Source: Eledone cirrhosa (taxonomy: Eukaryota). Taken from it: 64,000 bases of DNA. This document shows positions 1 to 64,000 of this stretch, piece by piece. Numbering within the stretch: position 1 is the stretch's first letter; every line of letters starts with the position of its first letter. The DNA lies in NCBI GenBank assembly GCA_964016885.1, contig OZ024741.1, positions 215,574,001 through 215,638,000 on the forward strand. Reading direction: 5' to 3'. The notes beneath the pieces are model-generated. The model was given only the letters and a program-made list of their open reading frames with translations, made no database searches and was not told the origin of the DNA. A program made the translations under genes and the position numbers.

Positions 1-300
1 TATACTTGGGGAGGGTCATATTGTTGTAATAATATTGCCAGAATTAATAAAAGAACACACTCACTGTTTGGTTGGTTTTCGCTTCTGTATCTTTTATATC
101 AGTTAATTTATTCGGTCATCAATGTTTACCATTGACTGACCAACGGTCAAAAATACAGATATAATATAGACACAAACACATATATATAGTCTAACAAAGT
201 TCTTTCGTTGCACATCTGCAACATCGTCAGTGGTGCTATTATGTTTCCTCCTGTTGTATTTTATGTCTACGCCATCTTTATTTAATCTGTTTATTTATTT
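1..300 (-). mobile_element. Penelope-like pseudo-LTR fragment, relative of the 44437-49185 family, with a degenerate HHR at ~194-234
   Basis: Near-identical to 57928-58160. Begins tatacttgggggagggtcat, like the 44.4/48.5 kb pLTRs. Minus strand reads CUGACGA-U-GUUGCA-gaug-UGCAAC-GAAA-GAAC-UU-UG. Confidence 0.65.
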
Positions 301-379
301 CATTATTTCATTATTTATTTTCTTCTTCTTCTCTGCGCATGAGTTTGCGTGTGTGTATAGCGTTTGATGTGTATATAAT

Positions 380-535
380 ATATAACTGAACAAAAAAGAA
401 GATCGAACACAGACATATACATATATATATATATCTGTGTTCGATTTTCTTTCTTGTTCAGTTATATTATACGGCTCGGAAAAACCTCTTTTCTAGAGCT
501 AATTTATTGTAAGAGACTATTTTGAGTTTCTAACT
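380..535. repeat. Fragment with short inversion of the 520-bp retrozyme-like family at 31068-31942
   Basis: ttcagttata...tacggctcggaaaaa...ctagagctaatttattgtaagagactattttgagtttctaactcaata matches 31411-31503. Confidence 0.75.
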
Positions 536-548
536 CAATAGATGCCTT

Positions 549-621
<73 letters not shown>

Positions 622-923
622 TGTGTGAATAAAATTCTTGATTAACTTGTGCTTCATAGGTAAATATAAAGACAAAAAGAGTCGTGGTGAAACTGAAATG
701 GAAGATTTGAGTGCAAGTATGAACATTGGAGAGTTTTGGTGGTGTGATAGGTGTGGTACTGGTTGTGATGGTGGTTATGGTAGTGATATTAATGTTTGTG
801 GTACAATGGGATGCAAACATGGCCTTCCGGAGGACACCAGTGGCTTCGGTTAAGTTGTAACTTTGTTTATGATGACCTACCCAAAACTTTGCTAGCAGGG
901 AAGACGCATGTTAAATGTTGATA

Positions 924-1003
924 ATAATTGTTTCTACTTTTGGCACAAGGCCAACAAAGACCCAGTGCATTACTGGTACTTTATTTCGTCGACCGCGTAA
1001 AAG
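924..1003 (-). mobile_element. SINE 3' fragment (same family as 18625-19240)
   Basis: Reverse complement gives gtcgacgaaataaagtaccagtaatgcactggg...ggccttgtgccaaaagtagaaacaatt. Confidence 0.75.
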
Positions 1004-1224
1004 GTGGCATCTTATCCTACGAACAATCTTCCGGTTCCGTGGGTATGTGTCCTTCATCTGAGATGCTACATGATGTGAACCTTCTCTAAAGGTGGTTGTG
1101 TTTGTCATGGTGGTGTCGTCGTTGTTGTCATGCTAGTGGTGTTCGTTTTGGTGGTCTCTCTTCTTCTTTCACCTCCTTCTCGCCTCTCTCTAACTTTATT
1201 TTTCCTCCCAAATTATCTAGGTGT

Positions 1225-1590
1225 GAACGATTTGGCCACTACATCACGTCTCATAGGTAGATAGTACCGTCATGACACCTTTGGGCAGCTGCTTATGACA
1301 TGTGTGATATCTTCGATGTTAATTCTGCAGAGTCTGCACTTGTTATCACATCTAGGTGTTTTGCCTACATCCCTATTGCTTTTATAGATCAGGTATTTTG
1401 TATTGATTTCCTGTTGTTGGTTTGCAAAAGCATATCCTTCAATATGGGAGCCAATATAGCGGTTGTTGGTCCAAGATAGACTACTTTCCTTATCTATATT
1501 ACTCTCACTCGGTAGCTTCCTGGCAACATATCCGTGCATGATTTTTTGCTGATAAACATGCAGTTTTCGATCCATAGATACATTGCGGTA
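1225..1590 (-). pseudogene. R4/Dong-type non-LTR retrotransposon fragment (CCHC zinc knuckle upstream of restriction-like endonuclease)
   Basis: ORF 1270-1575 reads EGYAFANQQQEINTK...CRLCRINIEDITHVISSCPK, then a stop, then RYYLPMRRDVVA (RHD-like motif). Confidence 0.75.
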
Positions 1591-2430
1591 TTGCTGAGAA
1601 ATGTCCTAAAATTTTGAGTTTTTTATTATTATCCAGGGAGTATATTTCAAGGAGTTCCTTCCCAACTCTCATGATCTTATCTATCTCATGCAGACAGACT
1701 GCCGGTTTCTCACAGAGATAAGACTCTTTCATTGGAATATAGACATCAACTTGGTAAATACGAATGTATATCTGTATGTGTTTGTGTATATGTGTGTGTG
1801 TGTGTGCGTATGTGTGTGTGTGTGTATGTGTGTGTGTGAGTGAGTGTGTGAGAGAGAGGGAGTGCATGTGTGTGTGTGAGTGTGTGTGTATGTGTGTACA
1901 GGTATGGATGTTATTGTATGTGTGCAGCTATATGTTTTGAGTTATATATGTAGACGTAGATAGATGTTTGTGTCTATACATATGTAAACGCAGTTATTAC
2001 ATGCAGAATTTCTTAAATGTTTTATATATGTTTACAGCTCTATTAATGCAACTTCCTAACTAGCCAAGAACTTTCTAGTTCTGTGTAACCCAGTTTCTCG
2101 AGATTTGTACTGAAGTTGTTAGTAACATATCTAAGAGCCCCAACAACCAGAGGTAAAAATCTAAAGGAATAGACAGGGTGGAGTATCTACTGTATGTATG
2201 TGTGTATGTATCTGCTGTATGTATGTATCTGTCTTATGTATGAATGTATGTATGTATGCATGCATGCATGCGTGTATTTAAATGTATGTGCGAACTACAT
2301 GTATATGTGTAAGCCAGGTAACCAAGTTTGTTTAAACCAAACTTATTCGTTCGCACCTTTTTCCACTTTAAAGCATTGAACATGCATTTTATTATTTAAT
2401 TTCTTTTTTAGCTTCTTTCTTTACTATCAC

Positions 2431-2506
<76 letters not shown>

Positions 2507-2663
2507 AAGTTTACTTGAAGCATTGTGGAACAATTCTACACATCTCACACATTTTATACACACCACGCATCTCAACGTACACCCACTTACATATCTCTCT
2601 CTCCACCACCGGATCTTGTTACCCGGAGATTTACCCATTTGCATTGTCGAGGCTTCCAAACGA

Positions 2664-2715
<52 letters not shown>

Positions 2716-2844
2716 GTAATTCCGTCGGAAAAGTCCAGGAAAAAAGAGTGCTCTATGTAGGTAATTCTTCCTTCTCCAGCCTCACTTTCATATAGATTGC
2801 ATTTTTGTTTTTAAAATCCAAATTCAATAAACAGACCAGGATTT

Positions 2845-2904
2845 TTTCATTCTGAGGATTGAAAGCAAAATCTTTTGCTTTTAAGAAACCACTGGTAAAT
2901 GGAA
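2845..2904 (+). ncRNA. Type I hammerhead ribozyme motif
   Basis: UUCAUU-CUGAGGA-UUGAAAGCAAAA uc UUUUGCUUUUAA-GAAA-CCAcUGG-UA-AAUGGA. All three helices pair; predicted GUA cleavage after 2897. Confidence 0.8.
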
Positions 2905-2974
2905 TAATTGCCTTATGTTGTTTATTACATAACTATATATATATATATATATATATATAAAGTATAAAGTATTT

Positions 2975-3220
2975 CTTAAGCCAGAAGGCTCATTTGAAAG
3001 GTGCTTATGCCGGTTTCATGGCGTACAGGACTCCCACTCAGAAAGACGCCAGCCCATTGCAGGGTTAAAGCCCTAGCTATTGCTGCTACTCATTTTTAGA
3101 TCTGTAAACTGGAGCAACGTGACACGAAATGTTTTCCTCAAGAACACAACACACAACCCAGGAATCGAAACTCACGACGTTACGATCGTAAGTCCAACAC
3201 CCTTACCACTCGGCCACTCG
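2975..3220 (-). mobile_element. tRNA-derived SINE
   Basis: Minus-strand head agtggccgagtggtaagg (A box)...gagtttcgattcctggg (B box), followed by gtgttcttgaggaaaacatttc body. Confidence 0.7.
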
Positions 3221-3243
3221 CCTCCACTCGCACACATATATAA

Positions 3244-3313
<70 letters not shown>

Positions 3314-3614
3314 GTGTGTGTGCGCGCAAAAATTAAAAGGAAAACACAACACTGTACAATGAAGAAGTATAATAATTTAACGCTTAATATAGTAGGAGGA
3401 ATAGAGACTTGACATTTCGGACACCAGTCCTTCATCAGAACATAGAATGAGAAACAGAAGATATAACAAAGAGATAGAGTGTGACAAGAGGTTGGAACGA
3501 AAAAATATATATAGGTATTTTTAGAAAAAGCACGTATATATATATATATATATATATATATAATCTTTGGTTTTTACCTAAATTGAAAATATATATATAT
3601 ATATTTATTAAATA

Positions 3615-3690
3615 ACAGATTAAAGTTTAAGCAAAGAATCGCTGCTTTCACCCTTAACGGGATCTTCTGAAACTAACAAAGTCAATCTGT
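3615..3690 (-). ncRNA. HHR-like motif with CAGAAGA core (family A pLTR)
   Basis: Reverse complement of 6720-6795. Confidence 0.65.
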
Positions 3691-4041
3691 AAACGCAGAA
3701 CTGGATATTTCAAAAAACGTTGCAACCGGAGGAAGACAGGAAGACGATAATTTGGTTCGTGGGAACGTTCGCTGGCAAAGAACGGGAAAAAACGAATAAT
3801 ACGTCATTAATAGGAGCGGTGAAAAACAATTACGCGCGAAGACAGAACCACGTTTATGGTATAAAAGAGGTCGTAGACTAATGTTCTCTTAGGTGGAGCA
3901 TAGAGACGTTCTCTGGCAATGAACGAAAAAACGAAGATAATAAGCCTTATGTGGAGCGTGGAGAACAATAGCACGCAAAGACAAAACCACGTAAATGGTA
4001 TAGCAGAAGTCGTAGACTAAAATTCTAAGGATTCTAACGCC

Positions 4042-5809
4042 GTGCACGTCCATTCCGACAAAACTGGCAACCTATATCAAGTGGAGCGCAGTACTTACCA
4101 TCAACTACTACATAATGCTGTAACTAAGGATTACCGTAAAACTAATCGGTGCGTCATCAATGAAATCAACGACGCTGGGTTTAAAATCACATCTGATCTC
4201 AACATCCTGGACCGGACCGAACCTCTGGACCCTATTTCGCCCCACTTTACCCTGAAGGATCACAAATCCAATTTTCCGAACAACCCCTCTATTCAGCTTA
4301 TTAACCCTACGAAGTCCGATTTAGGTAGACTTAGTAAAACGATTCTTGATAGAATTATACCTGAAATTAGAAGTTTGGCCCCTCTCGCACTGTGGAACAA
4401 TTCTTTCGCGGTGATTGATTGGTTCAACGGCATACGTAACAAGGAACATTGCCGTTTTATCCAATTCGACATCAACAATTACTACTCCTCCATCACTTTA
4501 CCACTTCTCCTTAGAGCTATCAATTTCGCTAAAACACTCACAGTGGTTAAGGATTTCGAAGTTGATGTCATCCTTAATGCCCGAAAGTCGGTGATTAATT
4601 TCGACGACTCTATTTGGATTAAAAAATCCAATAGTACTCCATTCGACGTGAGTATGGGCGCCAATGACTCTGCGGAGGTTACTGATCTTATTGGCCTTTT
4701 CCTCCTTTTCTCTATCAAGGACGAATTCCCCAACGCGGGCGGTGGTTTGTACCGTGACGATGGTCTTTTGACCATGACTAAGTGCGGACCTCGTGCTTGC
4801 GACAGGATCAGAAAAGAACTCACAGCCTTCTTTAAAGGCTTCAACCTCTCTATACAGGTTGAGGCCAATCTCTCGGTCGTTAATTACCTCGACGTTACCC
4901 TCAATTTATTGAATGGGTTGTATTACCCGTATAGAAAGCCGAATGATACGCTTAATTACATAAGTAAGCATTCCAACCATCCTGCCAGCATAACCAAGAA
5001 CCTGGTAAGAAACGTTTCGTTGAGGCTTTCCCGTCTTTCCACCAACGAGCGCATTTTCAACGACCATTCCACTTATTACAATGAAGCTCTTGCTCGAAGT
5101 GGATTTGTCGATAAGGTAGCAGAGTACGAAAATAGACCTAGAAGAAATAGATCCCGTCGCATTTGTTGGTTTAACCCACCATATAATATGGAGGTGGCCA
5201 CACCATTAGCTAAGATCTTTCTTTCCCTTATTACGAAGCATTTTCACCCTACACATAAATATAGTAAAATTTTTAATAGAAATACTATTAAAATTTCTTA
5301 ATCTACGACTCCTAACCTTGCACATAACATCACAGCTTCAAATTTAGGTAAACTACCTAACCGTAGGAACACGGGCAACCCTGTAGTTAGTACTAACTGT
5401 AATTGTAGGAATCGGGCTGATTGCCCCCTATCCGGGAAATGCCTCTCTAGTAACGTTGCCCCGTAGGGCCTACATAGGGTTAACCGCCAATAGTTTCAAG
5501 CAGCGTCTTTACATGCATACCCATTCTTTTCGTTACCCTCTAAGAAGGAATATGACGTCACTTTCAGCTTATATCTGGAGTCTAAAAGACAACCACACCC
5601 AATATAAGTTACACTGGGAGATCCTAGCTAGGGCTAGATCGTATAACGGAAATAAAAGACCATGTGACCTCTGCGCCGCTGAGGCCCTGGAAATACTCTA
5701 CGCCACAGACCACATCTTAAACAAAAAATCTGAGGCAATTTCGGCTTGTAAGCATAAATTGCACAAAACTTTCCTGTATTACAGCCCCACGTTACACCCT
5801 AACGGATAG
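4042..5809 (+). pseudogene. PLE reverse transcriptase plus GIY-YIG endonuclease, disrupted
   Basis: DKTGN, LKDHK, FDINNYY, MGANDSAEV, LYRDDG, WFNPPY, CNCRNRADCP, YIGLT..FKQR, CDLC, CKH. TAC>TAA at 5299-5301 and a deletion near 5455 relative to the 59814 copy. Confidence 0.92.
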
Positions 5810-6719
5810 TACGATCTATACGTGGATATTTTACGTCTTGATATGGGAGCTAAGTATATGTTTTGTTTATTCCTTTACTTATCTGCATAGGTAAGTATAT
5901 ATTACCCGTATGTTTTGTGAAGGTATGTATACCTTCTCGTACGTATATTTGATTGTTATGGCTTATAATTTTTATATTCTGGTATTTAGGGTTTGGCTAT
6001 GTGTATACGGGAGTTTTGCGTCTGCGTGAGTATGCAGGTTCGTACGTATGGTGGGTGTGTGTATATGTGTACTTCTTGTTTTAGTTGACTTACGTCTCCG
6101 AACATTCGTGTATTTATATGTAGGTATGTGTGTGCGCTTGTTATATACGTATTTATTTACTTATATACGTTTATATAATTATTTATTTATTTGTACACAA
6201 GCATACACAAACACACATATTTATATGTGCGTGGTTTTGTATACCTATGGTAAGGTTTTGCGTATGCTTGTGTATGTACGTACTTGTTTGTGTGTATGTA
6301 TTTATTTATTTCTATTACTTCTGTATTGTATTTATTTTCTTTGTTTTTAACTCTGTAGCAGAGATTCATTTGGTCTCCTAGCTAGAATTTTAGTCTACGA
6401 CTTCTGCTATACCATTTACGTGGTTTTGTCTTTGCGTGCTATTGTTCTCCACGCTCCACATATGGCTTATTATCTTCGTTTTTTCGTTCATTGCCAGAGA
6501 ACGTCTCTATGCTCCACCTAAGAGAACATTAGTCTACGACCTCTTTTATACCATAAACGTGGTTCTGTCTTTGCGCGTAATTGTTTTTCACCGATCCTAT
6601 TAATGACGTATTATTCGTTTTTTCCCGTTCTTTGCCAGCGAACGTTACCACGAACCAAAGTATCGTCTTCCTGTCTTCCTCCGGTTGCAACGTATTTTGA
6701 AATATCCAGTTCTGCGTTT

Positions 6720-6795
6720 ACAGATTGACTTTGTTAGTTTCAGAAGATCCCGTTAAGGGTGAAAGCAGCGATTCTTTGCTTAAACTTTAATCTGT
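6720..6795 (+). ncRNA. HHR-like motif with CAGAAGA core (family A pLTR)
   Basis: ACAGAUUGA..AGUUU-CAGAAGA-UCCC guuaa GGGU-GAAA-GCAG cgauucu UUGC-UU-AAACU-UUAAUCUGU. Helices I, II and III all pair. Confidence 0.7.
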
Positions 6796-6892
6796 TATTT
6801 AATAAATATTTGCTCTACGGTTCTTATATATTTGATATATATTTATCCTTATCGAGCTCTCTTTGGATTTTAGTCTTCAATTTTATTATTAT

Positions 6893-7275
<383 letters not shown>

Positions 7276-7301
7276 TAATCTTTGGTTTTTACCTAAATTG
7301 A

Positions 7302-7335
<34 letters not shown>

Positions 7336-7528
7336 TCAATATAGATAAAAACCTAGATTATAGTACAAATACTTTTATTAATTTCTGCGTCCGTTTCTAT
7401 TTAACGAAAGGTAATTGTAAACATCAATGACAATTTGAAGATTAATTTATTAAGCAATCAAATCAACAAACATTGCAATTACTTATCACAAATCTCCCCA
7501 GGAAATAAATATTAGATTTCGTGAATAA

Positions 7529-7616
<88 letters not shown>

Positions 7617-7655
7617 ATATATATATGTATATATATATATACATATATATATGCA

Positions 7656-7718
<63 letters not shown>

Positions 7719-7777
7719 AAGATATTTATACATATATATATACATATATATATACACATATATATACATATATATAT

Positions 7778-7900
<123 letters not shown>

Positions 7901-7996
7901 AATATATATATTGCTTGTGTTTATTTCTTTGTTGTTGGTGCTTCTATGTGTGTTTTGTCAATTATTTTTCACTAATTTATTAATTTTCTTTGTCCG

Positions 7997-8200
7997 TGAA
8001 GGAGCGTTGCTTAGTAGTTAGGGTATTCAGCTTCCTATTGCAAGTTTGTGAGTTAGGTTCCCGGTAGATACGATGTGCCCATTAGCAATATATTTATTTC
8101 CCATTACTCCAACCTCTAATTCAAAGGTTTAGCTTTGTCACACTGAATCTCCCGTGGAATTACAATGAAGGTACACGTCTCTGTAGAATCTTCAGCCTTT
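7997..8200 (+). mobile_element. Degraded tRNA-derived SINE
   Basis: Head gaaggagcgttgcttagtagttagggtattcagc...gtgagttaggttcccgg with decayed A/B boxes. Confidence 0.5.
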
Positions 8201-8411
8201 TCTAGAGACCGCATTAGGCGCCGTTTAGCTTTCCCTCTCTCTTTTTTAGTCTGTCTTTTTAGATAGATGCATAGCTATAACGTCGCGCGCTTATAATATC
8301 TGTCTGTATGTCTGGCTGACTGCATTACGACATTATGAAAATATTGACATCGCTATCTGTGTGTTTGTGTATATATGGATATATAGTGTGTATATATATG
8401 TATATAGCGTG

Positions 8412-8521
8412 TAACATTTTTCGAAATATTTACTTCTGCGTTCACAGATTGATTTTTTTAGTTTCAGATGATTCTGTTGAGGGTGAAAACAGCGAATCTT
8501 TGCTTAACCTTTAATCTGTTA

Positions 8522-8530
<9 letters not shown>
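8412..8530 (+). mobile_element. Diverged family A pLTR end with HHR-like motif (CAGAUGA core, 8444-8519)
   Basis: Aligns by eye to 6688-6803. Confidence 0.7.
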
Positions 8531-8574
<44 letters not shown>

Positions 8575-8789
8575 GTTAAAAATGTACATCCACATATGTA
8601 TACTGAAATACTAGTATGCATATGAATACACACACGTATACATATGTAGATGTACCAAGTTTTTCACTGGTCACTTTACTGTGAGTGTCCAGCTATTCTG
8701 TATGTAAACACACAGACAAACCGGTTTTTAGAGTCATACTGGTTTTTGAGGAAACACCTTTCCTCTATTCTCCAGAAAGCCAGACAAGG

Positions 8790-8834
8790 AATATTGAACT
8801 AGTTTCGTTGTTGTTACAACTCATCAGCAATATT
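8790..8834 (-). ncRNA. Minimal type I HHR
   Basis: Exact reverse complement of 9235-9279. Confidence 0.85.
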
Positions 8835-9234
8835 TACCTATCTTCCGGCCTTTCTGGAGAATCGTAAAAGCACATATCGTTATATGCTTTTTCTATGAAA
8901 ATTAGTAGTGGGCAGACTAATTTGCATAGAGTGTGAGTACGTACCGGTTCAACGGAGACGATAAAAACAAATAACGAAACGAAATTAAATTTCGTTTCGT
9001 TTGTAACTCACTTTTGTATGACTGACGCTTAAACAATTAAGCGTCAGTCATACAAAAGTGAGTTACAAACGAAACGAAATTTAATTTCGTTTCGTTATTT
9101 GTTTTTATCGTCTCCGTTGAACCGGTACGTACTCACACTCTATGCAAATTAGTCTGCCCACTACTAATTTTCATAGAAAAAGCATATAACGATATGTGCT
9201 TTTACGATTCTCCAGAAAGGCCGGAAGATAGGTA

Positions 9235-9279
9235 AATATTGCTGATGAGTTGTAACAACAACGAAACTAGTTCAATATT
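9235..9279 (+). ncRNA. Minimal type I HHR
   Basis: AAUAUUG-CUGAUGA-GUUG uaacaa CAAC-GAAA-CUAG-UU-CAAUAUU. Palindromic helix III (ACUAGU). Helix I extends (uucuccagaaag/cuuucuggagaa). Confidence 0.85.
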
Positions 9280-9649
9280 CCTTGTCTGGCTTTCTGGAGA
9301 ATAGAGGAAAGGTGTTTCCTCAAAAACCAGTATGACTCTAAAAACCGGTTTGTCTGTGTTTACATACAGAATAGCTGGACACTCACAGTAAAGTGACCAG
9401 TGAAAAACTTGGTACATCTACATATGTATACGTGTGTGTATTCATATGCATACTAGTATTTCAGTATACATATGTGGATGTACATTTTTAACTTAATTGT
9501 TTAAGCGTCAGTCATACAAAAGTGAGTTACAAACGAAACGAAATTTAATTTCGTTTCGTTATTTGTTTTTATACATATATATATATATATATATTCGTGT
9601 ACAGATATTTTTGCATACACAATAACAAAATATAAACAAGCATATTTAT

Positions 9650-9840
9650 TTCACGAGGCTCGATAAGGATGAATATATATCAAATATTTAAGAACCGTAG
9701 AGCAAATATTCTTCTCATTGCTGACGTATTATGTTCGCTATTTACCGTTCATTGCCAGGGAGCGGCTTCACGAACCAAAGTATCGTCTTCCTGTTTTCCT
9801 TCGGTTGCAACGTTTTTCGAAATATTTACTATTGCTTTCA
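9650..9840. mobile_element. Diverged family A pLTR fragment with inversion at ~9712
   Basis: 9655-9710 matches the reverse complement of 6805-6860; 9715-9830 matches 6598-6710. Confidence 0.7.
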
Positions 9841-10254
9841 TTGTACCATAGCACAACAAATACATGTTCAGCTTGTCAACTGCCTTTTTACTTACCCCTA
9901 TCGTCTTGGCTTTCGTGGGTTGAACATTTTACTGTCAGGCACCCAATTAAGTTAAGCCCCTGGTAATCTACGACGAATTATTTTATAAGCACAAAATGTA
10001 GACACCATGCCGAGGCCGTCGTATCCCGTACTTCTCTGTACTGTTTCAGAAAGGAGGGATAAACATGCCAATCTATGTTTAGAATCTCGGATTTCCTCAT
10101 TTCCACATTGGGACCAACGTTGTTGACCTCGTGGTGGGACCTGGAAACTGATTTCGATTAGATGAACGACAACAGCAATAGACTTATACACAAGAACAGA
10201 GAAACAAGAGAACTTCCACATTTCCGCATTTCCATAAAACCACATTGTCACAAT

Positions 10255-11715
10255 TCAACACTTCAACACTTCCACATTCCCACACATCCACACTTCCAGA
10301 CACTCACACTTCCACATTCCTACACATCCACACTTCTACACACCCACATTTCCACACTTCCACACCTCCAGATATTCACACACTTTCGAACTCCCACACT
10401 TCCACACTTCCACACTTCCAGACACTCAACCTTCCACACTTCCACACTTCCACACATCCACACCCTCACACTGCCACACATCCACACTCTCACACTTCCA
10501 CACACCTACACTCTCACACATCCGCATATCCACACTCTCACGCTTCCACACACCCTCACTTCCAGCCTCTCACACTCCTACACTTCCACATTCCCAGAAT
10601 TTCACACTACTAAACTCTCACACTCCCACACTCCCACACACCCACGCATCCATACTCTCAAACTTCCACACTCGCACACATCGACCCTCCCACACTCACA
10701 CGCTTCCACAAACATGTCCACAATCCCACACTTCCGTATTTCCACACTCTCACACATCCACACTCCCACACTTCCACACTCCCACACTTCCACACTACCA
10801 CACTTCCACACTTCCACTCTACCACACTCCTACTCTCCCACACCTCCACAGTATCACACTCCAAAATACCCGCACTCCTACACTCCCCCCACACACACTG
10901 CCACACTCCTACACACCCACACTCCCACACTTCCACACTCTCAAATTTCCACCCCCACCACACTTCTGCACTCTGACACTTCCACACTTCCACACTCTCA
11001 AACTTCCACACTCGCACACATCCACCCTGCCACATTTCGAAACTCCCACACATCCACCCTCCCACACTCTCACGCTTCCACAAACATGTCCACACGCCCA
11101 CACTTCCGCATTCCCACACTCTCACACATCCACACTCCCACACTCCCACACTTCCACACTTCCACACTTCCACACTACCACACTCCTACTCTCCCACACC
11201 TCCACATTTCCACACTGCCACACACCCACATATCCACACTTCAACTCTCCCACAATTCCACACGCCCACACTCCCACACTTCCAATTTCCCACTCTCCCA
11301 TACTTCCACACTCTCAAACTTCCACACTCGCACACATCCACCCTCCCACACTTTCAAACTCCCACACATCCACCCTTCCACACTCACACGCTTCCACAAA
11401 CATGTCCACACTCCCACACTTCCGCATTCCCACACTCTCACACATCCACACTCCCACACTTCCACACTCCCACTCTTCCACACTAGCACACTTCCACACT
11501 ACCACACTCCTACTCTCCCACACCTCCACACTATCACACTCCCACACACCCAAACACCCACACTCCCGCACTCCCACACACCCACACTCCACACACCCAC
11601 ACTCCCACATTTCCACACTCTCAAACATCCACACTCCCCCACACTACCACACTTGCACACTCCTCCACACTCCCCCACTACCACTCTCCCACACATCCAT
11701 ATTCCCCCTCCACTA
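10255..11715. repeat. Degenerate ~8-bp CCACACT(T/C) minisatellite with higher-order repeats
   Basis: Continuous ttccacac/ctcccaca units; cacgcttccacaaacatgtccac occurs three times. Confidence 0.9.
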
Positions 11716-11811
11716 CATATAGTAAAAATAAATTCTACCTTTTTGGTAAAAAATATTTCTTTTACTTCAGAACTCCCTGTTACCTTATACAGACATTACA
11801 ATGAGAGATTA

Positions 11812-12350
11812 GTGTGGTTGTTGTTGAATTTGTTATTGTTGTTGTGGTTGTTGTTATTGTGGTTGTTATTGCTGTTGTTGTGTCTGTTGTTGTTGTGGTT
11901 GTCGTGGTTGTTGTTGTGGTTGTTATTGTTATTGTTGTTGATGTGGCGGTTCTTGTGGTTGTTATTTTTGTTGTTTTTGTTGTGGTTGTTGTTGTGGTTG
12001 TTATGGTTGTTGGTGTGGTTGTTCTTGTGGTTGTTATTGTTGTTGTTGTTATTGTTGTTATTGTTGTTGAATCTGCTGTTGTTCTCCTTGTTGTTGTTGT
12101 TGCTGTTGTGTCTGCTGTTATTCCTGTTGTGGTTGTAGCTTTTTTTTGTCGTTGCTTTTTTTTGTTGTCATTGTTGTTATTCTTGTTGCTGATGTTGTTG
12201 TTGTTGTTTTCGTATTTTTTGTGTTTTTCATTGTTATTGTTCTTAATGTAGTTGAAACATGTTCTTTTAATTATCAATTTCGTAAAAATAACGCTACTCC
12301 TCCTCCTCCTCCTCCTCCTCCTCCTCCTCCTCCTCCTACTACTACTACTA

Positions 12351-12424
<74 letters not shown>

Positions 12425-12471
12425 TATACTGCTAATACTGCTATTGTTGCTGGTACTACAGTTACTAGTAT

Positions 12472-12525
<54 letters not shown>

Positions 12526-12700
12526 AACAACTAGTACTACTACTACTACTACTACTAATAATAATAATAATAATAATACTACTAATACTACTACTAATAC
12601 TACTAACGGTACAACTGCATGTACTACTACTATTGCTACAACAACTGAAGCAACCACAACTACTACCACTACCTCTACTACTACTACCACCACTACCCAA
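11812..12700. repeat. Compound trinucleotide microsatellites (GTT)n, (CCT)n, (ACT)n, (AAT)n
   Basis: Direct reading. Confidence 0.95.
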
Positions 12701-12835
12701 TCATACGTGTAACAGTATGAAACTTCTAAGATTCTGTTAAGATATCACCAGCCTTCCCCGCCCTTTCCCGGCGGAGTTGATGTCTTTTATATATATATAT
12801 ATACTGCTTCTTTTACGTTATTTTATGTATTTCAG

Positions 12836-15800
12836 GTGTGGGGGGGGTAACTGTGGTGGTGGTGGTGGTGGTGGCGGTAGTGGTAGTGGTGGTGATGGTA
12901 TTGGTGGTGGTGGTGGTGATGGTGGTAGTGGTGGTAGTGGTAGTGGTGATGCTGGTAGTGGTGGTGGTAGTGGTGGTAGTGGTAGTGGTGATGCTGGTGG
13001 TGGTGGTGGTGGAGTTGGTGGTAGTGGAGGTGATGGTATTTGTGGTGGTGGTGGTGATGGTGGTAGTGGTGGTAGTGGTAGTGGTAGTGGTGATGCTGGT
13101 AGTGGTGGTGGTAGTGGTGGTAGTGGTAGTGGTGATGCTGGTGGTGGTGGTGGTGGAGTTGGTGGTAGTGGAGGTGATGGTATTGGTGGTGGTGGTGGTA
13201 GTGGTGGTAGTGGTAGTGGTGATGCTGGTAGTGGTGGTGGTAGTGGTGGTAGTGGTAGTGGTGATGCTGGTGGTGGTGGTGGTGGAGTTGGTGGTAGTGG
13301 AGGTGATGGTATTTGTGGTGGTGGTGGTGATGGTGGTAGTGGTGGTAGTGGTAGTGGTTGTGGTGATGCTGGTAGTGGTGGTGGTAGTGGTGGTAGTGGT
13401 AGTAGTGATGCTGGTGGTGGTGGTGGTGGAGTTGGTGGTAGTGGAGGTGATGGTATTGGTGGTGGTGGTGGTAGTGGTGGTAGTGGTAGTGGTGATGCTG
13501 GTAGTGGTGGTGGTAGTGGTGGTAGTGGTAGTGGTGATGCTGGTAGTGGTGGTAGTGGTAGTGGTGATGCTGGTAGTGGTGGTGGTAGTGGTGCTGGTAG
13601 TGGTGGTGGTAGTGGTGGTAGTGGTAGTGGTGATGCTGGTGGTGGTAGTGGTGGTGATGGTATTGGTGGTGGTGGTGGTAGTGGTGGTTTTAGTGGTGGT
13701 GGTAGTGGTGGTGGTGGTGATGGTATTGGTGGTGGTGGTGGTAGTGGGGGTAGTGGTAGTGGTGATGCTGGTGGTGGTTGTGGTGATGGTTTTGTGTTGG
13801 TGGTAGTGGTGGTGATGGTATTGGTGGTGGTAGTTGTGGAGGTGGTGGTGGTTTTGGTGATGGTAGTGGTAGTGGTGGTGATGGTATTGGTGGTGGTGGT
13901 AGTGGTGGTAGTGGTAGTGTTGGTGATGGTATTGGTGATGGTGGTAGTGGTGGTAGTGGTAGTGGTGATGCTGGTGGTAGTGGTGATGCTGGTGCTAGTG
14001 GTGGTGGTGGGGAGAGGTGGTTTAGTGGTGGTGGTGGTGGTGGTAGTGGTATTGGTGGTGATGGTATTGGTGGTGGTGGTAGTGGTGGTAGTGGTAGTGG
14101 TAATGCTGGTGGTGGTGGTGGTGGGGGGAGGTCGTTTTGTGGTGGTGGTGGTGGTGATGCTACTGGTGGTGGTGATGATGCTACTGGTAGTGGTGGTGGT
14201 GATGGTGGTTGTAGTAGTAATAGTGGTGGCGTTGGTGATGGTAGTGATGGGGATAACAGTGATTATGGAAGTGTGGAAGTGATAGTTTTACTAGTGGTAG
14301 TGGTGTTGTTGGTGGCGTTGATGGTGCTGGTGGTAGATATGGAAGTGTTGGTGGTGGTGGCAGTGGTAGTGGTGATGATGGTATTGGTGGTGGTGGTAGT
14401 GGTGGTAGTGGTAGTGGTGATGCTGGTGGTGGTGGTCGGGAGAGGTGGTTTTGTGGTGGTGGTGATGGTTGTGGTAGTGGTAGTGTTGGTGATGGTATTG
14501 GTGGTGGTGGTAGTAGTGGTAGTGGTGATTCTGGTGGTAGTAGTGGTAGTGGTGATTCTGGTGGTAGTAGTGGTGGGGAGAGGTGGTTTTGTGGTGGTGG
14601 TGGTAGTGATAGTGGTGATGCTGGTGGTGTTGGTGGTGGTAGTGGTGGTAGTGGTAGTGGTGATGCTGGTGGTGGTGGTGGTGGTGGTGGTGGTGGTGGT
14701 GGTAATGGTGGTGGCGTTGGTGGTGGTGGTGATGGTAGTGATGGTGGTGACGGGGCTGACGACAGTGATGGTGGTGATGGTGATGGTGATGGTGGTGATG
14801 GTAATGATGGTGTAGTCATGTTGATCATGGTGGTGGTGATGGTAGTGATGGTGATGACACTGATTATGGAAGTGGTTGTGATACTAGTGGTAGTGGTGTT
14901 GTTGGTGGTGTTGATGGTGCTGGTGGTAGAGATGGTAGTGTTGGTGGTGGTGGTGGTGGTGGTGGTGGTGGTGGAGGTGGTAGTGATGACATTGCTGGTG
15001 GAGGTGGAGGTGGTATTGATGGTAGTGTTGGTGGTGGTGGAGGTGGTATTGATGGTGGAGATTATAGTGCTGGTGGAGGTGGAGGTGGTAGTGATGGTAG
15101 TGCTGGTGGTGGTGGAGGTGGTATTGATGGTGGAGATTGTAGTGCTGGTGGAGGTGGAGGTGGTAGTGATGGTAGTGCTGGTGGTGATGGAGGTGGTATT
15201 GATGCTGGAGATTGTAGTGCTGGTGGTGTTGGAGGTGGTAGTGATGGTAGTGATGGTGGTGGTGGAGGTGGTATTGATGGTGGAGATTATAGTGCTGGTG
15301 GAGGTGGAGGTGGTAGTGATGGTAGTGCTGGTGGTGGTGGAGGTGGTATTGATGGTGGAGATTGTAGTGCTGGTGGAGGTGGAGGTGGTAGTGATGGTAG
15401 TGCTGGTGGTGATGGAGGTGGTATTGATGCTGGAGATTGTAGTGCTGGTGGTGTTGGAGGTGGTAGTGATGGTAGTGATGGTGGTGGTGGAGGTGGTATT
15501 GATGGTGGAGATTGTAGGGCTGGTGGTGGTGGAGGTGGTAGTGATGGTAGTGGTGGAGGTGGTATTGATGGTAGTGCTGGTGGTGATGGAGGTGGTATTG
15601 ATGCTGGAGATTGTAGTGCTGGTGGTGTTGGAGGTGGTAGTGATGGTAGTGATGGTGGTGGTGGAGGTGGTATTGATGGTGGAGATTGTAGTGCTGGTGG
15701 TGTTGGAGGTGGTATTGATGGTAGTATTAGTGCTGTTGTTGTTGGTGGTGGTGGTGGTGGTAATATTGGTAGTGCCGATGGCGGGGGTGACTGAGGAGGC

Positions 15801-16400
15801 GGTAGTGGTATTAGTGCTGGTGGTGTTGGAGGTGGTAGTGGTGGAGGTATTAGTGCTGTTGTTGTTGTTGGTGGTGGTGGTGGTGGTGGTGGTAGAGATG
15901 GTAGTGCCAATGGTGGGGGTGACTGAGGAGGTGGTAGTGTCGTAATGATGGCGCTGATGGAGCTGCTTGTGGTGGAGGTGGTAGTGCTGGTGGTGGTGGA
16001 GGTGGTAGTGTTGGTAGCGTTGGTGGTGGTGGAGGTGGTGGAAGTGGTACTGATGGCGTTGATGGAGCTTGTGGTAGTGCAGGTGGTGGTGGTGGTGGGA
16101 GTGGTGGAGGTGGTAGTGCTGGTAGTGCGTGTGGTGGTGGAGGTGGTAGTGATGATAGTGTTGGTGGTGGTGGAGGTGGTAGTGATGGTAGTGATGGTAG
16201 TGCTGGTAGTGGTGGAGGTGGTAGTGGTGATAGTGGTAGTGGTGATGTTGATGGTGATGGTGGTGGTGAAAGTGGTAGTGATACTAGTGGTAGTGGTCGT
16301 GGTGGTGCTGATGGTGATAGAGGTTGAGATGGTAGTGATGGTAGTGCTGGTAGTGGTGTAGGTGGTAGTGCTGGTGGTGGTGTAGGTGGTAGTGATAATG
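12836..16400. repeat. 3.6-kb GGT-derived low-complexity tract with higher-order repeats
   Basis: Triplet-phased ggt/agt/gat/gct/att with long duplicated blocks. Confidence 0.9.
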
Positions 16401-16500
16401 GCGACTGTCGAAAACTAGAAATCACCGCCATGACTTTCAATTAGATTACGCAGGTGCAATTATACCTGCTATTCTCAATAAAACGATTCTAATCATGTTT

Positions 16501-16554
<54 letters not shown>

Positions 16555-16564
16555 CACGACAATA

Positions 16565-17302
16565 TCACCGCCGCCCCCGCTATGTAGGTGACTCCACCAC
16601 CACCACCACCACCACCGCCGCCACCGCTATATAGGTGACACCTACACCACCGCCACCACAACCACCACCGCTATATAGGTGACACCTACACCATCACCAC
16701 CACACCACCACCGCTATATAGGTGACATCTACACCATCACCACCACCGCTATATATGTGACATCTACACCATCACCACCACCACCACTATATAGGTGACA
16801 CCTACACCATCACCACCACAACCACCACCGCTATATAGGTGACATCTACACCATCACCACCACCGCTATATAGGTGACACCTACACCATCACCACCACCG
16901 CTATATATGTGACATCTACACCATCACCACCACCACTATATAGGTGACACCTACACCATCACCACCACAACCACCACCGCTATATAGGTGACATCTACAC
17001 CATCACCACCACCGCTATATAGGTGACACCTACACCATCACCACCACAACCACCACCGCTATATAGGTGACATCTACACCATCACCACCACCGCTATATA
17101 GGTGACACCTACACCATCACCACCACAACCACCACCGCTATATAGGTGACATCTACACCATCACCACCACCGCTATATAGGTGACATCTACACCATCACC
17201 ACCACCGCTATATAGGTGACACCTACACCATCACCACCACAACCACCACCGCTATATAGGCGACACCTACACCATCACCACCACCGCTATATAGGTGACA
17301 CA
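16565..17302. repeat. Minisatellite of about 20 units of ~33-42 bp (CACCACCGCTATATAGGTGACAYCTACACCATCAC +/- CACCACAAC)
   Basis: Direct tandem units in two length classes. Confidence 0.95.
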
Positions 17303-17452
17303 TGCTTTCTAAGAACTGCAGTCATCGTGACGTTTGCTACAGTATTTCTACGTGACGTCGTTCAAAAGATTTTGGTGAAGATTTGGTGAGAATAACCAAC
17401 GAATGTCAGTGAAAGCTATAGACTGATGGCGTGGTGAATTAACTTCACTGAC

Positions 17453-17582
<130 letters not shown>

Positions 17583-17617
17583 ATGTATATATATATATAT
17601 ATATATTTACTTATACA

Positions 17618-17653
<36 letters not shown>

Positions 17654-17796
17654 TATTTATGTATATAGGTATGTATATATATATATATATATATTAATGT
17701 ATAATATACTTTGATGATATACTTAGACTAAGAATTGGTAAAGTCGTTAGATCATCGGATTAATTCCTTTCTTTATTACTCTAACTAATTAATATA

Positions 17797-18575
17797 TATC
17801 ATCATCATCATCATCATTGTCATCATCATCATCATCATCATCAACAAGATCATCATCATCATTGTCATCATCATCATCATAATCACCATCATCATAAACG
17901 CCATTGGTAGAAACACCATTATCACTTATCATCATTACCAACATTATTATGACAATCATCATCACCATCATCAACATCTCCATTATAATCATCATCATCA
18001 TAATTGTTATCATCACTACCATAATCATCATCAACATCATCAACCCTCTTCATCATCATCATCATCATCATCATGATCAACCGAAAACCCATCATGAACG
18101 TCTTCATTAAATCCATCACCATAATCATTATCATCATCATCATCATCATCATAAACGCCATATTTAGCAACATCATGATCACCTATCGTCATCACCATCA
18201 TTATCATCATCATCATCATTAACAGCATCATCATCTCCATCATGAACATCTTCATTACAATCATCATCATCATCATCATCAAGCGCATCACCATAAACAC
18301 AATATTTAGCAATAACATCATCATCATCATCATCATCATCATCACCATCATTATCATTATCATCATCATTAACAGCATCATCATCATCACCATCATGAAT
18401 TTCTTCCTTACAATCATCATCATCATCACCACCAAAACCACCATCATCATCTTCATCTCCATCTCCATTCTTATCATCATCATCATCATCACCACCACCA
18501 AAACCATTATCCTCCTCATCAACATTATCTCCATCCTCATCATCATCATCATCATCGCCATCCTCGTTTTCATCA
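17797..18575. repeat. (CAT)n-derived degenerate satellite
   Basis: Direct reading; internal duplicated blocks. Confidence 0.9.
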
Positions 18576-18624
18576 CGAGTACTTGCAAAATAATTCGTCA
18601 TTTTATTTCTGTAAATATGGCGGT

Positions 18625-19240
18625 GGTTTGGCAGTATCAGTAGTGCGTCAGACACTATGCTTTGCAGGATAGTTGCGGCCCTCTGTAGTCTGAGTTCAAA
18701 TCTGCTGAGGTTAACTTCGCCTTCCATCCTTGCGAAGTCGATAAAATAGAGTACCAGTGATGCACTGAGTAATTGCTGGCCTTGTGCCAAAAGAAGAAAC
18801 AATTAATTTTCTTGTGGATTGGCAGTATCGGTAAAGGATCTGACGCCATGCGTTGCAGCAAAGAGTTACGGCCCTTTATGGTCTGAGTTCAAATCCTGCC
18901 GAGGTTAACTTTGCCTTTCATCCTTACGGGGTCGATAAAATAAAGTACCAGTTATACACTGCGATAATTGCTGGCCTTGTGCCAAAAGCAGAAACAATTA
19001 ATTTTCTTTACACATTAAAAAACATTATATCAGTGGATTAGCAATATCGGTAGAGGGTCTGACGCCATGCTTTGCAGCAAAGAGTTACGACCCTTTATGG
19101 TCTGAGTACTTTATATTATCGACCCCGTAAGGATGAAAGGCAAGGCTAATCTTGGCGAGATTTGAACACAGAACGTAAAGAGCCATAACTCTATACCGCT
19201 AAAGATGTTGTCAGACGCTCTACTGATTCTGCCAATCCTA
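18625..19240. mobile_element. Cluster of four tRNA-derived SINE copies (Meta/MESC-like central domain): three plus strand, one minus
   Basis: ctgagttcaaatc B box, then gccgaggttaactttgcctttcatccttacggggtcgataaaataaagtaccag...ggccttgtgccaaaa. Copies at 18625-18808, 18814-19002, 19033-19108, and inverted at 19107-19240. Confidence 0.85.
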
Positions 19241-19545
19241 TAACGTCTTCATTCCCACATTCCCCTATAATATATTTACATCACTCATATAAGTACTCAT
19301 CCTCCATTTTATCTTATTCCTATTTTTACGTTTGTTATTGAGCTACTTTACGTTGATTTTATCATCGGTTCCCAGGATTCCATCACTTTCCTTAAACTGT
19401 CCGATTGTTTATTGAACACCTGCTGATTTGCCACGTGTAGCTATGAGTCATATCTTTAACCCCACACCTGTCATTAACTTTTTCTCTCTTCTATTTCTGG
19501 CAACCACACACACATATACATTCGCATATATACATAAACACACAG

Positions 19546-19761
<216 letters not shown>

Positions 19762-20134
19762 GAGAGAGAGAGATTCATTGAAAGACTAACACTGACATTG
19801 GCTTTAATGGCCGCTGTATATATAGGAGCAAATGATTCTGATGACAATGTAAGTTAATTTATTTTTGAAAGAAAAATACATCTTAAAAAGTCTCAAATTA
19901 CAGAACCTCAATCGCTCTACTTCCTTAGCTTGGAAACTATAACGTAAAAATGATCTACTTAAACTTAAGATTAAATTTTCCTGTAAATCTTCCATATATA
20001 ATTGTAAATGTATCAGTGTGTGTGTGTGAGTGTGTGTGTATATGTGTGTCTGTAAGTGTGTGTGTGTGTCTCGTGTGGCTCTCTGTGTGTGTGTGTGTCT
20101 ATGTGTGTCTCAGTGTGTATCGAAATGCCCTCTG

Positions 20135-20168
<34 letters not shown>

Positions 20169-20171
20169 CCG

Positions 20172-20207
<36 letters not shown>

Positions 20208-20250
20208 CGAAAAGTAAACCGCAAAAACAATAGAACAAATAGGAACAATG

Positions 20251-20386
<136 letters not shown>

Positions 20387-20445
20387 TAAAAGGAATTCCA
20401 ACTTTGATTTACTCGTTTTATTTGCAATCATTTAAAATTATAATG

Positions 20446-20552
<107 letters not shown>

Positions 20553-20558
20553 CATATA

Positions 20559-20640
<82 letters not shown>

Positions 20641-20749
20641 ATGTATATATATATATATGTATATATATTATATATATGTATATATATATGTATATATATT
20701 ATATATATGTATATATATATGTATATATATTATATATATGTATATGTAG

Positions 20750-20837
<88 letters not shown>

Positions 20838-20853
20838 ATATATATGTATATTT

Positions 20854-20903
<50 letters not shown>

Positions 20904-21639
20904 ACCCTGTTTATATCGGAAACAAGAAAAAAAAGGATGCAATTTGTAGCATGGAGTTTATATTTAGGACGAATGATTTGGTGATTCATGGCATTGTTAT
21001 ATATGTGTGATCAGAAATTATATATATGTGTGTGTGTGTGTGTGTGTCTGTGTGAATGCGTGTGTGTGTGTATGTGTGTGTGTTTGTATGTTGTTATTTG
21101 AGTACATATATATATATATGTGTGTGTATATAACACATTTCATGAGATTCTGTAAAAATAGGAACATCTATATATCTATATTTGCGTACATATATATATA
21201 TATGCATGTATATATATATACATATATACATATATACATATATATATAATACACTTCTCATATGTTATCATATATCATATATATATATATATATACATTT
21301 ATTACAATTTCACTATTCTTTCAAGATTTCTTAATCATATTTCTTTTTTTTAATATTATTGAATCTTCTATTATTTATTATTATATATATATATCATACA
21401 TACATACATTTATACATTTATATATATATATATACATACATATATATATATATATGTGTGTGTGTGTATTTACATATTTATATTTATACATATGTAGTAT
21501 GTTTTATCTATCTGTTTTCTCATTTATTTCCCGAATTCTGCAGCAGTCCTTCAATTATTTTTTATATCCTTTTCTTTCCATTTCCTTCGTCTACCTATAT
21601 CGCCCACAATCTATCAACAATATTTTTTAGCAGGTATAT

Positions 21640-21692
<53 letters not shown>

Positions 21693-22092
21693 CATACATA
21701 TACAGGCACACACACACACACACACACATATATGTATATATATAAAGAAAGAGAGAGAGGGAGAGAAAGAAAGAGTGAGAGGGATATACTACAGTTAGAT
21801 AGCTAGATAGATATAAAGAGAGATACATATCTGTATGTCTGTATAGGAATGTATAAGATTTTTTTTATTAACCCCTTACTAATCGATAAATTTATCTTCA
21901 ACATCAACAATCTGCTCCCACGCAGCTCTCCCCCTCCTCAACCCCACACACCTCCATACACAGCATCCACACATCCCCACCCCCAAACACACACATTCTC
22001 ACCTTTGCACAAATCCTCTAATAATACTCCAACAAATTTCATTTTTACTTCAATTTATTATTATTATTATTAATATTATTATTATTATTATA

Positions 22093-22216
22093 TTCAAATG
22101 CCATTAAATCCCGCCGAGGTTAACTCTGCCTTACATCCTTACGGGGTCGATAAAATAAAGTACCAGTAATGTACTGGGTAATTGCTGGCCTTGTGCCAAA
22201 AGTAGAAACAATTATT
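22093..22216 (+). mobile_element. SINE copy (same family as 18625)
   Basis: gccgaggttaactctgccttacatccttacggggtcgataaaataaagtaccag. Confidence 0.85.
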
Positions 22217-22225
22217 TAGTGGAAC

Positions 22226-22276
<51 letters not shown>

Positions 22277-22349
22277 CAGCAGCAGCAGTAGTAGTAGTAG
22301 CAGTAGTAGCAGCAGCAGTAGTAGTAGCAGTAGAAAGAGCTGCAGAAGC

Positions 22350-22383
<34 letters not shown>

Positions 22384-22575
22384 TTGCCACGTCATCTTCT
22401 ATAATTACACACTATACTATCAATCTAAACACCCTTAAGCGTCCTTTGCTTTGCCGCCAAATTCTCTCCTCCATCTTCTTTCATGCTTTTTCTTTTCGTA
22501 TGTTCATGAGTAATATTAACTTCATATGTTGCTCTCTAGGAATGTAAAAAATACACACACACACACACACACAAA

Positions 22576-22737
<162 letters not shown>

Positions 22738-22849
22738 GGTGTGTGCGTGTGTGCGTGTGTGCGTGTTTGTGTGTGTGTGTGTGTGTACTTTTTACATTCC
22801 TAGAGAGCAACATATGAAGTTAATATTACTCATATATATATATTTGTGT

Positions 22850-23185
22850 ATAAGAACATTAATCAGTATACACTGAGGATGAAAAACTCAGAGCTGTATG
22901 GGAGCCACTTAAAAGTCAGCTCAAAAGTGACACAGAGGAGACTGAGGTTAGCTGGACATGCTCACCGACATCCAGAGTTGACATTGCATTCAGTGCTCCT
23001 GTAGGAGCCCCTACATGGACACACTGGAAGTGGAAGACCAAGGTTAACGTATGTTGATGCCCTAAGGACAGACACTGGTCTATTGGAGACGCAGGACATG
23101 GCAACGATAATGAGGGACAGTGACCGCTGGAGAGAACTCGTCCATGGATCTCGCGAATTTTACAAGCCCTAGAATAGAATATAGA
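22850..23185 (+). pseudogene. RTE-clade LINE 3' end
   Basis: Manual translation KNSELYG..KVTQRRLRLAGHAHRHPE..LL*EPLHGHTGSGRPRLTYVDALRTDTG...MRDSDRWRELV, with a (TAGAA)-like tail. Confidence 0.8.
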
Positions 23186-23214
23186 ACATATATATATATA
23201 TATAATAATATATA

Positions 23215-26130
23215 TATATTAAAATACAAATATTAATAAAATAGATGTTCTTTTGATCAATTACATTTTATTATACATATTTCGGAGGTACAACAGTACG
23301 TCCTCATCAGACAAAATATAATGATACATGACACACCCTGAGATGTTAAATAGTTAAAATTTAATCAAGGTAGTGATTAACCCAAGAGAAAATTCAACAT
23401 TTATACCCTAATAATGAGAAAATGCGAAAACGTAATAAATTCAATAGAGAATGTGTGAGTAAGAAAAAACGTTGGTTAATGTGACAGCTATAGAGATTTT
23501 AAAATGTAGGATACTGCAAGTTATGTTTATCTAGGAAAACATCTCATGAATTATAACAGTCAGTGAGGGCCGCTGAGATGGGATTTAGAGAGAGGGAAAA
23601 ATAAATGGGGGTAATATATGCAGAAAGAGATTTTTTCCAAAAGCTAAACGGTTAAGTTTCAAAATATTTAATTTATGTTATTTTAGGGTGAAGAATCAAG
23701 ATTTAAGGGATTTTTTTTAAGTTGCTGGTTATTTATATTTATTAATTTTATAAATTCTATAAGTGTGTTAACATTTCTAAACTTCTGAATGTTATGAGGG
23801 TAATATTTAAAGGACTTACCTGGCCAGCGAAAGGAAAATTTACACTGTTGAATATTTTCCTAAATGTAAACTTTAACGAAGATAATCTATAAAAATATCA
23901 ACATTTTCAGTATGTAAAGCTTATGAAGTACTTATTGTTAGAAATATTTAAATAACGATTATGTATATAGATATATATTAATGAGCCAGTATATTTTAGG
24001 TAAATGATAACGAATATAAAATAATAGATTGAAGCATGCTAAAGTTAAATAGATACCTATATATGTATAACAGGGTGTAAATGCATGAATTATGCATAGT
24101 TCAAAATAAATAATAACCTAGAAATTTAGATGTTATCTAAAGATTATGTATAGAGAGATATAGGGAGGTATATATAGATATATATTAGGTATTAGTGATA
24201 CAGTATACTGAAAATGTACAGGTAAATGATAACGATTATAATCTTATATAAAGGATTTCGACGTGTTACAGTTAAATACATACATATATATAAGAAAAAC
24301 AATAATAAATGCATGGATAATTCAGAGTTCAAAATAAGGTCCATAATAATTTATAGTTTGGATATTTGCTCTATATTTGAATCATGGATATAAAAATACG
24401 GTAGGTATATTTAAAAACTTACAAGAGATAATTACATACATATAAATAAGTAATCGAAAATGTAAACAAATGAAAGATTCAGAGTTAAAAATAATTTTCG
24501 TAAACATATAAGGGTTTAAGGGTTGGATATAGAGATATATTAATGAGCCAGTATATTTTAGGTAAATGATAACGAATATAAAATAATAGATTCAAACATG
24601 CTAAAGTTAAATAGATACATATATATAAAAGGGTCTAAATGCATGAATTATTCAACATTCAAAATAAATAATCTAAAAATTTAAAAGTTATCTAAAAATT
24701 AGGTATAGAGAGATACAGAGAGATATATATAGATATATATTAAGTATTAGTGATACAGTAAACCTTTGGGAAATGATAACGATTATAATCTTATATAATA
24801 GATTTCAACGTGCTACAGTTAAATACATACATATATATAAGAAAAATAATAATAAATGCATGGATAATTCAGAGTACAAAAGAAGGTCCATAAAAATTTA
24901 CAGTTGGATATTTGCTCTATGTTTGAATCATGGGTAGAAAAATACGGTAGGAATATTTAAAAACTTACAAAAGATAATTGCATACATATTATAAATAAAA
25001 AATGTAAACACATGAATGATTCACAGTTAAAAATAAGTTCCATAAAAATATACAGGTTGGATATTTAAACTAAAATTTAAAAATTATATAGGAAAATAAT
25101 GATAGAGAAATAATGGTATGGATCAAAGTTAATAATATTATGTTATGTATATCAACGTGTCAGCGTGTTATTGAACAAGTGTCATTCATTCGAGCGTTAT
25201 TTCTTCTATAGATAGTTATAAGATACTGCAATATTAAAGCCCATTAATGTTTTTACGTCTGAAAACCAAGTTTAATGACTTAGTGTTTTTTTTTTCTCTT
25301 TTTTTCTGGTTTTGTGGGAGGCTAGGAATGTAGACGTAGCTTTATGAAGGCAACTAGATAATAATTCACTTTTTTGGGGTAATTAGGGTCTCATAGTTAT
25401 TAATAATCAACAGGGTCTCCATTGTACAGAGCGCGCAGTTATTTGATATACTAGAGTTGCGGTAAACTCCACAATTCCGAAGTTTTGTCCAAAGAACGGA
25501 GTATTTTAAATTCCTCTCTTTTAATGACCATATGAGCTGTGATAAAGAAGTGGATGATTTCCTCTTGGAGTTCGAGAATGAGCATTTATGGTTCGCAAAT
25601 CTGGCTTTAAATGTAGAATAAGTCGATCCTATGTAGTTGTATGTGTTGTGATCAGTTTTTACGGTGCATTTGTAAACCAAATTACTATCTAGACAATTAT
25701 TTTGCAGAGGGCAGTCAGTTTTATTTCTACAATTTCATTTCGGTTTAGTATCATTTATGTTAACGCTATTATTAAGATCATTATGCTGGTTTTGTGTTAG
25801 AATTTTTGTGTTTAATTAGGCAATGCTTTGGGCCATGTTCATAGTTGTAGAATACGAGAATTTAATGGTGTGTCTATTAAAAATGGAATGGTATTTATGT
25901 TGAGTAGGGAAAGACGTCTCCAAACCATTAAAGAATAATTTTGCAATTGGTGTTCTAACAGCGACCGAAGCAGGGGGAGGGGGGCGAACCATATGATTGA
26001 TTTAGTTCTAGTTCTTTTCCTCAATTTATTTGGCGTATGGGTGTTTGAATTATAATTATTAGAGTTTCGTTTATATATGTTATTATTTTTATCAAGATTA
26101 AGACTTGGATTATTATTATCTACATATTCT
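23215..26130 (-). mobile_element. Degraded PLE 3' portion (Naiad-like) with ~2 kb AT-rich 3' region and terminal HHR
   Basis: WFAP, xNCRNKTDCP, VYKC..YIGST..FKARFANHKCSF, CALC at 25340-26030. Internal ~560-bp duplication (23970/24535). Confidence 0.85.
23265..23317 (-). ncRNA. Type I HHR
   Basis: AUUUUGU-CUGAUGA-GGAcGUAC uguu GUACcUCC-GAAA-UAUGUA-UA-AUAAAAU. Confidence 0.8.
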
Positions 26131-26271
26131 TAAAAAGAGCAGGATATGTGAATAATATAGAATATGTAGATAATAATAATCCAAGCCTTATATATATATA
26201 TATTTTTTTTAAAGTAAACAGAAAACCAAAAACAAAAAAAAACAAAAGAACGTGGAAGCGAAGAGGCAGTA

Positions 26272-26458
26272 CAATGGCAGTATCGCTAGAGGCTCGGACG
26301 CCATGCTTTGCAACAAAGAGTTACGGCCGTTTATGGTCTGAGTTCAAATCCCGTCGAGGTTAACTTTGCCTTTCATCGTTACGGGTTCGATAAAATAAAG
26401 TACCAGTAATGTACTGGGATAATTGGTGGCTTTGTGCCAAAAGTAGAAACAATTATTA
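26272..26458 (+). mobile_element. SINE copy (same family as 18625)
   Basis: tggcagtatcgctagag...ctgagttcaaatccc...cctttcatc...gataaaataaagtaccag. Confidence 0.85.
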
Positions 26459-27055
26459 GTTTCACGCTTGAGAGTGGGGGTGGGGGACAACGTTTTGGGC
26501 ATAAGCCCTTCATAAGGAGAAACGTGGGTAGGAAGAGGGTTCCGAGGTTGTGTGGGGGAGTGGTGGAAAGACATTTAAAAAATGATTTTAAAAAAGGGTA
26601 GGGGAGAAAAGGGAGGAAAAAAATCTTTTTAAAAGAGTAAAAAAATTTTTTTTTAGTAAAAAAAGAAACAAGTGGTGAAAGGGTATGAGGAGTGTAGGGG
26701 TGGTGGTGGGTGAAGGAATGGATAGGGGAGAGGGAGACGGGGGATCCGAGCGGGGAGGGCTAAAGGTAGTGTGTGTGCGTGTGCGTGTGGATGGAGAGGG
26801 GTAAGAGGGGTGGGAGGGGGGAGAGGGAGCGTGTGGAGTCCGAGAGCTGAGAGTGTGTATATGTGAGGATACGCACGTGTATGTGTGTGTGTTTATATGT
26901 GGTGTGGATGTATGGTGGCGTGGTTCGAAAAAAATGTGTTTGTTGGTGTGTATGTCCCTAGGGTATTTCCACGGAGTGTGAGATATATATATCTATATAT
27001 ATGTATATATGTATATATATATGTATATATGTATATATATAGATATGTATATATG

Positions 27056-27088
<33 letters not shown>

Positions 27089-27100
27089 GTATATATATAC

Positions 27101-27177
<77 letters not shown>

Positions 27178-27215
27178 ATATATATATCTATATGTATATA
27201 TATGTATATATATAT

Positions 27216-27248
<33 letters not shown>

Positions 27249-27262
27249 CATATATATATTTT

Positions 27263-27293
<31 letters not shown>

Positions 27294-27300
27294 ATATATG

Positions 27301-27331
<31 letters not shown>

Positions 27332-27343
27332 ATATATATATAC

Positions 27344-27384
<41 letters not shown>

Positions 27385-27454
27385 TACATATATATATATA
27401 CATATATATATATATATTTATTTATTTATTAATATATAAATATATATATGTATA

Positions 27455-28380
27455 TATACAATATTAAACAAATGGAAACTATATTTATAAAACCATATTT
27501 ATTTCGTTATATATATTTCTGGGATATCATATTAAAAATATGTTATGCCTTCCTCAGACAAGATACAATACATAAGCTGTTTTATAAATAATTAGTGACA
27601 TACCTTTTAAAAAGTGACTTCTTTTAAAAAAGTTGATTTGGTAGTGAAACTGTTATGATAGTTATATAGAAAGAAAACGAAGATGAGAAGAAGAAGGTGA
27701 AGAGATGTATGTAAATAAAAAGAAGATGAAGAAATGTATGCAAAGAGAAAAGAGATGTATGTAAAGAAAAACAACGGAGCGAGATAGAGAGACAAGGATA
27801 GAGAGAAATACATTGATGGTGAAAAGAAAAGAAAAAAAAACATAGTAGGCTGCATTTTGACAGATGATCATCGTATATGTGAGAGGTTAAGGGAAGGGAT
27901 ACAGTTAGATTAGTGTATAGGAGAAAAAGAAAGAAAGATGGTATATTTAAAATATATTAAAAATATATTATGTCTCATCCATTTGAATTATCAATTTTAT
28001 GAATTAGGCACTATAATGTAAATACCAGTATTCATGAATGAGACACATATCTATAATGTGTAAAAAAAAAAAGGACCACATGCTCAGTTTAAAAATTCTT
28101 AGGTCTATAAGCAAAATCTGCTTAAAAGGAAGTTGCATTCTCAAAAGGTATGTCACTAATTATTTATAAAACAGCTTATGTATTGTATTTTATCTGAGGA
28201 AGGCATAACATATTTTTAATATGATATCCCAGAAATATATATAACGAAATAAATATGGTTTTATAAATATAGTTTCCATTTGTTTAATATTGTAAACCTA
28301 CTCCAGAAACTGTCGAGTGCTTTTATGTCAGTTATAAAATATTTACTCGTTGTAACCCAACAATCTTAAATAAAACTTTT
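27455..28380. mobile_element. pLTR/retrozyme-like element with inverted ends, each carrying an HHR (27500-27565 minus; 28186-28251 plus)
   Basis: 27458-27607 is the reverse complement of 28143-28294. UAUYUURU-CUGAGGA-helix II-GAAA-UAUAUA-UA-ACGAAAUA. Confidence 0.75.
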
Positions 28381-28450
28381 GCATATATGCATATATATAT
28401 ATATATATATATAACATTTAGAAGTTTACATACGCATAAACTAGACAGAG

Positions 28451-28503
<53 letters not shown>

Positions 28504-28952
28504 TTTGGGAACCATTCACGGTGTGGTTCAATGACGAATTAATTAATTAAATAATCAACAAGCAGAGCAATATATAAGAAAGTAAATCCATAGAATCATT
28601 AGATGAAATATACAGTATTTCTTCTCCCAATCAGCATAATTAACCATACAAAAAATCATTTAAACGAGGCTATAAGTTTAAAATATACCTATGAAAAAAT
28701 TATATATATATATATATATATATGGCTCTGTCTAGTTTATGTGTATGTAAACTTCTAAATTTTATATACTCCCGTAAGCTTGAGTAAAACTTTAGGCAGT
28801 ATTCGGCTGCTCTTTATAGCAACCAGCCTACTCGCCACCAGTCACCAATCACAAGCTTTCTGACTTGACCACTGACCACGTGACAATTCTTAGCCATTTT
28901 GAATCCGTTTCTGGCGGGGATCATTTAAGAAAAATCTTTGTCCAATTGAGTT

Positions 28953-29037
28953 TGTCTCCTGATGATTTCGAAACTCGTTGATTTATTCAAGATCGGATGT
29001 ATCCAAAAAGCAAATGAAACCTCCGGTGGTAGAGATA
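28953..29037 (+). ncRNA. Type I HHR with long helix II
   Basis: UGUCUC-CUGAUGA-~50 nt-GAAA-CC uccggu GG-UA-GAGAUA. Confidence 0.75.
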
Positions 29038-29338
29038 TATTTGATGACTTTGGTATGTTTATGTACATTTTTTGTTCTAACTTTGATTTTGTACCTAATT
29101 ATGTATGGTTAACTATATGTCTAATCAATTTCTACGGGCTATCAGAAATAGTGGGTAAATTTTCTGTGGCTGGCTGTGAATCGCGGATAAAAAGCTATCA
29201 TTTATTTATCTATTATTTCTTCATAGGTATATTTTAAACTTATAGCCTCGTTTAAATGATTTTTTGTATGGTTGATTATGCTGATTGGGAGAATAGATAC
29301 TGTATATATTTTATCTAATGATTCTATGGACTTACTTT

Positions 29339-29404
<66 letters not shown>

Positions 29405-29502
29405 CTTTCTAACTTGACCACTGCCACGTCACGATTCTTACCCATTTTTGAATGTATTTTTGGCGCGATCACTTTGGAAAATTAAATGTCTAATTGAGCT
29501 CA

Positions 29503-29576
29503 CTCCTGATGAATCCGAAGCTCTGAACATTCCCTATTATCAGATGTCTTAAAATACGGATGAAACCATGGTAGAG
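29503..29576 (+). ncRNA. Type I HHR with long loop II and palindromic helix III
   Basis: CUC-CUGAUGA-AUCCG...CGGAU-GAAA-CCAUGG-UA-GAG. Confidence 0.8.
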
Positions 29577-29862
29577 GTAATTTGGTATGTACGCATTTCT
29601 TCTAAGTTTGATTTTACACCTAATTGTGTTTGGTTGACTGTATAGCTGGTCGATTTCTACATGCTGTCGAAATGTTCGATAAATACTCCGTCGTAGCCAC
29701 CGCGAAGGGGCTGCTTTCGGTTATTTGTCGGAGATTTCTTCATAGGAGCCTTTTTTCTTATAGCTTGGTCTAACTGATTTTTTATGTGGTTAATTATGCT
29801 AATTGGGAGAGGAAATGGTATATATTATATCTAATGATTCTAAAGACATGTTTTATGATATG

Positions 29863-29924
<62 letters not shown>

Positions 29925-30105
29925 CATATATACATATACAAAAAAAAATATATATATATATGTGTATGTCTGTGTGTGCGTGTGTGTGTGTGTATGTGTG
30001 TGTATTTTTTACATTCCTAGAGAGCAACATATGAAGTTTACAGGTTCTTGCCCTTACTACATTCAAGCAGATATACACACACTTGTATGTATATATATGT
30101 GTGTG

Positions 30106-30375
<270 letters not shown>

Positions 30376-30639
30376 AGTGTTTTGAGTGTGTATGAGTGTG
30401 TGTGTAGATCAAAATTTCATTTATTATCGAATTTTCGGGAGACAACAGGAAAGTTCCGTTAAGAAAACTAATCCTAATTACAGCCATATTAGACATAATA
30501 TGGAATATATATAAAGATAGAATACACCAATAGAATAAAGAATAATGAAAGAAATAATGAAAGAAAAATTGTAGGTAGATAAATAGGTAGATAGATAGAT
30601 CGATTGATAGATTGATTGATAGATAGATAGATAGAGATG

Positions 30640-30685
<46 letters not shown>

Positions 30686-30767
30686 TAGTGAGAGAGAGAG
30701 GGGGGGGGATAAACAAAGAGATAGTTAGATTGATAGATATTTTTCATAGATAGATAGAGAGGGAGAT

Positions 30768-30829
<62 letters not shown>

Positions 30830-30988
30830 TGATAGCTTTATAGAATGGTAGATAGATTACTACCCCACACCACACAATACCAATCTCATTGTTTTTAAAA
30901 TTTACTGTAAACAATTCTTTCAGCCGATAAAATATCATTTAATAAATAAATTCTACTCGTAAAAAATGTGTATATATATATGTATGTA

Positions 30989-31067
<79 letters not shown>

Positions 31068-31069
<2 letters not shown>

Positions 31070-31942
31070 AAAGCATGTATTGAGTTAGAAACTCAAAATA
31101 GTCTCATTACAGTAAATTAGCTCTACGAAAATGATTTTTCCGAGCCGTATATAACTGAACAAAAAGGAAAAACGAACACAGACATATATATATATATATG
31201 TGTTCAAATCCTAATGGACCAAAATCGCTAAAGTGAAAAAAATACTAGGTACAGACAATAGGGTTTGCTATACTCAATTTAAGAATAAATTAAGAAAAAT
31301 AAATACAAACCAGTATTGTGGTAACTACCATCACCCAGACGGTCTTTGATAGAACCGTTTCGCAATATTATTTGTGAAGAGATATATCAAATTCCAGGCT
31401 CATCAGTTTGTTCAGTTATATACGGCTCGGAAAAATCTTTTTCCTAGAGCTAATTTACTGTAATGAGACTATTTTGAGTTTCTAACTCAATACATGCTTT
31501 TGATATATTCGGCTCCGTTAATTCGTAGAGCTATTTCACATGTCGTGTAGACCCGGCTGCTATTTTTAGTGGTGTAAGTATGCGCGACACGCTAAGTTCG
31601 GGAACAATGTGCGTTATATATATACACACATTTTCCAGTTTTCTATTTGACTTAGAAATGAGTAGGATACTAATTTCATAACCCACTGATGAGTCTGGAA
31701 TTTGGTATATCTCTTCACAAATAATATTGCGGAACGGTTCTATCAAAGACCGTCAGGGTGATGGTAGTTACCACAATACTGATTTGTATTTATTTTTCTT
31801 AATTTATTCTTAAATTGAGTATAGCAAACCCTATTGTCTGTAGTTAGTATTTTTTTCACCTTAGCGATTTTGGTCCATTACGCTTTGAACACATATATAT
31901 ATATATGTCCGTGTTCATTTTTCCTTTTTGTTCAGTTATATA
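31068..31942. mobile_element. Retrozyme-like element: 520-bp unit plus inverted partial copy; HHRs at 31333-31406 (minus) and 31681-31759 (plus)
   Basis: ttcagttata recurs at 31411 and 31931. ACCCA-CUGAUGA-...-GAAA-CGGUU..GACCG-UC-UGGGU (plus copy has GGAA). The inverted copy crosses the unit boundary. Confidence 0.8.
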
Positions 31943-31961
31943 TATAAATATATATATATAA

Positions 31962-32280
31962 ATTCAAAATATTAATAAAAGTAGACATTCACGTAATCAA
32001 AATATATTTTATTATATATATTTCGGAGGTACTGTGCTGTTTTTTCAGTACGTCCTCATCAGATAAAATACATAAATTAATGTATGACATACCACAACTA
32101 TACTGATGGTTCAATTCCAGTCTTGGCAGTGGACGTCCTGATGAGGACGTACTGAAAAAACAGCACAGTACCTCGAAATATATATAATAAAATATATTTT
32201 GATTACGTGAATGTCTACAAGTATTAATATTTTGAACTAATATTAATAACCCCAGAAAACATTTTTCTTGTTGAGTGCTT
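31962..32280. mobile_element. Inverted pLTR pair related to the 23265 family; HHRs at 32006-32069 (minus) and 32138-32193 (plus)
   Basis: AUUUUAU-CUGAUGA-GGAcGUACUG..CAGUACcUCC-GAAA-UAUAUA-UA-AUAAAAU. Confidence 0.85.
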
Positions 32281-32351
32281 CTAATCTATTGTAAATCTAT
32301 ATTCATTGATTAATAAATGAACATTGTTTAACTTTTGGTTACATATATATA

Positions 32352-32892
32352 TGGTGGCTGCCAACTCGATTTCGAGTACGGCCACTACTTTATATCCATG
32401 TAGGAGAACCCCTACCAATGCGCTGAACAAGTGTGACTTTTTAGTCCAGCCAGCGACTTGAAAACTCTGGTACAAACACTACACTTGTGACAATTATTGA
32501 CACATAGTGCTGGGCCCATGGTACCATGTGACGACAAGTGCAGAGAGATCTCCAGATATAAAGCAATGCCTGTACCGTGAAGCTTTTATGGTGGGCAAAG
32601 GCACTGCACGAAGCCAGTCCCACTCTCTTAACCAAGATCATATTTACCAAAAAGAATAACAAGTGCACATCATTGGATACCATCAGGGTTGCAGGTGTTA
32701 TATCAGAGTTTTCCTTCTCCTAGAATTCTGCCTTGACAAAGGCTAAGCGTCATCTCTCCCGGTGATTTTGGATGGCCATTGACTCTCAAGAGCTCCTTTG
32801 CCCTTTGACAGGTTTTGTTTTTAGTCCTGCAGGATGTCCAAAGTCACCCTCCTCACCAAGAAACCTTGGTGGGGTTGCCAGTTTAGTCGCCA
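32352..32892 (+). repeat. ~540-bp interspersed element of unknown class; second copy inverted at 49557-50098
   Basis: Highly similar reverse-complement copy with the same ends; both inserted in (TA)n. Confidence 0.85.
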
Positions 32893-32901
32893 ACATATAT
32901 A

Positions 32902-32947
<46 letters not shown>

Positions 32948-33056
32948 TAATAATAATAAACTTGAAGACTAAAATCCAAAGAGGGCTCGATAAGGGTGAC
33001 AGCAGCGATTCTTTGCTTAAACTTTAATGTGTTATTTTAATATATATATATATATA

Positions 33057-33310
33057 CAACACTCGCCTCATATGTTTGGGACCTCAAAAGGAACTCCACC
33101 CCTTCACGCTTAAATGGAAAATACTCCAGAAAGCGCGCTCATACAGCGGAGGACACATGTGCTGCGACCTTTGTATCTCAGAGAGCTGCGACATATTTAT
33201 TCGCCAAGGGCGGCTACTGAACATACTCTCTGAACACTGCCCGAACGGCATGCACAAAATCTTTGCAGCTTTTAAATACCTTAAGCCAGTGTCAATGCCC
33301 GATGGTTAAA
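33057..33310 (+). pseudogene. PLE GIY-YIG C-terminal fragment
   Basis: TTLASYVWDLK / FTLKWKILQKARSYSGG..CDLCISES...LLN. Confidence 0.75.
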
Positions 33311-33608
33311 AACGACCCCCCCCCCTCCTTTTTTAAACGCCAGCTGACAAAATAGCCCCTCTACCTCCTTCCCACCCCACCCCTACCACTCATCAACCTA
33401 AAACACGGCACTATGGTTATGTAAGTACCTCTTACTTATCTGCATTTTCTGCTTGTAGAGCTGTTTTTATGTGCATGTGTATATGCGTATATTTATGAGT
33501 ACATGTTTGTATGTATTTGTATGAGTGGCCGTTCGTTTTATGCATATCGCTGTGTGTACGTGCGTTCATATGTACCTGCATATGAGCATGTTTGTGTATG
33601 GTTGTGTG

Positions 33609-33641
<33 letters not shown>

Positions 33642-33690
33642 GTATATATATATATATGTGTATATGTATATATATGTGTATATGTATATA

Positions 33691-33749
<59 letters not shown>

Positions 33750-33835
33750 ACATGTGTGTATATATATATGTATACATTTGTGTGTGTGTGTATGTGGACC
33801 CCACAACATACCGTGGATATCTCTGTGTATATATA

Positions 33836-33906
<71 letters not shown>

Positions 33907-33964
33907 GTGTGTGTATGTATGTGTATGTGTGTATGTGGACCCCACAACATACCGTGGATATCTC

Positions 33965-34012
<48 letters not shown>

Positions 34013-34014
34013 GT

Positions 34015-35600
34015 ATAAAAATCAATACAATATAATTACCTCATTACCAGAGGTTTCCCGAATGAGGCGAATACGAAAGAAACGTCTTCATTCGTTCGTC
34101 AGACGAGGCAATATAAAACATGGGTAAATACTTGGAGTGTCTCATCAAGAAAAGCAAAAAAACAAAAAAACAAAAAAGATATAGACAAATGAATTATAAT
34201 ATGAAATATATAATAATCTTTCAAGAAATATAGTTAGGTGTGTGTATATGTATGTATATACGCTCACAGATGTGTATATATGTGTATGCACATATGTATA
34301 CGTATAGTGAAAAAGTGTGCGTAAATATATAATTTAGGGCAAATGTATCTGTATGTCTGTAATCTACAGACAGAATAGATACATCATAAGAATATGAAGG
34401 CACGCGCATAAACACATCTAAACACACGTACACTTAGATGCGGAAGTAAAAGAGGTAAGGGAGTGTAATAATTAAGGGAAAGTATCAATCTCGATATTTT
34501 TATAAAAATGGAACAATAATTTAGAAAGAAAAAATTAAAGAAAAGAAGACAAAAAAGGTACATACATACACACACACGTATATCTCACAAAAGAAACGCA
34601 AAAATATACATGCTTATATACACACGCACACTTACACATCCATAAGTTCGATACGTACATACACACACACAAACACACACACACATACTTACACTCACGC
34701 ATATTGACCTGTTTGCATGCACACGCATAAAAATGAGTAAGTAAAAAAGGGGGGGGGGGGAGAAGAATAAAGGAACAAAACATAAAACCTAGATGTAAAA
34801 ACACGGATATAAAGACACATACACATACGCATACATATATATATATATACACGCACGCGCGCGCACATACGTAGTCGCTCATGTACATATATAGAAAGTA
34901 TACACACATTAAGACGTTCAGCCACATTTATACAGGGTGTAAAAGACTTGTGGATAAGTAAGTACAAATATAAAATTATAAAATTGTAAGATTGGCTGCG
35001 CAAAAATAAAAAATAAAAATAAAAATAAAAAATATAACTAGAGTGGAAAAAAAATGACCATTGTAATCAGTTAGTGAAGGAAATAGGGAAGTAAAAAATG
35101 GAAAGTGAAAATATTAGGTAAGTGAATCGGAGAATAAAGGGGGGGGGGGTTATTGGTGGATGTGAAGTAAAAATAAAAAAATAAATATAAAAATAAAAAT
35201 AAATGAAATTAATGATAAGGATAAAAATGAAAGTAAATCAGAAAGGGTAATTAAAAAGAGAATAATAAGAGTTTATGGAGGATAAGTATCTGAAAGTGTG
35301 TTAAGTTTATATGAGCTGGAAAGCAGGTGTGATTTCATGTGTGGGCAACTGGTGTAAATTTCCGTCTTTGTGTTCAGGCAGGTCTTTGGTGATTTTAGAT
35401 TTTGCAATATCCAATATTTTTCATTTATGCAGAGCGTGCATTTTCTTGTTCCTCTAGCATATTCTTTAGATTGGTTCAAAATTGACCAATCTAATTTATA
35501 TTGGATGCCTTGGTCTTTCATATCCCATATTCTGCTAGCCAGAGCTGTTGTAAATCTTTTTTCTGGATGTCGAAAGGATGCGACATGTGAGTAATAACGC

Positions 35601-35605
<5 letters not shown>
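34015..35605 (-). mobile_element. PLE 3' fragment (GIY-YIG end 35273-35600, long 3' region, terminal HHR)
   Basis: HMSHPF/TALASRIWDMKDQGIQYKLDWSIL..CTLCINEKYWI..LNTKTEIYTSCPH. Confidence 0.8.
34035..34112 (-). ncRNA. Type I HHR
   Basis: AUUGCCUCGU-CUGACGA-aCGAAUGA...UCAUUCGg-GAAA-CC ucu GG-UA-AUGAGGUAAU (10-bp helix I). Confidence 0.85.
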
Positions 35606-35652
<47 letters not shown>

Positions 35653-35748
35653 TATAGAGAAAAATACTGCAGGTAGCACATGGATAACATGTAATAAAAT
35701 AAGTCCCTCATCAGTGATTTGCCGAAGATCATAGATATTTCATTGCAT

Positions 35749-35855
<107 letters not shown>

Positions 35856-35882
35856 GTGTGTGTGTGTATATATATATATATA

Positions 35883-35915
<33 letters not shown>

Positions 35916-35950
35916 GTGCGTGTGTGTGTGTGTGTATGTATGTGTGTATT

Positions 35951-35987
<37 letters not shown>

Positions 35988-35989
35988 AT

Positions 35990-38283
<2,294 letters not shown>

Positions 38284-38284
38284 G

Positions 38285-38386
<102 letters not shown>

Positions 38387-38442
38387 AATGTAAGTATGTA
38401 TGTATACGTACATACATATATGTATACAGACGTACAGTAGCA

Positions 38443-38496
<54 letters not shown>

Positions 38497-38586
38497 TAGA
38501 ATATTCGAAAATATTCTGTATGTTTATAATAAACATTTTGAAGACCTAATCGCTATAGAATAGAATACGTCACGTATTACAATTAG

Positions 38587-38675
38587 ATTCTCGATAAAAG
38601 CAAGGGAAGTAATCTACGCGTTTCATTCTCGTTAGAAATCATCAGGACTACATATCCAGTGCTTTTATCGAGAAT
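38587..38675 (-). ncRNA. Minimal type I HHR (second copy at 38897-38985)
   Basis: Reverse complement of 39481-39569. Confidence 0.85.
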
Positions 38676-39480
38676 GACACAGCTAGAGACTTATAGAATA
38701 CTTAGCTGTGTACAGGAACTGGTTTGAAAGAGCGGTTGCCGGTCCGGCAGAAATTAGAAATTGGAATAAATGCTCTGAAATAGCGATATATATGTGAATA
38801 TAGACATAGAATATTCGAAAATATTCTGTATGTTTATAATAAACATTTTGAAGACCTAATCGCTATAGAATAGAATACGTCACGTATTACAATTAGATTC
38901 TCGATAAAAGCAAGGGAAGTAATCTACGCGTTTCATTCTCGTTAGAAATCATCAGGACTACATATCCAGTGCTTTTATCGAGAATGACACAGCTAGAGAC
39001 TTATAGAATACTTAGCTGTGTACAGGAACTGGTTTGAAAGAGCGGTTGCCGGTCCGGCAGAAATTAGAAATTGGAATAAATGCTCTGAAATAGCGATATA
39101 TATGTGAATATAGACATAGAATATTCGAAAATATTCTGTATGTTTATAATAAACATTTTGAAGACCTAATCGCTATAGAATAGAATACGTCACGTATTAC
39201 AATTAGATTCTCGATAAAAGCAAGGGAAGTAATCTACGCGTTTCATTCTCGTTAGAAATCTAATTGTAATACGTGACGTATTCTATTCTATAGCGATTAG
39301 GTCTTCAAAATGTTTATTATAAACATACAGAATATTTTCGAATATTCTATGTCTATATTCACATATATATCGCTATTTCAGAGCATTTATTCCAATTTCT
39401 AATTTCTGCCGGACCGGCAACCGCTCTTTCAAACCAGTTCCTGTACACAGCTAAGTATTCTATAAGTCTCTAGCTGTGTC

Positions 39481-39569
39481 ATTCTCGATAAAAGCACTGG
39501 ATATGTAGTCCTGATGATTTCTAACGAGAATGAAACGCGTAGATTACTTCCCTTGCTTTTATCGAGAAT
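39481..39569 (+). ncRNA. Minimal type I HHR with long helix I
   Basis: AUUCUCGAUAAAAGCA..GUAGUC-CUGAUGA-UUUCU aacg AGAAU-GAAA-CGCG-UA-GAUUAC..UGCUUUUAUCGAGAAU. Predicted cleavage after 39541. Confidence 0.88.
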
Positions 39570-39775
39570 CTAATTGTAATACGTGACGTATTCTATTCTA
39601 TAGCGATTAGGTCTTCAAAATGTTTATTATAAACATACAGAATATTTTCGAATATTCTATGTCTATATTCACATATATATCGCTATTTCAGAGCATTTAT
39701 TCCAATTTCTAATTTCTGCCGGACCGGCAACCGCTCTTTCAAACCAGTTCCTGTACACAGCTAAGTATTCTATAA

Positions 39776-39847
<72 letters not shown>

Positions 39848-39852
<5 letters not shown>

Positions 39853-40282
39853 CAGGTACACATACATATATGTACGTATCAGTTTAGCGGACGCTTATTA
39901 TAGCGCCCGCTTTGTTCGTTTGTAAACAAACTGAACAGCCTGAATTTATGCCGCACGGTGTTAAGGCAACCACGTCACCTTTTTGTTCAACACTGACACA
40001 GGAACGATATACTAGTTTCAAGCTTGTTAGCTATCATCAGCACCGTATACCCTTCTGCCAGATGGTTGAACGTTCGAAAGTATATGCTTTCCTTATGAAA
40101 ATTAACGGCTGAGCAGCCTAATTTGCATATCGAGTGAGTTAAATCGGTCAGGCGCACCGAAAACGATGAGTTGTAATAAAATGAAAACGAAATTTCATTT
40201 CTCACTCTTAGTACGGCACTTACTTAAATGTAAGTATGTATGTATACGTACATACATATATGTATACAGACGTACAGTAGCA

Positions 40283-40344
<62 letters not shown>

Positions 40345-40783
40345 CAGGTACACATACATATATGTACGTATCAGTTTAGCGGACGCTTATTATAGCGCTC
40401 GCTTTGTTCGTTTGTAAACAAACTGAACAGCCTGAATTTATGCCGCACGGTGTTAAGGCAACCACGTCACCTTTTTGTTCAACACTGATCGATTTAACTC
40501 ACTCGATATACAAATTAGGCTGCTCAGCCGTTAATTTTCATAAGGAAAGTATATACTTTCGAACGTTCAACCATCTGGCAGAAGGGTATACGGTGCTGAT
40601 GATAGCTAACAAGCTTGAAACTAGTACATCGTTCCTGTGTCAGTGTTGAACAAAAAGGTGACGTGGTTGCCTTAACACCGTGCGGCATAAATTCAGGCTG
40701 TTCAGTTTGTTTACAAACGAACAAAGCGGGCGCTATAATAAGCGTCCCCTAAACTGATACGTACATATATGTATGTGTACCTG

Positions 40784-40827
<44 letters not shown>

Positions 40828-40942
40828 TGCTACTGTACGTCTGTATACATATATGTATGTACGTATACATACATACTTACATTTAAGTAAGTGCCGCACT
40901 AAGAGTGAGAAATGAAATTTAGTTTTCATTTTATTACAACTT
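39848..40942. mobile_element. Retrozyme-like family B (~490-bp unit containing a (TA)n tract), tandem plus inverted; HHRs at 40005-40045 (minus) and 40591-40631 (plus)
   Basis: CGGUG-CUGAUGA-UAGC uaacaa GCUU-GAAA-CUAG-UA-CAUCG. Unit start recurs at 39850 and 40342. Inversion at ~40487. Confidence 0.85.
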
Positions 40943-40964
40943 ATATATATATATATATATATAT

Positions 40965-41640
40965 TTATTCATTAAAATAACAGATTAAAGTTTAACCAAC
41001 GAATCGCTGCTTTCACCCTTAACGGAATCTTCTGAAATTAACAAAGTCAATCTGTAAATGCAGAAGTGGATATTTCAAAAAACGTTGCAACCGGAGGAAG
41101 ACAGGAAGACGATACTTTGGTTCGTGGAAACGTTCCCTAGCAAAGAACGGGAAAAAAACGAATATAATACGTCATTAATAGGAGCGGTGAAAAACAATTA
41201 CACGCAAAGACACAACTATGTTTATGGTATAAAAGAAGTCGTAGACTAATGTTCTCTTAGGTGGTTCATAGAGACGTTCTCTGGCAAGAAACGGAAAAAA
41301 CGAAGATAATACATCATATGTGGAAACTGGAGAACAATAGCACGCAAAGACAAAACCAGATAAATGGTATAGCTGAAGTCGTAGACTAAAATTCTAACTA
41401 GGAAACTGAATGATTCTCAGATTCAGAGTTAAGAATAAAGTAAATAAAATATAATAAAGAGGTAATTGAAATTAAATAAATACATACACGCATACAAATA
41501 CGTACATACACAAGCATACACGAAAACACTCGCCATAGGAATACAAAACCACGCAGATATAAATATGTGTGTGTGTGTGCGTGTATACGAATAAATAAGT
41601 AATAAATAAACGTATACATAAATACATAAATACGTATATA
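40965..41640 (-). mobile_element. Diverged family A 3' region/pLTR with CAGAAGA HHR-like motif (40980-41055)
   Basis: Reverse complement of ~6150-6805. Confidence 0.85.
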
Positions 41641-41668
41641 TGTATATATATATATGTATATGTATATA

Positions 41669-41725
<57 letters not shown>

Positions 41726-41880
41726 GTGTGTGTGTGTATGTGTATATATGTGTGTATGTGTATATGTGTGTATATATGTGTATATATATGTATATATATA
41801 TATATATATATGTGTATATTTATATATATATGTGTGTATATATATTTATAAATATATGTATATATATCTGTGTGTATATA

Positions 41881-41959
<79 letters not shown>

Positions 41960-41966
<7 letters not shown>

Positions 41967-42430
41967 TAAACGGAATAGAAAATGCTGACAAATTGTTCAC
42001 AGTTGAAAAATGGTTTAATTAGGAATAAAAGAGTATTAGTGATTGTATGGGTTAGTATTCAGTTGTGGTTTTAAGTTTTTAAGTTTTTACCGGTTGCGCA
42101 TTTCTAAATGCTTTTCAAAAATAATTTTGAGATAGAGTGTCCGTGCTGTTTGCTCTGATCTGATTAGTTTTGGGAATTCTACCTGTTTTTATGTTAAAAA
42201 AGTGGCTCCAATTTGCAAAAATTCTTGTGGTCAAAACAATTTTGATTGGTCGGTAGAGGTCATGTGAATGTAAAAAATTGATTTTGCGCCAAGACTGTTT
42301 TTATGTTAAAAAAGTGGCTCCAGCAAAAATTCTTGTGGTCAAAACAATTTTGATTGGTCGGTAGAGGTCATGTGAATAAACAATTGGTTTTGCGCCAAGA
42401 TTGAGAAATGACTCTTTCACAACAAATATG

Positions 42431-42461
<31 letters not shown>

Positions 42462-42535
42462 AGTAGTAGTAGAAGTAAGGTGTTCGATGTTGTGATAATG
42501 GTTAGCAGCGATGTGTGTCAAATGGCTATTAAGAT

Positions 42536-42618
<83 letters not shown>

Positions 42619-42734
42619 GCAGAGTAATTCGTGGTGGCAGGGATGGTCAGTAAGAATGTGTCTGAAAGCAATGGGGGGTATTTTAGCATGTCAAAAGATA
42701 TTTTTCAGGTTTTGTCTTATACGGAGAAGTGTGC

Positions 42735-42765
<31 letters not shown>

Positions 42766-42976
42766 AGTCTCTTTGTATGTTGATGTACGCGTGTGTATGT
42801 GTGTGTGTATATATGTGGGGGGGGGGGGGGCAGTATTTTTTTTCCCCCTGGTAAAATGGTGTACATTATTCGATTTTTTCAGTAAAATCGGTTCTCTTAA
42901 TAGAACATCAAAAATCTTAGCAAAAAAAGGTGTGAAATGATATTCACTATATATATATACACATACATACATTCAC

Positions 42977-43008
<32 letters not shown>

Positions 43009-44400
43009 CATATATACATATATATACATATATATTTGTGCACATATATTTTCTTGTGTTGCACCATAGAGCATGTGTGTTTACGTATGTCATTGTGTTT
43101 ATATGTGGGTAGAGATGTGTGCTGATGTAGGTATGTATGTTGACGTGTGTATGTTGTGGGTTCGTCTTAGGGAGAAGTGTTTAGACGGGGTTCGTATTTG
43201 TTAATGAAGTAAGATTCCTTGCTGATGCGCTGGGTGTGGGTGGCATTATCTTTAAATTTGTAGAGGGGAAAGATTCTGAAGTTGGGATGATTTGGGGCGG
43301 CACAGGTATCAATGTGTTCACTCAGTGGTATTTTCCTGTATTCCCGTATTTTGATTTGGGATCTATGGACAGTCATGCGTTGGCGGAGGCTGTTTTTGGT
43401 CTGGCCTATGTATTGTTCTCGACAACCTGAACAAGTTAATACATATATTAGATTTTCCGATGAACATGTGAAATTGTGTTTTACTATAAAACGTTGTCCA
43501 TCTTTGAAATAGAATTCCGAACCCTCTATTAGGTTGATGCAAATGCCACAGTTGGGTCTATCGCATTTTTTTACTGTGGGTTTCGTTGTTGTGGTTGGCA
43601 GTATTTTGGCATGTGTTAAGATGTTTTTCATTGACTTGGATTGTCTTTTGCTCTTTATGATGTCGTGTGTTCGTAGAATTTGGTTCATTCTATAGTCCTT
43701 TTTCAATACAGCGATGTTCTGGAGGATGGTGTCAAAGGCCTCATTGTTGAGGGGGTTGTGTGTGGAGATGTATGGAAGAGCTTTTAGTTTTGGTTGATTT
43801 ACTTTAGGGTGTCTAAGGTCCTGGGTACTGAGTTTTAGGGCACGTTGGATTCCATTGTCAATTAGTGATGCAGGGTAGTCCCTGCCTATGAGTGTGTCCT
43901 TTAGTTCTTGTAGCCGTAAGTAGCAGATGTTTTTATTGCAGACTTTTTATATTCACATGACCTCTACCGACCAATCAAAATTGTTTTGACCACAAGAATT
44001 TTTGCTGGAGCCACCTTTTTAACATAAAAACAGTCTTGGCGCAAAATCAATTTTTTACATTCACATGACCTCTACCGACCAATCAAAATTGTTTTGACCA
44101 CAAGAATTTTTGCAAATTGGAGCCACGTTTTTAACATAAAAACAGGTAGAATTCCCAAAACTAATCAGATCAGAGCAAACAGCACGGACACTCTATCTCA
44201 AAATTATTTTTGAAAAGCATTTAGAAATGCGCAACCGGAAAAAACTTAAAAACTTAAAACCACAACTGAATACTAACCCATACAATCACTAATACTCTTT
44301 TATTCCTAATTAAACCATTTTTCAACTGTGAACAATTTGTCAGCATTTTCTATTCCGTTTACCAATATATAATAACTTGTGTGTTACACCTCTATTCTTT

Positions 44401-44405
<5 letters not shown>
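41960..44405 (-). mobile_element. 5'-truncated PLE (Neptune-like Cys linker) with inverted pLTR (41963-42400 vs 43945-44368)
   Basis: ~430-bp inverted repeats bracket an RT-thumb/GIY-YIG coding fragment. Confidence 0.85.
43167..43940 (-). CDS. PLE C-terminus: Cys-rich linker plus GIY-YIG endonuclease (5'-truncated)
   Basis: CDRPNCGIC..FTCSSENLIYVLTCSGCREQYIGQTKNSLRQRMTVHR..SEH..RISKESYFINKYEPRLN. Confidence 0.85.
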   Translation of the reverse strand, partial: CNKNICYLRLQELKDTLIGRDYPASLIDNGIQRALKLSTQDLRHPKVNQPKLKALPYISTHNPLNNEAFDTILQNIAVLKKDYRMNQILRTHDIIKSKRQSKSMKNILTHAKILPTTTTKPTVKKCDRPNCGICINLIEGSEFYFKDGQRFIVKHNFTCSSENLIYVLTCSGCREQYIGQTKNSLRQRMTVHRSQIKIREYRKIPLSEHIDTCAAPNHPNFRIFPLYKFKDNATHTQRISKESYFINKYEPRLNTSP

Positions 44406-44443
<38 letters not shown>

Positions 44444-44595
44444 ATACTTTGGGAGGGTCATGTTGCCAATAAGAAACACACGCACCAGTTGCTTTCACTT
44501 CAATTTATTATTATAATAAATTTATAATAAATTTATAAATTTATAAATTTCTGGTTGGTTGGTTGGTTCCACAACCAGATAGTTGTTTATATATT

Positions 44596-44638
44596 GTCAT
44601 AGTTCTTTCGTCACACACTCTGTGACCTCTTCAGTGAC
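44596..44638 (-). ncRNA. Minimal HHR in pLTR (second copy at 48662-48704)
   Basis: GUCA-CUGAAGA-G-GUCACA gagug UGUGAC-GAAA-GaaC-UA-UGAC; same strand as the ORF. Confidence 0.75.
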
Positions 44639-44834
44639 TGGGGATTCCTTTCTTTGTTTCTGTGCCTCTCCTTTGTTCTGTCCTACGCCATTTTGTTTCT
44701 GTGCGTGTGTGCTCAGTCTGCGCATACGCCACATCCGGGTGTCTGTGTGTGTTTATGTTCATTTATTTATTTGTTTATTTACATGTTACTGGTTGTTTGT
44801 TTGTTCGATGTGTGTGTGTGTTTTCATTTTGTCC

Positions 44835-47800
44835 TTAATTGTAAGTTGTGATGTTGCTGTTCCACTCATATTTTCTATTTAATTTTGGTTGTAATTCTTT
44901 TATGTTTATTGCCTCTGTAATTTGTCTAAACATTGCGTCTTTTCTGTGTGTAGATTCTATTTTTATTTCTATGTTCTCTAATTTACCCTTGTGTTCTATT
45001 TTAGCATGTTGGTAGAGTACAGATGATTCTTTACTATCTTGAAGGTCTCGCCAGTGTTCATTTATCCGTTCCCCTACACTACGAGCTGTCTCACCTATGT
45101 ACACTATATTTTTGTCTCTACATTGTTCTTCAGTACATCTTATGCTATACACTACATTTCTCGTGTTACAGTTAATATGGGGGCTTATTTTACAGGTTAT
45201 ACATTTCTTATCTATACATGAGGGTCTTTGAAAAGGGTATGTCTTGCTAATAAGTGTTTTTACGGAGGTACCTGGTCTTTCTACTATCTTAATATTGAGT
45301 TTATGTTTATTTAGGGCCCTTCTAAATTTGTAAGCTCTAGGCGTTGTATCAATGAACATTACACTCTGGTATTTATTGCTATCATACCATGAGTTTATTC
45401 TATTAGCCTTGTTCCTAGTTCTTTCTATTCTATTCCAAAATTTGCTCCTATACAAGGGGCAGGTCCCATTTATGTCATTATTTACCATTTTTTCCCATTT
45501 GGTTCTGGCTCCTCTATACACTCTGATTTTATCTCTCTGATTGTAGCCAGAGAACTGCATACGGTGGATGAAGTGTTGTATGTGTCTCTCTCTAGTTCTT
45601 CGGGGTTGCACATGTGGGACACGTTTCTCATCACCCGTACTAAATCCGCAATCAGTATGTTGATTTTGGTATGGTCCGAAACGGCCGAGTTTCGGTGGAT
45701 CAGATGTTTGGAAGTCATGGGTTTGGTATAATGGGAATGGAGGATTTGTTTTTTTGTTATTAATGGTATCTAACCACAGCTCTGTGTCTAGTACAGGTAA
45801 TCGATGCTTGGGGTGTTTACTTGGGTAGTCTATAGTAACTCTAATGCTCTGGTGGATGGAGTTAGCTATTTGCTGGATGCTTTCCATTGTGTTTTTCTCT
45901 AGTTCCTGACTGTTCTCTAGTGGGGGTGTCTTAACTACGATGTTTATATCATCAACGTAGCGGGAGTACATTATCAGGGTTAAGGGGTCTTCTAATTGTT
46001 CTTTAAGCTTAAGTTTAAGTCTACTGTCCCACCATACCATGAATAAGTTAGCTATGTCGCCTGCAATGCTAACACCAATGGCTGCTCCTTCCTCTTGAGC
46101 ATATGTTTTTCTATTAAATTTGAACATATGTTTCTTAAGGATTAGTTTTATGCTGGCCCCTACCGCATGTGCAATCATTTTCTTCAGTTCATCGTGGTTT
46201 TCGGGTGTCCGTATGGCTCTGGTCCACCCGTTCCATCTATCTGTGTGCGTTTTCTTGGCCATTGAGGTAATGGTAGGTGGTCTGCCTCTTGCTGGTCTTG
46301 TAGGGCACAGGTTGCTAAGGTCATATGTGTCAAGGTAATTATTACTATAGGTAAGTTTAAGTAGGAGTCCCAGCTCACTGGTATCAATCCCACGGAACTC
46401 AACATTGCTCTCACTGATCATTTCTACGCATTTCTCCACAGCAAAATCCACGTCAATAGATGGATACAGTGACACAACATCCATACTACCTATTATGCAG
46501 TTTGTTAGGTCCCTAGATCGGTTACCCACGCCGATTCTGCTGAGGAGGTCCTCCGTGCTGTCACATACATCTGGGGACATTTCGATGATGGGGCGTATGA
46601 TCAGGGAGAGGAAGTAGGACAGTCTGTAGTTACTAGCAATGTTAGCTCCACAGACTAGCCGTGTTGGTGATCCCGCGACAGGGTCACTGCCCGTTTTATG
46701 GTCTTTTCGAAGCCCATACAACGCCAGCACGTCATTGTTCCAGGCCTGGAAGTTGTTGGCAGTCCTTTTGTTGGGCTGCATTATATTCGTCCACATCACC
46801 ATATGGGCATTGAGGGCTTTTTCTCTATCATCATGCTCCTGTGGTGTTACCTCTCTTGTGTTAGTGATGTGGGGCTGCATTGCCTGGATGTAGTTTGGCA
46901 GGCTGTCAACCGACATTCTGCCAGACTTGTCTGTTGGAAAGCATGCTATCTCTCCATTACGCGAGCGCTGCATGAGCTTACGCAAGCCATTTGTAGATTT
47001 TTCTCCCAGTTGCTGAGCCTCCATGCTATTATGCTTCTTGCTATACTGTTCTATAATATTTCTAAGTTCGGATCTAGCTATACTAAATTGTGCTTCTGTT
47101 TGTTCATCGACCTGCGACGGCAATTGTGTGCGTTTGTTAAATGTTAAAGTCGTGGCGTGGACTCGTCGCAGGTCGAACGATTTATCGGAGGGATTATAAA
47201 AACTAGAGTTCCAGGCTGCTGCTTTATGTGTACTAGTGCTATTGTTATTGTTAGTTGTGTTGTTTCTATTTCTATTTCCACCAACAGCCTCATGGTTGTT
47301 TCTATGTCTCTCATAATTACTCCTGTCTCTTTCCACTGGCTCATTGTTGTTATCTACCCTATTTTGTGTGTCTGTGTGTTCGTCTTGGTTATTTTCTTTG
47401 TCCTTAGTCTCTTTTCTACTTTTAATCCTATTACTTTCCCTTATTTCTCTGATTTCTGTGCTACTGTCATTACTTGTTTTCTGTGTCTGTGTGTTTGTTA
47501 AGATTGTGGTGGTGGTGAGAGGCATTGAATGTGCGTGTGTTGTTGTTATTGATGTGTGCTGTTGTTGATGTGTGTTGTTGTTGTCTCCGTGTGTGTTATT
47601 ATTGTTGTGTGTGTTGTTATTGTTGTTTGTGTCTGCGTGTCTGTTGTTGTTGTTTCTGGGTATGTTATTATTGTTGTTGTTGTTGGTGTGTGTGTTGTTT
47701 TTATTGTTGTTTGTGGCTGTGTGTCTGTTGTGGTTGGGATGTGTGTTGTATATGTGTGTGCGTATATTGTTGCTTTTGTTTTTGTTTTTGTTTTTGAGGC

Positions 47801-48551
47801 TCCAGCGTAGTTTTGTAAATGATTTTTCTATTTCTGACAGACAACTAATCATATTTACCTTCTTGAATGTCGCATACTTAGGTGGAAGTTGCAATGCAGA
47901 TAATTCATCGTCATCTATTATTGTGTTGCCGTATATATTTGTGTTGTTGTTGTTGAACTCATCTGTTAATGAGGTGTCGGCCATATTTATACCATCAATT
48001 TTGTCGGGATCTCTATTGGTATTCTCTATAGTATCCTGATTTAGCTTTATCTGCTTAAGCCACTTTAGTTTCTTGTTAAAGTGCTTATCACATTCTTGAG
48101 TAATGTACTGTTCTTCAGGACGTATAAAGCTTATAAATATTAGTTTCTCTCTTGGTGTGGTGATCCTAGCTATTTCTTGTATTAGGTTACGCTTATGTTT
48201 TTCTTGATGACTTAATTCTCTATAGATTTTCTTTTTCATGTTTAGAATTAGTGTTCGTTTTAGCCTGTCTGCTTGTTTTTTGGTGAGTTGTAATCTTCTT
48301 ACGTCGGTGTTGATAGTGTTGGTGTAAACTCGGGACGAGGCACATTCTTTTATGAAGTATAGTTGTCGAGATGTTATGGTTTTTCGTAGACAACAGAACA
48401 TGGTGGTTTTCAGTATCTTGTTAGCGTGGCTAAGGCTTACGATATTTCGTTTCTGAATTTGTTTAGCAAGATTCTTTATCTGAAATCGTGTGTTGAAACC
48501 GATATTGTTATACTTTGAGAGGGTCATGTTGCCAATAAGAAACACACGCAC
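44835..48551 (-). CDS. PLE polyprotein: RT plus GIY-YIG endonuclease (1238 aa, with two compensating frameshifts)
   Basis: TDKSG, YGLRKDHK, GSMDVVSLYPSI, QEEGAAIG, RYVDD, CxxxxCxxC, NVVYSIRC..YIGETARSVGERINEH, EA..I..P.LN. Confidence 0.92.
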   Translation of the reverse strand: MRVFLIGNMTLSKYNNIGFNTRFQIKNLAKQIQKRNIVSLSHANKILKTTMFCCLRKTITSRQLYFIKECASSRVYTNTINTDVRRLQLTKKQADRLKRTLILNMKKKIYRELSHQEKHKRNLIQEIARITTPREKLIFISFIRPEEQYITQECDKHFNKKLKWLKQIKLNQDTIENTNRDPDKIDGINMADTSLTDEFNNNNTNIYGNTIIDDDELSALQLPPKYATFKKVNMISCLSEIEKSFTKLRWSLKNKNKNKSNNIRTHIYNTHPNHNRHTATNNNKNNTHTNNNNNNNIPRNNNNRHADTNNNNNTHNNNNTHGDNNNTHQQQHTSITTTHAHSMPLTTTTILTNTQTQKTSNDSSTEIREIRESNRIKSRKETKDKENNQDEHTDTQNRVDNNNEPVERDRSNYERHRNNHEAVGGNRNRNNTTNNNNSTSTHKAAAWNSSFYNPSDKSFDLRRVHATTLTFNKRTQLPSQVDEQTEAQFSIARSELRNIIEQYSKKHNSMEAQQLGEKSTNGLRKLMQRSRNGEIACFPTDKSGRMSVDSLPNYIQAMQPHITNTREVTPQEHDDREKALNAHMVMWTNIMQPNKRTANNFQAWNNDVLALYGLRKDHKTGSDPVAGSPTRLVCGANIASNYRLSYFLSLIIRPIIEMSPDVCDSTEDLLSRIGVGNRSRDLTNCIIGSMDVVSLYPSIDVDFAVEKCVEMISESNVEFRGIDTSELGLLLKLTYSNNYLDTYDLSNLCPTRPARGRPPTITSMAKKTHTDRWNGWTRAIRTPENHDELKKMIAHAVGASIKLILKKHMFKFNRKTYAQEEGAAIGVSIAGDIANLFMVWWDSRLKLKLKEQLEDPLTLIMYSRYVDDINIVVKTPPLENSQELEKNTMESIQQIANSIHQSIRVTIDYPSKHPKHRLPVLDTELWLDTINNKKTNPPFPLYQTHDFQTSDPPKLGRFGPYQNQHTDCGFSTGDEKRVPHVQPRRTRERHIQHFIHRMQFSGYNQRDKIRVYRGARTKWEKMVNNDINGTCPLYRSKFWNRIERTRNKANRINSWYDSNKYQSVMFIDTTPRAYKFRRALNKHKLNIKIVERPGTSVKTLISKTYPFQRPSCIDKKCITCKISPHINCNTRNVVYSIRCTEEQCRDKNIVYIGETARSVGERINEHWRDLQDSKESSVLYQHAKIEHKGKLENIEIKIESTHRKDAMFRQITEAINIKELQPKLNRKYEWNSNITTYN

Positions 48552-49181
48552 CAGTTGCTTTCACTTCAATTTATTATTATAATAAATTTATAATAAATTT
48601 ATAAATTTATAAATTTCTGGTTGGTTGGTTGGTTCCACAACCAGATAGTTGTTTATATATTGTCATAGTTCTTTCGTCACACACTCTGTGACCTCTTCAG
48701 TGACTGGGGATTCCTTTCTTTGTTTCTGTGCCTCTCCTTTGTTCTGTCCTACGCCATTTTGTTTCTGTTTGTGTGTTGTGTGCTCAGTCTGCGCATGCGC
48801 CACATCCGGGTGTCTGTGTGTGTTTATGTTCATTTATTTATTTGTTATTTACATGTTACTGGTTGGTTGTTTGTTCTATGTGTGTGTGTGTTTTCATTTT
48901 GTCCTTAATTGTAAGTTGTGATGTTGCTGTTCCACTCATATTTTCTATTTAATTTTGGTTGTAATTCTTTTATGTTTATTGCCTCTGGTTGTGGAACCAA
49001 CCAACCAACCAGAAATTTATAAATTTATAAATTTATTATAAATTTATTATAATAATAAATTGAAGTGAAAGCAACTGGTGCGTGTGTTTCTTATTGGCAA
49101 CATAACCCTCCCAAAGTATAACAATATCGGTTTCAACACACGATTTCAGATAAAGAATATTGCTAAACAAATTCAGAAACG

Positions 49182-49359
<178 letters not shown>

Positions 49360-49478
49360 GGATATATATGGATATATTTGTGTATGAGTGTATGTGTGTA
49401 TGTATATGTATGTATATTTGTATGTGTGTGTGTGTATATGTATGTGTGTATGTATGTGTGTGTGTATGTATGAATGTG

Positions 49479-49531
<53 letters not shown>

Positions 49532-49556
49532 ATATATATATGTGTGTATATATATA

Positions 49557-50097
49557 TGGCGACTAAACTGGCAACCTCACCAAGGTTTCTTGGTGAGGAG
49601 GGTAACTTTGGACATCCTGCAGGACTAAAAACAAAACCTGTCAAAGGGCAAAGGAGCTCTTAAGAGTCAATAGCCATCCAAAATCACCGGGAGAGATGAC
49701 CCCTTAGCCTTTGTCAAGGCAGAATTCTAGGAGAAGGAAAACTCTGATATAACACCTGCAACCCTGATGGTATCCAATGATGTTGACTTGTTATTCTTTT
49801 TGGTAAATATCATCTTGGTTAAGAGAGTGGGACTGGCTTTGTGCAGTGCCTTTGCTCGCTATAAAAGCTTCACAGCACAGGCATTGCTTTATATCTGGAG
49901 ATCTCTCTGCACTTGTCGTCACATGGTACCATGGGCCCAGCACTATGTGTCAATAATTGTCACAAGTGTAGTGTTTGTTCCAGAGTTTTCAAATCGCTGG
50001 CTGGACTAAAAAGTCACACTTGTTTAGCGTATCGGTGGGGGTTCTCCTACATGGATATAACGTAGTGGCCGTACTCGAAAACGAGTTGGCAGCCACC

Positions 50098-50098
<1 letters not shown>
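49557..50098 (-). repeat. Second copy of the ~540-bp element at 32352-32892
   Basis: Reverse-complement similarity over the whole length. Confidence 0.85.
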
Positions 50099-50135
<37 letters not shown>

Positions 50136-50182
50136 ATATATGTATATATATGTGTATGTGTATGTATGCGTGTATGTATATA

Positions 50183-50446
50183 TATCATTAGCTATAAAAG
50201 GTAGATTGTTGTTGTTGTGTGTGTGTACATGTTCCATGTTTATACATTTGCAGAATTTCAAACAGATTTGACTCAACGTCTGTAAGAATGTTGTAAATGG
50301 GGGTGAGATTGATCTAAGTTAGACCATTTACAACATTCTTACAGACTTTGAGTCGAATCGTTTTGAAATTGTGTAAATGTATAAATATGGAACATGTGCA
50401 CACACACACACAACAACAACAATCTGCCTTTTATAGATAATCATAT
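50183..50446. repeat. Imperfect ~115-bp inverted repeat (fold-back)
   Basis: gtctgtaagaatgttgtaaatgg / ccatttacaacattcttacagac and the flanking arms. Confidence 0.8.
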
Positions 50447-50467
50447 ATATATATATATATATATATT

Positions 50468-51452
50468 TATAAACGGAAAAAATGAAACGAAATTTCATTT
50501 CTCACTCTTAGTACGGCTGTTACTTAAATATAAGTATGTATACGTACATACATATATGTATACAGACGTATAGTAGTATGTATATATATATATATATATA
50601 TACATACATGCACACATATATATATATGTACGTATGGATTCACCGAACATTTGTTATAATGCTCGGTGTGTTTGTAAACAAACATCACGAATTAAGCCGT
50701 AGTGTCTAGCAACCATCGTTGCTCATTTGTTCAACACTGACAAAGGAACGCTGTACTACATTCAAGCTTATTAGCTATCGTCAGCATTTTTCATCCGTTT
50801 CATTTTTTCCGTTTATCATTTTCGGTACCCCGGCCGATTACCTCACTCGATATGCAAATTAGGCTGCTCAGCCGTTAATATGCAGATTGTTGAACGTATA
50901 TACTTACCTTATGGATATTAACGGCTGAGTAGCCCAATTTGCATATCGAGTGGGTTAATCGGCCGGGTGCACCGAAAACGATAAACGGAAAAAAAGTAAC
51001 GAAATTTCATTTCCCACTCTTAGTACGGCTGTTACTTAAATATAAGTATGTACACGTACATACATGTATATATATATACATATATGCACACATATATATA
51101 TGTACGTATGGATTCACCGAACATTTGTTATAATGCTCGGTGTGTTTGTAAACAAACATCCCGAATTAAGCCGTACAGTGTCTAGCAACCATCGTTGCTC
51201 GTTTGTTCAACACTGACAAAGGAACGCTGTAGTAGTTTCCTTTGTCAGTGTTGAACAAATGAGCAACGATGGTTGCTAGACACTGTACGGCTTAATTCGG
51301 GATGTTTGTTTACAAACACACCGAGCCTTATAATAAATGTTCGGTGAATACATACGTACATATATATATGTGTGCATGTATGTATATATATATATATATA
51401 TACATACTACTGTACGTCTGTATACATATATGTATGTACGTATACATACTTA
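50468..51452. mobile_element. Retrozyme-like family B, rearranged copies; mutated HHR at ~50749-50786 (minus)
   Basis: Similar to 39848-40942; several inversion junctions. Confidence 0.8.
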
Positions 51453-51476
51453 TATATATATATATGTGTGTGTGTG

Positions 51477-51561
<85 letters not shown>

Positions 51562-53043
51562 ATATATATATGTATATATTTGTGTATGTGTATTTATGTG
51601 TTTTGTATATGTGTATATCTGTGTATTTCTGTAGATGTGTTTGTATATGTATGTATATGGATTTTTGGAAGGTAACCTACCAATATCTCCTCCCTCTCTA
51701 CTTTAGCCATAGAGTTCTCTCAATAAACGGACAGTCACATACTTAGGTAGTTAGACGGCTAAGATTGTTTGCGCACTTGCAAACGATACTCGGCCTGTTT
51801 CCACGGAGTTCTCACAGCTGAGCGCTCTCTTTTAGAATACCTAGGTAGTAATAGTTAGATTGATTACACACTTAGTATGGACCGATTACGCTCTCTATAC
51901 ATAGCTCTACACACAGTACCCGCTTTCTTTAGACATTGAGCTCCCACTTTTACGAATTTCACGTTCCTACCGACTGAACACTACACCAGGTTTTGATGCG
52001 TGATCATCTAACCATGGAGGACTCATTGTTACGGATTGAACAGCGATACTGACACACCATTAATGGACCTACACACATCCTTTGGATTTTACTGTCCTGT
52101 TTTTTCTTACTTCACCTTCTGTGTTGGATAAAACACCTCCACCACTCAAACAACTATCTTAAAAGCTCATTGGCCCATGTGACGGGAAATCGCACTTGCG
52201 GACTCATTTACCCAATACCCAACCCTACACAGAGCCCTTTGCCGGCCCACATTGCAGTTGCTTGCACGCACGGATTTGGTGACTCTGATTCTCAACTGGA
52301 CAACGGTACACAAGGAGTTCAACATGAGCTGATTGCTTGCTCTTCACATGGATGTGTATATACCCGGACATAATACCCATCTCCCCCCCCCCCCCCCCAC
52401 ACATTTTTTGGACGATTCGGATGTGTATATACCATTTACCATAACACACACTTGAAGATATGGATGATACAATCGGATCTATACACGTATAGCAGAACAC
52501 TGAACTGAACTTACTCGCGCGCACGCGCGCGCGTGTGTGTGTGTGTGTATGTGTGTAGCGTTGGTTAACCCAATATTTCCAATTTACATCGTCAAATTGA
52601 GATTTGACCGACATAGCTTCTATTGCTTTGCGAACTAACTTTTCGGTGAGTGCTGTGTTGGTACATTCTTATATGTGTTTTTTCTCGGACATCGCTTCGG
52701 TGTGTGTGAAAGTGTGTGAGTACCCACCCACGCTAATTCTACGGGTTTAATACTGTGTTGATGTGTGTATATATATGTATATATTTTTCTTTGACCTCGA
52801 GCCGATGTATGTGGGTGTGGAGTGTGTGTGTACCCACTCACTTTTAACTGTGACTGATTTGATTGATGTCCAGCGTCTTTTGCAGCGATAGAAATCTGAA
52901 AACTTTTATGACCTCAACTAAAGCTATTACCAGTCGCCATGTCTCTGACTGACTGGTGTGTCTCCATATGAGGGAATGAATTCTGTGAGAGAACATCGTT
53001 ATTTTTTCCCCCCTCATATCCAGAATTTGAAGACAATTTATTT

Positions 53044-53117
53044 TCACCTGATGAGATCAGTGATAATCGATCATGGCTTCACAATCGATCTATCTCTTAT
53101 TGAAACATGTGTCGTGA
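53044..53117 (+). ncRNA. Type I HHR with long helix II
   Basis: UCAC-CUGAUGA-~47 nt-GAAA-CAUGUG-UC-GUGA. Confidence 0.7.
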
Positions 53118-53299
53118 TTAAATGATTCGAATTTTACCTTGCCTCCGTATTTTCATTTTGATACTTATACTCCGTTTTACATCATCTAGCTGATCCCTCG
53201 AATGGAATTGGAGATATACAAAAGCGTGGAGAACTTAATATTGCTAACATAAGTTATTGGACCATTTTACACAACCAATAATGCACCTTACTATATAAC

Positions 53300-53456
<157 letters not shown>

Positions 53457-54028
53457 TGTCTGTTGACACCTGGAATATAGCTTAAGAGAAACATGACAAT
53501 AATGATATGATAGGCACCCAATATTTTGAACCGGTTTATAGAATTCTCTTGGCCTTTGTCACTCTGAGTAGAGCTTTAAAGAATTAGCTTTTAAAGAATT
53601 TCCCTTTTCTTTAAATCCATCAACCATGACCGACCCCCAACCATCTTATAGACACCTGAAATATAGGCATTGTTAGCTTAAGAGAAACTTAAAAATAAGG
53701 AGTGGCACCCCAATCTGAACTTGTTTACAGAATTCTTTCTGCTTTTGTCACTCTAAATATAAATTTTAGCCTTAAAGAATTAGCTTTTAATGAATTCCCT
53801 TTTCTTTCAACCAATGACCTCCACCCTCACCCTCCCACACTCTCCTACCACCTGAAAAGATATAAATAACACAACATTTATTTTGGAAAGCCAGATTCAT
53901 GATGATTTCTAAAGAATGAAACAATTATAGTCTTGTAGAATCTCATCTATATTAAAAGTTTTATACTCTGCTATGTATTGAGTACCTTACTTACTGTGGT
54001 CACCTCCGATTCAACCCGGAATAACTTA

Positions 54029-54096
<68 letters not shown>

Positions 54097-54153
54097 AACA
54101 TACATACACACAAGCACGCATTTGTACACACACACACATTTATATAAATATAC

Positions 54154-54240
<87 letters not shown>

Positions 54241-54461
54241 ATGTTGAAAAGATAACACACCAGAGAGAGAGATAGTGCGCCATCAATCAAACAGGGAAGA
54301 ACTACCAGTGTATGGAATCTATAGCCCATGGAAGGCAGAGTAGACACACAATAATTAAAAGTATTAAAAGAGTCTATGGCTCCGTTAATTTATCGTTATA
54401 TATAGGGAAAAGAAGTTGTAAATACAATTGGGGTCTTTAAGAAGGTTTATTTACAATAGTT

Positions 54462-54505
54462 ATGACTTTACCGGTTTCACAAGTTTAATGATTTTCAAAG
54501 GTTAA
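54462..54505 (-). ncRNA. HHR-like motif with U3-A8 core (UUGAAAA)
   Basis: UUAACCU-UUGAAAA-UCA uuaaacu UGU-GAAA-CCGG-UA-AAGUCAU; helix I imperfect. Confidence 0.5.
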
Positions 54506-55315
54506 GAGAGATGGCGTGATGTGTAGCTATGTCGACTTGTAAAAATTATGCACCATAAGACGTTGTTTAACACTCCAAATCAGCATATCCCGTCATCAGC
54601 TGTTATATGAGGCTAGGGACAGAGTTTAAGTTAAAAGAAATCTGATCCCACTGATGATGGTATAATGGATTTAAGAGAAATATAGAGAGTAGAGGATGTA
54701 ACGTGAGTGTGTGAGAGTGAGGGGGATGTTTGAAGGAGGTTATCAGAGAGAAGTGTATAGCGAAGATTAGATGGAGTATTAGTGTGTGTGAAGAAAGAAA
54801 GAATGAGAAGAAGAAGAAGAAGAAGAAGAAGAAGAAGAAGAAGAAGAAGAAGAAGAAGAAGAAGAAGAAGAAGAAGAAGAAGAAGAAGAAGAAGAAGAAG
54901 AAGAAGAAGAAGAAGAAGAAGAATGGGAGTGAATGACTGGTTTTTCTTTTTACATTATTAGAACTAACGATTCCTAGACTGTCACACATTGATAGAGACC
55001 TTTGTATAAGTACATATAAAAAATGTGACTTTGTTGGCCATAGTTGAGTTGGTGTGTCTGTGTGTCGTTACACATATTGTGATTTGTGCTAGACACACAT
55101 TGAATATCGATCGCTACATAAGAGATCCTGTTTTTATATTATTTTATTTATTTGCTGTTTTTTTTGTTGTTATTGCTGTTGTTGATTTTGGTATTTTTAC
55201 GTGTTGAGTCTTCACATGTCTTAACATATGATTTCACCGAACAAGTTGTTACTTTTCTGTTTGTTCAAAGATGCGGAAATAAACACAATATTTTTACTAT
55301 CATATATATATATAG

Positions 55316-55359
<44 letters not shown>

Positions 55360-55414
55360 GTATAAATATATATGTATAAATATATATGTATATATATATA
55401 TATATGTATAAATA

Positions 55415-55491
<77 letters not shown>

Positions 55492-55493
<2 letters not shown>

Positions 55494-56612
55494 TACCAGC
55501 AGTAGCCAGCGTTGCCTGGGTAGGTAAAATCTGCTTTGATGAAAAGGTGTTGATCTTAGCGACTGCTTCTCGATGACTCATCTATGGCCACACACAGACC
55601 ATGCGGGAAGCGTGGTGATGACCTCTATCACTGGGAAACGCGAGTGACTGACGAAGGGGCATACTGGGAGAGGGAGGTAATGACTTCTAACACTAAGCCA
55701 AATTTCCTCACGCTACTTGATTGGGAACCGATGAATTCTCAAATACACAACTGAAAGCTCAGACGACGTCAGTGGCCATCGTTTTGCCTTTGATTATCTA
55801 TGTGTGAAGTGGAGCCGAAGTATCGAATTTGAACGAAATCGGTTGGAAAATGTGGGAGCTAATGATAGGTCGCCGCCCTGAACAAAATATTCAAAAAGTA
55901 AAGCTACTATAAGATGTGCAATGATAGGTTCTATCGTAGTATAAAAGTTGAAACAAATAAATTGATTTATGTGTGAGGTAGAGCCGAAGTTTCGAATTTG
56001 AACGAAATCGGTTGAAAAATGTGGGAGCTAGAGCCGAAAAGGCGGAAATTTGAGCGAAAAGGTGGTATTTTCGGATATTTAAGCGACTGCGACGCCGTTC
56101 CTGAACAAAAAATCCAAAATGTAAAGTCACTTTAAGACGTGAAATAATCAGATCTAGCGTAGTGTAAGATTTGAACAAAGTAGGTTGATTAATGTGGGAG
56201 CGAGAGCCGTAAAAGTGGAAATTTGAGTCTAAAAGTGGTATTTTTGAATATTTAAGCGGCTGCCACGCCGTCCCTGAAGAACAAATGCAAATTATAACGC
56301 CATTACAGGATGTGCAATCATAACTTCTATTTTGCTTTAAAATTTGAACGAAATCGGTGGCAAAATGACGGATCTAGAGCCATACATCTTATTTTTCGAT
56401 ACCTAAAAAAAGGTCACCCCCCCTATCGATTTTTATCTGCAGAATGACCCCGGAATAAAAAAAAACGATACACTGATATATAGTAAACACTCCCCGATGA
56501 CTAATCTATGAGTCTGTAAAGTTTCACGAAAATCAGTCGTAAGATGTAGGCTCCTATAGGTAATAAACAGACACATAGACACACACATACTTAATTTTAT
56601 ATATATACTGAT
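55492..56612 (+). mobile_element. Non-autonomous Helitron-like element with internal tandem repeats
   Basis: 5' actaccagcagtagccagcgttgcctgggt; repeated aatttgaacgaaatcggt..aaaatgtgggagcta; 3' aaagtttcacgaaaatcag..acagacacatagac..ttttatatatatactgat, as in invertebrate non-autonomous Helitrons. Confidence 0.6.
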
Positions 56613-56983
56613 ATGTGTGTGTGTGTTTGTGTGTGTATAGATATGTATGTCTGTATATATATATATGGTACGCAATAACTTATTTTATTCTATTTTTTCC
56701 TCGGTTACTCAATTGTATGTTACCTTGTCCTGTGTCCCCCTACATTCTGGTCTGTTTACCTGTTTTTTTCTCTTTCTTCTCTCTCCTCACTACCTTTCCA
56801 CTTTTTTCTTCTTCTTTTTTCTTTTCTTTCCCTCCTGGCCTTTTGATTGATAAAAAACGTTGGGCGCGCCGCTGATTGCTTTTAGATATCCTGTATTAAG
56901 CGCCGAAACATTTTGATCTCGGTTTTACAGCTGATGAAGGATTTCTTTTCTTCTCTTGTTTCGTCCTTACTACCATCTTAAAC

Positions 56984-57041
<58 letters not shown>

Positions 57042-57045
<4 letters not shown>

Positions 57046-57187
57046 GATAGACCCTTACTTAACAGAGTACTGGGGATACTTGGGGTATTAGAGACAGGGT
57101 TATATTATAAAGAGACAGGACCCGAAGGCTGAGCGCCTGCAGTTTCAACAACTAGCAAGAGGTCAGCCGTCGCGTTCAGACTCATTA
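57042..57187 (-). repeat. Divergent member of the hairpin family retaining an HHR-like fold (57130-57184)
   Basis: Colinear with 59480-59590. UGAGU-CUGAACGC-GACGGCUG..UAGUUGUU-GAAA-CUGCAG-GC-GCUCA. Confidence 0.55.
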
Positions 57188-57189
57188 TA

Positions 57190-57258
<69 letters not shown>

Positions 57259-57273
57259 TGTGTGTGTGTGTGT

Positions 57274-57327
<54 letters not shown>

Positions 57328-57660
57328 GTGTGCGTGTGTGTGTGCGAGAGAGAGAGAGAGACTTTTGTTTCGAATTCTTGTTGCCTTTACTAAGTTAAGG
57401 CTAAACGAGATTTCTCAAAGATCTGTATACCTTTGTGTCCGTAAATTTCTACATCTTTTACGGTAGGGAGTTATGGCTTCAAACGAAGAAAGAGGTACGT
57501 TGACAGACTTAAGACTGTACAACAGTACCTTAGGTGTTCGGTCTTCAGTTATCTGTAGGACATGACCAGGCCATGTGAGTTGGGTTTACCATAAAAAATG
57601 TCTCAATCTCACCAATGTTGCACTTTGTGGACATTTTGGCATTATATATATATATATATA

Positions 57661-57866
57661 TAGGAACAAGTATGACCCCGACGGCAGAGCTCAAGCCGTT
57701 TCGACGGCTATTTCTGGACTATTTAGTCCTGAAATAGCAGTCGAAACGGCTTGAGCTCTGCCGTCGGGGTCATACTTGTTACTATTACCCACTCTACTAC
57801 CCTAAGTATTGAGTACTTTGGTGCGTTATGGTCGTCCATCTGGTTCCTTACCACAATTCCTTCGTT
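57661..57866 (+). repeat. Hairpin element copy 2
   Basis: aacaagtatgaccccgacggcagagctcaagccgtttcgac / gtcgaaacggcttgagctctgccgtcggggtcatacttgtt. Confidence 0.85.
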
Positions 57867-57882
57867 ATATATATATATATAT

Positions 57883-58242
57883 ATTCGTTGTTTTTCATAT
57901 GAAATCGTGTGTCGAATCAAATATCGTTATACTTGGGCAGGGTCATATTATTCTAATACTATTGCCAGAAATAATAACAGAACACTCTCACTGTTTGGTC
58001 GGTTTTCGCTTCTGCATCTTTTATATCTCCATAGTTAATTCATTTGCCCATCAATGTTTATCATTGACTGACCAACGGTCAAAAATACAGATATAAATAT
58101 ATATATATAGTCTAACAAAGTTATTTCGTTGCACATCTGCAACATCATCAGTGTGATTCTATTATCATGTTTCCTCCTATTGAGTGTGTTATGTTATTAT
58201 TTCTGACAATAGTATTACAAGAATATGACCCTCCCCAAGTAT

Positions 58243-58250
<8 letters not shown>
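57883..58250 (-). mobile_element. PLE pLTR fragment with inversion; HHR-like motif at 58115-58154
   Basis: Matches 1-260. gaaatcgtgtg..ttatacttgg..gggtcat matches 48482-48528. Confidence 0.7.
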
Positions 58251-59446
<1,196 letters not shown>

Positions 59447-59459
59447 ATATATATATATC

Positions 59460-59660
59460 ACATAGGATCTGATAAAATATCAGGTGGACCATAACCCCGC
59501 CGAGTCCTTGATACTTGGCATAGTAGAGTGGGTAATATGAAAAAAATGCAGGTCCCCGACGCCTGAGCTCCGGCCGTTTCGACAGCTAGATCCGAACGTT
59601 CGGATTTGGCTGTCGAAACTTCCGGAACTCAGTGGTTGGGGTCCTGAGTATTTTCATTGT
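59460..59660 (-). repeat. Hairpin element copy 3 (diverged)
   Basis: Reverse complement contains gtcgaaacggccggagctc..cgggg..tattacccactctacta..gttatggtcca. Palindrome centred on tccgaacgttcgga. Confidence 0.75.
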
Positions 59661-59739
59661 TATATATATTATATATATATATACACACACACACATATAT
59701 ACACACATATATACACACACTCACATATATATATATATA

Positions 59740-60749
59740 AAGGCTTCAACCTCTCTATACAGGTTGAGGCCAATCTCTCGGTCGTTAATTACCTCGACGT
59801 TACCCTCAATTTATTGAATGGGTTGTATTACCCGTATAGAAAGTCGAATGATACGCTTAATTACATAAGTAAGCATTCCAACCATCCTGCCAGTATAACC
59901 AAGAACCTGGTAAGAAACGTTTCGTTGAGGCTTTCCCGTCTTTCCACCAACGAGCGCATTTTCAACGACCATTCCACTTATTACAATGAAGCTCTTGCTC
60001 GAAGTGGATTTGTCGATAAGGTAGCATATACAGAGTACGAAAATAGACCTAGAAGAAATAGATCCCGTCGCATTTGTTGGTTTAACCCACCATATAATAT
60101 GGAGGTGGCCACACCATTAGCTAAGATCTTTCTTTCCCTTATTACGAAGCATTTCCCCCCTACACATACATATAGTAAAATTCTTAATAGAAATACTATT
60201 AAAATTTCTTACTCTACGACTCCTAACCTTGCACATAACATCACAGCTTCAAATTTAGCTAAACTACCTAACCGTAGGAACACGTGCAACCCTGTAGGTA
60301 GTACTAACTGTAATTGTAGGAATCGGGCTGATTGCCCCCTATCCGGGAAATGCCTCTCTAGTAACATTGTCTACAAATGTAAGGTTGTAACACCCACGTC
60401 CCGTAGGGCCTACATAGGGTTAACCGCCAATAGTTTCAAGCAGCGTCTTTACATGCATACCCATTCTTTTCGTTACCCTCTAAGAAGGAATATGACGTCA
60501 CTTTCAGCTTATATCTGGAGTCTAAAAGACAACCACACCCAATATAAGTTACACTGGGAGATCCTAGCTAGGGCTAGATCGTATAACGGAAATAAAAGAC
60601 CATGTGACCTCTGCGCCGCTGAGGCCCTGGAAATACTCTACGCTACAGACCACATCTTAAACAAAAAATCTGAGGCAATTTCGGCTTGTAAACATAAATT
60701 GCACAAAACTTTCCTGTATTACAGCTCCACGTTATACCCTAACGGATAG
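59740..60749 (+). CDS. PLE RT thumb plus GIY-YIG endonuclease, open but 5'-truncated
   Basis: WFNPPY, CNCRNRADCPLSGKC, NIVYKC..YIGLT..FKQR..H, CDLC, CKH. Confidence 0.9.
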
Positions 60750-61745
60750 CACGATCTATACGTGGATATTTTACGTCTTGATGTGGGAGCTAAGTATATG
60801 TTTTGTTTATTCCTTTACTTATTTGCATAGGTAAGTATATATTACCCGTATGTTTTGTGAAGGTATGTATACCTTCTCGTACGTATATTTGACTGTTATA
60901 GCTTATAATTTTTACATATTCTGGTATTTAGGGTTTGGCTATGTGTATACGGGAGTCTTGCGTCCGCGTGAGTGTGCAGGTTCGTACGTATGGTGGGTGT
61001 GTGTATATGTGTACTTCTTGTTTTAGTTGACTTACGTCTCCGAACATTCGTGTATTTATATGTAGGTATGCGTGTGCGCTTGTTATATACGTATTTATTT
61101 ACATATATACGTTTATATAATTATTTATTTATTTGTACACAAACATACACACACACACATATTTATATGTGCGTGGTTTTGTATACCCTTGGTACGGTTT
61201 TGCGTATGCTTGTGTATGTACGTATCTGTTTGCGTGTATGTATTTATTTGTTCCTATTACTTCTGTATTGTATTTATTTACTTTGTTCTTAACTCTGTAG
61301 CGGAGATTCATTTGGTCTCCTAGTTAGAATTTTAGTCTACGATTTCTGCTATACCATTTACGTGGTTTTGTCTTTGCGTGCTATTGTTCTCCACGCTCCA
61401 CATATGACTTATTATCTTCGTTTTTTCGTTCATTGCCAGAGAACGTCTCTATGCACCACCTAAGAGAACATTAGTCTACGACCTCTTTTATACCATAAAC
61501 GTGGTTTTGTCTTTGCGCGTAATTGTTTTTCACCGCTCCTATTAATGACGTATTATTCGTTTTTTCCCGTTCTTTGCCAGCGAACGTCACCATGAACCAA
61601 AGTATCGTCTTCCTGTCTTCCTCCGGTTGCAACGTTTTTTTGAAATATCCAGTTCTGCGTTTACAGATTGACTTTGTTAGTTTCAGAAGATCCCGTTAAG
61701 GGTGAAAGCAGCGATTCTTTGCTTAAACTTTAATCTGTTATTTTA

Positions 61746-61750
<5 letters not shown>
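59740..61750 (+). mobile_element. PLE family A, second 5'-truncated copy; CAGAAGA HHR-like motif at 61663-61738
   Basis: Near-identical to 4835-6806. Confidence 0.92.
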
Positions 61751-61790
<40 letters not shown>

Positions 61791-61794
<4 letters not shown>

Positions 61795-62635
61795 AAGATC
61801 GGAATTAAGAGTATTCCGCAGTTCACTGTAACAATAATAATAGTATTAGCTCAAAGAAGAATAGAGAATTTTCTTCTAAGCTCAAATGCAAATATATATT
61901 ACACAAAGAGAAGTGTGTTACACAGTTAGATGTGTGTAAAGGATTATTACAAGTGAGTTTACCGTTACTGTATAGAGAACAATATCTACAGGTTTAGCAA
62001 TTAAATAGAAAAAAACTAAGTCAGAATCAAATCTCTGGATTAGAGTTTTAAATTACCAACCTTATAACTATATTCTGCTGATACGAATCTCGCTTCGTTT
62101 CACCACTTATATGTGAAGTATATCAGGTCACAGGATCCTCAGTCAGCAAATGCGAACACTGAACATCACACATCTAACCTCATGGATAGAGAGATAGCTA
62201 ATACAACGCTGCCCAGAGTAGGGCGAAATCACGTGTTATTTGCATCAAATAACGGCCCAGTGGATTGGGGAAGACGCTAGAAAGGGCAGCCCAACCATTC
62301 GAATTTATTAGCTCAACAATTTGGAGCTCATTAAGTATACAAAGATCGGAATGAAGAGTATTCCGCAGTTCACTGTAATAATAATAATATTATTAGCTCA
62401 AAGAAGAATAGAGAATTTCCTTCTGAGCTCAAATGCAAATATATATTACACAAAGAGAAGTGTGTTACACAGTGAGATGTGTGTAAAGAATTATTACAAG
62501 TGAGTTTACCGTTACTGTATAGAGAACAATATCTACAGGTTTAGCAATTAAATAGAAAAAAACTAAGTCAGAATCAAATCTAATCCAGAGATTTGATTCT
62601 GACTTAGTTTTTTTAATATACATATGGAAAGTATA
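61791..62635 (-). mobile_element. Retrozyme-like element: ~548-bp unit, ~1.5 tandem copies plus a short terminal inversion
   Basis: acaaagatcggaat recurs at 61792 and 62339; one HHR. Confidence 0.8.
62073..62151 (-). ncRNA. Type I HHR with stable helix III
   Basis: UUUGCUGA-CUGAGGA-UCCUGUGA..UCACA..GGU-GAAA-CGAA gcgaga UUCG-UA-UCAGCAGA. Confidence 0.85.
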
Positions 62636-62920
62636 TACTTTCAAACGTTCAATCATCTGACAGGAAGGTATACGGTGCTGACAATAGCTAATAAGCTTGA
62701 AAGTATTTCATCGTTCCTTTGTCAGTGTTGAACAAAATGGCAACGATGGTTGCCGAACACTGTACGGCTTAATTCGGGCTGTTTGTTTACAAACAAACCG
62801 AAAATTATAATAAATGTTTGGTAAACCCATACGTACATATATATATGTGTGTGCATGTATGTATATATATACATACTACTGTACGTCTGTATACATATAT
62901 GTATGTACGTATACATACTG
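62635..62920 (+). mobile_element. Family B copy with mutated HHR (62673-62713, CUGACAA)
   Basis: Colinear with 40540-40875. Confidence 0.75.
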
Positions 62921-62991
62921 ATATTTATATATATATTTATATATATATATATATAGAATTCACAAGAATCAAAGCTATGTTCAAAGCATTT

Positions 62992-63042
62992 ATTCACTTA
63001 CAATTGTTTCATCCAACCCTAGGCTTGGCGTCTTCGGAGAAT
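62992..63042 (-). ncRNA. Degenerate HHR-like motif (CCGAAGA core)
   Basis: AUUCU-CCGAAGA-cgCCAA..UUGGau-GAAA-CAAUUG-UA-AGugAAU. Confidence 0.5.
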
Positions 63043-63624
63043 TTTTCAATGTTTGTACACATGATTGACCTGCTTTCCAACGCAAGAGACATACAGATAC
63101 ATATGTATATATCGATGTACAGTGGAGTGACATATATTATATTATATTTCTGTATAGCAATACAAATTCAAAATCAAAATCACATTAAAACAAAATCACA
63201 GCAAAATAAAAATACAATCGGCAGTTAACATAGATAATGCAAGAGGATAGTTTGTTAGTCAGATGTAGTAGTTATTTTAATTATTTTATGCGTTAGTTAC
63301 ACGTGGGGCATGCACGTGTGTCTCATTTATATATGATTATTGTGCGGCAGGGTGTTACATGTAATAGAAGCACTTAAAGCGGGTAGGTAAGAGTATTATG
63401 GAGGTTGTAGTGGTAAGGTATTTTGTTGTATATGATACAGAATTATGCGTGCAGAAAAGTAGTATAAAGGAGAAGCAAAAGAAAGTTATGGTTTTTGTAT
63501 CCACAACCATTTTCACTTTCAAGAAACGTAATATATAGTTTATACATCCTTCACATAATTAACGATGATTTCGCATTGGATGTTTGATGCATTAAATTAA
63601 ATTATTTTAGCTTGCTGCGGCTCA

Positions 63625-63771
63625 TTATTCAAAATATTAACAAATGAAGATATTCACATAATCAAAATATATGCTTTATTATATATATTTCGAAGGTACT
63701 GTGTTGTTTTTTTCAGTACGTCCTCGTCAGCATACCTTTGCGGTCTTGATAGTTCAATTCCTCTATTGGCA

Positions 63772-63772
<1 letters not shown>
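63625..63772 (-). mobile_element. pLTR fragment of the 32006 family with HHR core (63675-63730)
   Basis: CUGACGA-GGACGUACUG..CAGUACCUUC-GAAA-UAUAUA-UA-AUAAA. Confidence 0.75.
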
Positions 63773-63802
<30 letters not shown>

Positions 63803-63839
63803 TGCTAATACTATCTGTCGGTCGCAAATCCAGGCGGAA

Positions 63840-63953
<114 letters not shown>

Positions 63954-64000
63954 GTATATGTATATATATGTATATATATATATATATACATATACACACA

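Follow-up and report, generated by a model that had tools for sequence, protein, structure and literature searches.

The U at position 4 of the hammerhead ribozyme core is nearly invariant. In the 64,000-nucleotide stretch of Eledone cirrhosa DNA analysed here (the window), a repeat family that we call family A has the layout of a hammerhead motif at positions 6720 to 6795 but carries A at this position, raising the question of whether the motif is an active ribozyme with an altered core or a fold that is kept for another role. An initial reading of the window from sequence alone (the sequence-only reading) had posed these two options and listed five family A copies with the core CAGA(A/U)GA. 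All five copies were borne out, with the core in register in each (Table 1). The CAGANGA heptamer by itself occurs in the window at chance level (15 matches against 16.2 expected), so it is the surrounding context that counts.

That context is a type I hammerhead layout, with three helices around the core and an opening at helix I, and the helices I, II and III that had been described earlier are indeed present at 6720-6795. Family A has every core feature we looked for (C3-G8, G5, A6, A9, G12, A13, A14, A15.1-U16.1 and H17) except U4, a standard requirement of the motif. In copy 6720, helix II is CCC/GGG and positions 10.1 and 11.1 (6748/6760) form a U.U mismatch rather than a G-C pair. The hammerhead fold of 6720-6795 is distinct from the minimum-energy fold (-13.0 versus -15.1 kcal/mol; z -0.65): unconstrained folding of this segment did not return it, and the pair probability of proximal helix I is 0.05-0.08.

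Table 1. Features of family A and other hammerheads in the window (positions are window coordinates).
Feature	Position	Strand	Details
Core, copy 3615	3669-3663	-	CAGAAGA-type
Core, copy 6720	6741-6747	+	C3 A4 G5 A6 A7 G8 A9; A4 at 6742 replaces U4
Core, copy 8444	8465-8471	+	sole CAGAUGA of the five copies
Core, copy 40980	41034-41028	-	family A
Core, copy 61663	61684-61690	+	family A
Type I hammerhead fold, complete, 3' copy of element	6720-6795	+	sequence, pair probabilities, clade-model match 6733-6789
Distal helix I, 5' strand	6720-6728	+	pairs with 6787-6795; pair probability 0.72-1.0
Bulge, 7 nt	6729-6735	+	ends in initiator-like TT/TC ahead of A6736; 8 nt in older subfamilies; varies between subfamilies
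Putative capped transcription start, +1 A	6736	+	junction pile-up behind untemplated G; first base of proximal helix I
Proximal helix I	6736-6740/6782-6786	+	sequence
U10.1.U11.1 mismatch, 3-bp helix II, loop 2	6748-6760	+	loop 2 of 5-6 nt, depending on subfamily
GAAA, helix III and CUU triplet	6761-6781	+	sequence; helix III 6764-6768/6776-6780, 5 bp including G15.2-C16.2; loop 3 of 7 nt, non-palindromic; CUU at 6779-6781; predicted cut after 6781 (6781/6782)
Inverted pLTR copy	3601-4027	-	98.6% identical to 6383-6809; hammerhead 3690-3615
RT-GIY-YIG ORF, 5'-truncated, broken	4021-5810	+	Hydra clade; DKT, CxCX5C linker
Main 3' end of insertions (putative first internal RT start)	6804-6809	+	75/162 copies
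Optional tail, 5' UTR sequence	6810-6897	+	second 3' end ~6897, then (TA)n; 29/162 copies end at 6893-6898
Short decayed copy, older subfamily A2	8410-8534	+	hammerhead 8444-8519
Family A pLTR copy	40966-41396	-	hammerhead 41055-40980
Second 5'-truncated family A element	59541-61753	+	3' part of ORF, 3' UTR, hammerhead 61663-61738
Further hammerheads	2852; 8827/9242; 23310; 28951-29039; 32005-32070	+; -/+; -; +; -	
Further hammerheads	36092; 38645/38955/39511; 40040/40596; 44634/48700	-; -/-/+; -/+; -/-	

The change had been called fixed in the family, a claim open to refutation by a majority of U4 copies, and the genome as a whole upholds it: exact matches to a 27-mer pattern number 22,369 when position 4 is A and 256 when it is C, G or T, so that A4 makes up 98.9% of 22,625. 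Thirty non-A4 copies that we fetched divided into 16 G, 10 U and 4 C. In seven of the ten U4 copies the truncation lies no more than ~10 nt from the core, and U4 copies therefore look like products of decay or of insertion junctions rather than an ancestral class; an ancestral U4 subfamily was rejected, as most of these copies lie at junctions. We then turned to older subfamilies, collected with a pattern on the older 3' flank that left position 4 free and fixed part of the core and stems (266 matches; control 0). From the 100 matches listed of these 266, 90 were fetched, the 10 omitted having mostly the young loop 2, and removal of 4 local duplicates gave 86 copies. A4 is present in 79 of them. 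Subfamily A2, to which the decayed window copy 8444 belongs, carries A4 as well; the helices of that copy are decayed. The A/U variation had been explained by a free position 7; among the older copies, however, A is nearly fixed there (79 of the 86), so that the variation comes down to one decayed copy.

The prediction that CUGANGA descriptors would overlook this core was supported. No Rfam hammerhead hit on family A was present among the 150 of 250 result rows that we examined, and Rfam HH9 gave a below-threshold match on another family. A covariance model built from 29 short-helix canonical motifs of Hydra relatives matched three window copies in register, weakly (17.1 bits, E ~0.06). Two-sided covariation across those 29 relatives is strong (111 cells, reached in 0 of 500 shuffles), the rows having been chosen by a pairing scan.

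By its structure and coding sequence, the element that bears the motif is a young Hydra-clade Penelope-like element (PLE) with the hammerhead at its 3' end. In the window it runs from an inverted pLTR through a broken ORF, the 3' UTR and the hammerhead to a tail and (TA)n, and the tandem pLTRs, the inverted and 5'-truncated structure, the optional tail and the (TA)n targets are all features expected of a Hydra-clade PLE. Read against the description in PMC8557442, the protein has RWR, DKT, CNCRNRADC (the CxCX5C linker), CDLC and CKH; an RWK-like motif, DKT, the CxCX5C linker and CxxC/CxH around the E and N motifs, with no CCHH, match the Hydra-clade definition. A single RT ORF of ~700 aa ends in a GIY-YIG domain, with the YIG motif in the C-terminal part, and frames of 713 codons are open in 13 of 15 copies picked for that purpose. 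Pfam returned no family match on the two ORF fragments of the window. A search gave 483 homologues at E 1e-30 or better, and a protein search (P0003) in the same genome returned family A only. The best 118 ORF matches are 95-100% identical, many with 713-codon frames, which indicates that family A is young. Its core departs from the canonical CUGANGA. The 3' UTR also contains an internal duplication (6384-6504 and 6523-6645; period ~139 bp, 78-80% identical).

To place A4 in the history of the clade, we compared family A with its relatives. A4 is found in 0 of 52 distinct Hydra-relative motifs, drawn from 52 of 77 metagenome loci; 46 of these read CUGA, 2 have U3-A8, 2 have G3-C8 and 2 read CCGA, two or three of the 52 probably being false hits. 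All 26 published Hydra hammerhead rows are CUGA by our hand count of PMC8557442 File S2. Family B, the nearest family in this genome (~50% amino acid identity), has U4 in all 32 of its motifs, 31 of them with a U3-A8 swap, and groups with family A at 100/99 support in a tree that includes 35 of the 52 motif-bearing loci. Given U4 in the sister family and the lack of A4 among these relatives and published rows, A4 is likely a derived state. The same File S2 of PMC8557442 has U10.1.U11.1 in 14 of 26 rows and U17 in 10 of 26, making both features typical of the clade; with CUU also accompanying a canonical core in another family here, the CUU site loses the special standing that it had been given. 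Across the clade, positions 3 and 8 stay paired despite swaps of C3-G8 to U-A and G-C, an argument for catalysis being important somewhere in it. Other variant cores turned up along the way: another Hydra-like family with a U3-A8 core in the 3' UTR of loci L097 and L122, a G3-C8 core at L181 and a C4 core at L202 (position 2168).

We next asked whether the altered motif is maintained. Among the 86 older copies, variants reach at least 25% in 10 of 22 loop or bulge columns versus 1 of 30 paired or core columns (Fisher p 3e-4), the 30 being those that the search pattern left free and the upstream columns resting on 24 intact copies. The sole variable paired column turns a G.U into an A-U. Variation in the loops involves the length and sequence of loop 2, CG versus AA in loop 3, and the bulge; these columns are partly dependent, and one reflects CpG decay. 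The bulge and loop 2 thus both exist and both differ between subfamilies. For core bases that the pattern had fixed, 13 unselected older copies left the majorities unchanged, with A9 read as U in 3. Within family A we saw no two-sided compensatory change, the signal consisting of conservation and one-sided changes. On this pattern of variation the hammerhead fold of family A looks selected.

The same data bear on a founder effect, in which an inactive ribozyme was carried along by a single master lineage and the apparent conservation reflects the few substitutions of that lineage. Decay within subfamily A1 is even, at ~1% in stems, core and loops, as in neutral insertions, and the older subfamilies were themselves found with a pattern that fixes part of the core and stems, both of which suit this explanation. 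We nevertheless think it very unlikely, because on the free columns the lineage changes fall in the loops and bulge and not in the stems, and because the differences between A1 and A2, about five in the 25 nt upstream and a further two in the bulge, spare the stems and core. Separately, a recurrent family A variant with helix II broken (GUUAAUGU) is common to several dispersed copies (L306, L313, L338, L367 and L437); the fold may have been lost in this small lineage.

Where insertions begin offers a view of the RNA that is copied. Our sample of 5' junctions comprised 338 selected copies, inverted pairs included, and in 124 of these the truncation point lies shortly 5' of the core. The most frequent junction is 6736, the first base of helix I, with 31 of the 124, and G precedes it in 24; at neighbouring junction positions the preceding base is G in 8 and A in 19 (p 5e-4 versus 6736). 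Genome-wide, 1,737 copies have A or G at the 6736 junction, and among 30 of these that we fetched 28 are truncated, 17 with an untemplated G and 2 with an untemplated A. At this site the sequence of intact copies is TTAGTT or TCAGTT, which is initiator-like. The first AUG downstream is the start of the ORF, at +204. An untemplated G at full-length 5' ends of L1 and SVA has been ascribed to copying of the cap (PMC3287187), and by analogy we infer from the junctions a capped start at 6736. RNA beginning there would lack distal helix I, and its predicted folding is weak (-5.6 versus -8.8), so the 5' copy of the motif would be expected to fold poorly. In run X4, A>G changes occur at 6720, 6736, 6764 and 6789, including A15.1, at 3-7% of depth versus <0.2% in X1; they are editing-like, in a run from another sample that is not on record as RNA and comprises contigs only.

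A start at this position makes it conceivable that constraint acts on DNA: the motif would be +1 to +50 of an internal promoter, the ribozyme dead, and the sequence, A4 included, kept for transcription. The putative start does lie 6 nt upstream of A4, at TCAGTT or TTAGTT, which resembles the initiator consensus. Moreover, Drosophila virilis Penelope is reported to have an internal promoter with initiator and DPE (PMC2377424). The changes, however, follow pairing rather than distance from +1, as loop 2 (+17 to +21) varies in sequence and length while the helices, on both strands, are fixed out to +60, and the distal helix I strand, 5' of the start, is kept too. We therefore regard a promoter constraint as unlikely.

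If cleavage shaped insertions, their ends might be expected at 6781/6782. Among 95 junctions at 6760-6795 (from 100 listed of 1,355 matches), 3 fall at 6782, where the mean is 2.6 per position. Twelve fall at 6780 and are mostly fold-backs at a local palindrome. Positions 6780-6785 together hold 25 of the 95 versus ~16 expected, a mild excess that makes a small cut fraction possible. On the 3' side, where copies were unselected, 0 of 162 end at 6781, and the main ends lie further downstream (Table 1). Neither 5' nor 3' ends thus mark the predicted cut, and cleavage as the process that defines element ends was rejected. Taken with the 5' ends at 6736, the 3' ends past the cut site suggest that inserted copies derive from capped RNA spanning it. 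The absence of cut-site ends implies only that cut RNA is not retrotransposed; such RNA could still be made and then degraded or translated.

This leaves room for an A4 core that is active. Cleavage would be rescued by contacts between the bulge and loop 2 in the complete 3' copy, or by the element's protein, and the RNA pool would be split, with cut RNA translated or destroyed and uncut RNA copied. All stems and the remainder of the core are preserved from one subfamily to the next, helix III has the length that a monomer needs, and the mild junction excess at 6780-6785 is in line with some cutting. U4C, weak in vitro, was active enough in a viroid in vivo to be viable, and U.U is the best-tolerated mismatch at 10.1/11.1 (PMC3088659); cleavage by a 5' UTR hammerhead can drive cap-independent translation (PMC13725137). 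Set against this, deep mutagenesis found little activity for single changes within CUGA (PMC9901934), A4 does not recur in the relatives' motifs or published rows counted above, cut-site ends are missing, and the active fold is not the most stable one, its proximal helix I having the low pair probability already given. We consider an active core possible, though not the outcome to expect.

Of the two options posed at the outset, we favour, from these genomic patterns, a fold that is kept while its cleavage is slow or unused for insertion. The fuller reading, to which we lean somewhat more than away, is a selected type I fold with slow or protein-helped cutting that serves as a landmark for RT starts on capped, uncut RNA. 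Transcription would begin at A6736 in a tandem or pLTR copy, leaving a 5' hammerhead without distal helix I that folds weakly, and the RNA would read through a 204-nt leader into the ORF. The RT-EN would then begin 23-28 or ~115 nt downstream of the uncut site at either hammerhead copy, yielding long insertions or very short insertions of core plus tail, with the fold acting as an RNA landmark beside the start of reverse transcription. A core change that lowers catalysis would cost little here because the uncut RNA is the template. That a protein may bind the family A fold is an idea borrowed from another clade.

Two other families in the genome served for comparison. In family C, with a canonical CUGAUGA core, many of the 5' ends fall where helix I begins, and they do not accumulate at the cut, as read by eye. 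Similar ends with a canonical core mean that uncut templates do not hinge on the altered base, a sign that A4 is tolerated without being required. The proposal that A4 is needed for cap protection was likewise weakened, since family C starts at the same position with a canonical core. In family B the 5' ends are most frequent within helix II, 18 nt ahead of GAAA (12 of 59, with G in front of 6), so that RNA starting there would be missing the 5' half of the core.

Family B (6994-7115 and 57680-57790; L273-L302) has a very long helix II and a GUC site, with its 5'-end peak at TTAGTC. Family C (53891-53945; L050, L018 and L256) has the U.U mismatch and a long helix III, and forms short palindromic insertions. 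The window contains at least 9 further hammerhead families, all with CUGA cores. Another PLE on the minus strand (44835-48560) has an open frame of 1241 codons with a long Asn/Thr-rich insert and no Pfam match, and lies between direct-repeat hammerheads that have G15.2-C16.2 and CUA as the triplet. A GIY-YIG fragment of a further PLE lies at 43167-43946 (minus strand) between 427-bp inverted repeats. L327-L330 are tandem arrays with a period of ~429 bp and a 40596-type hammerhead in each unit, resembling retrozymes, and 12700-16400 is occupied by a large array with units of 9-15 bp, in which long frames stay open in several phases.

Family A offers a natural experiment: a successful young element with an uncompensated change at a near-invariant base and a fold that looks to be under selection. 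In a single genome, CUGANGA descriptors miss tens of thousands of motifs, and assemblies alone suffice, through cap-derived G at 5' junctions, to map the transcription starts of PLEs and to test cleavage in vivo. A bolder and tentative proposal, which we hold to be rather improbable, sees in A4 a core that is tuned and still active, the first U4A hammerhead from nature, kept over several waves of amplification, in which the capped start on helix I disarms the 5' copy and slow cleavage sets the balance between translation and copying. On this proposal, the starts that the same reading of junctions places on or within the ribozyme in two other families would make siting the transcription start at the hammerhead a design general to PLEs, one that genomes alone can reveal.

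Natural hammerhead core variants are known to persist, including U3-A8, A6C, U4C and U10.1.U11.1 (Perreault et al. 2011, PMC3088659; Cervera and De la Pena 2014, PMC4209133). As described there, these are rare or compensatory, whereas the family A U4A is uncompensated and present in more than 22,000 copies. The term U4A does not occur in the main text of PMC3088659, and our literature search found no report of a U4A hammerhead or of cap-derived G in a PLE; a natural U4A core thus appears unreported, although an earlier report is possible, for example in supplementary figures. PLE hammerheads are weak in vitro (PMC4209133), and their function is treated as an open question (PMC8557442, PMC4209133).

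Among known systems, the Hydra-clade PLEs (Craig et al. 2021, PMC8557442) are like family A in having 3'-terminal, sense-strand type I hammerheads with short helix II, (TA)n targets, DKT and CxCX5C, and frequent U.U and U17. The published rows of that work are CUGA with nearly all GUH sites and short helix III, whereas family A combines A4 and G15.2-C16.2 with a loop 3 of 7 nt and a distal helix I that is bulged; its sequence also differs from the Hydra-1_oBim motif given there. In the Anolis Poseidon element PAc (Frangieh et al. 2024, PMC11167929), cleavage is protein-dependent, hammerhead mutants are reported to have no effect on insertion and uncut RNA is the main substrate. PAc resembles family A in its two internal RT starts with an optional tail, its uncut substrate and its absent cut ends; its core is canonical and overlaps the ORF start, with protein-assisted cleavage observed in vitro, whereas family A has an altered core 204 nt upstream of the AUG and evidence that is genomic. 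D. virilis Penelope (Schostak et al. 2008, PMC2377424) likewise starts inside the pLTR near the hammerhead, but there an intron ends at helix I, whereas in family A the predicted start is helix I itself and the first AUG is reached without an intron.

Follow-up and report, generated by a model that had tools for sequence, protein, structure and literature searches.

The window (64,000 nucleotides of the Eledone cirrhosa genome; contig OZ024741.1, positions 215,574,001 to 215,638,000) contains an array of 4.2 identical units of 310 nt (GC 34.5%), arranged as two divergent arms inside (TA)n; the RNA 3′ ends of both arms point at the flanking (TA)n and the 5′ ends are joined in the centre (Table 1). 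Self-comparison at a shift of 310 nt gave 0 mismatches over 461 nt for the left arm and 0 over 207 nt for the right arm; the right arm was also compared with the 310-nt unit (0 mismatches over 517 nt). No ORF of at least 120 codons was found inside the arms. The description in the earlier note of about four identical non-coding 310-bp units, present in both orientations and inserted in (TA)n, was thus confirmed. Unit phases are counted from 39542 (phase 1), the first nucleotide past the predicted cleavage site of the hammerhead ribozyme (HHR). The array was inserted in the (TA)n within one unit of a ~490-nt HHR family, the internal (TA)n of which has served as target for the 310-nt family also in another locus (L036).

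Table 1. Features of the 310-nt array and of related elements in the window (positions are those of the window).
Feature	Position	Strand	Remarks
Left (TA)n target remnant	38446–38487		
Left arm	38488–39260	−	2.49 units; RNA sense on −; 3′ end at phase 127 (proximal initiation site) at (TA)n; 5′ end at phase 285
Right arm	39257–39777	+	1.68 units; RNA sense on +; 5′ end at phase 26, 3′ end at phase 236
Microhomology of arm 5′ ends	39257–39260		4 nt, AATC
Right (TA)n target remnant	39778–39852		
Minimal type I hammerhead motif	39505–39547	+	CUGAUGA 39511–39517; palindromic ACGCGU; predicted cleavage after 39541; U-U in place of G10.1-C11.1
Second copy of the motif	38919–38961	−	predicted site 38925
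Third copy of the motif	38609–38651	−	predicted site 38615
Distal extension of helix I	39481–39569	+	16 bp; 39481–39496 pairs with 39554–39569
Internal copy of family-wide 3′-end region	39666–39713	+	proximal ~39666–39680 (phase 125–139); distal ~39704–39713 (phase 163–172)
14-nt motif in the 35–40 nt tail	39682–39695	+	kept in families only ~70% identical
Host ~490-nt HHR-repeat element	~38390–40940		two-armed, divergent; HHR sites 40010 (−) and 40626 (+); 3′ ends of the family offset by ~58 nt
464-nt HHR family	8569–9572		divergent arms; palindrome ACUAGU; 3′ ends offset by ~72 nt
~512–520 nt unit	50469–51458		degenerate relative of the ~490-nt family
Coding Penelope-like element (PLE)	44436–49187	−	near-intact; 1,241-codon stop-to-stop frame 44835–48560; pLTRs; HHR-like motif in pLTR; inverted 5′ copy; 60-nt tail

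The same architecture had been ascribed to units of 464, ~490, 520, ~530 and ~548 nt elsewhere in the window. It was found in the 464- and ~490-nt families (HHR and divergent arms), to the second of which the ~520-nt unit is related; no clean HHR was present in the ~549-nt pair (28856–29919, 72% identical), no HHR in a 562-nt tandem (23962–25058), and a ~530-nt unit was not identified in the window. In the coding PLE, RT motifs, together with a GIY-YIG domain at the C-terminus, were recognised by eye, with no Pfam match (Pfam analysis of 12 frames gave GIY-YIG in one only); its 3′ ends lie 22 and 82 nt past the ATG, and its insertion architecture is that of the 310-nt family, with an unrelated tail sequence. 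Another PLE family was observed at 3589–6809, 59738–61765 and 40942–41640 (RT and endonuclease frames, 95% identical); the terminal parts of its copies are inverted, and one stretch, with the core CAGAAGA, resembles an HHR. One more HHR family, in which the loop of helix II is long and helix III is a TA palindrome, occurs at 23272, 32013 and 63684 (minus strand) and includes an inverted pair at 31956–32243.

In the HHR of the 310-nt unit the core letters are complete, helix I measures 6 bp, helix II (UUCU/AGAA) measures 4 bp and the site is GUA; the stretch 39470–39580 folds with z = −4.8; the array matched nothing in Rfam at gathering thresholds. It shares with the minimal dimeric HHRs of PLEs (Cervera and de la Pena 2014, PMC4209133) the full core, the palindromic helix III with loop 3 and the type I topology, and differs from them in the 16-bp distal extension of helix I and in the closing pair of helix II, where the conserved G10.1-C11.1 is replaced by U-U in the window haplotype and by A-U in the 287A allele. 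On folding of the monomer, helix II reached a probability of ~0.15 in the window haplotype vs ~0.8 for a competing pairing of UUUC with the core GAAA; in the natural haplotype of locus L173 (287A, 295A) helix II reached ~0.9. The HHR of the window haplotype is predicted to misfold. Of the earlier description of each unit as carrying an intact minimal HHR, the palindromic ACGCGU, the GUA site and the 16-bp helix were confirmed; the motifs are three complete ones and one interrupted by the arm junction, instead of four, and intactness is limited to the core letters because the closing pair is U-U and the competing pairing is favoured in folding. In the published record G10.1-C11.1 is highly conserved among minimal HHRs, and those described so far cleave poorly (PMC4209133); eight of nine dimers of Xenopus retrozymes showed no cleavage (Li et al., bioRxiv 10.64898/2026.07.22.740005), and for an anole PLE unprocessed RNA was the main substrate and HHR activity was dispensable (PMC11167929). 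Locus-wide changes at unit phases 276–295 were seen to concentrate at non-core HHR positions (N7, 10.1, loop II); 0 of 42 locus-wide events fell on the 12 core HHR positions vs ~1.6 expected, which is not significant. Mismatches at 10.1-11.1 recur in several HHR families of the Eledone cirrhosa genome, and the commonest young haplotypes of the 310-nt family have predicted less active folds; judging by these folds, the weaker haplotypes may reflect tuning against self-cleavage of the circle.

The 310-nt element is a non-LTR retrozyme and belongs as such to a known class: its units are tandem, low in GC, non-coding and dispersed in the genome, carry a type I HHR motif, and lack the RT and GIY-YIG ORF of an autonomous PLE. 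In this they resemble the metazoan non-LTR retrozymes (non-coding low-GC tandem units of 150–450 nt, type I HHR, co-residence with PLEs; PMC7229834 and bioRxiv 10.64898/2026.07.22.740005). The 43-nt HHR stretch was counted in 4,033 exact copies in the 3.0 Gb genome (reversed control: 0), and the loci are spread over many contigs; the distal end on (AT)n gave 775 forward-strand matches genome-wide, from which ~1,500 loci are estimated. All genome counts were made with exact patterns, which bias the samples against edited loci. In sequencing run X5 (kind uncertain, possibly the assembly source) the 310-nt unit was present at very high depth and the 295G allele of the window at about a quarter of that depth, which would imply ~15,000 units. 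Five sequencing runs (8 of 24 listed runs examined) gave one circular contig each, at a depth of 5–365; two Hi-C raw runs yielded 0 reads and do not bear on the matter. None of the listed runs is recorded as RNA, which says nothing about expression either way. The 18 organism labels among the runs that hold the unit were not accepted as horizontal spread, trace contamination fitting the low-depth holders equally well. Haplotypes of 311 nt, with one extra base 2–3 nt past the cleavage site fixed in all units, were also noted: +C in L041, L048, L075 and L118, +T in L124, L130 and L139, each of the two at ~1% in run X5.

Insertion anatomy was studied in 110 stretches (L031–L140) and the window: L031–L040 were picked by HHR alone; L041–L080, L099, L100 and L097+98 as end pairs (biased); L081–L096 by one end; L101–L140 are 40 of the 74 loci with a phase-170 end and were picked by that end. 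Two-armed loci numbered 93 (complex L041 excluded, duplicated L060 counted once), and all 93 were divergent. Two arms were found in 9 of 10 loci of L031–L040 and in 37 of the 39 resolved loci of L101–L140 (two single-armed, one running off the stretch), so that in two unbiased samples the presence of both orientations, as seen in the window, is the normal product. In 92 of the 93 loci one end lay at phase 111–139 (~130; 52 loci at phase 130, 18 at 139) and the other at phase 160–173; the rule was obeyed by 50 of 50 loci with an unselected partner end (9 + 4 + 37), and the spacing of the outer ends (~35–40 nt) matches the 30–40 nt ‘tail’ signature of PLEs. The sole exception is the window locus (127 and 236), which carries no private variant. 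Its exact 236/(TA)n junction has no second occurrence in the genome; phase 236 was on this count rejected as a third regular start site, and the atypical right-arm end is probably a later deletion or a rare start. The ends being at two constant phases, the outer 3′ ends are fixed; the circular permutation of array ends across loci, which had been proposed as a check, applies only to the inner 5′ ends, the distribution of which over unit phases is uniform (KS p = 0.12). Flanks of the (TA) type were present at the 3′ ends of the 10 loci picked by HHR alone, later samples having been selected on that feature. Two older families, ~70% identical to the 310-nt family, have the same two ends with the 14-nt motif between them; from this sequence conservation the motif is likely a protein-recognition element.

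This anatomy is that of endonuclease-bearing (EN+) PLEs. Their insertions show an inverted 5′ copy, a tail of 30–40 bp and a bias to (TA)n (Craig et al. 2021, PMC8557442), and in vitro the tail spans two internal RT start sites, both DNA strands being cut and extended (Frangieh et al. 2024, PMC11167929). The 310-nt family likewise has the inverted 5′-truncated copy, the 30–40 nt tail and the microsatellite target, and its ends would correspond to two internal RT starts downstream of the HHR with extension of both DNA strands; unlike EN+ PLEs as described in these sources, it has no ORF and reaches up to 45 identical short units per arm. The insertions are very probably made by PLE machinery. 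Metazoan retrozymes are described as head-to-tail tandems, whereas the copies of this family mostly lie in (TA)n as a divergent pair of arms, with ends that are fixed and of PLE type; the words ‘inverted’, ‘orientation’ and ‘microsatellite’ are absent from the main text of PMC7229834, and array orientation may be given in supplements of the cited papers.

The two arms appear to have been primed separately. The proximal arm was longer by more than one unit in 31 of 93 loci and the distal arm in 42 of 93; neither arm bounds the other, which argues for two priming events and against one fold-back of a single cDNA, and the arm lengths are uncorrelated (rho 0.10). A short-loop snap-back as origin of the second arm was rejected on the same ground and by the 5′-end phases, 15 of 59 of which lay within 35 nt where chance alone would give 13.5. 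Fold-back chimeras exist in long-read data, and inverted arrays could in principle be such artefacts of sequencing or assembly; this is scarcely credible here, as two distinct fixed phases with different flanks recur in 92 of 93 loci, the lengths of the arms vary independently, and run X5 contigs agree in their alleles and show loose (AT)n ends at 39680 and 39711. At the arm junctions, microhomology of at least 2 nt was found in 43 of 93 loci vs 18% by chance; 12 junctions were blunt and 22 gapped, some through nearby variants. In the twin priming of L1, too, both target ends prime cDNA and the inverted parts are joined by microhomology; in L1 a single linear RNA is copied, the second primer serving a part that lies upstream without overlap, whereas both arms of the 310-nt family copy the same unit many times, from fixed sites 35–40 nt apart.

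The template was approached through haplotypes in 88 loci with at least 3 complete units. Among these, 29 locus-wide haplotypes were distinguished, and in 66 of 67 loci (0.16 by chance) one haplotype was common to both arms, the exception being L088. Rare alleles were fixed array-wide: 226G was counted in 32 units genome-wide (22 in L124, 7 in L171, 3 single, none of the three with the L124 or L171 haplotype), 145C in 25 units, array-wide in L225, L226 and L227 (7 of 8 places examined), and 144G in 35 units in L171, L124, L206 and L207 plus one sporadic unit. No donor matching the locus-fixed rare alleles (226G in L124/L171; 145C in L225/L226) was found among the loci examined. Variants of single units are not mirrored between the arms, with rare exceptions (L052, L106). 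Since private variants are shared by every unit of a locus, one template must have been read repeatedly; that this template was a single unit can be held with strong confidence, and that both arms derive from one molecule with good confidence. A mosaic at phase 276 was observed in L088 and in one unit of L091: A is present in those units of one arm that were made first, G in those made afterwards and throughout the other arm. Conversion, a switch of template or editing in the course of copying could be the cause.

Locus L171 is separated from L069, its parent haplotype, by 14 substitutions, all of them A>G on the HHR (RNA) strand and all identical in six complete units (4 + 2) and in the partial units of both arms. 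Further A>G changes were found in L124 (4), L206 (3) and L207 (2); each of the four arrays fixed for 144G carries additional A>G (13, 3, 2 and 1), vs none of three 145C control arrays with additional array-wide T>C. Locus-wide events comprised 14 A>G and 4 T>C vs 3 and 13 among single-unit changes (Fisher p = 0.0016), and A>G made up 14 of 39 locus-wide substitutions vs 3 of 85 single-unit changes (p = 5e-6; L171 not included); the events were counted along a minimum spanning tree in which one site (144) or more was routed wrongly. The 5′ neighbour was U or A at 18 of 21 A>G sites (p = 0.036). ADAR has such a lean to U or A as 5′ neighbour, and genes with an adenosine-deaminase domain (PF02137, ADAR/ADAT type) occur at 4 places of the genome. 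Per site, T>C alleles (3 arrays) were fixed array-wide about as often as A>G alleles (4 and 2), so that it is the clustering on which the case for editing depends; L171, L206 and L207 came from a search for A>G alleles, and their frequency is therefore no unbiased rate. If changes tolerated as G-U pairs were selected for, the bias at single sites could be raised, but not a cluster of 14 sites for which intermediates were not seen. Taken together, an ADAR origin of the A>G clusters is very likely.

The edited loci also bear on the nature of the template. An edited multimer would vary from unit to unit; the pattern in L171 accordingly calls for one edited unit copied repeatedly, into both arms, and likely records the repeated reading of one edited single-unit RNA from the two ends of the target. 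Read-through RNAs of donor arrays, left uncleaved and copied by ordinary target-primed RT of a PLE with no single-unit step, would agree with the predicted weakness of the HHR and with the mosaic of L088; they would not give identical edits at all repeated positions of both arms (L171, L124, L206), nor locus-wide rare alleles with no donor among the loci examined, nor single-unit variants that are mostly unmirrored between arms (L052 and L106 excepted). As a general rule this route is quite improbable and strongly disfavoured by L171, and could apply to a minority of loci.

A single unit may be read repeatedly as a covalent circle or as a linear molecule. The cleavage site was crossed by 177 of 186 arms; 5 of 186 5′ ends lay within 5 nt of it vs 6 expected, and unit-specific indels were found there in 0 of 866 complete units vs 21 elsewhere. 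The absence of an indel scar favours a circle over template jumping, and a covalent circle is likely. In the linear alternative, RT would hop repeatedly from the 5′ to the 3′ end of the same HHR-cut monomer and make concatemers with no covalent circle. Template jumping is known for retroelement and bacterial RTs, the 16-bp distal helix would keep the two ends of the cut monomer together, and shared private and edited variants are explained equally well in this way; the lack of a 5′-end pile-up at the cleavage site speaks against it, and the clean junctions would need scar-free jumps of more than 99% efficiency, so that this alternative is unlikely.

Part of the array length has a different source. 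Arms reach up to 45 units, and in the long arms of L097+98, L050, L052 and L053 unit variants repeat in a scattered fashion, from which it follows that part of the length arises after insertion. The 45-unit arm of L097+L098 (G000:C1:97.46-97.48 Mb) was seen to contain two unit variants in interspersed order, which points to unequal exchange at a later time or to a template of several units. Local amplification has been proposed for retrozymes (Li et al., bioRxiv 10.64898/2026.07.22.740005), and the repeated variants of the long arms are typical of unequal exchange; expansion and homogenisation of short PLE-type insertions as a satellite, by unequal crossover and gene conversion, is nevertheless highly improbable as the source of the arrays in general, since homogeneity extends over inverted arms at loci with almost no decay, nearly all arms (177 of 186) run through the cleavage site, and each arm of the seed would still have to receive more than one identical unit out of a single edited molecule (L171).

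Repeated reading of a likely circular single-unit RNA by PLE machinery thus upholds the core of the earlier proposal, rolling RT of a 310-nt circle by the co-resident PLEs, through the two fixed ends, the shared haplotypes and the edits of L171; the part assigned to the co-resident PLEs did not find support, as those examined are without the initiation motif. No autonomous PLE with the 14-nt motif or the tail was found among the PLEs of the window, the flanks of the fetched loci and 47 of ~10,600 GIY-YIG candidates, and in the same sample the unit showed no homology to a coding PLE, be it in the pLTR or in the 5′ ORF. A Neptune-like family of coding PLEs (L204, L211, L212, L214, L220, L222) was observed to have an HHR with U-U-closed helix II and palindromic AGUACU, with L222 being two-armed with offset ends; it was rejected as partner, its two ends being at similar distances yet of unrelated sequence. 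An attachment of the unit to an RT ORF, suggested earlier as a point to check, was never found: no 310-nt arm is joined to one, the 5′ flanks of 15 single-armed loci (one of them at an assembly gap) reach no PLE ORF, and PLE matches near 310-nt arrays are separate insertions. Nothing points to an RNA-to-RNA replicon: the HHR is present on one polarity only, no ribozyme of opposite polarity was found in the unit, and A>G clusters are confined to the HHR strand, T>C clusters being absent from the control arrays.

The full model, a young non-coding retrozyme with two-armed PLE-type insertions made from one likely circular RNA, is given a probability of roughly three in four. By analogy with other retrozymes, arrays would be transcribed, monomers would be freed by the HHR, which probably acts as a dimer formed via the ACGCGU palindrome, and a host ligase would circularise them. 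A PLE protein would bind near the conserved motif and start RT at the two internal sites, ~130 and ~165 nt past the cleavage site, where the ends are observed. A Penelope-type RT/endonuclease would cut both strands of (TA)n and prime from both ends on one likely circular 310-nt RNA; each cDNA would then make a varying number of turns (median 3–5, up to tens) on the same template of one unit, the repeated reading being observed and the circle presumed. The two cDNA 3′ ends would be joined, often with 1–5 nt of microhomology as seen at the junctions, and filled in by a putative repair path; A-to-I edits on the template, presumably by ADAR, would become the fixed A>G observed in every unit of a new locus. 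We lean, with some reserve, to a stricter form of this model, double rolling-circle RT: a PLE dimer would prime both microsatellite ends on one circular ribozyme RNA, both RTs would circle many times, and ADAR edits would enter the germline as heritable haplotypes, editing then being a major source of sequence change in the family.

In metazoan retrozymes circRNAs have been shown, and RT of a primed circle has been proposed with PLEs as candidates (Cervera and de la Pena 2020, PMC7229834); co-occurrence with PLEs and pLTR homology have been reported, the evidence on the life cycle being called limited (Li et al., bioRxiv 10.64898/2026.07.22.740005). PLE reverse transcription of retrozyme circRNA into tandem DNA has accordingly been a hypothesis since 2014–2020, resting in the portions of these sources considered here on co-occurrence and pLTR homology and not on evidence from insertions. 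The literature searched, with subscription papers lying mostly outside it, contained no description of retrozyme arrays that have PLE tail ends and none of retrozyme insertions with A>G hyperediting. The retrozyme class is already known; what is new here is the mechanistic record in genomic copies, which, unlike retrozymes as described in the published texts considered, preserve repeated copying of a single molecule together with clustered A>G. The edited copies indicate that the same RNA molecule served both primers, a point not addressed for EN+ PLEs in the corresponding parts of PMC8557442 and PMC11167929.

The edited copies serve as natural molecular barcodes, by which a single RNA unit is seen to have been read repeatedly from either DNA end; as genomic evidence for the mechanism proposed earlier, this record is uncommonly direct. 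They bear on the origin of tandem and inverted structures in PLEs, on circRNA as a transposition intermediate in animals and on the inheritance of RNA editing via retrotransposition; the family offers a 310-nt template with mapped start sites, and the barcode approach is applicable to any genome with retrozymes.
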